DNA from: a virus
Lineage: Duplodnaviria; Caudoviricetes
Strand: one strand, 5' to 3'
IMG/VR virus record: IMGVR_UViG_3300033076_000328
Location: 1 to 46,708 of that record
Length of the DNA: 46,708 nucleotides
Shown: piece by piece, positions 1-46,708 of the stretch
Numbering within the stretch: the stretch's first letter is position 1
Layout of the letters: each line of letters opens with the position of its first letter
Made by a program: the position numbers and the translations under genes
Notes under the pieces: generated by a model
Told to the model about the DNA's origin: nothing
The model's database searches: none
What the model saw: the letters and a program-made list of their open reading frames with translations, nothing else

Positions 1-186
1 TTCTTTAGTCAGCCCAACCCACGGTCTTTTCGTGCTGTCGTTCATCCAGCGGAGATACTCCTCTGGGTCCATGTATTGCGCCTGAACAAGCAGTTCACCA
101 CATCGCCGTTTGCGTTCTTCTTGGGTCAGTCCCTCTCGTTGCGACATCGCCTTCAGCGCCTTCTCAAACAACTCTCTGTCAGTCAT
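1..186 (-). CDS. Hypothetical phage protein, partial (runs off left edge)
   Basis: Read by hand from ATG at 186: MTDRELFEKALKAMSQ...RPWVGLTKE; shares MTDREL and WVGLT motifs with 529..939. Confidence 0.7.
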   Translation of the reverse strand, partial: MTDRELFEKALKAMSQREGLTQEERKRRCGELLVQAQYMDPEEYLRWMNDSTKRPWVGLTKE

Positions 187-532
187 CATCTTTCTCCTGT
201 TCGTCGCCGATCATCCTGAGTAACTCAGGGATGTCGCTGGTGTGGCATCTGCCGATATCCTCCCGGTAGGGGTAGACCTCCCAGTAGCCTTCCTCGCCAT
301 CCCAGTAGCCAAGGGAGTTGCGCTTGTCCAGATAGATCGACTTCTCCATCCCCGAGGTCAACTTGACCCGGAACCGTACAACCGCATCGGCAAAGGGCGG
401 GATCACCTGAATCTGCCACTCAGCCGGGAATGAGATAAACGGCAGGGTCAGACACTCTTCACGCCATTTCTGCTCCTCTTCCACCTTGTAACGGTACAAG
501 GTCAGTTCCACGTTGCTCTTTCTGTCTGTCAT
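179..532 (-). CDS. Hypothetical phage protein
   Basis: 117 aa ORF overlapping both neighbours in a tightly packed operon. Confidence 0.7.
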   Translation of the reverse strand: MTDRKSNVELTLYRYKVEEEQKWREECLTLPFISFPAEWQIQVIPPFADAVVRFRVKLTSGMEKSIYLDKRNSLGYWDGEEGYWEVYPYREDIGRCHTSDIPELLRMIGDEQEKDDD

Positions 533-939
533 GTGTTCTTCTCCTTGAGTTTGGCTTCGATGGCGTCAAGGTGCGCCAGCGTGTCGTCGCCATACTCAGC
601 GTCAAGTTCTGATTTCTCCTCATCCGTCAGCCCGACCCATGTGCGCTGTGGTGGGGTGGTTTTCTTGTACTTATCCATGACCTCGCACAACTTTTCAAAA
701 CCACCTGCTTCATCACACATAGCCATGAGTTTTGCGTTTTGAACACGGGCAATGCGCTCCCAATCAGTTGCCACCGGCTCCTGCTCCTCCCGCGCCAGCC
801 TCTCGCGCAGGGCGGCGATGCAGGGGAACAGCAGCTTCAACGCGCCTTCCCGTGCTTTGCCGCCGTCACCGAAGTCGTCGCTGCCGGTAGTCCAGATCAG
901 CGCCTCCAGTGCCTGCTGCATCAGTTCTCTGTCAGTCAT
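529..939 (-). CDS. Hypothetical accessory protein (WVGLTDEE-type module)
   Basis: MTDRELMQQALEAL...QEPVA...QRTWVGLTDEE; start placed at ATG 939. Confidence 0.7.
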   Translation of the reverse strand: MTDRELMQQALEALIWTTGSDDFGDGGKAREGALKLLFPCIAALRERLAREEQEPVATDWERIARVQNAKLMAMCDEAGGFEKLCEVMDKYKKTTPPQRTWVGLTDEEKSELDAEYGDDTLAHLDAIEAKLKEKNT

Positions 940-1147
940 GGTTGCCCCCATTCAACTCAATGAGCTTTTGAAGGTAGTGCTGCGCCTTCTTCAGGTCGTC
1001 AACACCTCCCTTCTCCTGCCACCGAGATACATACTTGATGATGTTGCCTTCAAAGTAACCAAGGCTGTTGGCGGCGATGTAGTCCCAAGGCTGAATGGCT
1101 TTGCTCTTGTAATGGCTACCTCCAACCTGTTCATTGTTCGCCGTCAT
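932..1147 (-). CDS. DUF3310 / SaV-like protein (T7 gp1.7 nucleotide-kinase-like domain)
   Basis: QVGGSHY...IQPWDYI...YFEGNIIKYVSRW..KGGVDDLKKAQHYL signature. Confidence 0.85.
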   Translation of the reverse strand: MTANNEQVGGSHYKSKAIQPWDYIAANSLGYFEGNIIKYVSRWQEKGGVDDLKKAQHYLQKLIELNGGNHD

Positions 1148-1460
1148 CTTTTACCTCCGGGTCTTCAGGCATCTCCCGTTTAAACTTCTCGATCTCATCC
1201 CAGACCAATTGCCCGAATGATTTGCCAGAAGGAAAGCGCATCTGCGCCCCCTCCGCTTTGACGGCTACATTCATGGCAGTTCTGAGACCTTCATCGAATC
1301 CCACGTTGTACGGATCTTTCTTGTTCATCCGCATGGCAATGCCTTCCCGGGCAATCTGAGAGACGGTCTTCTTTGCCCTCTTGGCAAATTTCTTGATCCT
1401 CTCTGCATCCTCGGGATAGACATAGATCATCAGCGGAGACACTGTTTTAAAACGGGTCAT
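1131..1460 (-). CDS. Putative ribbon-helix-helix (CopG-like) DNA-binding protein
   Basis: LMIYVYPEDAERIKKFAKRAKKTVSQIAREGI fits a strand-helix-helix pattern; start at ATG 1460. Confidence 0.6.
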   Translation of the reverse strand: MTRFKTVSPLMIYVYPEDAERIKKFAKRAKKTVSQIAREGIAMRMNKKDPYNVGFDEGLRTAMNVAVKAEGAQMRFPSGKSFGQLVWDEIEKFKREMPEDPEVKDDGEQ

Positions 1461-1860
1461 TCCTTGCGCTCCAGTCTTCGTATTCCTGACAGATCTTGTC
1501 GAACGCAGCCTGAGCCTCGGCATTGCCGTTTAACTCGGTGCGTGACTTGATGCCGCAGATGTCATGGATGAATCGGGTGGCAATGGCTTCATTGGCTCTG
1601 CCCACTTCGTAGTTCTCTTGCAAGAACTTGTGAAACCAATTGTTCCGACAAAGCATCCCCGCCTTCTGGACTCGGTTCTTGACCATCATGGGTGACTCGT
1701 CATCATTGATGCGAACCATCGCCACTCCGTATCGAGAACCGACAAAGTCCCTCAAGAGTTCTTCCGGAACCTCGTCCGGATGAATCTTGATGGTCATGAT
1801 GTATCCAGTAGCGTCCTGCTTCAAAGCCACCTTGACGGCTTCAAATTGCAAGGCGCTCAT
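1447..1860 (-). CDS. Hypothetical phage protein
   Basis: 137 aa ORF coupled to its neighbours. Confidence 0.75.
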   Translation of the reverse strand: MSALQFEAVKVALKQDATGYIMTIKIHPDEVPEELLRDFVGSRYGVAMVRINDDESPMMVKNRVQKAGMLCRNNWFHKFLQENYEVGRANEAIATRFIHDICGIKSRTELNGNAEAQAAFDKICQEYEDWSARNDPF

Positions 1861-2180
1861 TGGCTACCCCTCAACCCCAGTTGGTTCTCCAGATAGCTGA
1901 TGACCGCCCGGAACCCAACGATCTGATGCTTGAGGTCGGCAATCTCATCATGGAGCTTGTGGTTGGGAGAAGGCAAAGACGGAATGGCAAGGACCATCTT
2001 TTCCTTCTTCACTTGCCTTGTCTTCCTTACCTTCTTGACCGCTGGCTTTGTAGCAGCCCTTTTCAAAGTTGCCTTGTAGACACCGTACAGGTTCTTGGAG
2101 CCTCCGGTCTTTTTGTTCCATTCCTCAAAGGTCATGGAAGGGTTGTCACGCAGTAGCCCAATCTTGTTTATCTTTTTCAT
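1857..2180 (-). CDS. Hypothetical basic protein with C-terminal coiled coil
   Basis: 107 aa Lys-rich ORF with AGGAG RBS. Confidence 0.7.
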   Translation of the reverse strand: MKKINKIGLLRDNPSMTFEEWNKKTGGSKNLYGVYKATLKRAATKPAVKKVRKTRQVKKEKMVLAIPSLPSPNHKLHDEIADLKHQIVGFRAVISYLENQLGLRGSQ

Positions 2181-2191
2181 TTCTCTTCTCC

Positions 2192-2449
2192 TTAAAAGGG
2201 ATCATCGTTGCCAAAGGATTCAGACTTACGGGCAGGTTGTCCCTGCTCTTGCTTTGCACTGATGCTGATGGACAGGAAGGTTGAGCCATTACCGGCAGTC
2301 TTCTTCCATCCAGCAAGACGCACCTTGTGGATGCCTTGCCCGATACCCAGCTTGTCCAGATCAAGCGTTGCCTCACCGGAGTAATCCGGAGCCTTGGGGT
2401 TTTTCTTGACACGGTTCTGGAAAAAAGTTCCGCTGTTTGTGTATTCCAT
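2192..2449 (-). CDS. Small single-stranded DNA-binding-like protein
   Basis: KAPDYSG...LAGWKK...FLSISIS with acidic DDPF C-terminus typical of SSB tails; adjacent to ERF. Confidence 0.65.
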   Translation of the reverse strand: MEYTNSGTFFQNRVKKNPKAPDYSGEATLDLDKLGIGQGIHKVRLAGWKKTAGNGSTFLSISISAKQEQGQPARKSESFGNDDPF

Positions 2450-3079
2450 TTATTCCTCTTGAAATTTGATTTTGAGTTGAGCGAAATGCTCTTGGAGACG
2501 CTTGAACAGTTCTTTGCTGTTCTTCTTCAGTTCGTCGATCTGTGGTTGATTGGTCTTCCACAGGTCAGACAATTCGGTCAGGGAGGTGCATGAGTTGCCC
2601 CAGTTGATCATCGACTGCACAAACAACTCGCTCTTGGGGTCTTGCTCTTCGTACCTGCCAGCAACGATCTTCTTGGGTTCGGGCTGGGGTTCTTGTGTTT
2701 TGTTCCCGGTTGTGGAGTCAAGCGCGTCATGCTCGACGATCTCCATTGCAGCCACCCACAGGTAGCGGCGCAGGTAGGTTTGCACCGCCCCGAGGTTCTG
2801 CACAGGATGACATCCTTTGAGAGATGCCTCGGACATGGGGGTAGAGATGACGATGAATTCATCAGGCTTGTCGGTGTTGATGATCATCATCGTGGCTTCA
2901 TCGTGTTTGAAAGAGATGACCGAGGTCAGCCCAACCTGCTTGAATATCTCAAGGGCAGGGACCACAAAGTCACCAAGTTCAAAGTACGAGTAGCCAGCGA
3001 ACTTGTTGTGTCCGCTCTTCTTGAGGGAAGCCTGATGGAACTGGTCCCGGGCTTCGTTGAGTTTCTGATAGACGTTCAT
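2450..3079 (-). CDS. ERF-family single-strand annealing protein
   Basis: KSGHNKFAGYSYFELGD and QNLGAVQTYLRRYLWVAAMEIVEHD motifs; start at ATG 3079. Confidence 0.85.
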   Translation of the reverse strand: MNVYQKLNEARDQFHQASLKKSGHNKFAGYSYFELGDFVVPALEIFKQVGLTSVISFKHDEATMMIINTDKPDEFIVISTPMSEASLKGCHPVQNLGAVQTYLRRYLWVAAMEIVEHDALDSTTGNKTQEPQPEPKKIVAGRYEEQDPKSELFVQSMINWGNSCTSLTELSDLWKTNQPQIDELKKNSKELFKRLQEHFAQLKIKFQEE

Positions 3080-3951
3080 TCTTCGATCTCCTTGAGGGAT
3101 TGCTGATACTGACTGCACCATTGGGCTACGCCGCAGAAGTTGCCAGTGCAGCGAATGACTTCTCCCTTGCGTACTTCAACGTAGCCCTTTTCTTTCTCTG
3201 CCAGAGCTTTGGCTTGCTCTTCGTTGTCAAAGACCCGGATGGCGGTCTTCCTGCCCTCCCGCTTAACTGCGTAGGAGGTATCCCGGACCCAGCGTTCATC
3301 ATCAGTGCAGGGGGGTAGTTCATCGCCCCAATCTGCCTGAACCTTGCTCATCCGGTGTGCCTCGATCCGGTCCCGGACGTACTGCTCGGTGCGCTCAGGA
3401 GACCACAGGGGCAGGTCTATGACTTGGATAGGGGCTTGGGGGTAGTCAGGCTTGATTGCAGCCTCACGGCGGCTCCAATCGCGTATCAGGGCACATATCT
3501 GGACACCCTTGACCTGCTGCTTCTTTTCCCGCTGCACCAGCCAGCCGTAGATGTTCTGCTGGGCTTCCCATTCGGGCTTGTCCTGCCGCAATGCCCACGC
3601 GCTGGTGAATTTGTAGTCGGTGATGATCACCCCGTCCGACTCGACCTTCTGGATGTCGATGGCTCCGGAGAGTTTGACCCCATCGATCTCGGTCGTCAGG
3701 CGCTCCTCGGTGATGTAGCCCGGGGCAACACCCCTCTCTGCCACTACATGGAGGGCAGAACCCAGAAGCTGCCAGAGCATATCGGCAACGTCCTGCTCCA
3801 TGCTCTCATGGTGCTGCTTCCGCAATCTCTGGATGCGAGGAGGAGAAATGATTTCGGTGACAGAGTAGTCAGCCTTGCCCTTGCTGTAGTAATCTCGGGT
3901 TGCAAGAGCAACGAGCGTTCCCGGAACGCCATGCCTGTTTGTGATCTTCAA
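3076..3951 (-). CDS. PD-(D/E)XK (Cas4-like) exonuclease
   Basis: SVTEIISPPR, LSGAID, ITDYKFTS, QQNIYGWL and C-terminal RC..FC..AQWC cluster; TTG start at 3951 after GGAGG. Confidence 0.8.
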   Translation of the reverse strand: MKITNRHGVPGTLVALATRDYYSKGKADYSVTEIISPPRIQRLRKQHHESMEQDVADMLWQLLGSALHVVAERGVAPGYITEERLTTEIDGVKLSGAIDIQKVESDGVIITDYKFTSAWALRQDKPEWEAQQNIYGWLVQREKKQQVKGVQICALIRDWSRREAAIKPDYPQAPIQVIDLPLWSPERTEQYVRDRIEAHRMSKVQADWGDELPPCTDDERWVRDTSYAVKREGRKTAIRVFDNEEQAKALAEKEKGYVEVRKGEVIRCTGNFCGVAQWCSQYQQSLKEIEE

Positions 3952-3982
3952 AGGTAGCCTCCATAGAGTGAAAGAACAAACG

Positions 3983-4366
3983 ATGAGCCATGTTAGCACT
4001 AACACGAACGCTCCGCAAGCACTTGTGTTCAATGTCTTGGGGGAACCCGCATCAAAAGCCAACAGCAGGAAGATGGTGCTGATCGGAGGTTCACCCCGGC
4101 TGATCAAGTCATCGAAGGCACTTGCCTATGCCGCGATGTTTAAACATCAAGTAACCACCGGGCAGATGCTGGAGGGGGATCTGGTGGTGCATATCCGGAT
4201 CTGGTACGCCAGTCGCCGCCCTGATCTGGACGAGAGCCTGATCCTTGATTTGCTTCAGGGCGTTGCCTACGAGAACGACAGGCAGGTTAAGGAGAAGCAC
4301 ATCTACTGGGGATTGGATAAGGAGAACCCGAGGTGCGAGATCCGGGTTGAGAAGCTCATCCCATGA
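3983..4366 (+). CDS. rusA: RusA-like Holliday junction resolvase
   Basis: GEPASKANSR, RRPDLD, ILDLLQGVAYENDRQV and NPRCEI motifs; start codon uncertain. Confidence 0.8.
   Translation: MSHVSTNTNAPQALVFNVLGEPASKANSRKMVLIGGSPRLIKSSKALAYAAMFKHQVTTGQMLEGDLVVHIRIWYASRRPDLDESLILDLLQGVAYENDRQVKEKHIYWGLDKENPRCEIRVEKLIP
3990..4018 (-). promoter_or_regulatory. Putative leftward sigma70 promoter for the recombination operon
   Basis: Minus strand TTGCGG-N17-TAACAT; overlapped by palindrome TGTTAG-CA-CTAACA (3991-4004). Confidence 0.4.
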
Positions 4367-4382
4367 GCCACTGTTTAAACGC

Positions 4383-4425
4383 TGATCCGGGGGTTTGTCC
4401 GGAAGTTGATCCGGAAGTCATCCGT
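4383..4425 (+). repeat. Four imperfect 11-12 bp tandem repeats (TGATCCGGAAGT-like)
   Basis: TGATCCGGGGGTT / TGTCCGGAAGT / TGATCCGGAAGT / CATCCG. Confidence 0.55.
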
Positions 4426-4640
4426 AGAAAAACAAATGGACCCGGGTATGGGTCCATCTGCCCCGCACCGAAAGCGATAGGTGCGGTCTCTTCCGGAGGC
4501 TAATCTAGAACGAGTGCTTGGATTTTTACCAGCCCTGATTACTTTGTCAAGCGTTCGCTGTCTGTTCTCTTGACTGCCCCCTTGGGGGGGCGAGAATGAC
4601 CTTGCCCAGAGCGTCTCCCTCTGGTGCAGTTGCCCATTTG

Positions 4641-4669
4641 GGGGGTGGTTCGCTCCACCCCCTTTTTTT
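4641..4669 (+). terminator. Rho-independent terminator
   Basis: GGGGGTGG-TTCGCT-CCACCCCC followed by T7. Confidence 0.8.
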
Positions 4670-4673
4670 GTAC

Positions 4674-4703
4674 TTGACAAGGATTTTTGGATTGCTGTAG
4701 GAT
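4674..4703 (+). promoter_or_regulatory. Putative sigma70 promoter for the structured RNA / primase unit
   Basis: TTGACA-N18-TAGGAT immediately after a terminator. Confidence 0.55.
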
Positions 4704-4739
4704 TCTTTCCGTTGCTAGGTGTGGAAGCCGATGCAAAGG

Positions 4740-4824
4740 AGCCGTTAAGCCTGATCCCGACCCCGCATGGGGTAGCCCTTCCAAAGAGGGTTCTTCCACC
4801 GGGGTCAGACTTAACGGCTTTTTT
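4740..4824 (+). ncRNA. C4-antisense-RNA-like three-stem junction
   Basis: Closing stem AGCCGTTAAG.CTGA.CCCG / CGGG.TCAG.CTTAACGGCT plus U-run; two inner hairpins; unpaired CTTCCAC complementary to upstream GTGGAAG (4721-4727). Confidence 0.6.
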
Positions 4825-4829
4825 GTTTT

Positions 4830-5038
4830 CCACGCCCCAACTCGGATGCCATGCGGTACGTCAGTGGTGGCATCTCAGACAACCCCGTTACACGAGCGAG
4901 CCAGAGCGGGGAGCGTGGGCGAATCCTAGAGCGCGGTGGTTGAAACAAGTCTGGGATAGTGCGATTGCGACGGCATGGCTCCGGGAAGCATAGAGCACAG
5001 AGCGAACCTTGATGTTGATCACGGTAAGGCTGTGCTTT
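4830..5038 (+). other. Multi-hairpin structured non-coding element
   Basis: Pairings 4830-35/4913-18, 4845-51/4868-74, 4883-87/4907-11, 4923-30/4950-57, 4992-5000/5030-38. Confidence 0.55.
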
Positions 5039-5108
5039 GCTCAAACATCCACCAAGAAGCATATATCCTATTCCTTTAATCCCAGCAATCATCTATAGTG
5101 GACTGATC

Positions 5109-5330
5109 ATGAAGAGAGACTACAAGCACGAATACCAGCTTCAGAAGAAGAGAGGGGATGTCGAGGGCTTCTTGGAAAGACAGAAGGCAAGAAGGCTCTA
5201 TGACAAGAATGGCATTGACAGGAATGGAAAGGACATTGATCACATCAAACCCATCAGGAAGGGTGGCAAGACCACTACAGGCAATCTGAGGTTGCGCTCG
5301 CGGTCGAAGAACAAGAGCGACAACAAGTAA
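5109..5330 (+). CDS. Small HNH endonuclease
   Basis: KDIDHIKPIRKGG...GNLRLRSRSKN; start at ATG 5109. Confidence 0.8.
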   Translation: MKRDYKHEYQLQKKRGDVEGFLERQKARRLYDKNGIDRNGKDIDHIKPIRKGGKTTTGNLRLRSRSKNKSDNK

Positions 5331-5349
5331 ACACACCGGAGGCTAACCC

Positions 5350-7035
5350 GTGTTGAACGAAGTTCAAGAGTTCGTATTTACTCTGCACGTTGATGACACT
5401 CAGCGTGTAGCTTGTCCCAGTTGCTCACAGCAACGCAGAAAATTCAATCTCAAGGAACTGGTTGTCACCCGCAAGGATGATGCGTGGGTGTACCACTGCC
5501 ATCACTGCGGAGTCAGCGGCAGCGTTCCATTCAAACGCATGGAGAGAAAATTGGCAGCAGTTCCGCAACCCACAATTACACAGTCATCCCTACAGCCGAG
5601 CCATTACGAGTTCTTGCTGGCGCGGGGCATCAGCCAGCAGACCGCCGACAAGATGAAGCTCTTCTCTGCTGAGAAATGGTTTCAGAGGATAGGCAAGAGT
5701 GCTCCTGCCATTGGCTTTCCCTACTACCGAGGTGGAGCCTTGACCGCAGCCAAGTACCGCTGCATCGAGGACAAGGACTTCACGCAGGATGCTGGCGGTG
5801 CTCATGACTTCTTTGGGATCGATCAGGTAGTGCCTGATAAGCCCATCGTCATTGTTGAGGGGGAGATCGATGCCCTCACAGGCATTGAGTGCGGGATTGA
5901 AAACGTGGTCTCTGTTCCCTCTGGTGCGCCCATGAAGGTCGTTGATGGCAAGGTGACCGCCAGCGAGGACAAGAAGTTTGCCTTTGTTTGGAATGCCCAC
6001 GAGGTGCTATCCAAAGCCCCGTACATCATCATCGCCACAGACAACGATGCACCCGGGCAGGCTCTGGCAGAGGAGTTGGCAAGAAGGATCGGCAAGCACA
6101 AGTGCCGCCTGACCAAGTTCGACAGGAAGGATTTAAACGAGGTGCTGATGGCTGACGGACCCGAGAAGGTCCGGGCAATCATTGATGCCGCAGAGCCTTA
6201 CCCTGTTGAGGGGCTGAGTTCTGCTACCAAGTTCATGGACCGAGTCGATGACCTGTGGACCAAGGGAACCGGGAGGGGTGTTTCAACAGGGTACTCATCC
6301 TTGGACCAGATCTATACCGTGGCTCCGGGGCAGTTGACCGTGGTCACTGGTTACCCCAGCAATGGCAAGTCCAACTTTGTTGATCAGTTGATGGTTAACC
6401 TTGCCAAGCAGCACCAATGGAAGTTTGCGGTATGTTCTTTCGAGAACCAACCCGAAGTGCATATCACAAGGTTCATGGAGATCCATGCCGGGAAGAGGTT
6501 CTTTGAAGGGACTCACCGGATGACCCCGGAGGAGAAGGAGTCATCGTTTAAATGGGTTACCGACCATTTTCTGTTCATGGACTCGGAGACGGTCGAGCCA
6601 GCCACGATTGACTCCATCCTGAGCAGGGCACAGGCAGCGGTTGCAAGGCTGGGGATCAGGGGCATGGTCATTGACCCCTACAACTACATCGACATGAAAA
6701 ACCGGGGGGATTCCGAGACGGGGGCAATCAGCGACCTTCTGACCCGGGTCCAAGCCTTTGCCAAGGCTTTCGGGGTCCATGTATGGTTCGTGGCTCACCC
6801 CTCCAAGGTTCAACGCTCTGGCAGCGATTTACCCCGTCCTGACGGTATGTCTATCGCAGGATCGATGGCATGGTGGGCGAAGGCTGATTGCGGATTGACG
6901 GTCCACAGGGCGCAGACCGGGGTCGAGGTGGCAGTATGGAAGTGCCGCTACAGATGGGTAGGCGCTCAAGGCGAAGTGCTGCTGGGGTACGACAAGACCA
7001 CGGGCACCTACACCGAGCAGTTCGATGCCTTCTGA
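5350..7035 (+). CDS. DNA primase-helicase (T7 gp4/Twinkle-like)
   Basis: Zn finger CPSC/CHHC, TOPRIM EGEIDAL and TDND, helicase Walker A GYPSNGKS, IDPYN, VAHP. Confidence 0.95.
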   Translation: MLNEVQEFVFTLHVDDTQRVACPSCSQQRRKFNLKELVVTRKDDAWVYHCHHCGVSGSVPFKRMERKLAAVPQPTITQSSLQPSHYEFLLARGISQQTADKMKLFSAEKWFQRIGKSAPAIGFPYYRGGALTAAKYRCIEDKDFTQDAGGAHDFFGIDQVVPDKPIVIVEGEIDALTGIECGIENVVSVPSGAPMKVVDGKVTASEDKKFAFVWNAHEVLSKAPYIIIATDNDAPGQALAEELARRIGKHKCRLTKFDRKDLNEVLMADGPEKVRAIIDAAEPYPVEGLSSATKFMDRVDDLWTKGTGRGVSTGYSSLDQIYTVAPGQLTVVTGYPSNGKSNFVDQLMVNLAKQHQWKFAVCSFENQPEVHITRFMEIHAGKRFFEGTHRMTPEEKESSFKWVTDHFLFMDSETVEPATIDSILSRAQAAVARLGIRGMVIDPYNYIDMKNRGDSETGAISDLLTRVQAFAKAFGVHVWFVAHPSKVQRSGSDLPRPDGMSIAGSMAWWAKADCGLTVHRAQTGVEVAVWKCRYRWVGAQGEVLLGYDKTTGTYTEQFDAF

Positions 7036-7126
7036 TTGACCCCACTGCCATAGTGGTTCCACACCACTCTCAGCGTTTAAACGCTTACCGCAATTGCGGT
7101 GACTTCAGATGGATTTCAGATAGGCG

Positions 7127-7165
7127 AAAAAAAACCCCGGTCAGATTGCTCTGCCGGGGTTCTTT
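7127..7165. terminator. Bidirectional intrinsic terminator between convergent units
   Basis: A8-CCCCGG-TCAGATTGCTCTG-CCGGGG-TTCTTT. Confidence 0.8.
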
Positions 7166-7320
7166 CATTTCATGCCGTACACAAGCTCACACTGGTTCTT
7201 GGGTACAAACTGACAGACCAGATTGAAGGCGACCAGATACTCTGACCGTCCTGATGCCAGTATGGTGCCGATCATTCCTTTCCAGAGGACTCGGCGCTTT
7301 TCTCGGATTCTGACTTCCAT
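7165..7320 (-). CDS. Small hypothetical protein
   Basis: MEVRIREKRR... preceded by AAGGAG. Confidence 0.55.
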   Translation of the reverse strand: MEVRIREKRRVLWKGMIGTILASGRSEYLVAFNLVCQFVPKNQCELVYGMK

Positions 7321-7532
7321 TCGTTCTCCTTTCCTCGGTTGCCCAGTTTCCATTGCTCACGCACATCGCGCTCCAGCCGCTCCCCGGCTTGCTCTCCGCG
7401 CTTTTGTTTGACCCCAGCGAGATAACGCAACGCACGGTCCCGGTCCTCCATACGCCAGCGTATGACGGTCCTGACCTCGCACTGATGGCGAAACTCCTCG
7501 CTGTAGGTCCAACCTCTTTCGACTAGTATCAT
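7272..7532 (-). CDS. Hypothetical phage protein
   Basis: WTYSEEFRHQCEVR...KRGEQAGERL...EQWKLGNRG, a pattern seen in phage hypotheticals. Confidence 0.7.
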   Translation of the reverse strand: MILVERGWTYSEEFRHQCEVRTVIRWRMEDRDRALRYLAGVKQKRGEQAGERLERDVREQWKLGNRGKENEWKSESEKSAESSGKE

Positions 7533-7726
7533 TTCGTTGCGTTCAGGATGGTCTCTGTCAGATCAAGAAGGTTCTTCTTGGTCATGGTTGCGGACCATAC
7601 CCGCTGCAACCCTTGCGGGTCTTTTGCGCCGAGCCACTGAGACTCGATCTTGATGTGGTACTGATTGCCCACAGTGGGTGCGACTGCAACGTGCAGCTTG
7701 TAGTTGTCGTTGATGTTGATGATCAT
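7529..7726 (-). CDS. Hypothetical protein
   Basis: 65 aa ORF coupled within the operon, GGAG RBS. Confidence 0.65.
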   Translation of the reverse strand: MIININDNYKLHVAVAPTVGNQYHIKIESQWLGAKDPQGLQRVWSATMTKKNLLDLTETILNATK

Positions 7727-7728
7727 GA

Positions 7729-8148
7729 TTACTCCACAATTGAATCGAGTTCGCGGGTCAGGATGCCCATGACTTGTTGGTAGGTTTTGCTCTTACGCGC
7801 TGCTTCTATGCTCTCCGGGGTCAGGGGAACGCTGCCCTTGCCCCATCGATCTATCAGGCTCCAGTTGGGACCGACCACATACACGCCGTTGTCCCAATTG
7901 TCGCAATCAAGATTGGACAGGGTGTTGATGCCTACGCCCGTATCGCTACGAACCCCGCTGATCAGACAGGCAACAGTGCATAGCCGAGCCATGCCGTAAC
8001 TGTTGTCGGTAGTGGGGCATCGAAAGCCCAATTGCTTTGCTGCATCGAGCAGGGCGACTACCGAGTTGAGATCTCCTGCCCAATGAAGATAAACGCCGAT
8101 GCCGTCTGTCTTGGACTGACTGGCTGTAATGACTGCTCTGTTACCCAT
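7729..8148 (-). CDS. Hypothetical early protein
   Basis: MGNRAVIT...GVYLHWAG...DNWDNGVY. Confidence 0.75.
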   Translation of the reverse strand: MGNRAVITASQSKTDGIGVYLHWAGDLNSVVALLDAAKQLGFRCPTTDNSYGMARLCTVACLISGVRSDTGVGINTLSNLDCDNWDNGVYVVGPNWSLIDRWGKGSVPLTPESIEAARKSKTYQQVMGILTRELDSIVE

Positions 8149-8404
8149 GATTGGCTCCCTTGGTTTGTGCTTTGAAGATTGCGTGTTCAGCGGTTGTCTG
8201 TGTGCCTATCTCTATGGTTATTTTGATAGGGGGGTCTACATCCATCCAGATAGGCATGGTGACTTGTGTTGCATCCATGTCCTTGCCAGCCTGTTGGAAA
8301 GCCTTCCTGTTGCCTTCTATGATGGCTTGAGCAGCCAAGTAAAGCATATGGATAGGATGTTTCTCAGGACTCTTAACCTTGACTGTCGTCTTGCTCCAAA
8401 CCAT
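8141..8404 (-). CDS. Hypothetical protein
   Basis: Start at ATG 8404 after GAGG. Confidence 0.55.
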   Translation of the reverse strand: MVWSKTTVKVKSPEKHPIHMLYLAAQAIIEGNRKAFQQAGKDMDATQVTMPIWMDVDPPIKITIEIGTQTTAEHAIFKAQTKGANHG

Positions 8405-8411
8405 GTTTGCC

Positions 8412-8579
8412 TCACTTGAAAAGATTGAACACAAACTCACGCCCCATGCACTCACCAGCAAGGCGAGTCCCATCTGCTTGCACCCATGACTCGCCGCACC
8501 CACTGAGCCAATCGAAGGTGCCGACCGTCATCAGCAGTGCAAGAAAAACAATCAGAATGAAATGAATCAAAGTTCTCAT
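8412..8579 (-). CDS. Small membrane protein
   Basis: Hydrophobic N-terminus then WLSGCGE...GEC; AGGAGG RBS. Confidence 0.65.
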   Translation of the reverse strand: MRTLIHFILIVFLALLMTVGTFDWLSGCGESWVQADGTRLAGECMGREFVFNLFK

Positions 8580-8761
8580 GATGCCTCCTGTTGAAACTTG
8601 AGATTGAACCGAGCAGGGTCTACCCACATAAAGACCTTCCTGCCATCTGTTGACTGCACGTTGATCTGCTTGCCGTCATGACTGAGGTAGATGTACCTCT
8701 GCCTGCCGTGCAAGATAGCGCCCGTCTCCACGGGCTTGCCTTCTTGATTGACGATGATCAT
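8576..8761 (-). CDS. Hypothetical protein
   Basis: 61 aa ORF overlapping both neighbours. Confidence 0.65.
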   Translation of the reverse strand: MIIVNQEGKPVETGAILHGRQRYIYLSHDGKQINVQSTDGRKVFMWVDPARFNLKFQQEAS

Positions 8762-9558
8762 GCGACTTTCCTCCGGACAGTTTTGAGCAGTTGATTGAAT
8801 GCAGCAGCGCCGAGGTCTTCAACCTTATCCACGTTGACCGAGTCAACGAAGCAGTCGAGTACGTCAGGCGAGTTGATACCGATGGCAACGATGGTCACGC
8901 CGACTTTGTCTGCCAGCGTTTGCAGGTGCTGCATATGCGCCCTCATATACCCGTTGGCATCAGTGAGCAGGAACAGAATGCGGCGGTGCTCAGGGCGCTG
9001 AGACAGATCGTCGATGGCATTGGCAATCGCAGAGTAGTCAGGGGTGCCGCCCCATGCAGACGATTTGATGTACCCCAGCACAGGCGCAGATTGCAGCAGT
9101 GACTTGCCCCACGGTTTAAACGGGATGAACCGGGGTGACTCGACCCGACCGCCGCCCTCTAGGTATTCCTTCTTGCCCGTGTTGAAACCCGTTACACAGA
9201 AGGGCACCCGAGCCTTGTGCAGCAAATTCGACAGATGCACCGTGATGGTCTGGGCAACAACGATTTTGTTGGTGGTCTTGCCATCGTTCATCGATCCGGA
9301 GCAGTCGATCAGCACCGACACCGCCGAGGTCTCAGCCTCCACATACTGGCGGCGGCTGAACACGTTGGCAGACCCCGTTGCGAACTTGGTCAGAGCGCGG
9401 CGGTCCAGCCTGCCCGATTCTTCCGACTTGGACCAGCCCACAAAGTCCAGAGACCGGAGCAGGCGCTGCAAGTTGTTGCGAGTCATTCCCATGCCTCGCG
9501 GCACGTTAGCAAGGTCATCGGCGTACATAGCCTGACCCATAGATTTACTGATTTGCAT
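8758..9558 (-). CDS. vWA-domain protein (CobT C-terminal-like)
   Basis: SGRLDRRAL, MIDAS DCSGSM, GGTPD, LLTDANG, IVAIGI. Confidence 0.9.
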   Translation of the reverse strand: MQISKSMGQAMYADDLANVPRGMGMTRNNLQRLLRSLDFVGWSKSEESGRLDRRALTKFATGSANVFSRRQYVEAETSAVSVLIDCSGSMNDGKTTNKIVVAQTITVHLSNLLHKARVPFCVTGFNTGKKEYLEGGGRVESPRFIPFKPWGKSLLQSAPVLGYIKSSAWGGTPDYSAIANAIDDLSQRPEHRRILFLLTDANGYMRAHMQHLQTLADKVGVTIVAIGINSPDVLDCFVDSVNVDKVEDLGAAAFNQLLKTVRRKVA

Positions 9559-9567
9559 GAAGCCTCC

Positions 9568-10533
9568 TTAGATGAATTCGATAGGTGCCCAGATGGGCTT
9601 GCCGGGATGCGGTCTGGCGCGAAGGTCATCAGCCTTGGACCGGATGCCCTCGCACCGATTCTGAATCAGCCCGTCAGGCTCAACCTCCCTGCCCGTAGGC
9701 TCGGAGTGCCCAGAGCCGTTTTCCTCAGAACCCTTGTCTACCCCTTCCCCCGGCTCTTGCGCGTCTCCTGAGCCGTTCTGAGGGGTCTGAGGGGCATTCC
9801 CGGGCTGGTCCCCCGACTCCCCGGGTTGGGGGGGCTGATCAGATTGCCCGGGCTGGTCAGACTGTCCGGGCTGCTGCTCTTGCTGCTGCTGCTGTTGTTG
9901 CTTCCGGGTCTGCTTGAGCCTGTTGTAAAGCTCGATGGCGATCTGGGCGATGCGGTGAGTGTTCTTGGCGGCTTTGGCTGCTTTCAGAGCAGCGCGTATC
10001 TCGACCTTGTACGGTGATGCGCCGAGAACGGACGGTACGCACAGGTCGTAACCGTTTAAACGGCGACCCTCGATAGCCAGCATGAACGGGATGTTTTTGA
10101 AGTCGTCCGGTTCAACGTAGCCATCCTTGCGGAGGACTTGATTGACCAGAAATTCAAACAACGAAGCAGCGTTCGGTGCGTAGCCAGAGTCGATTACGCA
10201 CTGCTCGATGCGGGGGTCTTCCAGACCGTTGATCAGCTTGCCAACGTAGTCACCGTGCTGTGCCCGGGCGTTGTCCCAAGGCTCATCCTCGGTGAACCAT
10301 TTGTGTCCGAGTTCGTGCAGCGCGTAGCCGATGAACTCATTGAACATCGACTGCGATACAGGCTTGGTCTCATCGATCCCGGGGAACATGATGTAGGTCG
10401 TGTCGCTCTCAGTCTTGATGCCAGCGGTGGAACCCGACCAAGTGATAACCAGCTTGTCGAAGTCTCGGTTGCTGGCTTTGTAGATGCGCTCCAGAGTCGC
10501 CTCGACTCCGCGCTTTGCTTCCAGTGCAATCAT
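9568..10533 (-). CDS. CobT N-terminal-like / metallopeptidase-like protein with Q-rich linker
   Basis: LHELGHKWFT (HExxH), NGLEDPRIE; poly-Q and QPGQSD repeats. Confidence 0.8.
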   Translation of the reverse strand: MIALEAKRGVEATLERIYKASNRDFDKLVITWSGSTAGIKTESDTTYIMFPGIDETKPVSQSMFNEFIGYALHELGHKWFTEDEPWDNARAQHGDYVGKLINGLEDPRIEQCVIDSGYAPNAASLFEFLVNQVLRKDGYVEPDDFKNIPFMLAIEGRRLNGYDLCVPSVLGASPYKVEIRAALKAAKAAKNTHRIAQIAIELYNRLKQTRKQQQQQQQEQQPGQSDQPGQSDQPPQPGESGDQPGNAPQTPQNGSGDAQEPGEGVDKGSEENGSGHSEPTGREVEPDGLIQNRCEGIRSKADDLRARPHPGKPIWAPIEFI

Positions 10534-10542
10534 GGTGCCCCC

Positions 10543-11991
10543 TTACTTGGTGAGTGCGAGTTTGAAGTCGCGTTCGTTGATATGTGACGCATACACGCCA
10601 GCCAGTTCTACGGCGCAGTCGCTCGGGAACTTGTTGACGATGGCGTTGTTGAATGCAGCCTGTACAGGCATACCCTTCTTGACCGCCCGTGCCCATGCCA
10701 GCAGTTGGCGCAGCGAGGGGGGCTGAGTCAGCAGCCCTGCGCGAGCCTTCTCGCGTGCCACATTGGCGAACTTGACGATCATCCGAGCAGCGTCGAGCGT
10801 GATGCCCGTGCGGCTGACCAGCAGACCGATCTCATCGTCCTCGGGCAGGTAGTCGAACATCAGCGTGAAGCTGAAGCGGTCGATAAAGGCGCTGTTCTGT
10901 TCGCGAACACCAGCGAAGTTGCCAGAGGCATCACCGTGCCCGTTGCTGTTGTCGGCGCAGAAGAAGGCAACGTGGGAGGCGACAGGGATGCGCTCGCCCG
11001 TCTCGCTGATGGTGATGGCGCGGTGCGGGGAGCGTTCGCACAGGGCGTGAAGGGCAGACAGAGACTGCGCCCGGGCGAATCCGATCTCATCGAGCAGCAC
11101 CAGCGCACCGGGGTGCTTGATAGCCTGAGTGATGATCCCGGGCTTCCAGACAACCGAGCCAGACTCGATGCTATTGCCGCCGATGAAGTCGGCACGTTCC
11201 AGAGCCTCATCGAAGTTGACCCGGAACAGGCGGCGCTTCAGACGCGCTGCAAGCTGAGTCACGAACTCCGACTTGCCGGTGCCTCGCTCGCCTGCCAGCC
11301 AAGTGTTGTCCGGGAGGGGATCGTCTAGGGCAATCAGAGCCTGATGCAGGTGCTCAGGGTTGAAGACGTAGTCATCGACCACGGCGGGGGCTTGCGGGTC
11401 ATTCCAGACGGTGACTTCCATGCTGCCGAAGTCCTCGCCAGAGTAGACGCAAGCAGCGTCCCCGAATACGTCCTTGGCGGGGGCAACAGTAAACGATGGC
11501 AGGGCGTTGGCGATGGTCTTGAGTTGCTGCTCGGTGGCTTTCTGGCGGAAAGAGTCGAACAGGGCAGAGACTTGCTGCGCGACCTCGTTGCTGATGCGAG
11601 CGGGGTCTGGCTTGCTGATGGAGTCAACCCGGGCGACCAGAGACTCAGACAGGTTGCGGAACTCGGTCTGCATCGAGTTGGTCATGGACCGGACAGAGGC
11701 AGACAGGGTGCCGACCTCACGCAGGGCGGTCTCTGCACTCTGCAAGGCGTTGACTGCCTGAGTGCTGGCACCGTTGACTTTGCTGCGGAGGTCGTTATCG
11801 ATCTTACTGGTGACGACAGGCGCAGGTTTGACGTTGAGCACGTTGTCCCAGTTTGCGATGCCACTGTCGATCAAGGCGCGTACAGCAGCCTTAGCGGCTT
11901 TTTTGTCGTCGATGGGAACCTGACTGTGCTGCACCAGCACGGTGTTGAGTTGCACCAGCGAGAGCAGGGCGAGACGTTGTTCGTAGTTCAT
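10543..11991 (-). CDS. MoxR/CbbQ/CobS-type AAA+ ATPase
   Basis: Walker A GERGTGKS, Walker B LLDEI, NSAFIDRF, PSLRQLLAW. Confidence 0.9.
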   Translation of the reverse strand: MNYEQRLALLSLVQLNTVLVQHSQVPIDDKKAAKAAVRALIDSGIANWDNVLNVKPAPVVTSKIDNDLRSKVNGASTQAVNALQSAETALREVGTLSASVRSMTNSMQTEFRNLSESLVARVDSISKPDPARISNEVAQQVSALFDSFRQKATEQQLKTIANALPSFTVAPAKDVFGDAACVYSGEDFGSMEVTVWNDPQAPAVVDDYVFNPEHLHQALIALDDPLPDNTWLAGERGTGKSEFVTQLAARLKRRLFRVNFDEALERADFIGGNSIESGSVVWKPGIITQAIKHPGALVLLDEIGFARAQSLSALHALCERSPHRAITISETGERIPVASHVAFFCADNSNGHGDASGNFAGVREQNSAFIDRFSFTLMFDYLPEDDEIGLLVSRTGITLDAARMIVKFANVAREKARAGLLTQPPSLRQLLAWARAVKKGMPVQAAFNNAIVNKFPSDCAVELAGVYASHINERDFKLALTK

Positions 11992-12008
11992 GGTTAGCCT
12001 CCGTTGAA

Positions 12009-12575
12009 TTACAGGGAAAGGGTGTTGCGGTCATTCGGGCAGGTCGGCAGACCTTGATTTGCCCAGTACTGAGACAGGCGCACCGTGTACCCGCAGGACG
12101 GGCAGGATGCTTTGAGCATCCGGGTTGTTTGCTTCTTCCTCACTGCCTCGATGTTTAAACGGGCGTGAGGGTACTCTCCGAGACCTGCCATCAGGTTCGC
12201 AAAGTTCTGTCGGAAGGTATCCCCTGCAACCGTAGCAGTGGGCTTGCCTTCTAGCCAAAGTGAGCGGACGCAGCGGGTGAACTCTTTGCCGTGACCGTCA
12301 CCGTCTGTAGCAGCGTGAGCCAGTTCGTGGACCAGCGTAGCAAACACTTGCACGGGGTCATCGACAACCGGGGAGATCAAGATCTCATGGTGCTGGTCGG
12401 TGCTGGCTTTGGGGGACCAGTGCTCACCGATGAATCGGTTGTTGGCACGGGCGCGGCTGGAGGGGAACCCGCAGGTCACCCGGATGCGCTCGGGCAGGGG
12501 GAACCCGTTGCTGTCGAAGATGGACCGAAGTTCCTCGACGGCGGCGTTGAGCCATTCCTCGCGGATGGTATGCAT
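12009..12575 (-). CDS. SprT-like zinc metalloprotease with C-terminal zinc ribbon
   Basis: LVHELAH...GHGKEF; CPSCGY..R...CP; start at ATG 12575 after AAGGAG. Confidence 0.8.
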   Translation of the reverse strand: MHTIREEWLNAAVEELRSIFDSNGFPLPERIRVTCGFPSSRARANNRFIGEHWSPKASTDQHHEILISPVVDDPVQVFATLVHELAHAATDGDGHGKEFTRCVRSLWLEGKPTATVAGDTFRQNFANLMAGLGEYPHARLNIEAVRKKQTTRMLKASCPSCGYTVRLSQYWANQGLPTCPNDRNTLSL

Positions 12576-12577
12576 AG

Positions 12578-12685
12578 TCACTCCTTGTTGCGGTGCTTGG
12601 GTTGTCGGATGTACTTGGTTCTTACGGTGTGTCTGCCAGCCCCGCTGGAGCGGGAGTGCTTGGCAACGAAGTTGCGGGGTCTCAT
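12578..12685 (-). CDS. 35 aa basic peptide (not in the ORF track)
   Basis: MRPRNFVAKHSRSSGAGRHTVRTKYIRQPKHRNKE with AGGAGG RBS; fills the gap exactly. Confidence 0.7.
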   Translation of the reverse strand: MRPRNFVAKHSRSSGAGRHTVRTKYIRQPKHRNKE

Positions 12686-12903
12686 GGTGCCTCCTGAGTT
12701 GCACGAACCTCTTGAGGGTGCAAGAGGAAAACACCCGGGCACAGGTCATCGACCCTGTACCCACGGCGGCGCAGCGCCGCAATCGTCGAGAACGACCAAG
12801 GCTTGTACAGCCCGGTCTCCATGTACAGGCATCCGTTGCCGCTGCTCTGGTTGCCCCCCTGTGCCAACAGGCGCAGGGCATCATTGATTTTGAGATGGCT
12901 CAT
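12682..12903 (-). CDS. Hypothetical early protein
   Basis: AGGAGG RBS; coupled to the next ORF. Confidence 0.6.
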   Translation of the reverse strand: MSHLKINDALRLLAQGGNQSSGNGCLYMETGLYKPWSFSTIAALRRRGYRVDDLCPGVFLLHPQEVRATQEAP

Positions 12904-12905
12904 GT

Positions 12906-13118
12906 TCAAACCTCCTGAGTTGAATTGCGGGACTCATGCGGTTCGCGGCAGATGCCCTGCCCGATGAGGTCGGACGCAGTGCGCCCAAACCAGCCCTGCA
13001 GTTTCCAAGCGAGACCTGAGTCGATCAGGTATTGCCAAGCGGCGATGAAGGTTTCATCGTCAGCCTCGATCCAGCCCTCTGCGATGCCGACTGCGTTCAT
13101 GGGGTTGAGTGCGCTCAT
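12906..13118 (-). CDS. Hypothetical early protein
   Basis: AWQYLIDSGLAWKLQGWFGRTA, a common phage early-gene pattern. Confidence 0.75.
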   Translation of the reverse strand: MSALNPMNAVGIAEGWIEADDETFIAAWQYLIDSGLAWKLQGWFGRTASDLIGQGICREPHESRNSTQEV

Positions 13119-13139
13119 GCTGCCTCCTGAGTTGAATGG

Positions 13140-13352
13140 TTAGTACAAGTTGCTCTGTCCACGGGCTTGGTACGAGGCGCTGACGCGCTCTTCGTACTGA
13201 TCCTCTTGCTGGTCTTGGAAGTCCTGCCACTCGCGTTCCTGCGCTGCTTCCTCTGCGTAGAGACGGTCAGAGAAGCCGCCCTCGACCAGAGTGCCGTTGA
13301 CGTACACGCCCCAACGGAGTGGGGATTGTTCACGGACGGTGATCTTGTTCAC
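13140..13352 (-). CDS. Acidic first gene of the early operon
   Basis: GTG start at 13352 after AGGAGG; WGVYVNGTLVEGGF, D/E/Q-rich tail. Confidence 0.65.
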   Translation of the reverse strand: MNKITVREQSPLRWGVYVNGTLVEGGFSDRLYAEEAAQEREWQDFQDQQEDQYEERVSASYQARGQSNLY

Positions 13353-13359
13353 TTTGTAG

Positions 13360-13745
13360 CCTCCTGTGTGATGCGGGATTGCATCCACAAGCACACTGCA
13401 AACCAATGTGCTTGAAGGGAAATCCCTTGCCGCCCTTATCCACGAGGGCGAAGCATGGGGTGAGAGCCTTGCCATCTGTGCGCCGGTTGGGCGCGGTGCG
13501 TTGCACTGTGCTTGCTCCCCTGAAGGTGTAGGTGGGTGAGCGTGAGAGGTGCTTGCACCGTGGTAGGTGTCTCACTAGGTGATGAGGGCTGGTTGCTTCC
13601 TGTCGGTCCCCTGAGTGTGTAGGTGGGTGACCAGTCGGAAGCCGTGTACCTCACCGGCTTTCCTGCTCGGGCATAGAGTGGTTGCGAGTCACTCATCGAA
13701 GCCGTCCTGTGGGGATGGTGTTTCCCCCTCCCCGAAGGGAAACCA
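13360..13745 (-). ncRNA. Long structured leader / ncRNA of the early operon
   Basis: 5' UUCG hairpin, two 28-nt covarying hairpin repeats (13514-13541, 13605-13632), pseudoknot at 13370-13426. Confidence 0.55.
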
Positions 13746-13746
13746 G

Positions 13747-13776
13747 AGTTTAAACGCACAAAAGCACGAACGTCAA
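13747..13776 (-). promoter_or_regulatory. Putative leftward early sigma70 promoter
   Basis: Minus strand TTGACG-N18-TAAACT; the -10 lies in a GTTTAAAC site. Confidence 0.55.
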
Positions 13777-13985
13777 CCCCATGCAAGCATCAGACTGAAA
13801 AACTGTTGTTTTCCCTCTGTAGACCAATCCCGAGTACTTTGTGGGGTTATTACTTGCCCGGGGGGATGCCCGAAGGGCGAACAGACTTGACAGGTCGTGT
13901 AAACAGAGCGAAGGTAAGGGGTAGGTACTCTGAGTGCAGAAGAAGTGCTCAGAGGGGCAATAAAGGGCTTACAGAGGGTGATTTG

Positions 13986-14606
13986 ATGAACCGGGACAAA
14001 CTGATCGAGATGCTGGAGAGCGACACAAGCACGACCGAGGAGATCGACACAAGCACCGAGCCGCCGGGGAAACCACTGAGCGAAGCGGAACGGGCAGTTC
14101 TGAAGATCCAAGAGACAAAGACCCCTACAGGAAAGATATGGGGAGTAAAGAGAGAGCAAAGAGAAAAGAAGCTCACCCCTCAGATGCAATGCTTCGTCAA
14201 CGCAATACTGGCAGGTCAAACAAAGGTCGAGGCGTACAAGAGCGCATACAACGTCCGAACCAACTCAGAAGCAATGATGGTCGCCAACGCGAACAAGCTC
14301 CTGAAGGATTCGAGGATAGCTGCACTACTGGGGTCTCTCGATGATGCCCTCAAAGAAAAGGTCATCGATGACGCAGTGAAGACCCGCAGGTTCGTCATGG
14401 AGCGTTTACACGCCCGGGTGATGGCAGCCAAGACCGAGAGTGCAGAACTCAAAGCACTGGAACTCATGGGCAGGGCGGTGGCTATGTTCACCGACAACGT
14501 GGACCAGAAGGTGCGGCAGATCGACACAAACCAACTCAAAGAGGAACTCCGATCTCACCTGACCCTGCTGGAGAACGTGGTGCCACTTGAGAAGCGCACT
14601 GCCTAG
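13986..14606 (+). CDS. terS: Terminase small subunit
   Basis: KLTPQMQCFVNAILAGQTKVEAYKSAY...ANKLLKDSRI HTH and KALELMGRAVAMFTD. Confidence 0.8.
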   Translation: MNRDKLIEMLESDTSTTEEIDTSTEPPGKPLSEAERAVLKIQETKTPTGKIWGVKREQREKKLTPQMQCFVNAILAGQTKVEAYKSAYNVRTNSEAMMVANANKLLKDSRIAALLGSLDDALKEKVIDDAVKTRRFVMERLHARVMAAKTESAELKALELMGRAVAMFTDNVDQKVRQIDTNQLKEELRSHLTLLENVVPLEKRTA

Positions 14607-14816
14607 CATAGGCACAGCGTGATGCGTGGGCAGGTACAGGCACACGCTGGCACAGATCAGCGGCTCTCAGTGGCTCTTGGTGGCTGTGACCCCGGTGCTT
14701 GTGGGCGTGGGCGGGTAGGCGACCCCCACCCACCCGGCACCCCCCTGTACACGCCAAGCCACCCCTCCACCCTATACACTCTATTCCACACATTCCCCAC
14801 CACTCACCACTAACCA

Positions 14817-14828
14817 GAACGCTCGTTC
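14817..14828. promoter_or_regulatory. GAAC-N4-GTTC operator-like palindrome
   Basis: aGAACgctcGTTCg in non-coding DNA. Confidence 0.5.
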
Positions 14829-15024
14829 GGGGGGCGTTAGGCAGACATCAGAGGATGCGGCACTCCGGGGCTTTTTCTGCCTTCGACCCGGGCTTTGTTG
14901 AGCCGTTAAATCTGGTCCCCCACCCTTGTTGGGAAAGTTGGGAAGGATTGCTGGGGCAGTGATCTTGGGATGATTGCTGGGAAATGGCTTTTGTGACCCC
15001 CGGGGGGGTATATATAAATGGGTG

Positions 15025-15053
15025 TTGACAGGAACGTCTGTTCTTAGTAAAGT
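15025..15053 (+). promoter_or_regulatory. Sigma70 promoter with GAAC-N4-GTTC box in the spacer
   Basis: TTGACA-N17-TAAAGT; GAACgtctGTTC at 15032-15043; AAGGAGG RBS follows. Confidence 0.75.
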
Positions 15054-15078
15054 TCTGTTCACACAAGGAGGCTTTTGT

Positions 15079-15324
15079 ATGAAATTGATGGTAGAGCATA
15101 GTGCTCAGGTGAAGAAGAGGGGCACACCTAAGCCGAAGGGGATGTCTATCAAGAAGGTTCCAGAGGATGTCAGGAAGGTCATGGAAGAGACGGCATTGAA
15201 TGTTTTCACTGACATGGTCAATTCGGGGGCTTCTTTGCAGCAGACATTGGCAGCGATTTACTTGTCTGGCATAGAGAACGCTATGGCGATATGGAGGGAA
15301 CATGAATCGCAAAGAACTCAGTGA
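15079..15324 (+). CDS. Hypothetical protein
   Basis: ATG 15079 after AAGGAGG. Confidence 0.7.
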   Translation: MKLMVEHSAQVKKRGTPKPKGMSIKKVPEDVRKVMEETALNVFTDMVNSGASLQQTLAAIYLSGIENAMAIWREHESQRTQ

Positions 15325-15580
15325 GCTTTTGGACTTGTGCGGGTTAACCCCTATGAGTCTGATGACTTGGAATGGGAAGACCCATGTTCATGTGGATGAC
15401 TGCATTGATGGGGATATAGCTGCTTTGGTTCAGTTTGTCAGGATTGTTGAGAAGAAGAAGGCAGAGGAGATTGCAGAGTTGGTGGAGAAGATGGGCATAG
15501 AGGGGTATGGGACTTTGGCGATTGCTGCTGCTATCAGGGGCAAGCCAGAGATGTTGTTTGATGATTGGGGATGGAAATGA
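15302..15580 (+). CDS. Hypothetical protein
   Basis: EGYGTLAIAAAIR accessory-gene motif. Confidence 0.65.
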   Translation: MNRKELSELLDLCGLTPMSLMTWNGKTHVHVDDCIDGDIAALVQFVRIVEKKKAEEIAELVEKMGIEGYGTLAIAAAIRGKPEMLFDDWGWK

Positions 15581-15747
15581 AGAAGACGATTCCTTGGATA
15601 CCTGTTGGGCACCCGGAGTTCAAATGGACCTCTGGATCAGATGTTCAGAAGACTTGGAGGAAGTACGGCTGGACTCCCCCCAGTGAGAAGAGGACACCTT
15701 TTGTGGAGCCTGTAAAAGAGCCTGAGTGGATCAGGAGGGTCAAATGA
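15577..15747 (+). CDS. Hypothetical protein
   Basis: SDVQKTWRKYGWTPPSE; ATGA-coupled. Confidence 0.7.
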   Translation: MKKTIPWIPVGHPEFKWTSGSDVQKTWRKYGWTPPSEKRTPFVEPVKEPEWIRRVK

Positions 15748-15959
15748 CTGATAAAACAGGTGGGCCAGCGTTTCCTCGGTCGGGAGATTTCAATCCTCAA
15801 ACAGGCATGACCCTGCGTGACTACTTTGCGGCTAAAACGATGTCGTCTTACCTTGCCCGTCCAAATCTTCCAATCAACGTCAGCGATGAGGAACTTGCTT
15901 TTGCTTGCTATGACATGGCAGATGCCATGCTTAAGGCAAGAGCCAAATGTAAGAGTTAA
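15744..15959 (+). CDS. Hypothetical protein (GGPAFP...GMTLRDYFAAK family)
   Basis: Recognisable phage motif ending YDMADAMLKAR. Confidence 0.8.
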   Translation: MTDKTGGPAFPRSGDFNPQTGMTLRDYFAAKTMSSYLARPNLPINVSDEELAFACYDMADAMLKARAKCKS

Positions 15960-15962
15960 GGA

Positions 15963-16169
15963 GTGAAAATGTTTCAAATTGAGAAAAATGTTCCATTGCC
16001 CAAGAAGTACCCGTTTGATGAGATGGAGGTAGGAGACTCTTTTGAGCTTCTCGACACCATGAAAAGGAACACGGTCAACATTGCCGCGAGACGGTATGGG
16101 GATAAAACGGGCAAGAAGTTTGTAGTCAGGACCAAGGATAAGAAATTGCGCTGCTGGAGGCTGGCATGA
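15963..16169 (+). CDS. Small putative DNA-binding protein
   Basis: IEKNVPLP..KYPFDEMEVGDSF...LRCWR. Confidence 0.7.
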   Translation: MKMFQIEKNVPLPKKYPFDEMEVGDSFELLDTMKRNTVNIAARRYGDKTGKKFVVRTKDKKLRCWRLA

Positions 16170-16540
16170 AAGGAAACCAGATTCTGGAGCTTTGGAGGCA
16201 ACACAAGGAGGTCTTGTCCTTCTCCAAAGCATTGCTTTCGGCAGAAAGACAAGCCTGCGCCCGACTGGCAGAAGAAAATGAGAAGAAGTTTGAACTCAGG
16301 CAGATCAAGAATCAGTGGGTCTGGGTCAGCCCCGCAGCAGAAGCCATTAAGGAACGAGACATGGATGATGATATTCAGGACTACAAAAAGGAATGGGTAA
16401 GCATTACAGAGGAAGAGGTTGAAAGCATTTTCAATCAGGTCGAGTGGATCATGAAGCTGGACTTCGATCAAGACCGCCCCCTCTGGTGCATGACCTTTGC
16501 TCAACTGGTAGACAAGAAACTCAAAGACAAAAATTCATGA
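16166..16540 (+). CDS. Hypothetical accessory protein
   Basis: AERQACARLAE and EWVSITEEE modules. Confidence 0.65.
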   Translation: MKGNQILELWRQHKEVLSFSKALLSAERQACARLAEENEKKFELRQIKNQWVWVSPAAEAIKERDMDDDIQDYKKEWVSITEEEVESIFNQVEWIMKLDFDQDRPLWCMTFAQLVDKKLKDKNS

Positions 16541-16683
16541 AATGCCCTCTTTGTGGTGCCCCCACAGATGTCAAAGAAACCAAGACCCAAGACGGAATAC
16601 CCATAAGGAGACGACATTGCTACAACAACCATTCATTCCGGACCAAGGAAATCCCGATCAGCCAGCCCAAGCCAAAAAGATAG
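16537..16683 (+). CDS. Zinc-ribbon protein (NrdR N-terminal-like)
   Basis: MKCPLCGAPTDVKET...RRRHCYNNHSFRTKE. Confidence 0.7.
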   Translation: MKCPLCGAPTDVKETKTQDGIPIRRRHCYNNHSFRTKEIPISQPKPKR

Positions 16684-16883
16684 CCTTTACCACCAACGGC
16701 AAATCGTTTTTGATCGCCAGTGCCACCCCAAAAATTGTGGGTTACTGGGTCATGCCCGGGGGCACAAAGAGTTGGTACACCAAGTTTGCCGTGTATACAA
16801 AACCCCGCTGGCACGTTCGTAAGATGATGCTCTGGGTATTCGGCTGGGACTGGGAACCCGAAAAAGACACTTGCACGAACTGA
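16680..16883 (+). CDS. Small hypothetical protein (start uncertain)
   Basis: 3' part of ORF 16542..16883 with KPRWHVRKMMLWVFGWDW fills the gap. Confidence 0.4.
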   Translation: MAFTTNGKSFLIASATPKIVGYWVMPGGTKSWYTKFAVYTKPRWHVRKMMLWVFGWDWEPEKDTCTN

Positions 16884-16899
16884 TGTTCGCGTTTAAACT
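16871..16899 (+). promoter_or_regulatory. Sigma70 promoter with CGAAC-N4-GTTCG operator upstream of the LexA-like gene
   Basis: TTGCAC-N17-TAAACT; CGAACtgatGTTCG at 16876-16889; -10 lies in GTTTAAAC. Confidence 0.7.
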
Positions 16900-16925
16900 G
16901 CGCTCCGTCTTTGAAAGGAGCGACA

Positions 16926-17156
16926 GTGACAGAACGCCAAAGAGCGGTTTTGGAGTTCATCCAAGCCTACATCAGAATGAAGGGGTTTGCCCCTTCTTTG
17001 CAGGATGTAGCCACCGGACTGGGGCTACGATCTAAGTCAAATATCCACAGAGTTATCCACGACCTTGAGGATCAGGGTCTCCTGACCCTCGTCCCAAATA
17101 AGGTCCGGACCATCAAACTCCGTGATCGTTCCGTGGAGAAGATGCTCTCTCTATGA
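16926..17156 (+). CDS. LexA DNA-binding-domain-only winged-helix regulator
   Basis: TERQRAVLEFI...GFAPSLQDVATGLGLRSKSNIHRVIHDLEDQGLL; no peptidase domain; GTG start after AAGGAG. Confidence 0.85.
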   Translation: MTERQRAVLEFIQAYIRMKGFAPSLQDVATGLGLRSKSNIHRVIHDLEDQGLLTLVPNKVRTIKLRDRSVEKMLSL

Positions 17157-18655
17157 GTGATCTTCTAACCCGGGATGAGATCAAGCAGTATCTTGCTTTG
17201 CTCGATACGCTACCGGAAGGCTCCCTCGAAATAGAGAAGATCCACACCCTCCTACAGGCAGATAAGCAGGAGCGGTGTAGGCAGAACTTCATGCCGTTCG
17301 TGCGGCAGATGTGGGCTGCATTCATCCCCGGCAAACACCATCAGATCATGGCAGATGCCTTTGAAAGGGTTGCCCGGGGAGAATTAAAGCGCCTGATCAT
17401 CAATATGCCTCCCCGGCATACCAAGTCAGAGTTCGCCTCATACCTCTTTCCTTCTTGGTTTCTGGGTCTGTACCCCGAAAAGAAGGTTATCCAGACCGCC
17501 CACACCGCAGAATTGGCAGTGGGATTCGGTCGTAAGGTCAGGAATCTGGTCGGCTCCAGCGACTATCAGTCCGTCTTCCAGACCAAAATGTCGGCAGATT
17601 CCAAGGCAGCAGGACGCTGGAATACCTCCAAAGGAGGTGATTACTTCGCTATCGGTGTCGGTGGCGCTGTTACGGGTAAAGGTGCCGACCTACTTATCAT
17701 CGACGACCCCCATTCCGAGCAGGAAGCCATGCAAGGCAACCCTGCCGTCTATGACAGGGTCTATGAATGGTATTCCTCTGGTCCCCGGCAGCGTCTCCAG
17801 CCGGGAGGCTCCATAGTGATCGTGATGACCCGCTGGTCCAAGCGAGACCTGACAGGACAAATCCTTAACGCCGCTGCAAAAAAAGATCTGGAAGACTGGG
17901 AAGTCATTGAGTTGCCTGCTCTGCTTCCCTCTGGCAAGCCCCTGTGGGCTGAATTCTGGAAACAAGAGGAATTGGAAGCCATCAAGGCAGAACTCCCGGT
18001 AGGCAAATGGGAAGCCCAATACCAACAAAACCCTACATCAGAAGAGGGAGCCATCATCAAGCGGGATATGTGGCAAATCTGGGAGAACGAACGCCCCCCG
18101 GAGGTCGATTACATCATCCAAAGCTGGGATACAGCCTTTGAAAAGAACAACAGGGCAGACTACTCAGCCTGCACCACATGGGGCGTTTTCTACCGAGATG
18201 TCGATGGGGCAGAGATTGCCAACATCATTGTTTTGGATGCCTTCAAGGAACGGATGGAATTCCCAGAACTGAAGAAGACAGCCTTTGAGTTCTGGAAAGA
18301 ATGGAATCCAGACACCCTAATTGTGGAAAAAAAGGCTGCTGGAGCGCCCCTGATCTATGAAATGAGGAAGATGGGCATCCCCATTTCGGAGTACACACCG
18401 AGCAAAGGGTCGGATAAGATAGCTCGTGTAAACGCCGTGTCAGATCTTTTTGCCTCTGGCATGGTTTGGAGACCCGAAACTCGTTGGGCTGATGAACTGG
18501 TAGAGGAGCTTGCCTCGTTCCCAAACGGCGACCACGATGACTTGGTGGACTCAACAACCCAAGCATTGCTCCGTTTCAGACAAGGCGGCTTTATCAAGTT
18601 GGAATCGGACGAAGTGGAGGGTTCGTTTATGCCCCGTAAGGCGGCATATTACTGA
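17153..18655 (+). CDS. terL: Terminase large subunit
   Basis: LIINMPPRHTKS, LIIDDPH, VMTRW, nuclease SWDTA, IVEKKAAG, HDDLVDSTTQAL. Confidence 0.97.
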   Translation: MSDLLTRDEIKQYLALLDTLPEGSLEIEKIHTLLQADKQERCRQNFMPFVRQMWAAFIPGKHHQIMADAFERVARGELKRLIINMPPRHTKSEFASYLFPSWFLGLYPEKKVIQTAHTAELAVGFGRKVRNLVGSSDYQSVFQTKMSADSKAAGRWNTSKGGDYFAIGVGGAVTGKGADLLIIDDPHSEQEAMQGNPAVYDRVYEWYSSGPRQRLQPGGSIVIVMTRWSKRDLTGQILNAAAKKDLEDWEVIELPALLPSGKPLWAEFWKQEELEAIKAELPVGKWEAQYQQNPTSEEGAIIKRDMWQIWENERPPEVDYIIQSWDTAFEKNNRADYSACTTWGVFYRDVDGAEIANIIVLDAFKERMEFPELKKTAFEFWKEWNPDTLIVEKKAAGAPLIYEMRKMGIPISEYTPSKGSDKIARVNAVSDLFASGMVWRPETRWADELVEELASFPNGDHDDLVDSTTQALLRFRQGGFIKLESDEVEGSFMPRKAAYY

Positions 18656-18663
18656 GGACCGAT

Positions 18664-21054
18664 ATGGAAAAATCACTATATGCACTTCCGGTAGGCATCG
18701 AGGTTGAAGCCGAGATCACCCCAGAGGTCGAAATTGAGATCGAGATGGAGGGTGGTGACGAGCCTGCGGTGGAAATCGAGGTGAACCTGTCGTCCTTTGA
18801 TGAAAACCTAGCCGAGAAGATGCCAGAAGGCGAGCTTCAGGCTCTCTCAGAAGACCTTCTTCAGTTCATCCGAGATGATTTGACCTCCCGAAAAGACTGG
18901 GAGCGCACCTACAAAGAGGGCTTGGACCTTCTGGGTCTGCGAATCGATGAAAGAACCGAGCCTTGGGATGGAGCCTGCGGTGTCTATCACCCCATTCTTT
19001 CGGAATCTGTCGTTAAGTTTCAGTCCGAAACCATCCTAGAGACATTTCCTGCTTCCGGTCCCGTCAAAACCAAGATCATTGGCAAGATTTCCCGGGAAAA
19101 AGAAGAGGCAGCAGCCCGGGTTCAGGATGACATGAACTATGAACTCACCGAAGTCATGGCTGAGTACCGTAGTGAACATGAAAGACTGCTGTGGAACCTG
19201 CCCATCACCGGATCAGCCTTCAAAAAGGTCTACTTTGATCCGAGTTTAAACAGGCAGGTAGCTATGTTTGTCCCCGCAGAGGACATCATCGTCCCCTACG
19301 GAGCTTCTGATCTGCTTTCTGCCCCCCGCATTTCACACAAGATGCGGAAAACTAAGAATCAGATTCGCAAACTTCAGGTGGCAGGGTTCTATCGAGACAT
19401 TGAACTGGCTGAACCCCAGCGCACAACCACCGAAATTGAGAAGAAAAAGGACGAAGAGGCAGGGATCAACATCGTTGATGATGACCGCTACCTGCTTTAT
19501 GAGATCCACATTGACTACGATTTGCCGGGATACGAAGACCCGGACGGTATTGCCCTGCCGTATGTCATGACCATTGCCTCAACGGGCGAGGTTTTGGCTA
19601 TTCGGCGTAACTACCTTGAGGATGATGAAACCCGCCAGAAGCGGATGCATTTCACGCATTACATTTACATCCCGGGTTTTGGCTTCTACGGCTTTGGCTT
19701 GATTCACCTCGTCGGTGGTTTTGCAAAGAGTGCGACATCCATACTTCGACAACTGGTCGATTCTGGCACTCTGTCCAACCTCCCCGGGGGTTTCAAGTCC
19801 AAAGATTTGCGAGTCAAGGGCGACGACACCCCGATTGCCCCGGGCGAATGGCGTGATGTCGATGTAACCGGCATGACGATCAAGGACTCTATCGTCCCGC
19901 TGCCGTACAAAGAACCCAGCGCAACCCTGTACAACCTCCTCAATACCATCGTTGAAGAGGGCAGGAAGTTTGCCTCCGTGGCAGATCTGAAGGTTGGCGA
20001 TATGTCCAACCAAGCCCCGGTCGGTACGACTTTGGCTATTCTGGAGCGCACCCTGAAGGTCATGAGCGCAGTTCAGGCTCGGGTTCATGCCGCAATGAAG
20101 CATGAGTTCAAGCTGATTGCGGGGATCGTCAGGGACTACACCCCAGATACCTATTCTTATGAGGTAGACGCACCCAAAAAGGCGAAAAAGACCGATTACG
20201 ACATGGTGGACATCATCCCCGTGTCTGATCCCAACGCCTCAACAATGGCACAGCGGGTGGTTCAGTACCAAGCCGCTTTGCAATTGGCGTCTTCTGCCCC
20301 GCAGATTTATGACCTACCGCAGCTTCACCGGCAGATGCTGGAGGTTCTGGGGATCAAGAATGTTGCCAAGATCATCCCGATTGAGGACGATCAGAAACCC
20401 ATGAACCCTGTGACGGAAAACATGGCAGCACTGGCTGGTAAGCCCATCAAGGCTTTCCTGTATCAGGACCATGAAGCCCATATCAAGGTCCATGTAAACG
20501 CCATGCAAGACCCCAAACTACAGCAGATTGTGGGTCAGAACCCCAAGGCTCAAATGATTCAAGCCGCCATGATGGCGCATATCAACGAGCACGTTGGGTT
20601 CCAATATCGCATCGAGATCGAGAAGATGCTTGGCGTACCTCTGCCTCCACCGGACGAGCAACTCCCGGAGGACATCGAGGTCGAGCTTTCTCGGGCTGTT
20701 GCCGCAGCATCGGACAAGTTGCTGGCAAAAGATCAGGCAGAAGCCGCTCAAATGCGAGCACAACAAGCCGCTCAAGACCCTGTTATCCAGAATCAGCAGA
20801 AAGAACTGCAAATTCGGGAGGCAGAGGTTATGCGGAAGAAAGCCAAAGACGAGGCAGATATTCAGCTTCGTACCGCCGATCTGGTGGCAAAAGATCAGCG
20901 GGAAAAGGAAAGGATTGCCTCTCAGGAGCGCATCGCCGGGGCAAATATCGGCGCAAAGGTCATGGACGCAGAGAAGTCTTTGGAGTCACAACAACGTATC
21001 GAAGGTCTCAGAATAGGAGCAAACATTGGCGCTAAAGGACTACCTCCTCGATGA
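18664..21054 (+). CDS. Portal protein
   Basis: 796 aa ORF after TerL; GSAFKKVY, GFYGFGL, APVGTTLAILE, Q-rich helical C-terminus. Confidence 0.9.
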   Translation: MEKSLYALPVGIEVEAEITPEVEIEIEMEGGDEPAVEIEVNLSSFDENLAEKMPEGELQALSEDLLQFIRDDLTSRKDWERTYKEGLDLLGLRIDERTEPWDGACGVYHPILSESVVKFQSETILETFPASGPVKTKIIGKISREKEEAAARVQDDMNYELTEVMAEYRSEHERLLWNLPITGSAFKKVYFDPSLNRQVAMFVPAEDIIVPYGASDLLSAPRISHKMRKTKNQIRKLQVAGFYRDIELAEPQRTTTEIEKKKDEEAGINIVDDDRYLLYEIHIDYDLPGYEDPDGIALPYVMTIASTGEVLAIRRNYLEDDETRQKRMHFTHYIYIPGFGFYGFGLIHLVGGFAKSATSILRQLVDSGTLSNLPGGFKSKDLRVKGDDTPIAPGEWRDVDVTGMTIKDSIVPLPYKEPSATLYNLLNTIVEEGRKFASVADLKVGDMSNQAPVGTTLAILERTLKVMSAVQARVHAAMKHEFKLIAGIVRDYTPDTYSYEVDAPKKAKKTDYDMVDIIPVSDPNASTMAQRVVQYQAALQLASSAPQIYDLPQLHRQMLEVLGIKNVAKIIPIEDDQKPMNPVTENMAALAGKPIKAFLYQDHEAHIKVHVNAMQDPKLQQIVGQNPKAQMIQAAMMAHINEHVGFQYRIEIEKMLGVPLPPPDEQLPEDIEVELSRAVAAASDKLLAKDQAEAAQMRAQQAAQDPVIQNQQKELQIREAEVMRKKAKDEADIQLRTADLVAKDQREKERIASQERIAGANIGAKVMDAEKSLESQQRIEGLRIGANIGAKGLPPR

Positions 21055-21196
21055 GCTTCACAAAGAACAACAAGCATTGAAGGATCGCATATCTTTCAAT
21101 GCTGTTGAGGACTACCCCACTTACCGAGAGGCTGTGGGGGAAATCCGAGCTTTCCAACGACTCATAAGAATCATTGAGGACTTACCAGATGAGTAA
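21026..21196 (+). CDS. 56 aa conserved small head-module protein (not in the ORF track)
   Basis: TTG start after AGGAG: MALKDYLLDEL...DYPTYREAVGEIRAFQRL. Confidence 0.6.
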   Translation: MALKDYLLDELHKEQQALKDRISFNAVEDYPTYREAVGEIRAFQRLIRIIEDLPDE

Positions 21197-21542
21197 TTTG
21201 CAACTGCCAGAGCCAAAGGGATACCGAATCTTGATTGCCATTCCCAAAAAGGAAGAAACATTCAAAGATTCGCAAATTGTGATTGCCGAATCTACTCGGC
21301 AGAAAGAGGAAATTGCGTCTATCGTGGGCTTGGTTGTCAAGCTGGGTCCACAGGCATACCAAGACCCTGACAAATTCCCAGATGGTCCTTGGTGTAAAGA
21401 GGGCGACTACATCATCATGCGGTCGTACTCTGGCACGAGATTCAAGATCACCACCCCACAAGGTGATCAAGAGTTTCGCCTCATCAACGATGACACCGTA
21501 GAGGCTGTCATTGCCGATCCCCGGGTACTCACCCGCATATAA
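21189..21542 (+). CDS. groES: GroES-like co-chaperonin
   Basis: PKGYRILI, GLVVKLGPQAY, WCKEGDYI..RSYSGTR, RLINDDTVEAV. Confidence 0.85.
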   Translation: MSNLQLPEPKGYRILIAIPKKEETFKDSQIVIAESTRQKEEIASIVGLVVKLGPQAYQDPDKFPDGPWCKEGDYIIMRSYSGTRFKITTPQGDQEFRLINDDTVEAVIADPRVLTRI

Positions 21543-21551
21543 GGAGCTTTT

Positions 21552-22439
21552 ATGTCCGAAAACAACAACCCGAATGTCGAGATTGAGATCGAGGATGGTC
21601 CCGAGATTGAAATCGTAGACGATACCCCAGAACCAGACCGTGGCAAACCAGAAGCCAAAGGGTCTTTTGAGGTTCCAGACGACGAGATTTCTCAGTATTC
21701 TGAGAACGTCCAAAAGCGTATCCGACAGCTTCGGGCTGTTTACCATGAGGAGCGCCGGGAAAAGGAGCGTCTTGCCCGAGAGCAGCAGGAAGCACTTACT
21801 TATGCCCAGCGTGTAGCCGAGCAAAACCGGCTGCTTCAGGAGCGTCTATCTCAGGGTGAGCGGGTTCTGGTGGAGACCAGCAAAGAAAAGCATGAGGCTA
21901 TCCTTTCTCAGGCAGAACGCGAGTACAAGGAAGCCTATGAGGCTGGTGATACCGAGAAAATGATCGCCGCCCAGAGGAAACTCTCGGAAGCGGTAGTTGG
22001 AAAGCGGGAAATTGAGAATTACCAACACAGGTATCAAGCCCCTTTACAACAATCTGAAATTCCAGTAGAAACCAAACAACAACCGCAAGTTGTTCCTGAC
22101 GAACGGACCCGTCAGTGGGTAACGCAGAACCAATGGTTCAACGAAGACCCAGTAATGAGAGGTGCCGCCTTTGGTATCCATGATCAACTCGTCCAAAATG
22201 GATATGTCGCTGGATCGGACGCATATTTCGAGCAATTGGATGCTCGCATTCGGGATTCATTCCCGCAAAAGTTCAGGTCTGCAAAGCCTGCCGCCAATGT
22301 TGTCGCTCCTGCTTCAAGGAATCCGTCTGGATCTAAAAAGATTACGTTGACGAAAACTCAAGTTGCTATTGCAAAACGGCTGGGAGTTCCCTTGGAAAAG
22401 TATGCTGCTCAAGTAGCGAAGGAGATGACAAATGGCTGA
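21552..22439 (+). CDS. Capsid scaffolding protein (putative)
   Basis: Acidic N-terminus, long coiled coil, C-terminal LTKTQVAIAKRLGVPLEKYA; upstream of the capsid gene. Confidence 0.75.
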   Translation: MSENNNPNVEIEIEDGPEIEIVDDTPEPDRGKPEAKGSFEVPDDEISQYSENVQKRIRQLRAVYHEERREKERLAREQQEALTYAQRVAEQNRLLQERLSQGERVLVETSKEKHEAILSQAEREYKEAYEAGDTEKMIAAQRKLSEAVVGKREIENYQHRYQAPLQQSEIPVETKQQPQVVPDERTRQWVTQNQWFNEDPVMRGAAFGIHDQLVQNGYVAGSDAYFEQLDARIRDSFPQKFRSAKPAANVVAPASRNPSGSKKITLTKTQVAIAKRLGVPLEKYAAQVAKEMTNG

Positions 22440-22866
22440 TCGCACCCCACGAGATCAAGAGACTCGCGAACAAGGTATAAGGAAAAGGGCTTGGACACCG
22501 CCCTCTCTTTTGCCCAAACCCAATAGGGAAGATGGTTATTCGTATCGCTGGATTCGTAAATCGATTCTTGGTCAAGCGGATGACCGCAACATGATGTCCA
22601 AGCAGGATGAAGGATGGGTTCCGGTAAAACGGGAAGATCATCCAGAACTGCAATATCCCGGCAAAACCACTGGTCTTGTCGAGATTGGTGGGTTGGTTCT
22701 CTCCAAAACTCCAACCGAGTTTGTTGAACAACGTGACGAATGGGTCCGTAGCCAGACAGACGCGCAGACGAGGGCTGTAGATGCCAACCTGATGAAGGAA
22801 AACGATCCTCGTATGCCCTTGTTCAGTGATCGTAAATCGACCACAAGCAGAGGCAGGAGATCATAA
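22432..22866 (+). CDS. Conserved head-module hypothetical protein
   Basis: WTPPSLLP...YRWIR...EGWVPV...IGGLVL. Confidence 0.75.
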   Translation: MADRTPRDQETREQGIRKRAWTPPSLLPKPNREDGYSYRWIRKSILGQADDRNMMSKQDEGWVPVKREDHPELQYPGKTTGLVEIGGLVLSKTPTEFVEQRDEWVRSQTDAQTRAVDANLMKENDPRMPLFSDRKSTTSRGRRS

Positions 22867-22876
22867 GGAGTAAGTA

Positions 22877-23485
22877 ATGGCTTATCCGACCGTTGATGCC
22901 CCCTACGGCATGGTTCCTGTGAACCTGCTGGGTGGACAGGTATACGCTGGTCAGACCCGTGAAATGCCCATTGGTCAGAATGAAACCACCGCCATTTTCT
23001 TTGGCGATGTCGTCACTCTGAACAGTGCTGGTAATGTCACCAAGGTCACGACCACGGCTACTGCCACCACCATTGGTGTGTTCCTTGGATGCACCTATAT
23101 CGACCCCAACACTTCTCAGCCGGTGTACAAACAGTACTACCCGGGTGCGATCAATGTTGCGGGTATGCAGGCGTATGTACAAGATGATCCCGATCAGTTG
23201 TACAAAGTCGCCGTGGTTTCCACTGGCACCACCATTGGCAACCTGACCCGAGCCGCCGTTGGTAAGAATGTTTCGCTGGTTCAAAACAGCGGCAACACCA
23301 CCAATGGCAATTCCCGTAATGCTGTCCTGAACACGACCGATACGGAGACCACTCTCCCGATTCGCGTGGTGGACGTTGTTCCCGAGACTGCCGTTGCTGG
23401 TTTTCCGGGTTCTTATACGGAAGTGATTGTCCGATTCAACTTCGGCATCTCTCTGTATGAAAACGCTGAAGGAAGGGGTGCTTAA
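22877..23485 (+). CDS. Capsid decoration / minor capsid protein
   Basis: AIFFGDVV, GVFLGCTY, VQDDPD; immediately upstream of the major capsid gene. Confidence 0.7.
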   Translation: MAYPTVDAPYGMVPVNLLGGQVYAGQTREMPIGQNETTAIFFGDVVTLNSAGNVTKVTTTATATTIGVFLGCTYIDPNTSQPVYKQYYPGAINVAGMQAYVQDDPDQLYKVAVVSTGTTIGNLTRAAVGKNVSLVQNSGNTTNGNSRNAVLNTTDTETTLPIRVVDVVPETAVAGFPGSYTEVIVRFNFGISLYENAEGRGA

Positions 23486-23487
23486 AA

Positions 23488-24396
23488 ATGGCAATCTCTC
23501 GTGCCCAACTACTGAAAGAACTGCTCCCCGGTCTGAACGCTCTGTTTGGTCTGGAATATGAGCAGTATGGTGAAGAACATAAAGAGATTTTCGAGACCGA
23601 AACCTCTGAGCGTTCTTTTGAAGAGGAAACCAAGCTGTCGGGCTTCTCTGCTGCGCCGGTCAAAAACGAAGGCTCTGCCATCGCTTATGACAACGCTCAG
23701 GAAGCATGGACTGCTCGTTACCAGCACGAAACCATCGCTCTTGGTTTCAGCCTGACCGAAGAAGCCATCGAGGACAACCTCTATGACTCTCTCTCGGCTC
23801 GCTACACCAAGGCTCTGGCTCGTGCAATGTCGTACACCAAGCAGGTCAAGGCTGCAAACGTCTTGAACAACGGCTTCTCGTCTACCTACACTGGTGGCGA
23901 TGGAGTTGAGTTGTTCTCGACCGCGCATCCGCTGGTCTCTGGTGGCACGAACTCCAACGAGCCGTCTACCCCTGCTGATCTGAACGAGACTTCCTTGGAA
24001 GCCGCCGTTATCCAGATCGCAGCGTGGACTGACGAGCGTGGTCTGCTGATCGCGGCAAAACCGCGTAAGCTGATTGTTCCTCCGAGCTTGATGTTCGTGG
24101 CTACTCGCCTGTTGGAGACCGAACTCCGGGTTTCTACCAACAACAACGACATCAACGCCCTGAAGAGCAATGGTTCGATCCCGGGTGGTTACACCGTTAA
24201 CCACTTCTTGACCGACACCAACGCTTGGTTCTTGACCACCGATGTGCCCAATGGTCTGAAGCACTTTATCCGTACCCCGCTGTCCACCGGAATGGACGGT
24301 GACTTCGATACGGGTAACGTCCGCTACAAGGCTCGCGAGCGTTACAGCTTCGGCTGGAGCGACCCGCTGGGTATCTTCGGAAGCCCCGGCGCTTGA
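23488..24396 (+). CDS. Major capsid protein
   Basis: MAISRAQLLKELLPGLNALFG, GGDGVELFSTAHP, RYKARERYSFGWSDPLGIFGSPGA; followed by a terminator. Confidence 0.93.
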   Translation: MAISRAQLLKELLPGLNALFGLEYEQYGEEHKEIFETETSERSFEEETKLSGFSAAPVKNEGSAIAYDNAQEAWTARYQHETIALGFSLTEEAIEDNLYDSLSARYTKALARAMSYTKQVKAANVLNNGFSSTYTGGDGVELFSTAHPLVSGGTNSNEPSTPADLNETSLEAAVIQIAAWTDERGLLIAAKPRKLIVPPSLMFVATRLLETELRVSTNNNDINALKSNGSIPGGYTVNHFLTDTNAWFLTTDVPNGLKHFIRTPLSTGMDGDFDTGNVRYKARERYSFGWSDPLGIFGSPGA

Positions 24397-24398
24397 TG

Positions 24399-24432
24399 AA
24401 AAGGGGGAGGACCAAAAATCCTCCCCTTTTTT
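24399..24432 (+). terminator. Intrinsic terminator after the major capsid gene
   Basis: GGGGAGGA-CCAAAAA-TCCTCCCC followed by T6. Confidence 0.85.
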
Positions 24433-24458
24433 GTTTAAACGCAGTATGATTCTGGCAT

Positions 24459-24526
24459 CTAGGATTTCCACTCTTACCGAACTGACCTAGCAGACTTTGT
24501 AGAGACGGTAAGAGGATGTGCTACAA
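24459..24526 (+). ncRNA. Compact double-pseudoknot-like RNA element
   Basis: CTCTTACCG/CGGTAAGAG stem; CTAGG/CCTAG and TTGTAG/CTACAA crossing pairings. Confidence 0.55.
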
Positions 24527-24541
24527 CACGAAAGGTTGATC

Positions 24542-25081
24542 ATGGCAATTTCTACTTTTGACGGTCCCATTCGGTCTTTGGGCGGTATCTACCAGCAAGG
24601 ACCAGCTTCTATCGTTACCGTCACCTCCAGCACGACTCTCAGTCCCACCGTTCATGGCGGTCGGATTATTGCTGTTGGTGGTACTTTGGCTTCCAACGTG
24701 GTGCTGACGCTCCCTGCAATCAACACCTCTTCCAATCCGATTACTTCGGGTCCGGGACAAGACCCGAACACCCTGAACAATCTTGGCGTTGTTTACACGA
24801 TCTGGGTTCCGACCACGATTGCAACCAGCAGCCTGAAGATTGGCACCAACGGCACTGACAAGTATTTCGGCACCATTTTTGGCATTGATACTGACAGCAG
24901 CAATGCTTTGGTGGCTTACACCGCTCAAACGGACAACGACTTCATCAACTTCAATGGCGGCACCACCGGCGGCGTTATTGGAAGCTGGGTTCGTATTTTT
25001 GCGCTTGCCGCAAACAAATACATGGTTGAAGGTGTTGCGCTTGGAACTGGCACTGTAGCTACTCCGTTTGCGAACTCGTAA
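24542..25081 (+). CDS. Putative minor capsid / head fibre protein
   Basis: T/G-rich beta protein, LTLPAI, NGGTTGG, ATPFA. Confidence 0.7.
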   Translation: MAISTFDGPIRSLGGIYQQGPASIVTVTSSTTLSPTVHGGRIIAVGGTLASNVVLTLPAINTSSNPITSGPGQDPNTLNNLGVVYTIWVPTTIATSSLKIGTNGTDKYFGTIFGIDTDSSNALVAYTAQTDNDFINFNGGTTGGVIGSWVRIFALAANKYMVEGVALGTGTVATPFANS

Positions 25082-25093
25082 TAGGAGGCTGAA

Positions 25094-25405
25094 ATGGCTT
25101 CCATGCAATATGACGTATTAGCGTCAAAGCCGCGCACGACCGATGGTCAGATGAAGGACCAGAACGACAACGACCTCAAGCGTTGTCGGATCAAGGCTGT
25201 GTATGGCATCTCTGGGGCTGTTGCTGGCTCTGTTGTCTTTCGGGACGGCGGGGCAAGCGGTCCTATCCTGATGACCATGAACTCTCCTACGGCAGCAAAC
25301 TCGGGAACCTTTTGGTTGCCGATGCCCGGGGAGGGTATTTTGGTTGAGACAGACCTGTATGTGGACCTGACGGATGTTGCGTCCATCATGGTGATATACG
25401 GGTGA
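25094..25405 (+). CDS. Putative small virion decoration protein
   Basis: RIKAVY...VVFRDGGASG...PGEGIL...VIYG. Confidence 0.7.
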   Translation: MASMQYDVLASKPRTTDGQMKDQNDNDLKRCRIKAVYGISGAVAGSVVFRDGGASGPILMTMNSPTAANSGTFWLPMPGEGILVETDLYVDLTDVASIMVIYG

Positions 25406-25409
25406 TCTC

Positions 25410-26153
25410 ATGCAGTCAGAAGCCTCTTTCGACCTGCATGGCAAGAAACTGTTCATCGGGTTGCCAGCCTATGACTTCAAGGTCTCGGTCAAGTTAGCTA
25501 TCGCGCTTGCCGAGTTCTGTGTCAAGGCGCAGCAGCACGGTATTCAGATTCAGATGTCCAACGTCTCGGGATGCTCTGTGGTGTCCCGGGTGCGTAACAT
25601 CATCGCCAACGAATTCCTTGAGTCGGATGCCGAGCATCTTCTGATGATCGACTCCGACATGACCTTCCAAGCTGATGACATCATTCGTCTTCTGGCATGG
25701 AGTCAGACCAAGCCTATCGTGGCAGGCGTAGGGGCTGCTCGGAAGAAAGAGAAGGTCTACTTCTCTTCTCTCGATCAGGATGAAAACGGCAACATCTTCA
25801 TGGACAAAATGGGTCTGGTGCGCGTCCTGCGGGTCGGCACTGGATTCATGATGATCCAGCGCAAGGTGTTTGAAGTTCTTCGGGATGCCAATCCTGACTG
25901 GAAATACATGGATCAGAACACCGGGAAGGTGCTTCAGTCCTTCTTCGATTTCAAATCCACTCCTGACGGGTATGTCGGAGAAGACTATGTCTTCTGTGAT
26001 CGCGCCCGGGATCATGGGTTTACTGTCTGGGTAGACCCAACCATCAAGCTCGGGCACATGGGTGTCCATGAGTTTGAAGGCTCTTTTGGCGAAGATTTTC
26101 TTTACCCGCTGCTCAAGCCGCTGGAAGAAGAAAGGAAGGTTGCCAATGGTTAA
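25410..26153 (+). CDS. GT-A fold (GT2-like) glycosyltransferase
   Basis: RNIIANEFL, LLMIDSD (DxD), GTGFMMIQR, GEDYVFC, DPTIKLGHMG. Confidence 0.85.
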   Translation: MQSEASFDLHGKKLFIGLPAYDFKVSVKLAIALAEFCVKAQQHGIQIQMSNVSGCSVVSRVRNIIANEFLESDAEHLLMIDSDMTFQADDIIRLLAWSQTKPIVAGVGAARKKEKVYFSSLDQDENGNIFMDKMGLVRVLRVGTGFMMIQRKVFEVLRDANPDWKYMDQNTGKVLQSFFDFKSTPDGYVGEDYVFCDRARDHGFTVWVDPTIKLGHMGVHEFEGSFGEDFLYPLLKPLEEERKVANG

Positions 26154-26439
26154 GCCTGTCAAAAAATCAGAGATGCCGTGCAACAAGCCGCGCTCTACTC
26201 CTACCCACCCCAAGAAGTCTCATGTTGTGAAGGCTTGCGAGAGCGGGAAAGAGAAGGTCATCCGGTTTGGTCAGCAAGGCAAAAAGGTTGGCACTTTGTC
26301 TGGCACGGCAGGAAAACCCAAGTCTGGGGAGTCTGATCGCATGAAGGCAAAGCGCAAGTCGTTTAAAGCCCGTCATGCCAGCAACATTGCCAAAGGCAAG
26401 ATGAGTGCTGCATACTGGGCTGATAAGGTTAAATGGTGA
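26146..26439 (+). CDS. Basic hypothetical virion-associated protein
   Basis: KVIRFGQQG...KSFKARH...SAAYWADKVKW; start at ATG 26146. Confidence 0.75.
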   Translation: MVKPVKKSEMPCNKPRSTPTHPKKSHVVKACESGKEKVIRFGQQGKKVGTLSGTAGKPKSGESDRMKAKRKSFKARHASNIAKGKMSAAYWADKVKW

Positions 26440-26445
26440 AAACAC

Positions 26446-26703
26446 ATGGAGATGCTCGTCTGGAATGTGGTCCTCACAGCCATTGTTGCTTTGCTGGGGT
26501 TTGTGTTGAAGGAGAAGTTTGCCGAACTCAATCGGTTGGGCATTCTTCTGAACAAGACCAGAGAGGAGGTTGCGCGTGATCACATCACTCGTACAGAAGT
26601 TCACCGAGACATGGAAAAAATCATGGAGCGGTTTGATGCAGGTATTGCAAGGCTGGAAGCAAAGATTGACGACCTTCGCAAAGAGCAGAAAGGAAGATCA
26701 TGA
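26446..26703 (+). CDS. Membrane-anchored coiled-coil protein
   Basis: N-terminal TM helix, LLNKTREE, RLEAKIDDL. Confidence 0.75.
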   Translation: MEMLVWNVVLTAIVALLGFVLKEKFAELNRLGILLNKTREEVARDHITRTEVHRDMEKIMERFDAGIARLEAKIDDLRKEQKGRS

Positions 26704-26951
26704 AAAAGGTTAAGAAGTATGCGTCTGGGGGTCTTTCAGAGATCGCTGACACGGCAGCTACCCTGATGGAAGATGTCGATAACATGGCAAATAACATCAA
26801 CTATGGCTCTTCTCAGTCAACTGGATCGTCGCAGCCTATTGGGTATATGGCGATATCCAAGATGAAAAAGGGTGGCGCTGTCAAATCGTCTGCCTCCAAG
26901 CGGGGGGATGGTATTGCCCAGCGCGGCAAGACTCGTGGACGGCTGCTATGA
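26700..26951 (+). CDS. Small Lys-rich protein
   Basis: YASGG, MKKGG, SASKRGDGIAQRGKTRG. Confidence 0.75.
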   Translation: MKKVKKYASGGLSEIADTAATLMEDVDNMANNINYGSSQSTGSSQPIGYMAISKMKKGGAVKSSASKRGDGIAQRGKTRGRLL

Positions 26952-27499
26952 AGCCCAACAAAATTCGCACTGTCATGCAGGAATTCAAGTCAGGAGATCT
27001 GAGGTCTTCTTCTGGCAAAAAGGTCACCAATCCAAAGCAAGCCATTGCAATTGCGTTGAGTGAGGCAGGTAAATCCAAACCCAAACTGAAAGAAGGTGGT
27101 CACATGAAAGAGTCCAAACAGATGATGAAGAAGGAAGTGTCGTTCATGAAAAAGAAGGGCGCTCCTAAATCTATGATCAAGCACGAGATGGAAGAAGCTG
27201 GGGTCAAAAAGATGCGCGTTGGTGGTAGATTGCTCCCCAAAACCCCGGTGCATCCTCGTGTTGCCAGCGGGATGGCTGCGGCACCTCGTTCATTTACCCC
27301 TTATGCCGCAAGGGGACTTAATACCCAAATGTCTAGAAGCCGTGGTATTGCCGAAGGCGGCGAAATCAAGGCATCCAGCGGTCTTGCTGCCGGTCATAAG
27401 TCTGCTGACGGTATTGCCAAAAAAGGCAAAACCAAAGGCAAAGAGGTCGTCATGAAAAAAGGCGGCATGACCAAGATGAAAAAAGGCGGGTACTGCTGA
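26948..27499 (+). CDS. Lys/Met-rich basic protein
   Basis: VMQEFKSGDLRSSSGKKVTNPKQAIAIALSEA; multiple xxxGG; DGIAKKGKTKG. Confidence 0.75.
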   Translation: MKPNKIRTVMQEFKSGDLRSSSGKKVTNPKQAIAIALSEAGKSKPKLKEGGHMKESKQMMKKEVSFMKKKGAPKSMIKHEMEEAGVKKMRVGGRLLPKTPVHPRVASGMAAAPRSFTPYAARGLNTQMSRSRGIAEGGEIKASSGLAAGHKSADGIAKKGKTKGKEVVMKKGGMTKMKKGGYC

Positions 27500-27500
27500 C

Positions 27501-27776
27501 ATGATGCCCAGCCGTGGTATGGGGGTTATCAATCCCGCTAAGGTCAGAACGATCAAAAAGCGGGATGGTGATGAGCCTGTCAAGCTGTTTAAACAAGGTG
27601 GTGAGAGCCGGGTAAATCAATCCGGTAACTACACCAAGCCCGGGATGCGGAAGTCCCTGTTTGAACAGATCAAGAACTCTGCTGTGCAGGGGACGGCGGC
27701 TGGACAGTGGAGCGCCCGAAAGAGCCAACTATTGGCTAAACAATATAAAGCGCGTGGCGGCGGTTATCGTGATTGA
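27501..27776 (+). CDS. Basic hypothetical protein
   Basis: MMPSRGMG, NYTKPGMRK, GQWSARKSQLLAKQYKARGGGY. Confidence 0.75.
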   Translation: MMPSRGMGVINPAKVRTIKKRDGDEPVKLFKQGGESRVNQSGNYTKPGMRKSLFEQIKNSAVQGTAAGQWSARKSQLLAKQYKARGGGYRD

Positions 27777-28227
27777 GACGGCTAAAACTTGTACTGATTG
27801 CGGAGCAACAAAGCCGCTGTCTGCGTTTCGCAGTCGCGGCGGTCAAATGTCGCATCTGTACAAAAGCCACTGCAACACTTGTCTTTATCGCAGGCACAAG
27901 GATTGGGCTGAAAACAACCAGCACCGAGTGGCAGAATACCGCGAAAAAGACCCGTGGACTTTGGCAAAAAGGTGTTCGCGTCGTGGAATTACGCCTGAAC
28001 AACTTGTTGATCGTTATGAAAGACAAGAAGGCTGTTGTGCAATTTGCAAGTGCGAGGTTGCTTTAATTGATAGTGCAATTGACCATAATCACGATACCGG
28101 GGAGTTTCGCGGCGTTTTGTGTAAACAGTGCAACCGCGCTCTGGGGATGTTTAAAGACAGCCCGGTTATTCTTCAAAATGCTATAGAGTATCTTGAAGCG
28201 TTTGGGAGTTACGGTGATGGTGATTAA
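27769..28227 (+). CDS. Endonuclease VII-domain (homing-type) endonuclease
   Basis: N-terminal CTDC/CNTC zinc fingers; QEGCCAIC, IDHNHDTGEFRGVLCKQCNRALG; GTG start at 27769. Confidence 0.85.
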   Translation: MIETAKTCTDCGATKPLSAFRSRGGQMSHLYKSHCNTCLYRRHKDWAENNQHRVAEYREKDPWTLAKRCSRRGITPEQLVDRYERQEGCCAICKCEVALIDSAIDHNHDTGEFRGVLCKQCNRALGMFKDSPVILQNAIEYLEAFGSYGDGD

Positions 28228-28465
28228 AGCTCCGCAGAAATCGCTCAAGGCTTGGACAGACCAGAAATGGACTACCAAGTCTGGCAAACCGTCTTCTAAG
28301 ACGGGAGAGCGATATTTGCCCGAGAAGGCTATCAAGGCATTGACCCCATCCGAATATGCCGCCACAACCCGCGCAAAGAGGGCTGGGAAGGCTTCTGGCA
28401 AGCAGTTTGTGCCCCAGCCACCCAAGATCGCCAAGAAAGTTGCTAGGCACAGGAAGATCCAATGA
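28217..28465 (+). CDS. Basic hypothetical protein
   Basis: QKSLKAWTDQKWTTKSGK...ERYLP...GKQFVPQP. Confidence 0.75.
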   Translation: MVIKAPQKSLKAWTDQKWTTKSGKPSSKTGERYLPEKAIKALTPSEYAATTRAKRAGKASGKQFVPQPPKIAKKVARHRKIQ

Positions 28466-29199
28466 CAACGGCTGGCACATCATCGTTCAACCTCGACCTC
28501 AACAACATCGTTGAAGAGGCTTTCGAGCGTTGCGGGAAGGAGTTGCGCAGTGGCTACGACTTGCGTACCGCTCGGCGCAGCCTGAACCTACTGACGGTGG
28601 AATGGTCAAACCGGGGGGTCAATCTCTGGACGATTGAGCAGGGATCGATTGCTCTGACTCAGAATCAGATCACTTACCCGCTGCCTATCGACACCATCGA
28701 CCTGTTGGAGCACGTTACCCGGACAGGAACTGGGCAGAACCAGCAGGACTTGACCATCACCCGGATTAGTGTTTCTACCTATGCCACTATTCCCAACAAG
28801 AACGCCACAGGCAGACCGATTCAGGTTTGGGTTGATCGTCAGTCTGGTGCTACTTATCCTCCCGGTGGGAGACCGGCTGGCACCAACACAACGACCGGGG
28901 TGGATCATCCGCAAATCTATGTCTGGCCCGCCCCGGATCAAAGCAACTACTACACCTTCGTGTATTGGCGTTTACGCAGGATTCAGGATGCTGGAAACGG
29001 GGTTCAGACGCAGGATATCCCTTTCAGATTCCTCAATTGCATGATCGCTGGGCTGTCGTACTACCTTGCCCAGAAAATCGCCCCAGATCGCGTTCCAGTG
29101 CTCAAGGCGCAGTATGACGAGCAATGGAAGTACGCTACAGAGGAGGACCGCGACAAAGCCGCAGTCCGGTTTGTGCCACGCAGGTATTTTGTTGAGTAA
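28462..29199 (+). CDS. Head-tail adaptor / neck protein (putative)
   Basis: EEAFERCG, ARRSLNLL..EWSNRG, IPNK..TGRP, YVWPAPD. Confidence 0.75.
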   Translation: MTTAGTSSFNLDLNNIVEEAFERCGKELRSGYDLRTARRSLNLLTVEWSNRGVNLWTIEQGSIALTQNQITYPLPIDTIDLLEHVTRTGTGQNQQDLTITRISVSTYATIPNKNATGRPIQVWVDRQSGATYPPGGRPAGTNTTTGVDHPQIYVWPAPDQSNYYTFVYWRLRRIQDAGNGVQTQDIPFRFLNCMIAGLSYYLAQKIAPDRVPVLKAQYDEQWKYATEEDRDKAAVRFVPRRYFVE

Positions 29200-29627
29200 T
29201 GGGAAACAAGTTCGCGTCCGGGAAAAACGCGATTGCAGAATGTGATCGCTGTGGATTCCGTTTCAAGCTGAAGCAGCTTAAAGGGCTGGTGATCAAGACC
29301 AAGAATGTGAACATCTTGGTTTGCCCGGAGTGCTGGGAGCCAGACCAGCCTCAGTTGCAGCTTGGAATGTATCCTGTGGATGACCCGCAGGCTCTGAGGA
29401 ATCCAAGACCGGACAAGAGCTATCGGATATCTGGTTTAAACGGCTTGCAGTTGTTTGATACAACGGGACCAGATCAAGATCAGACAGGCACCCCGGAGGG
29501 GGGCAGTAGGATATTCCAGTGGGGGTACGCCCCTGTTGGCGGTTCCAGAGCCAATGACAATGGGCTTACGCCCAACAATTTGGTTTTGGGGATTCAGTTG
29601 GGAACGGTCACGGTAGTAACCACATAG
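29199..29627 (+). CDS. Zinc-binding neck-module protein
   Basis: CDRCGF...VCPECWEPDQPQL...DPQALRNPRPD. Confidence 0.75.
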   Translation: MGNKFASGKNAIAECDRCGFRFKLKQLKGLVIKTKNVNILVCPECWEPDQPQLQLGMYPVDDPQALRNPRPDKSYRISGLNGLQLFDTTGPDQDQTGTPEGGSRIFQWGYAPVGGSRANDNGLTPNNLVLGIQLGTVTVVTT

Positions 29628-29636
29628 GAGTGAAAC

Positions 29637-29807
29637 ATGGAAACTGGCAAGATGAAGCAAATCGCCAAAACTGAGGTCAAGAAGCATGAGAAATCCATGC
29701 ATGGCAAGGGCTATGCAAAGGGTGGCGTGACCTCTGGCGCAATGAAGCAGTACGGACGCAATGTTGCCCGTATGATGAACCAACGCTCTACCTCTCGGAG
29801 CCGCTGA
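29637..29807 (+). CDS. 56 aa basic protein (not in the ORF track)
   Basis: AGGAG RBS; KKHEKSMHGKGYAKGGVTS...YGRNVAR. Confidence 0.7.
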   Translation: METGKMKQIAKTEVKKHEKSMHGKGYAKGGVTSGAMKQYGRNVARMMNQRSTSRSR

Positions 29808-30001
29808 TGAACACCGACAAATTTGAATACTTCCCGGCTGACACAAAAGACCCTTGCGGGAAATATGTGCAGCCCAAGCCGTACACACAGCCTATGCCCA
29901 ACACTGGCTATCCCAATGCCACGCCCAATACGCAGACTCAGCGTACCCGTGGTACGAAGAACACCAGCCGGGGCTTTGGACATAGCAGCAAGATGGGGTA
30001 A
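29807..30001 (+). CDS. Small hypothetical protein
   Basis: 64 aa ORF, coupled, ending RGTKNTSRG...MG. Confidence 0.65.
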   Translation: MNTDKFEYFPADTKDPCGKYVQPKPYTQPMPNTGYPNATPNTQTQRTRGTKNTSRGFGHSSKMG

Positions 30002-30004
30002 TCA

Positions 30005-30712
30005 GTGAACTACACTGAACTGAAAGCACGGATCAAGGCGTACTGCGAGAATGATTTCCCGCAGGCGGTTGGTGCTGGCGGTCTGACTTCTGACCAGCAG
30101 ATCAATACGTTCATCCAGCAGGCTGAACAGCGCATCTACAACTCAGTTCAGTTTCCCTCTCTGCGGAAGAATGTCACTGGCGCAACCACGACCAACAACA
30201 AGTACCTGTCTTCTCCCGGAGACTTTCTGGCAGTTTATTCGATGGCTGTCATTGATCCTGTCTCGGGCGAGTACTTGTATCTGTTGAATAAGGATGTGAA
30301 CTTCATCCGGGAGTCGTTCCCCAGCCCGACAGACACTGGCAAGCCCTATTACTACGCCCTATTTGGTCCCACAACGACCAATAACGTGCCTCCTGTCATC
30401 ACCAATGAGTTGACCTTCTTGCTGGGTCCAACGCCCGATGCAGCCTACGATGTGGAGTTGCATTACTACTACTACCCAGAATCGATTACTACCGCAGCAA
30501 CAGGGCAGACTTGGCTGGGTGACAACATTGATTCTGTGTTGCTGTATGGCGCGATGATGGAAGCTGCTTCTTTCATGAAGTCCGAGAAGGACATTGTGGA
30601 TCAGTACATGGGTCGATACAACGAGGCTCTGATGCTTGCCAAGCGTCTAGGTGACGGCATGGAGCGTCAGGATGCATACAGGTCTGGTCAATACCGGATG
30701 GAGGTCAGATAA
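30005..30712 (+). CDS. Tail tubular protein A / adaptor-like protein
   Basis: MNYTELK...FIQQAEQRI, GKPYYYA, LGPTPD, LLYGAM. Confidence 0.75.
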   Translation: MNYTELKARIKAYCENDFPQAVGAGGLTSDQQINTFIQQAEQRIYNSVQFPSLRKNVTGATTTNNKYLSSPGDFLAVYSMAVIDPVSGEYLYLLNKDVNFIRESFPSPTDTGKPYYYALFGPTTTNNVPPVITNELTFLLGPTPDAAYDVELHYYYYPESITTAATGQTWLGDNIDSVLLYGAMMEAASFMKSEKDIVDQYMGRYNEALMLAKRLGDGMERQDAYRSGQYRMEVR

Positions 30713-31128
30713 TGGCTTTCACGGGCAACTACACCTGCGATACGTTTAAACAAGGTCTGCCCAGCGGTAGCTTTAATTTTGCTACTGGGACCACGGATGT
30801 GTTCAAGATTGCTTTGTATACCAATGAAGCAACCTTGGACAACACAACCGTTGCGTATACGTCTACTGGTGAAGTCTCTGCAACTGGATATAACGCTGGG
30901 GGTGAGGTTTTAAGCCCCACGGTTTCCATCTCTGACGGCACATCCTTCATTGATTTTGGGGATGTTTCTTGGAGCGGGGCATTTACTGCCCGTGGTGCGC
31001 TGATCTACAAAGACGGTGGAGCGGCAATTTGTGTATTGGATTTTGGTGCTGACAGGACATCGGACACTACATTTCAGGTGCAGTTCCCTGCCAACACCAA
31101 TACTTCTGCCTTGATTCGGATTTCATAA
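30712..31128 (+). CDS. Virion structural protein (fibre subunit-like)
   Basis: FKIALYT, GYNAGG, ARGALIY, VLDFGAD. Confidence 0.75.
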   Translation: MAFTGNYTCDTFKQGLPSGSFNFATGTTDVFKIALYTNEATLDNTTVAYTSTGEVSATGYNAGGEVLSPTVSISDGTSFIDFGDVSWSGAFTARGALIYKDGGAAICVLDFGADRTSDTTFQVQFPANTNTSALIRIS

Positions 31129-31137
31129 GGAGCAATC

Positions 31138-31722
31138 ATGTTCAACGATAAAGCAAAGTCCACCGACCAAATCAGTGCTGGTGTGGCTGTAGGCAATGGT
31201 AATCAAGAGGCTGCTCGTGGGGGCGGCGTGTTCTTTTTTGAGTGCTATGACAAAGATGGCAATCTCAAGTGGACAGAGAAATCCCATAACTTGGTGGTCA
31301 ATGTCGGCTTGAAAGACATGAACGACAAGTATTTCAGCGGCTCCACCTACACCGCCGCTTGGTATCTGGGGCTGATCACTGGTCCGGGTTCGGGTACAAC
31401 CATCGCCGCAGGTGACACTATGGCTTCTCACGCTGGCTGGAGTGAAAACACCTCGTACAGCCAAGCCACCCGCCCAGCCGCCACGTTTGGTGCAGCAACG
31501 ACCGCCGACCCTTCGGTGATCAGCAACTCGGCATCGGTGGCTGTGTTTTCGATCAACGGCACCACAACGATTGCTGGGGCTTTTCTGACCAGCAACAACA
31601 CCAAGGGTGGCACTACCGGCATCCTGTTCTCGGCATCTGACTTCCAGTCTCCCGGTGACCGCAGTGTTGTTTCTGGCGATACCTTGAACGTCACCTATCA
31701 ATTCAGCCTTGACGCAGTCTAA
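31138..31722 (+). CDS. Virion structural protein (fibre/whisker subunit-like)
   Basis: HNLVVNVG, WYLGL, TIAGAFL, GDTLNVTYQ. Confidence 0.75.
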   Translation: MFNDKAKSTDQISAGVAVGNGNQEAARGGGVFFFECYDKDGNLKWTEKSHNLVVNVGLKDMNDKYFSGSTYTAAWYLGLITGPGSGTTIAAGDTMASHAGWSENTSYSQATRPAATFGAATTADPSVISNSASVAVFSINGTTTIAGAFLTSNNTKGGTTGILFSASDFQSPGDRSVVSGDTLNVTYQFSLDAV

Positions 31723-31731
31723 GGAGTCAAC

Positions 31732-31911
31732 ATGGCTACAAAATACACCAAAGGTCAGAACGTCAAACTCAGTGCTGTGACCCCGCAAGGTCCGGTGGTT
31801 GCGCTACGCATGGATGAGAACGGCACATTCTTCTATCTGGTGGAGTGGACCGACGAATCGGGCGTGAAACAGCAACGCTGGTTTGAAGAGTCGCAACTGT
31901 CCGCTGTTTAA
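31732..31911 (+). CDS. 59 aa protein (not in the ORF track)
   Basis: AAGGAG RBS; MATKYTKGQNV...YLVEWTD...QRWFEESQL. Confidence 0.7.
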   Translation: MATKYTKGQNVKLSAVTPQGPVVALRMDENGTFFYLVEWTDESGVKQQRWFEESQLSAV

Positions 31912-31920
31912 AGGTCGTCA

Positions 31921-33369
31921 GTGCTCGGACTGCTGCCATATTCGACAGCGCCGTATTCATCGCTATCTGGTGCTGTTTATGCGGCTTCTGTCTCGGAAAC
32001 CGCCAGAGCCTCAGATACGCTGAGTGCGCTGGCTTCGTTCGCCAGTACAGTCAGTGAAACGGCAACGGCAGCAGATTCCATATCGGCTCGGGTAACTTTC
32101 CAAGGCACAGTCTCGGAGACCGCCAGAGCCTCTGATTCCGTCAGCACAAGCGTCACCTATCAGGTGACTGTCATAGAGTTGGTGACGGGGGCAGATTCAA
32201 TCTCTGCCTCTGTTATCTTCAATTCAAGTGTCAATGAGACCGCTACAGCATCTGACTCTGTCTCTGCGGCGGCAAATTTTGCCGTCTCGGTAACCGAATC
32301 CAACACTGCATCTGAGACCGTACTGGCTACGGTAATCCTTGTTTCAACGGTCAATGAGACCGCAACGGGGGCAGACAGTGCTTCTGCGGGTGTTGTTTTC
32401 AACGGCTCTGCATCTGAGACTGCAACTGGTACAGATCAAGCGCAAGCGGCGGCAACCTTTGTCACCAGCCTATCGGAGTCGGCTACTGGCACAGATCAAA
32501 CGCAGGCTTCCGCAAACTTTGCGGTCAATCTTGCTGAAACAGTTTCTGCTGCTGATCAAGTACAGGCATCTGCTGATTTTGCTCCCAGCGTAAATGAGAC
32601 TGTCACAGGCGCAGATCAAGCCTCTGCAACGGCAGTCTTTGGTGCCTCGGTAGACGAGACGGCTACTGGCTTAGATGAAATCTTTGCCGGTGCTGAAATG
32701 AACAGTGCGGTGGCTGAAGATGCTGCTGCGCTAGACGATCAGCAGGCATCGGTTGATTTTGGAGGCAGTGTTTCTGAGGACGCAACAGGCTCAGATCAAG
32801 TAAATGTGGCTATAGATTTTGGCGGGCTGATCGATGAGTCTTCTACTGTCGAAGACTTGATCTCTGCAATTGCTGATTTTGTTGCTGATGTCAATGAGAC
32901 TGCAAATGCGTCTGATGAGTTGTCTTCATCTTTTGCATTTGCTGGAAACATTGAAGAATCTGCTATGGCTACTGATGAGCCTTCGGCTGGTGTTGTTTTT
33001 ATTGTCGATGTTACCGAATCTGGCGTTGTTGAGGATTTGATCGGCGCGTCTGTAGATTTTGGCGCTTTGATTGATGAGACCGCTGTAGGATCAGATGAAT
33101 CTGGGTCTATTTTGATCTTTGGGGCTACAGTTGCTGAATTGCTGAATGCCAATGACAGCTTGCTGGCAAGGCTGTTGTGGGAGATCATCAATGACAGCCA
33201 GACGGGGCAATGGAATGTGATCAATGCTCAGAATGGAGCAACTTGGTCCAACATCAATACCTCTGATACTGCCAATTGGAATCTCATAAATGCACAAAAC
33301 GGCAGTAATTGGTCCACCATCAACACATCTGACTCGGCAACTTGGAACGTCATAAAGACATCGAACTGA
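31921..33369 (+). CDS. Repeat-rich virion protein (about twenty 20-aa repeats plus six 11-aa WxxIN repeats)
   Basis: SVSETARASDTLSALASFA-type periodicity throughout. Confidence 0.8.
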   Translation: MLGLLPYSTAPYSSLSGAVYAASVSETARASDTLSALASFASTVSETATAADSISARVTFQGTVSETARASDSVSTSVTYQVTVIELVTGADSISASVIFNSSVNETATASDSVSAAANFAVSVTESNTASETVLATVILVSTVNETATGADSASAGVVFNGSASETATGTDQAQAAATFVTSLSESATGTDQTQASANFAVNLAETVSAADQVQASADFAPSVNETVTGADQASATAVFGASVDETATGLDEIFAGAEMNSAVAEDAAALDDQQASVDFGGSVSEDATGSDQVNVAIDFGGLIDESSTVEDLISAIADFVADVNETANASDELSSSFAFAGNIEESAMATDEPSAGVVFIVDVTESGVVEDLIGASVDFGALIDETAVGSDESGSILIFGATVAELLNANDSLLARLLWEIINDSQTGQWNVINAQNGATWSNINTSDTANWNLINAQNGSNWSTINTSDSATWNVIKTSN

Positions 33370-33370
33370 T

Positions 33371-33841
33371 ATGCCACTTGTTGTCAAAGATCGAGTCCGA
33401 GAAACCACGACCACGGCGGGTACGGGGACAGTCACGCTTGCCGGGGCAGTGACTGGCTTTCAGTCTTTCTCTGCCATCGGGAATGGGAACACCACCTTCT
33501 ACACCATCGCTGGTCAGGGTACGTCTGAATGGGAGGTTGGGATTGGAACCTACACCTCTGCTGGTACTACTTTGTCCAGAGACACAGTTTTGGAGTCCTC
33601 CAACAGCGGTTCCAAGGTCAACTTCTCTGCCGGGACCAAAGATGTATTTGTCACTTACCCAGCCGAAAGAACGATAACGGGGGGTGGTGGAGGTATTGGT
33701 GCGCTGGTTGTCAATGCAACCACGGTAACGGACAATTACACCGTAGATACGGGGACGAACGCTCAGTCTGTTGGTCCGGTGACCATCAACAGCGGAATCA
33801 CGGTTACGGTTGCATCTGGTCAAAGATGGCTGGTTGTGTAA
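33371..33841 (+). CDS. Tail fibre proximal/adaptor protein
   Basis: DRVRETTTTAGTG, WEVGIGTY, GTKDVFVTYPA; C-terminal SVGPVTI...QRWLVV. Confidence 0.75.
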   Translation: MPLVVKDRVRETTTTAGTGTVTLAGAVTGFQSFSAIGNGNTTFYTIAGQGTSEWEVGIGTYTSAGTTLSRDTVLESSNSGSKVNFSAGTKDVFVTYPAERTITGGGGGIGALVVNATTVTDNYTVDTGTNAQSVGPVTINSGITVTVASGQRWLVV

Positions 33842-33863
33842 TCATATGACTTGAGGAAAAAAT

Positions 33864-34610
33864 ATGCCGTCCACATTCTCAACCAATCTAAAGATAGAAC
33901 TCATCGGATTAGGTGAGCAGGTTGGTACTTGGGGTACGACAACCAATACAAACCTTGGGACTGCTTTGGAGCAGGCTATTGTTGGTCGAGTGACGGTTGA
34001 TTTTGCTTCCGATGCCAACAAAACCCTGACCCTGACCAACACAAACGCTGCTCAAGATGCTCGGGCGGTGTTTCTCAATGTCACATCCAGTGTCAGTTTG
34101 ACCGTAACCCGAGACTTAATTGTCCCGGCAGTTACCAAGAATTACGTTGTCAAGAATGCCACCACAGGCGGTCAAAGCATCCGGGTGATTGTTGCTGGGT
34201 TGGGAGTGACCATCCCAAATGGCAAGACAGCCCTGATTTACAACGATGGCACGGACATCAAGTATCAGTTTGATGTTGTCGATGCTTTGACCTTTACTGG
34301 GGATGGCACGTTCAGCGGAACGGGGCAGGTAAAGCTACCGGCAGGCACAACGGGTGAGAGAAGCGGATCTCCAGTAAATGGCATGATCCGGTACAACACC
34401 AGTTTGAGTTCTTTCGAGGGGTATGCGGCTGGTCAATGGGGCGGTATTGGCGGGGCACAGGCAGGCGGTGCCATCATGACCAACAAATCCACCGCCACAG
34501 TCAGTTATACCGTCGCCAGCGGGGAAAATGGTTTGAGCGTGGGTCCGATCACAATTGACTCGGGTGTCACTATCACAGTTGCCACGGATCAACGCTGGTT
34601 GATCCTGTAA
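33864..34610 (+). CDS. Tail fibre adaptor protein
   Basis: GEQVGTWGTTTNTN, LPAGTTGER...GMIRYNT..FEGY; C-terminal SVGPITI...QRWLIL. Confidence 0.75.
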   Translation: MPSTFSTNLKIELIGLGEQVGTWGTTTNTNLGTALEQAIVGRVTVDFASDANKTLTLTNTNAAQDARAVFLNVTSSVSLTVTRDLIVPAVTKNYVVKNATTGGQSIRVIVAGLGVTIPNGKTALIYNDGTDIKYQFDVVDALTFTGDGTFSGTGQVKLPAGTTGERSGSPVNGMIRYNTSLSSFEGYAAGQWGGIGGAQAGGAIMTNKSTATVSYTVASGENGLSVGPITIDSGVTITVATDQRWLIL

Positions 34611-34619
34611 GGAGAAGAA

Positions 34620-35681
34620 ATGCCATACGGTACGTTAAACGCAGACAAGGTAGTCAACAGCGACAGTATTACCTCCGGGGGTCTGTACGGCTTCAAAAAC
34701 CGTCTTATTAACGGTGACATGAGGATCGACCAGAGGAATGCTGGGGCGAGTGTGACTCCCGCTAGTGGGGCTTACACTGTAGATCGTTGGGTATATTTTG
34801 CTTCGCAAGCATCAAAATTTACAGCCCAACAATCGAGCGTAGCTCCTGCCGGATTCACTCGGTCTTTGCTTTTTACAACAGCTTCCGCTGTCTCAGTAGG
34901 GTCCTCTGACTTTTTTCAGTTTCAGCAACCAATTGAGGGCTTTAATACGGCAGACCTTGGATGGGGAACAGCAAACGCTCAATCTGTAACATTGTCTTTT
35001 TGGGTTCGCAGCTCTCTTACCGGCACTTTTGGTGGAGCTTTGAAGGATGCTTCTTCACGCTCTTATCCATTCAGCTACATCATAAACTCAGCAAATACAT
35101 GGGAGCAGAAGACTGTAACCATTGCGGGTGACACAAGTGGAACTTGGGCTACAGATAATTCTGCAAGTATTCGTGTTGCGTTTGGTCTTGGCAACGGATC
35201 AACTTTCAGTAGCACTGCTGGCTCATGGCAAGCAGGTAACTTTAGTTCAGCCACCGGCGCAACCTCTGTCGTCGGAACCAACGGAGCCACCTTCTACATC
35301 ACAGGCGTTCAACTCGAAAAAGGCAGCACAGCAACGAGCTTTGATTACAGACCGTATGGGACTGAGTTGGCTCTGTGTCAGAGGTATTTTACAAACTCAT
35401 GGTCGGGCAGTGGTAAATGGTATACAACTACAACGTGTGCTATTTATGGAAGATTCCCGGTCACGATGCGAGTTGCACCAACCACAGTAGCCGTCGCAGC
35501 AAGTCCGGGGAACATTGAAGAACCCGGAGTTTCAAACCGCGCAGTAAGTGCTGTTGCAAGTTCAAATTTAACTGCTGATGGGGGTGTTGTTAATTTCACC
35601 ACTGCAACGGCAACTCTTAACGCGGTTGGTGGCGCTGGAGGTAGCGCAAACTCAATTGCAACCTTTAGTGCGGAGCTTTAA
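34620..35681 (+). CDS. Tail fibre / receptor-binding protein 1
   Basis: KNRLINGDMRIDQR, YTVDRW, TGVQLEKGSTATSF, ELALCQRYF then variable tip. Confidence 0.8.
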   Translation: MPYGTLNADKVVNSDSITSGGLYGFKNRLINGDMRIDQRNAGASVTPASGAYTVDRWVYFASQASKFTAQQSSVAPAGFTRSLLFTTASAVSVGSSDFFQFQQPIEGFNTADLGWGTANAQSVTLSFWVRSSLTGTFGGALKDASSRSYPFSYIINSANTWEQKTVTIAGDTSGTWATDNSASIRVAFGLGNGSTFSSTAGSWQAGNFSSATGATSVVGTNGATFYITGVQLEKGSTATSFDYRPYGTELALCQRYFTNSWSGSGKWYTTTTCAIYGRFPVTMRVAPTTVAVAASPGNIEEPGVSNRAVSAVASSNLTADGGVVNFTTATATLNAVGGAGGSANSIATFSAEL

Positions 35682-35683
35682 TC

Positions 35684-35854
35684 ATGTATCAACAAATCAA
35701 ACCAGCGTTTGAGGGTCAAGAAGTCCATTGCATCAAGCGCCTTGCAGACAACGCCTTCATACCCTTCGACCCCGCTAATGTTGACTATCAGGAATACTTG
35801 AAGTGGCTCTCCGAGGGCAACCAACCTCTCCCAGCAGATGAGGAGCAAAAATGA
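35684..35854 (+). CDS. Small tail fibre chaperone-like protein (not in the ORF track)
   Basis: IKRLADNAFIPFDPANVDYQEYLKWLSEGNQPLPAD. Confidence 0.7.
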   Translation: MYQQIKPAFEGQEVHCIKRLADNAFIPFDPANVDYQEYLKWLSEGNQPLPADEEQK

Positions 35855-36801
35855 CTTTGATTCTTTCAGGCACGGACGGTCTGTCCGATATTGATGGTTC
35901 TGCTGCCACCCCGGCTATTCGGGGCACGGATACCAATACTGGCATCTTCTTCCCTGCGGCTGACACGATTGCCTTCTCTGAGGGCGGTGTGGAGGCGATG
36001 CGTATTGATAGCTCTGGCAACGTGGGCATCGGGACGAGTTCGCCAAGCGGGAGTCTTGATATTGGGGGCGCAACACCAACTATTAGGATAGCTCCATCAA
36101 CTACGACAAATAACGCTTTACTACGGTGCGTTAACGCTGGCGGCACTGCTTACATCGGACTTGACAGCAGCGCGGCTGGTCTTAGTAGTGCTTACGCATT
36201 GAATTTGTATCATTCTGGCGCTTACCCAATTGACTTTACTACAAACGGCATATTTCGCGCCCGTATCGACAGCAGCGGGAATCTGCTGGTGAACACCACA
36301 AGCAATCCCGGCACCTCCGCTAAGTTTGTTGTTTCCGGCAACTCGGATGGTACCTTCAACCCGATGACGGTTGTGCAGGAAGCTGCCGGAAGCACAAGCC
36401 GAACCTCGATTCAGTTTTACAGGAACTCTGCTGCTACTGCTGTTGGAACAATTACCACCACCAATGCGGCGACTGCTTATAACACCTCCTCCGACTACCG
36501 TCTGAAAGAGCAAGTACAGCCGATGACTGGAGCGCTTGCGCGTGTCACTGCGCTCAAGCCGGTGACGTACAAGTGGAAGGTGGACGGCAGCAGTGGCGAG
36601 GGTTTCATCGCCCATGAGCTTGCGGAAGTCGTGCCTCAGTGCGTGACGGGCGAGAAAGACGCTGTGGATGCTGAAGGCAAACCCGTCTACCAAGGCATCG
36701 ACACCAGCTTCCTCGTGGCAACCCTTACGGCGGCAATTCAAGAACAACAAGCCATCATCCAATCCCTTACAGCCCGTATTGAGGCACTGGAAGGAAAATA
36801 A
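35851..36801 (+). CDS. Tail fibre with C-terminal intramolecular chaperone (peptidase S74)
   Basis: RIDSSGNVGIGT repeats; TSSDYRLKE, GFIAHEL, C-terminal coiled coil. Confidence 0.85.
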   Translation: MTLILSGTDGLSDIDGSAATPAIRGTDTNTGIFFPAADTIAFSEGGVEAMRIDSSGNVGIGTSSPSGSLDIGGATPTIRIAPSTTTNNALLRCVNAGGTAYIGLDSSAAGLSSAYALNLYHSGAYPIDFTTNGIFRARIDSSGNLLVNTTSNPGTSAKFVVSGNSDGTFNPMTVVQEAAGSTSRTSIQFYRNSAATAVGTITTTNAATAYNTSSDYRLKEQVQPMTGALARVTALKPVTYKWKVDGSSGEGFIAHELAEVVPQCVTGEKDAVDAEGKPVYQGIDTSFLVATLTAAIQEQQAIIQSLTARIEALEGK

Positions 36802-38004
36802 ATGCCAAGCGTAATTAACAGCGACAACGGCGTAATCTCTGGCACCTCTGGTCTGAAGACCTCTGGCAGTAACGATGGTCTGCTGGACTTCCAGTCCAAT
36901 GGCACCCGAATTGCCGGTATCACCACATCAGCGTTTCAGGTTGGTACAAACAACATCTCTGCCGTCAACTCAATGGGCTTCCGCAACCGTATCATCAACG
37001 GGGATATGCGGATTGACCAGAGGAACGCTGGGGCGAGTGTGAGCCTTAGTGGGTTGGCAGTAACGTACACCCTTGACAGATGGGCGATTCGGAGCGATAC
37101 GGATGCAATTGTGTCTGTTCAGCAATCGTCTACTGCTCCTACCGGCTTCAATAACTCTTTGCTGTACACGGTCACGACCGCAGACTCGTCATTAGGCGCA
37201 ACGCAAAACTACTCTGTCCAGCAACGCGTTGAAGGCTTCAACATGGCTGATTTTGGGTGGGGTACTGCTTCTGCACAAACAGTCACGTTGTCATTCTGGG
37301 TTCGTTCAAGTTTGACTGGAACATTTGGCGGCGCAATTTCAAACTCGGCAGCTAACCGCAGTTACCCGTTCACATACACAATCAGTGCTGCGAATACTTG
37401 GGAACAAAAGACAGTAACGCTTGCTGGCGACACGACAGGTACTTGGCTCACAACCAACGGTATTGGTGCTTATATTTACTTCTCAACAGGCGCAGGCTCC
37501 TCTGTTAGCGGAACCGCTGGCGCATGGGCTGGGTCTGACTTCCGTTCAGCCACCGGCGCAACCTCTGTCGTCGGCACAAACGGAGCCACCTTCTACATCA
37601 CCGGAGTCCAGTTAGAAGCCGGTTCGGTCGCCACCCCGTTTGAGCGCAGGGACTACGGGCGTGAGTTGATGATGTGTCAGAGGTATTACCAAAGGATTGG
37701 TTCAACAGGAGCGGTTAATGCCGCCGTGGCATCTGGGGTAAATTTTTTAACCACAACTGCAATAACATACTGTAAATTTATCACTACCATGCGCGCTGCG
37801 CCGACCGGCTCTGTTACTACTGCAAGCAATTTTTCGCTGCTATCAGGTGGGTATGCCACAACCGGATCGGCTGTGACCGTCTACACAATGGGAACGGATT
37901 CAACTCGTGTTGATGTCACAACTGCCGGACTTACAACGGGGCAGGGCAGCGTGCTTTACATCGCTTCAACCACTGATGCAATCCAACTTGCTGCGGAGTT
38001 GTAA
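36802..38004 (+). CDS. Tail fibre / receptor-binding protein 2 (paralogue of 34620..35681)
   Basis: RNRIINGDMRIDQR, TGVQLEAGSVATPF, ELMMCQRYY. Confidence 0.8.
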   Translation: MPSVINSDNGVISGTSGLKTSGSNDGLLDFQSNGTRIAGITTSAFQVGTNNISAVNSMGFRNRIINGDMRIDQRNAGASVSLSGLAVTYTLDRWAIRSDTDAIVSVQQSSTAPTGFNNSLLYTVTTADSSLGATQNYSVQQRVEGFNMADFGWGTASAQTVTLSFWVRSSLTGTFGGAISNSAANRSYPFTYTISAANTWEQKTVTLAGDTTGTWLTTNGIGAYIYFSTGAGSSVSGTAGAWAGSDFRSATGATSVVGTNGATFYITGVQLEAGSVATPFERRDYGRELMMCQRYYQRIGSTGAVNAAVASGVNFLTTTAITYCKFITTMRAAPTGSVTTASNFSLLSGGYATTGSAVTVYTMGTDSTRVDVTTAGLTTGQGSVLYIASTTDAIQLAAEL

Positions 38005-38005
38005 T

Positions 38006-38218
38006 ATGTACAAAAAGTATTTTGATGTCGCTTTCCAGAAAGACGCAACTGGCGTAATTCGCCTCTCCGACAACGCATTCATCCCCTTCGACCCCGCAAA
38101 TACCGATTACGCCAATTTCAAGGCGCAGATCAATGCGGGCGAGACGCAGCTTGAAGACGCTGATGGCAACCTGATGAGCGCAGATACCGCCAAAACTTAT
38201 GTGGCTGGACTTCCGTAA
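38006..38218 (+). CDS. Small tail fibre chaperone-like protein
   Basis: IRLSDNAFIPFDPANTDY; paralogue of 35684..35854. Confidence 0.7.
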   Translation: MYKKYFDVAFQKDATGVIRLSDNAFIPFDPANTDYANFKAQINAGETQLEDADGNLMSADTAKTYVAGLP

Positions 38219-38227
38219 CAATGAATC

Positions 38228-38707
38228 ATGATCGACCCGATAACCGCTCTTGCCGCCGTCTCGTCGGCGGTCAATCTTGTCAAAAAGGCAGTTAAGACGG
38301 TACAAGACGTACAGTCACTGGGTCCGGTTCTTGGGCAGTATTTTGATGCCAAAGCGCAGGCAATAGAGGTTGTTGAGAAGGCAAAGACAGGGGCGTTCAG
38401 CGGTTCGATGTTGGGCAAGGCGCTGGAGGTGGAACTCCAGCTTGAGCAGATGCGGGAGTTTGAAGAGCAGGTAAAAATGCTCTTTTGGCAGGCAAACAAG
38501 ATGGATGTTTGGATGCGGATAACCGCCCGAGCCAAACAGATGGAAGCAGACGCAGCCCGTGCAGAAGGGCGGCGCAAAGCGGAAAAGAAGCGCAAACAGG
38601 CAGAGTTTGAAGAGTTGGTCCTGATCATCTCTGCCGTTTTTGTCACGGTAGTGGTTCTTGGAGCAACCTTCTATTTCGTCATGCAGGCAATGCAAAGGCA
38701 GTATTGA
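38228..38707 (+). CDS. Membrane protein, lysis-region hypothetical
   Basis: MIDPITALAA N-terminus, coiled coil, C-terminal TM helix. Confidence 0.7.
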   Translation: MIDPITALAAVSSAVNLVKKAVKTVQDVQSLGPVLGQYFDAKAQAIEVVEKAKTGAFSGSMLGKALEVELQLEQMREFEEQVKMLFWQANKMDVWMRITARAKQMEADAARAEGRRKAEKKRKQAEFEELVLIISAVFVTVVVLGATFYFVMQAMQRQY

Positions 38708-38708
38708 T

Positions 38709-39122
38709 ATGGACACGAAAGAACTGGAAGTATTCAAAGCCCAAGCCAAAGCCGAATTAAATCGTCTTGAGGCTGAGAGCACCGCCAAAGAGGTAGCGGG
38801 CAAAGCCATTGGCAAACATGGTCTTGCCTACATTACTGCGATTGTTGTGGTGGGCGTTGGAGCCAGTCTGGCGCTTGACGAGTCCAAGATTGCCGCTGTT
38901 ATTGGTCTGGTATCTGCCGCCCTGACTGCCTTGATTTCCATGCTCAACGGTATTGCCGGGGCGAACCCGAAGCAGGAAAAGCCTGAGTTTGAGATCATGC
39001 GCCAGTTGATTGACAAGTTGGACCGGCTTGACCGGCAAGAGCAGCCCATGCGGGTGGACGTTGAAGGCGACAAGGTCACCGTCCGCAAGGGTGACGATGT
39101 TGTGACGGCAAAGAAAGACTGA
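38709..39122 (+). CDS. Two-TM membrane protein (possible holin/antiholin)
   Basis: Two hydrophobic helices; start at ATG 38709. Confidence 0.65.
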   Translation: MDTKELEVFKAQAKAELNRLEAESTAKEVAGKAIGKHGLAYITAIVVVGVGASLALDESKIAAVIGLVSAALTALISMLNGIAGANPKQEKPEFEIMRQLIDKLDRLDRQEQPMRVDVEGDKVTVRKGDDVVTAKKD

Positions 39123-39134
39123 CAAAGGATATAT

Positions 39135-39551
39135 ATGTTCCCTCTTGCAGCACTCCTTGATGTCGGCGGCAAGCTCATCGACAAACTCATTCCTGACCCC
39201 GAAGCCAAAGCCAAGGCGCAAATGGACTTGGCAAAGATGGCTCAGGACGGCGAACTCGCCAAGATGGCGAACGACACCAAGCTCTTTGAGATTGAGCATA
39301 CGAACGTCACCGAGCGGTGGCGCTCTGACATGGGTTCAGATTCTTGGCTGTCCAAGAACATCCGTCCTCTGGCTCTGATTGCCATCTTCGTGGCGTATTT
39401 CCTGTTTACGGCGCTGTCAGCGTTTGGCTACTACGCACAGGAGTCCTACGTCCAACTGCTCGGGCAGTGGGGGCAGATCATCTTCCTCGCCTACTTCGGC
39501 GGTCGCACTGTTGAGAAGCTGGCTGATATGAAATACGGGAAAGACAAATGA
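39135..39551 (+). CDS. Holin (3TM, GTA-holin-like)
   Basis: KLIDKLIPDPEAKAKAQ, DSWLSKNIRP, AYFGGRTVEK. Confidence 0.8.
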   Translation: MFPLAALLDVGGKLIDKLIPDPEAKAKAQMDLAKMAQDGELAKMANDTKLFEIEHTNVTERWRSDMGSDSWLSKNIRPLALIAIFVAYFLFTALSAFGYYAQESYVQLLGQWGQIIFLAYFGGRTVEKLADMKYGKDK

Positions 39552-40057
39552 AGCACAACTGGGAAGAAGCGCTCAAGCACATCCTCAAGTGGGAGGGCGG
39601 GTATGTCAACCATCCGTCTGATCCGGGCGGCATGACCAACTTAGGGGTGACAAAACGTGTCTGGGAAGAGTGGACCGGCAAGCCTGCGACTGAAGCAGAT
39701 ATGCGTGGACTTACCATTGAGATGGTGTCTCCCCTTTACAAGAAGCGTTATTGGGACGCTGTGCGTGGGGATGATCTTCCTAGTGGTGTGGATTTGTGCG
39801 TTTTTGATTGTGCCGTCAATGCTGGTGTTGGGCGGGCTTCTCGATTCCTTCAGCAGGCTGTGGGCGTGGTGGCAGATGGTGCAATTGGTCCCAAGACGCT
39901 GGAAGCCGTGACAAAAATGTCCGCTGATGAGATCATCGAGAAGTTCTGTGATTTGCGTGAATCACATTACAAGAGCCTGAATACCTTCGCGACGTTTGGA
40001 AAAGGATGGATGCGTAGGCTCGATGGCATTGAAGCTGAATCCAAACACATGGCGTGA
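39548..40057 (+). CDS. Endolysin, glycoside hydrolase family 108 with peptidoglycan-binding domain
   Basis: EGGYVNHPSDPGGMTNLGVT, FDCAVNAG, DGAIGPKT, FGKGWMRR. Confidence 0.92.
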   Translation: MKHNWEEALKHILKWEGGYVNHPSDPGGMTNLGVTKRVWEEWTGKPATEADMRGLTIEMVSPLYKKRYWDAVRGDDLPSGVDLCVFDCAVNAGVGRASRFLQQAVGVVADGAIGPKTLEAVTKMSADEIIEKFCDLRESHYKSLNTFATFGKGWMRRLDGIEAESKHMA

Positions 40058-40066
40058 TGTTTAAAA

Positions 40067-41932
40067 ATGTCATTTACCAAAGTCAGGATCAAGCCCGGAG
40101 TCAATCGAGACACCACGAACTACGCCAATGAGGGCGGGTACTACGAGTCCGAGAAGATCCGGTTTCTCTCAGGTTATCCACAGAAAATTGGTGGATGGCA
40201 GAGCGCAGACACGGTTTCTATCAAGGGCATCTGCCGACAGATGTTCAACTATGTCACGACCAACAGTGACAATGTTTTGTGGATTGGCACGACCAACCAT
40301 CTATATGCCGAAGTTGGCGGCAACCTGCAAGACCTGACCCCTGCCCGGGCGACCTTTGTTTCCCCTGCAACTAACAACTGCTTTGACACGACCAATGGCT
40401 CCAAGATTGTCAATGTAAACATTGTGGGGCATGGAGTAAATGACACAGGGCAGTTTGTGACCTTCTCCGGTGTTGTGGGTCCAATTGGCGGTATTCCAGA
40501 GGCAGAGTTCAACGCTGAGTTTCAGGTCTATGCGATTGTCAATGTTGACAATTTCCAAATTGAGATGACCACCGCTGCCACCAGCACGGTCAGCAATCAA
40601 GGCGGCACTGGCATCACGGCTGTATTCCCGATCATCCCGGGCAGTGACTACGATACCTACGGATATGGCTGGAGTGCTGGTCCTTGGAGCCGTTTGGGCT
40701 GGGGCACTGGCACTATCAATCCTTTGGTCATTGATCAGAGGGATTGGTGGTACGACAATTTCGACGATGACACGGTCATGAACATTCGTAACGGTACGCC
40801 TTACTACTGGGCGTATGAGACGACCTTCAGTGTCCGTGCCATTCCGATGTCCACCGCTGCAACCAACGCTGGGTTTACGGGGACAAATGTCCCTTTAAAG
40901 GTCATGCAGTTGATGGTTTCGCAGAATGACCGTCACCTCTGTGCATTTGGAGCCACTCAGTTTGGCTCTTCAGCCTTTGACCCGATGCTGATCCGGTGGG
41001 CAGATCAGGGGGAGCCTTTGAATTGGACCCCCAGCCCAACCAATTCGGCAGGCTTTTACAGGCTGTCTCGTGGTTCCAAGATTGTCCGGGCGATTGCCAC
41101 TCGGCAGGAGATTCTGGTTCTGACCGACTCCACCATGTACTCCATGCAGTTCACCGGGACCACGGATGTGTTTGCCTTCCAAGAGATGGCAGACCATATC
41201 TCTATCGCCAGCCCTCGGTCGATCTCTGTTGCCAATAACGTGGCATATTGGATGGGGCAGGACAAGTTCTATATGTATTCGGGGCGAGTAGAGACTTTGC
41301 CTTGTACGCTCAGGAATCATATTTTCAGCAACCTGAACTACTCACAGACCAATCAGATCATCTCTGGCACCAATGAGCGTTGGAATGAAATCTGGTGGTT
41401 TTACCCCACAGGCAACTCAAATGTACCGGACAGCTATGTGATCTACAACTATGTAGAGCAGATCTGGTACTACGGCACTCTGACCAGAACGGCTTGGCTG
41501 GATTCTGTGGTGAGACAGTATCCACAAGCCATCAACAATCAGTATCTGTACAGCCATGAATTGGGTGTGGATGCTGATGGGTCTGCCATGACCTCTTACA
41601 TCGTCACTTCAGACTTCGACATTGCAGACGGGGAAGATTTCCTGTTGATCAAAAGGATCATCCCTGACATCAACTTTGCGGGATCAACGGCTGCAACCCC
41701 GCAGGTTCTGTTGACGGTCAAGCCCAGAAACTTCCCCGGCACCAACTACACGGGTGCCAATCAGCCTTTGGTCGAGTTGTCTTCTACCGTTCCAGTAGAG
41801 CAGTACACAGAGCAGATATTCATCCGTGCCCGGGCGCGTCAGATGGGCTTGAAAATCTATTCTGATGGGCTGGGGGTGATGTGGCAGATGGGTCTTCCTA
41901 GATTGGACGGACGCAAGGATGGCAGACGGTGA
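40067..41932 (+). CDS. Tail stabilisation / tubular protein B-like
   Basis: KPGVNRDTT, DPMLIRWADQ, YWMGQDKFY, EIWWFYP; beta-propeller-like. Confidence 0.8.
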   Translation: MSFTKVRIKPGVNRDTTNYANEGGYYESEKIRFLSGYPQKIGGWQSADTVSIKGICRQMFNYVTTNSDNVLWIGTTNHLYAEVGGNLQDLTPARATFVSPATNNCFDTTNGSKIVNVNIVGHGVNDTGQFVTFSGVVGPIGGIPEAEFNAEFQVYAIVNVDNFQIEMTTAATSTVSNQGGTGITAVFPIIPGSDYDTYGYGWSAGPWSRLGWGTGTINPLVIDQRDWWYDNFDDDTVMNIRNGTPYYWAYETTFSVRAIPMSTAATNAGFTGTNVPLKVMQLMVSQNDRHLCAFGATQFGSSAFDPMLIRWADQGEPLNWTPSPTNSAGFYRLSRGSKIVRAIATRQEILVLTDSTMYSMQFTGTTDVFAFQEMADHISIASPRSISVANNVAYWMGQDKFYMYSGRVETLPCTLRNHIFSNLNYSQTNQIISGTNERWNEIWWFYPTGNSNVPDSYVIYNYVEQIWYYGTLTRTAWLDSVVRQYPQAINNQYLYSHELGVDADGSAMTSYIVTSDFDIADGEDFLLIKRIIPDINFAGSTAATPQVLLTVKPRNFPGTNYTGANQPLVELSSTVPVEQYTEQIFIRARARQMGLKIYSDGLGVMWQMGLPRLDGRKDGRR

Positions 41933-43269
41933 TTATCAAGAAGTTCAAAGCACCTGCCCTTCCGATACCGAAGAGGGAGTACGATCAGACCGAGCAGACC
42001 GATCTGATCCGTGCTCTGCGTTTGTACTTCAACCTGCTGGATGACTATCTCAACAATCTGACAAATGAGGTCAATGGCTTTATGGAACCTTTTTCCGCAA
42101 CATCCTTAGATGCGTTTGGAAGGCTCCGTATTGCCCAGCCTTACACCCTTTTTGACAGCCAGAATCGCTACCAAAAAGACCCGCAATTCAGTGAAGAACT
42201 GGCAACCGGGGGCACTGCCACTCATGTGGCAAACGAATCCAGTGTTGACTTGGCGGTTACCACGACCTCTGGCAGTAAAGCGGTGCGTCAATCTTTCCGT
42301 TCCTTCCCGTATCAGCCGGGGAAGAGTTTGATGGTCTTGGCTACGTTTGTGATGAACGCTGGCAAAGAAAACCTACGCCAGCGGGTTGGTTATTTCAATA
42401 CTGACAACGGCGTGTTTTTCCAAGTCAATGGAACAACCAAGTCTTTTGTTTTGAGAACCAACACCTCTGGCACCCCCAGCGATGTCCGGACGGTCAATCA
42501 GGCAGACTGGAATGGTGACAAGCTCGATGGCTCTGGCACCTCTGGAATCACACTGGACATTACCAAAGCACAAATCCTGTACATGGATTTTGAGTGGCTT
42601 GGCGTGGGTTCTGTGCGCTGTGGATTCGTGATTGATGGCAAGTTTTATGTCTGCCATACCTTCAACAACGCCAATGAGATTGACAAGGTCTACATGACCA
42701 CAGCAATCTTGCCGGTCAGGTATGAGATTGAAAACACGGGCACAACCGCCTCTGCTTCTACCCTGACTCAAATCTGTTCTTCGGTGATCTCCGAGGGCGG
42801 TTACGATCAGAAGGCTATCCCTCAGTGGGCAAGACGTACCACGACTTTGACTGGTGTGACCACCACGTTCGTGCCTATCGTTTCAATTCGACTCAAAAGC
42901 ACCTCTCTTGGCGCGGTTGTGATTCCTTCCGTGTTCCATGCCATTCCTATTGGATCGACCTTGGACTACGAGGTTGTACTGCTCAAAAACCCAACGCTGA
43001 CTGGCGCGTCGTGGACAAGCAACTCGACGAACGTAGAACGGGATGTGACCGCCACCGCATTGACTGGTGGCACGATTGTCGATCTGGACTACGTTTCTGG
43101 CAGCAATCAAGGCAGCGGCGTAGTGAGTGAGGGCAGTGACTACAACTTTGACCTGCAACTGGGCGCAAGCATCAGCGGCACCAGTGACATCTACACGGTG
43201 GCTGCAAGAACCATTTCTGGTACAGATTCCATCATTGGATCGATGTCCTACTACGACCTAACTGATTGA
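41929..43269 (+). CDS. Virion structural protein
   Basis: APALP..LRLYFN N-terminus, DAFGRLR, YQPGKS, EWLGVG. Confidence 0.7.
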   Translation: MIIKKFKAPALPIPKREYDQTEQTDLIRALRLYFNLLDDYLNNLTNEVNGFMEPFSATSLDAFGRLRIAQPYTLFDSQNRYQKDPQFSEELATGGTATHVANESSVDLAVTTTSGSKAVRQSFRSFPYQPGKSLMVLATFVMNAGKENLRQRVGYFNTDNGVFFQVNGTTKSFVLRTNTSGTPSDVRTVNQADWNGDKLDGSGTSGITLDITKAQILYMDFEWLGVGSVRCGFVIDGKFYVCHTFNNANEIDKVYMTTAILPVRYEIENTGTTASASTLTQICSSVISEGGYDQKAIPQWARRTTTLTGVTTTFVPIVSIRLKSTSLGAVVIPSVFHAIPIGSTLDYEVVLLKNPTLTGASWTSNSTNVERDVTATALTGGTIVDLDYVSGSNQGSGVVSEGSDYNFDLQLGASISGTSDIYTVAARTISGTDSIIGSMSYYDLTD

Positions 43270-43293
43270 CGTTTAAACGCGAAAAAGGATAAT
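43266..43293 (+). promoter_or_regulatory. Putative promoter for the ejection-protein genes
   Basis: TTGACG-N16-GATAAT overlapping GTTTAAAC at 43271. Confidence 0.4.
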
Positions 43294-43299
43294 GTCAAT

Positions 43300-45372
43300 A
43301 TGAACCAAGCCGCCCAAACCCTAGCCAGCCAAGGTCGGTATGGCGATACCATGCTGGTGCATATGTCCCCCAAAGAAGTGGGGGGGCTTCAGGCTCTTGC
43401 TCGGAGCAATGGCACTACCTTGACCATCAACCCAGCTACGGGTTTACCCGAAGCGTTTAGCCTGCGTAATCTCCTGCCGATGATCATTGGCGGTGGATTG
43501 ACGGCTTTGTCTGGGGGCACTCTGTCCCCTCTGACCGTAGGACTGATGACGGGTGGCTTGGGAGCCTTGGCTACCGGGAGCCTCCAACAGGGTCTTTTGA
43601 TGGGTCTAGGAGCCGCTGGAGGCGCTGGATTTGCCGGGTCGGCAGCAAACCTTGCCGCGCCTGCTGCGGCGGCTACAACGCCCGTTATTCCTGCCGCAGT
43701 GACCCCTGCTGCTGCTTTGTCTGAAGCTGCTGCAACTGCTGCTGCCCCGGGTCTTGTTTCTGCCGCCCCGGCGCTGACCCCGGCTACCTCGGTTGCCACA
43801 TCTCCGCTGTCGGCTGGGTTTGCTACCGCTCCGCAGGGCGCTTTGGGATCGGGAACTTTTGATACGCTTGGTAGCTTAACCAACATCAATCCCATGCAGC
43901 CTGCGTTTACACAGCCTTCTTTGGTTGGCGCAGGCGTTGGACCCAGCCCTGAAGTGAGTATGTTTGGTGCTGGTCAAATGCAGCCTCAAGCAGCACCTCT
44001 GTCTGTGGGTGACTTGGCTCCTTCTCCCCCAATAAGCGGTGGTATTGCCTCTCTCCCAACCGCAGCCTCTGAATATGGCTTGATGGCTCCTTCTGAACTG
44101 GTAGGAACCACAGCTCCAACTTCTTACTCAGATCGTTTGGGCGTAGGGTTTAAACAGGCAGTATCTTCGCCTGAAGCCTTTGGGAAGTATTTGTCTGGTA
44201 ACACCATGAACTTGGCAATGGGACTATCTCCAGCCTTGTTTGAGCAGCCTGAATACAGTGTCCCCGAAAGTAATGCCATGATTCGTCCGTATACCCTTGA
44301 GGTGGACAATCTGTCTGGTCGTCCAGTTTCTCCGACCGGGGTTGAGGAAGAGCGTCTGCGCTATCGGTATACCGCAGGAACTCCTTATCGTGCAGCCAAG
44401 GGCGGGATTATTGCCTTTGCAGACGGAGGAAATACCACTGACGGACAAGAGATAAACACCAGCCCCGTGCCAAATGTTTCTCCTCAAGTGGCTCAGGTAT
44501 ATCAATCTATTGCCCGTATTCAAGGGATGGCAGGATTACCTCAGTTGCAAATCCCTGCTTTTATGCCTTCGCAACCAAGCCCCGTAGCCCGTATTGCTCA
44601 ACGAGCATATCAACCGATCAGTTATCGGGAGCGTGATTATGGCGTTGCAATGCCTCTTGCAAGTCAATCTGAAACATTTAAAGGGTCAGAGGAAAAAAAG
44701 AAAGCTGCTGCTGATGCCGCTTTTACATATCCATGGGGTGACTTTGGCGGGGGCGGCAATGATGGTGGCATGGGCGGCTTTGGGTATGGTGGAGGGTTTG
44801 GAGCAACATCAGGCGAATTAGGTCCGGGCGCATCAGCGGCTGAAGCGGATGCAATCTCAAACGCTGCACACGCCGATGCTGTATCTGCTGCCGCTGCTGA
44901 AGGTTATGGGGCTTTCGGTGGTGGCAATACTGGCGGTGGTACGGACTACGGCTCTGATGGTTTTGGTAATTACGCCGAAGGCGGTCAAACCAAATACAAA
45001 GAAGTACGCAAGAAAATAGATCGCATGGAAGACCCGTACAAGTTTGCCGATTATCGTAGCGGCAGGGGCTTGTACGAGGCTGCACAGCAGAACTTTGCTG
45101 GTGGCGGGTTGAGCAATGTCCCCCGCTTTCTTTCGGGCGGTGGTGATGGGATGAGTGATTCCATCCCTGCAACCATCAATGGTAATCAGCCTGCTCGTTT
45201 GGCAGATGGAGAGTTTGTGATTCCTGCGGATGTAGTCAGCCATCTGGGTAATGGTTCCAGCAAGGCAGGAGCCAAGCAGTTGTATGCCATGATGGATCGT
45301 GTACGCAGCAAGAGGACAGGTAAGAAGAAACAGGCTCCTGCGGTCAATCCGAAGAAGATGATGCCTGTATGA
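43300..45372 (+). CDS. Internal virion / ejection protein (putative)
   Basis: GRYGDTMLVHM..INPATGLPEAF N-domain, Gly-rich hydrophobic stretch, A/P-rich linker, C-terminal GDGMSDSIPA...LADGEFVIPAD. Confidence 0.7.
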   Translation: MNQAAQTLASQGRYGDTMLVHMSPKEVGGLQALARSNGTTLTINPATGLPEAFSLRNLLPMIIGGGLTALSGGTLSPLTVGLMTGGLGALATGSLQQGLLMGLGAAGGAGFAGSAANLAAPAAAATTPVIPAAVTPAAALSEAAATAAAPGLVSAAPALTPATSVATSPLSAGFATAPQGALGSGTFDTLGSLTNINPMQPAFTQPSLVGAGVGPSPEVSMFGAGQMQPQAAPLSVGDLAPSPPISGGIASLPTAASEYGLMAPSELVGTTAPTSYSDRLGVGFKQAVSSPEAFGKYLSGNTMNLAMGLSPALFEQPEYSVPESNAMIRPYTLEVDNLSGRPVSPTGVEEERLRYRYTAGTPYRAAKGGIIAFADGGNTTDGQEINTSPVPNVSPQVAQVYQSIARIQGMAGLPQLQIPAFMPSQPSPVARIAQRAYQPISYRERDYGVAMPLASQSETFKGSEEKKKAAADAAFTYPWGDFGGGGNDGGMGGFGYGGGFGATSGELGPGASAAEADAISNAAHADAVSAAAAEGYGAFGGGNTGGGTDYGSDGFGNYAEGGQTKYKEVRKKIDRMEDPYKFADYRSGRGLYEAAQQNFAGGGLSNVPRFLSGGGDGMSDSIPATINGNQPARLADGEFVIPADVVSHLGNGSSKAGAKQLYAMMDRVRSKRTGKKKQAPAVNPKKMMPV

Positions 45373-45878
45373 ACACGCCAGAGTTTGATCGCTTAAATAA
45401 GTACATCCCCCTCTTTGAGAATTTTCTCAAAGGGAACAAGGAGGCTGTTTATTTTGTGGTCAGGGTATTTCGTGCTCTTCATGTATGGGATGATTTGATC
45501 GATAAAGACAAAAATGTCACAGATGATGAAATACATTCTGTCTTTACTGATTTACTGGTTGGTTTGCCTGCGGACAGGTTTTATCAATCCAACATCAATC
45601 TACTGCAAAGCACATTGATTAATGCAATTGTCAACTGGCATATTGCAAACAAACTGGAACGTGAGGGCGATGAGAAAGATAAATCCATCGCTTTTATTCT
45701 CAGAGGAGCATACATTGATGTATTGTCTGCCTCTGCCTTGATTGTTGGTGGAATGGATTGGGTGCGTGAGATTGGTCCAGATATCCGTAAATGGGCGCAT
45801 GAAGAAACCTTTGCCCAGTACCTGAAGAATTTTGAAGAAGAATGCGAGGCTCGCAATGCTAATCAAAACCAAGTTTGA
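45369..45878 (+). CDS. DDxxD-motif helical protein (isoprenoid-synthase-like fold?)
   Basis: HVWDDLIDKD; AT-richer than its flanks. Confidence 0.6.
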   Translation: MNTPEFDRLNKYIPLFENFLKGNKEAVYFVVRVFRALHVWDDLIDKDKNVTDDEIHSVFTDLLVGLPADRFYQSNINLLQSTLINAIVNWHIANKLEREGDEKDKSIAFILRGAYIDVLSASALIVGGMDWVREIGPDIRKWAHEETFAQYLKNFEEECEARNANQNQV

Positions 45879-46708
45879 AGGCTACACCCGAGACGGTTGC
45901 CGTGTTTACCCTTGTGATGGCGGCGGCGGTTCTGCTCCTGCACAGCCTACCCAGACTTCAACCGTCACCATTCCTGAGTATGCACAGCCATACATGGAGC
46001 GGTTGCTGGGCAAGACGGAAGCCCTGACAGATACCCCATATAAGCCTTATGGGGGCGAGAGGATTGCTGGTCCCAGCGATGTTCAACTTGGTGCCCGTGC
46101 CGATGTAGCTGGGATGCAGGCTCCGGGGCAATACGATGTTGCAACCGGCATGGCAGGTGCTGGCGGGATTGGTGCTTTGGGTGCTGGAGATCGGTACATG
46201 AGGGGAGTTACTGACCCCGGTACAACGCAAGCCTTTATGTCCCCGTATATGCAGAATGTGGTGGAGTTGCAGAAAGCTGCTGCTATCCGGGATGCACAAA
46301 AGACTCAGTTGGCGCAGAACCTTGGAGCGGCTCGTCAGGGGACTTACGGCGGCGCTCGTCAGTTGCTGGCAACCACAGAGCGAGAAAAAGCCTTGGGTGG
46401 ACAACTGGCAGATATCCAAGCCCGGGGCACTCAGGCTGCGTATGAGCAGGCTCTGAAGAATATGCAGTTCGGCACCGAGGCAGGTCTGAGGGGCGCTGGG
46501 ATCGGTATCCAAGGCGCTCAGACTCTGGGTCAGCTTGGCACTGCCCAGCAACAAGCTGCCCTTGATCTGGCAAAAGCGCAGGAAGCCTTTGGGTCTCTGG
46601 AAAGCGGAGAGCGTCAGAGAGCCTTGGATATGGCATATCAGGACTTCCTTGCCCAGCAGCAGTACCCGTATAAACAGCTTGGCTTCATGTCTGACTTGCT
46701 CCGTGGTT
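45856..46708 (+). CDS. DNA ejection/pilot-like protein, partial (runs off right edge)
   Basis: Read by hand: MLIKTKFEGYTRDGCRVYPCDGGGGS...IPEYAQPY...FMSPYMQNVV...; open to the window end, Q/A/G-rich. Confidence 0.8.
   Translation, partial: MLIKTKFEGYTRDGCRVYPCDGGGGSAPAQPTQTSTVTIPEYAQPYMERLLGKTEALTDTPYKPYGGERIAGPSDVQLGARADVAGMQAPGQYDVATGMAGAGGIGALGAGDRYMRGVTDPGTTQAFMSPYMQNVVELQKAAAIRDAQKTQLAQNLGAARQGTYGGARQLLATTEREKALGGQLADIQARGTQAAYEQALKNMQFGTEAGLRGAGIGIQGAQTLGQLGTAQQQAALDLAKAQEAFGSLESGERQRALDMAYQDFLAQQQYPYKQLGFMSDLLRG

Follow-up and report, generated by a model that had tools for sequence, protein, structure and literature searches.

Twin hairpins in a phage early leader are copies of a portable, covarying module within a larger structured RNA

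Which RNA do the twin hairpins ahead of the early genes of this phage belong to, and what might they do there? The window, i.e., the whole stretch of 46,708 nucleotides analysed here, is an IMG/VR virus record with 76% completeness by CheckV, and its large terminase shares 52-59% identity with those of HTVC023P/HTVC027P-like and related cultured phages. Leftward from about 13350 run early and replication genes (SprT-like, AAA, vWA, exonuclease, Erf, SSB), and rightward from about 13980 the divergent terminase small subunit gene (13980..14606, plus strand; PHROG 51, E 1.2e-08) is followed by the structural genes. The hairpin leader is located between these divergent blocks, on the early-gene strand. 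The first early gene (13140..13352, minus strand; GTG start 13352, stop 13140) has no family match and is preceded by a ribosome-binding site at 13360..13364 (minus strand), and the untranslated, highly folded early leader spans 13353..13740 on the same strand, with its 5' end placed by a promoter candidate.

The sequence-only reading had described two 28-nt hairpins on the minus strand, 91 nt apart and identical in 24 of 28 positions, and both were found again, copy 1 at 13605..13632 (4-bp stem, bulged A, CCC/GGG and a 13-nt loop starting ACCUA) and copy 2 at 13514..13541. Each of them folds as had been proposed. In 30 dinucleotide shuffles of the whole window the best repeat within 300 nt reached 22/28, and the covariation claimed between the stems is present as one pair switched from G-C to C-G, the other two differences lying in the loop. 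Other window repeats of at least 22/28 occur only in structural-gene coding regions (31988-33239 and 40558), where they recur with periods of 60-300 nt. A covariance-model search of the window returned the two copies only. As lone hairpins they are of ordinary stability (z -1.05 and -2.14); the leader, folded as 411 nt, is unusually stable (z -3.48, equalled by none of 100 shuffles).

Across IMG/VR, a pattern in which the loop and the G-run were fixed and three stem positions left free matched 52 loci, in 50 of which the unconstrained upstream bases form a full 4-bp stem, with nine stem types; the two unpaired matches are one duplicated unrelated sequence. A second set of leaders, gathered by a separate motif 90-200 nt away, which avoids selection on the loop, contained 24 genuine matches out of 60 (19 distinct), and all of these carry both hairpins. 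The module consists of a 4-5 bp stem of free sequence, a bulged A, two to three pairs closed by C-G, and a loop of 10-14 nt that starts AC-N-UA and is variable in sequence and length from there on. Loop position 3 is C, U or A, the AC and UA never change, and beyond this start the loops are almost free of G (2 G in 357 letters). The inner stem is CCC/GGG in 39, CC/GG in 11 and CUC/GAG, a two-sided change, in one of the 51 descriptor matches (one of them due to chance), and below most copies come an AC/GAC internal loop and then an outer stem. With the chance match L094 removed, the 50-copy alignment has a covariation of 0.58 versus 0.17 after shuffling, a statistic that is partly circular because the copies were chosen by pairing. 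Comparison of the aligned copies shows a stem kept by pairing, and a bulged A, closing C-G pairs and an AC-N-UA loop word kept by sequence. A repeated RNA module under structural selection, as proposed from the window, is therefore strongly supported, since homologues keep the stem covariation. In a metagenome scan, 25 of the 120 matches listed are paired, 19 with the AC internal loop in known leader types and six chance-like, and no new module context appeared among the matches listed.

The repeated module proved to be part of something bigger than had been claimed. By covariation, the hairpins sit in a multi-domain non-coding RNA of about 340 nt (13370-13706, minus strand) with predicted pseudoknots, located between the early promoter-like site and the first ribosome-binding site; in close relatives this stretch is conserved, and the upstream DNA and the first gene differ. 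In a hand-drawn model of 65 pairs, applied to 18 distinct full leaders of the window type, 97.4% of cells are paired and 26 of the 65 pairs show two-sided changes. None of 500 shuffles reaches its covariation score and slid registers pair at 30-46%, with the qualifications that the model was derived from the same 18 sequences and that kinship inflates the shuffle test. The 5' domain (13666..13706) comprises a 3-bp stem, an asymmetric loop and a 5-bp hairpin, with a loop that pairs with 13669-13666 in a predicted pseudoknot; all its cells are paired in 18/18 leaders, with two-sided changes in both stems and only one-sided ones in the pseudoknot. Arm 1 (13582..13654) carries module copy 1 on a 6-bp stem (13654-13649 with 13587-13582) and, further in, a 5-bp stem (13641-13637 with 13600-13596) with the AC/GAC internal loop; 108/108 and 88/90 cells are paired in these stems, both with two-sided changes. 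Arm 2 (13460..13575) is closed by a long-range stem that encloses module copy 2, in which GUGAGA (13575-13570) pairs with a distal UCUCAC (13465-13460) in 99/108 cells, again with two-sided changes across the 18 leaders. The nearby UCUCAC (13547-13542) was rejected as partner, with 62/108 cells paired. The third CACCUAC that had been placed in a stem between the twins is present (13569-13563), and its GUGAGA stem closes on the distal rather than the nearby strand. CACCUA is invariant here (13569-13564) and is not a hairpin loop; in the model its CCU can pair with an invariant AGG (13469-13467), a pairing out of reach of covariation because both sides are invariant.

Further towards the gene, a conserved hairpin at 13450-13431 (element 13431..13457) is paired in 108/108 cells with two-sided changes, and its possible 4-bp pseudoknot to 13457-13454 is unproven because it is invariant. 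The 3' domain (13370..13428) consists of a short hairpin (13428-13415), a long hairpin (13414-13388; 140/144 cells paired), which is the slot where other phages graft the module, and a final hairpin (13385-13370), and it ends 6 nt before the ribosome-binding site. A loop-loop pairing of 13424-13421 with 13380-13377 is predicted (59/72 cells, one two-sided change). All these elements are read on the minus strand, and many G-U pairs are kept on that strand only, one of them in 18/18 leaders, which favours an RNA of the minus strand. A protein-coding reading of the leader was rejected, because the 18 leaders share no open frames and their differences in length do not keep the frame.

A sigma-70-like promoter candidate (TTGACG, 18 nt, TAAACT; 13747..13776, minus strand), which is a consensus match only and no better than chance in this stretch, stops 115 nt short of module copy 1 and 206 nt short of copy 2. 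It is overlapped at 13748-13755 by the palindrome GTTTAAAC (minus strand), and 17 of 19 records have a GTTTAAAC-type site at a distance of 300-460 nt upstream from the leader 3' hairpin, in most cases with an extended -10-like word after it. Downstream of the leader, the early operon is 5-6.5 kb long and ends, before a convergent primase/helicase gene, at a strong intrinsic-terminator-like hairpin (7127..7159, minus strand); in the window no strong terminator was found ahead of this end, and some relatives have weak to moderate terminator candidates inside the operon. Its core of SprT-like, MoxR/CobS-like AAA and two-gene CobT/vWA genes (8758-12575, minus strand) is present in 18-19 of 19 records, and the small genes right after the leader are variable. 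A 15-nt repeat ending in a ribosome-binding site precedes three successive early genes (12690-12704, 12911-12925 and 13123-13137, minus strand) and is a possible recombination point for gene shuffling.

With respect to transcription, a freshwater metatranscriptome yielded a sole contig on 6 kb, which is 152 nt long, falls within the leader (13453-13602) and has 2 differences, and in a marine metatranscriptome contigs of relatives cover the leader and early genes. The metatranscriptome runs were found with the leader region itself, and their contigs are unstranded and may hold DNA, so that together they give a weak hint that the leader is transcribed. From the evidence, 15 of 19 sequencing runs with small shares were left out; runs X1 and X3 are probably DNA, and missing cover elsewhere in run X7 carries no weight. 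From gene order only, we infer that the leader lies on the first transcript made after infection.

The palindrome itself deserves mention. GTTTAAAC occurs 16 times in the window versus 0.56 expected (at 1178, 4138, 4373, 7075, 9114, 10054, 12153, 13748, 16891, 19244, 24433, 27587, 29434, 30744, 43271 and 44148), is the commonest 8-mer of the record set, and is found in each of 18 relatives in 11-47 copies (<2 expected), within genes too. The early promoter candidate carries one copy, and another lies just ahead of a gene for a small protein with a LexA DNA-binding domain only (PF01726, E 6e-15; 16911-17156, plus strand), which lies just before the large terminase and is present in 14 of 19 records. 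This LexA-domain protein is a candidate binder of the palindrome. None of the 251 bacterial genomes sampled, a tally that takes in G067 and G246, two genomes that bear no claim here, reaches a phage-like density, and a literature search on the palindrome found nothing.

To follow the module among related phages, family leaders were selected by the 3' hairpin plus ribosome-binding site, giving 69 loci with 56 distinct upstream regions; eight were set aside as chance or other contexts (L144, L148, L152, L155, L171, L182, L192, L208), leaving 48 family leaders. The module is present in 31 of these, 30 by strict match and one as a variant found by the covariance model, and 17 have none. Strict-match leaders hold one copy in 21 of 30 cases and two in nine, counts that are low as the descriptor undercounts; related phages range from 0 to 3 copies per leader, with three in L130. 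Slots vary as well: the module may sit on the 5' arm, on the central arm or at the end of the 3' long hairpin, and the scaffolds are unrelated. G011 and G020, with 87-96% identity over their eight longest blocks, nevertheless differ at one slot, which holds the module in one and a short GGAGGA-containing loop in the other. In L143 and L176 the tip of the 3' long hairpin has a GGAGGA-containing loop where sister phages hold the module. In the phage whose small terminase is nearest (86%), the leader is of another kind and holds a single module copy. A tree built from two early proteins of 19 records has G024 on a long branch and leaves 5 of its 15 inner branches open; it requires 4 changes for the window-type leader (shuffled mean 6.3; 23/500 as low) and likewise 4 for the module-free state (shuffled mean 4.6), and leader type is scattered on this core-protein tree. 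Across these genomes, the module is portable and dispensable, with related aquatic phages adding, moving or dropping copies within one leader.

Module-free leaders hold other recurring RNA modules, and some leaders mix both kinds. Because other slots hold other RNA modules, the leader can be regarded as a mosaic cassette. A second repeated module, in 1-3 copies by eye, lies within 470 nt upstream of the 3' hairpin (L140, L161, L172, L177, L184, L185, L187, L188, L194, L205); it has a 4-5 bp stem and a loop with a variable triplet that seems to covary with the bases after an A-rich linker. This second module appears to be a small H-type pseudoknot with an A-rich loop, as predicted from these pairings, and gave no Rfam match. 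More shared modules (in L141, L142, L147, L153, L204 and others) show either an AGUA/GAA internal loop or a three-U bulge followed by tandem GA, which we take to resemble loop-E and kink-turn motifs. The 3' hairpin domain with the adjoining ribosome-binding site is also seen before internal genes and in other phages (L148, L152, L160, L180, L182), and L020 and L205 have second copies of it; because of these other settings, the domain may be an independent translation-start element.

A partner for the module was sought in 19 records (the window and 18 others fetched wholly or partly; 1.5 Mb, both strands); aside from five weak chance-like matches, no module copy lies outside the leader in these. 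The records thus hold no operator-like copy that would point to a phage protein as binder. Among these records, with crude ORF calls, mostly incomplete sequences and five module-free members, no phage protein family covers the module-bearing records and is missing from the module-free ones; the best-tracking families occur in 6 and 7 of 14 module-bearing records and in 0/5 module-free ones. Turning to bacteria, with Burkholderiales as the guessed host group, the covariance model found no module copies in 5 + 151 genomes (the 151 being Burkholderiales, 41 candidates scored in each), none of 121 chance loci carried the module among the matches listed in a GTDB scan, and no match to the terminase small subunit was obtained in 401 Burkholderiales genomes. 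Rfam 15 gave no match at E up to 5 in 20 related leader loci, and scanning window positions 12000-17200 returned one chance match outside the leader (E 0.65). Neither the window leader nor one module-free leader matched cultured phages and plasmids by blastn. A likeness of the 5' strand of the module to the 16S 3' tail was rejected as chance, because E. coli rRNA has four two-mismatch matches and about six are expected. We found no paper on this RNA in the accessible literature. The IMG/VR candidates of Fremin et al. 2023 (PMC10690425) gave no motif match in the portion available, and a fragment of the leader may be among the candidate structured RNAs of that work.

What, then, could such hairpins do? 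Hairpins that bind proteins usually have this build, with stem, bulge, stem and a loop of fixed sequence. The free stem, the fixed bulge and loop bases, the independence from the scaffold, the variable copy number, the gain and loss between near-identical phages and the lack of a phage partner all point to an accessory ligand-binding RNA, and a host protein is the ligand we propose, given that the module is tracked by no phage gene and its loop finds no pairing partner in the RNA. Our tentative preference, which falls somewhat short of an even chance, is that the twin hairpins serve as accessory baits, sequestering an RNA-binding protein of the host in the early phase of infection. Of the functions proposed from the window, the protein-binding decoy would thus be the best fit. 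The leader would be transcribed from the upstream sigma-70-like promoter candidate at the start of infection, the scaffold domains would display the module loops and protect the RNA, and the loops would bind a host protein of defence, RNA decay or regulation. Phage RNA decoys do exist, according to the accessible parts of PMC3475682 and PMC10651486. Counting against the bait, a decoy should mimic a host RNA, and 151 Burkholderiales genomes yielded no copy; moreover, the leader lacks its own terminator and is continuous with the first gene, and may thus be confined to acting in cis. The constancy of the loop bases would be explained just as well by tertiary docking of RNA. A wider form of the bait reading, which we regard as possible and doubtful, makes the whole leader an array of swappable RNA baits at the head of the first transcript, each slot directed against a different host RNA-binding or defence protein and modules being exchanged as hosts change. 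Its fillers would be the bulged hairpin, the small A-rich-loop pseudoknot, the GGAGGA-loop hairpin and others, and such an array, if true, would be the RNA counterpart of variable early anti-defence genes.

The antitermination role that had been suggested from the window, of put/boxB type, belongs to a broader and fairly unlikely explanation in which the module acts in cis on the nascent early transcript, as a signal that brings a host factor onto RNA polymerase or the message (nut/put-like, anti-Rho or RNase protection). In its favour, the module is never more than about 450 nt downstream from the early promoter candidate and precedes the 5-6.5 kb operon, no phage RNA polymerase was found among 62 window proteins scanned, some relatives have those weak terminator candidates inside the operon, and put, too, is located close to an early promoter, as a double hairpin (PMC8632103, available in part). 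Yet the signal would be missing from 17/48 leaders and from one of two near-identical phages, its slot moves between the 5' arm and a point 40 nt short of the last hairpin, the window carries its copies in separate arms at a distance of 91 nt rather than as an adjacent double hairpin, and no N-like protein covaries with it in 19 records. The suggestion is weakened further by the window operon, where no strong terminator precedes the end and read-through there would enter the convergent gene. An architectural part in a large ornate RNA, with loop and internal loop docking on RNA within or between molecules and a protein unneeded, is unlikely. The densely paired multi-domain surroundings with predicted pseudoknots, the related word CACCUA invariant inside a helix junction, and the RNA-only multimers that GOLLD and ROOL form via loops and A-minor contacts (bioRxiv 10.1101/2024.12.08.627333, in the part at hand) would suit it; the grafting of the module on unrelated scaffolds, its removal with no other change to the 3' domain, and, by inspection of the class I alignment, the lack of a conserved loop complement or of any site tracking the C/U/A position do not.

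More improbable is that the C-rich loops are antisense seeds pairing with host RNA, namely with rRNA or with ribosome-binding regions rich in G. E. coli 16S rRNA has the complement of the core 9-mer at 251-259, 23S rRNA complements 8-13 nt of some copies at 2113-2125, and C-to-U changes would still pair with G; a best match of 9-10 nt for an 18-nt segment in 4.5 kb is, however, near chance (about 8 expected, as an estimate), the invariant stem claims three of the nine bases, pairing is lost with the A variant, the loop past 5 nt is not conserved, and E. coli is not the host. Mimicry of a known antitoxin (ToxI) or CRISPR repeat, another role raised from the window, we consider very improbable. 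Variable copy number and a place just downstream of a promoter candidate recall pseudo-ToxI and Racrs, but neither the window region nor 20 related leaders match Rfam at E up to 5, and the module is a hairpin with a stem free to vary, not a 36-nt pseudoknot in head-to-tail repeats. That the element works as single-stranded DNA, as a packaging, ejection or replication signal by the terminase gene, is equally remote: its fixed position beside the small subunit gene would suit such a signal, whereas the G-U pairs kept on the minus strand only, a start after the promoter candidate, an end at the ribosome-binding site and the dispensability of the module speak for something else.

Together, the bait reading being the one we favour, these data describe a real RNA module and leader family that are apparently undescribed and members of no family tested. 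The few structured RNAs described from phages are joined by a strongly covarying module and a multi-domain RNA of 340 nt. Within a single early leader, RNA modules are swapped between close relatives in the way that accessory genes are. The natural pairs with and without the module, together with a five-base fixed loop word, make the ligand testable. By analogy the module may work like a phage RNA decoy, and if the modules are baits, phage RNA counter-defence is broader than the known repeat and antitoxin mimics.

Among known systems, RNA-phage coat-protein operators consist of a stem, a 5'-side bulged A, a short upper stem and a loop with fixed bases. The module shares the bulged A, the short upper stem and the fixed loop bases; it differs in a much larger loop, an extra AC/GAC internal loop, a start codon left uncovered and no copy before other genes. 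Sponge RNAs of CsrA/RsmA have several conserved GGA loops, and this candidate was rejected, because relatives do not preserve the GGA words of the window and the module loops are nearly devoid of G. HK022 put and lambda nut (PMC8632103, available in part) resemble the leader as structured RNA close behind a phage early promoter served by host polymerase, the leader promoter being a candidate. The same source describes put as a double hairpin of about 65 nt needed for early expression and boxB as requiring the phage N protein, whereas the module forms single, movable, dispensable hairpins in a 340-nt RNA, with no partner gene and no sequence match found. The loop of nut/boxB is short and purine-rich with a GNRA fold, in contrast to module loops of 10-14 nt that are almost G-free (likewise from the part available). 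Like GOLLD and ROOL, the leader is phage-borne, with many covarying stems and predicted pseudoknots; those are genes near tRNA islands in what is accessible of bioRxiv 10.1101/2024.12.08.627333, and the leader is smaller and operon-continuous, with exchangeable modules and no Rfam match. The PeSL cassettes of T4-type phages (PMC2839356, partly available) have in common with it an early promoter plus stem-loops and modular shuffling between close relatives, but they are dispersed repeats with terminator stem-loops, as against one locus per genome and a module with a sequence-fixed loop and no U-tract.

The decoy RNAs of phages offer the comparison closest to our preferred reading. Pseudo-ToxI and Racrs copy an identifiable host RNA (ToxI pseudoknot repeats and CRISPR repeats, respectively), in the portions available of their descriptions, and for the module no host model was found. 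Pseudo-ToxI, as a type III antitoxin, is built of tandem pseudoknot repeats of about 36 nt and the module copies are hairpins that are not head-to-tail; a Racr is CRISPR-repeat-like in sequence and structure, and the module has no match among the Rfam repeat families and stem letters that vary freely. What the module shares with Racrs is a promoter within 250 bp upstream, its copies being 115 and 206 nt from the promoter candidate, and with both pseudo-ToxI of phage TE (PMC3475682) and Racrs (PMC10651486), each available in part, the character of an accessory phage non-coding RNA present in variable copies near a promoter. By this analogy, decoying in the manner of pseudo-ToxI and Racrs would be the likely mode of action of the module.
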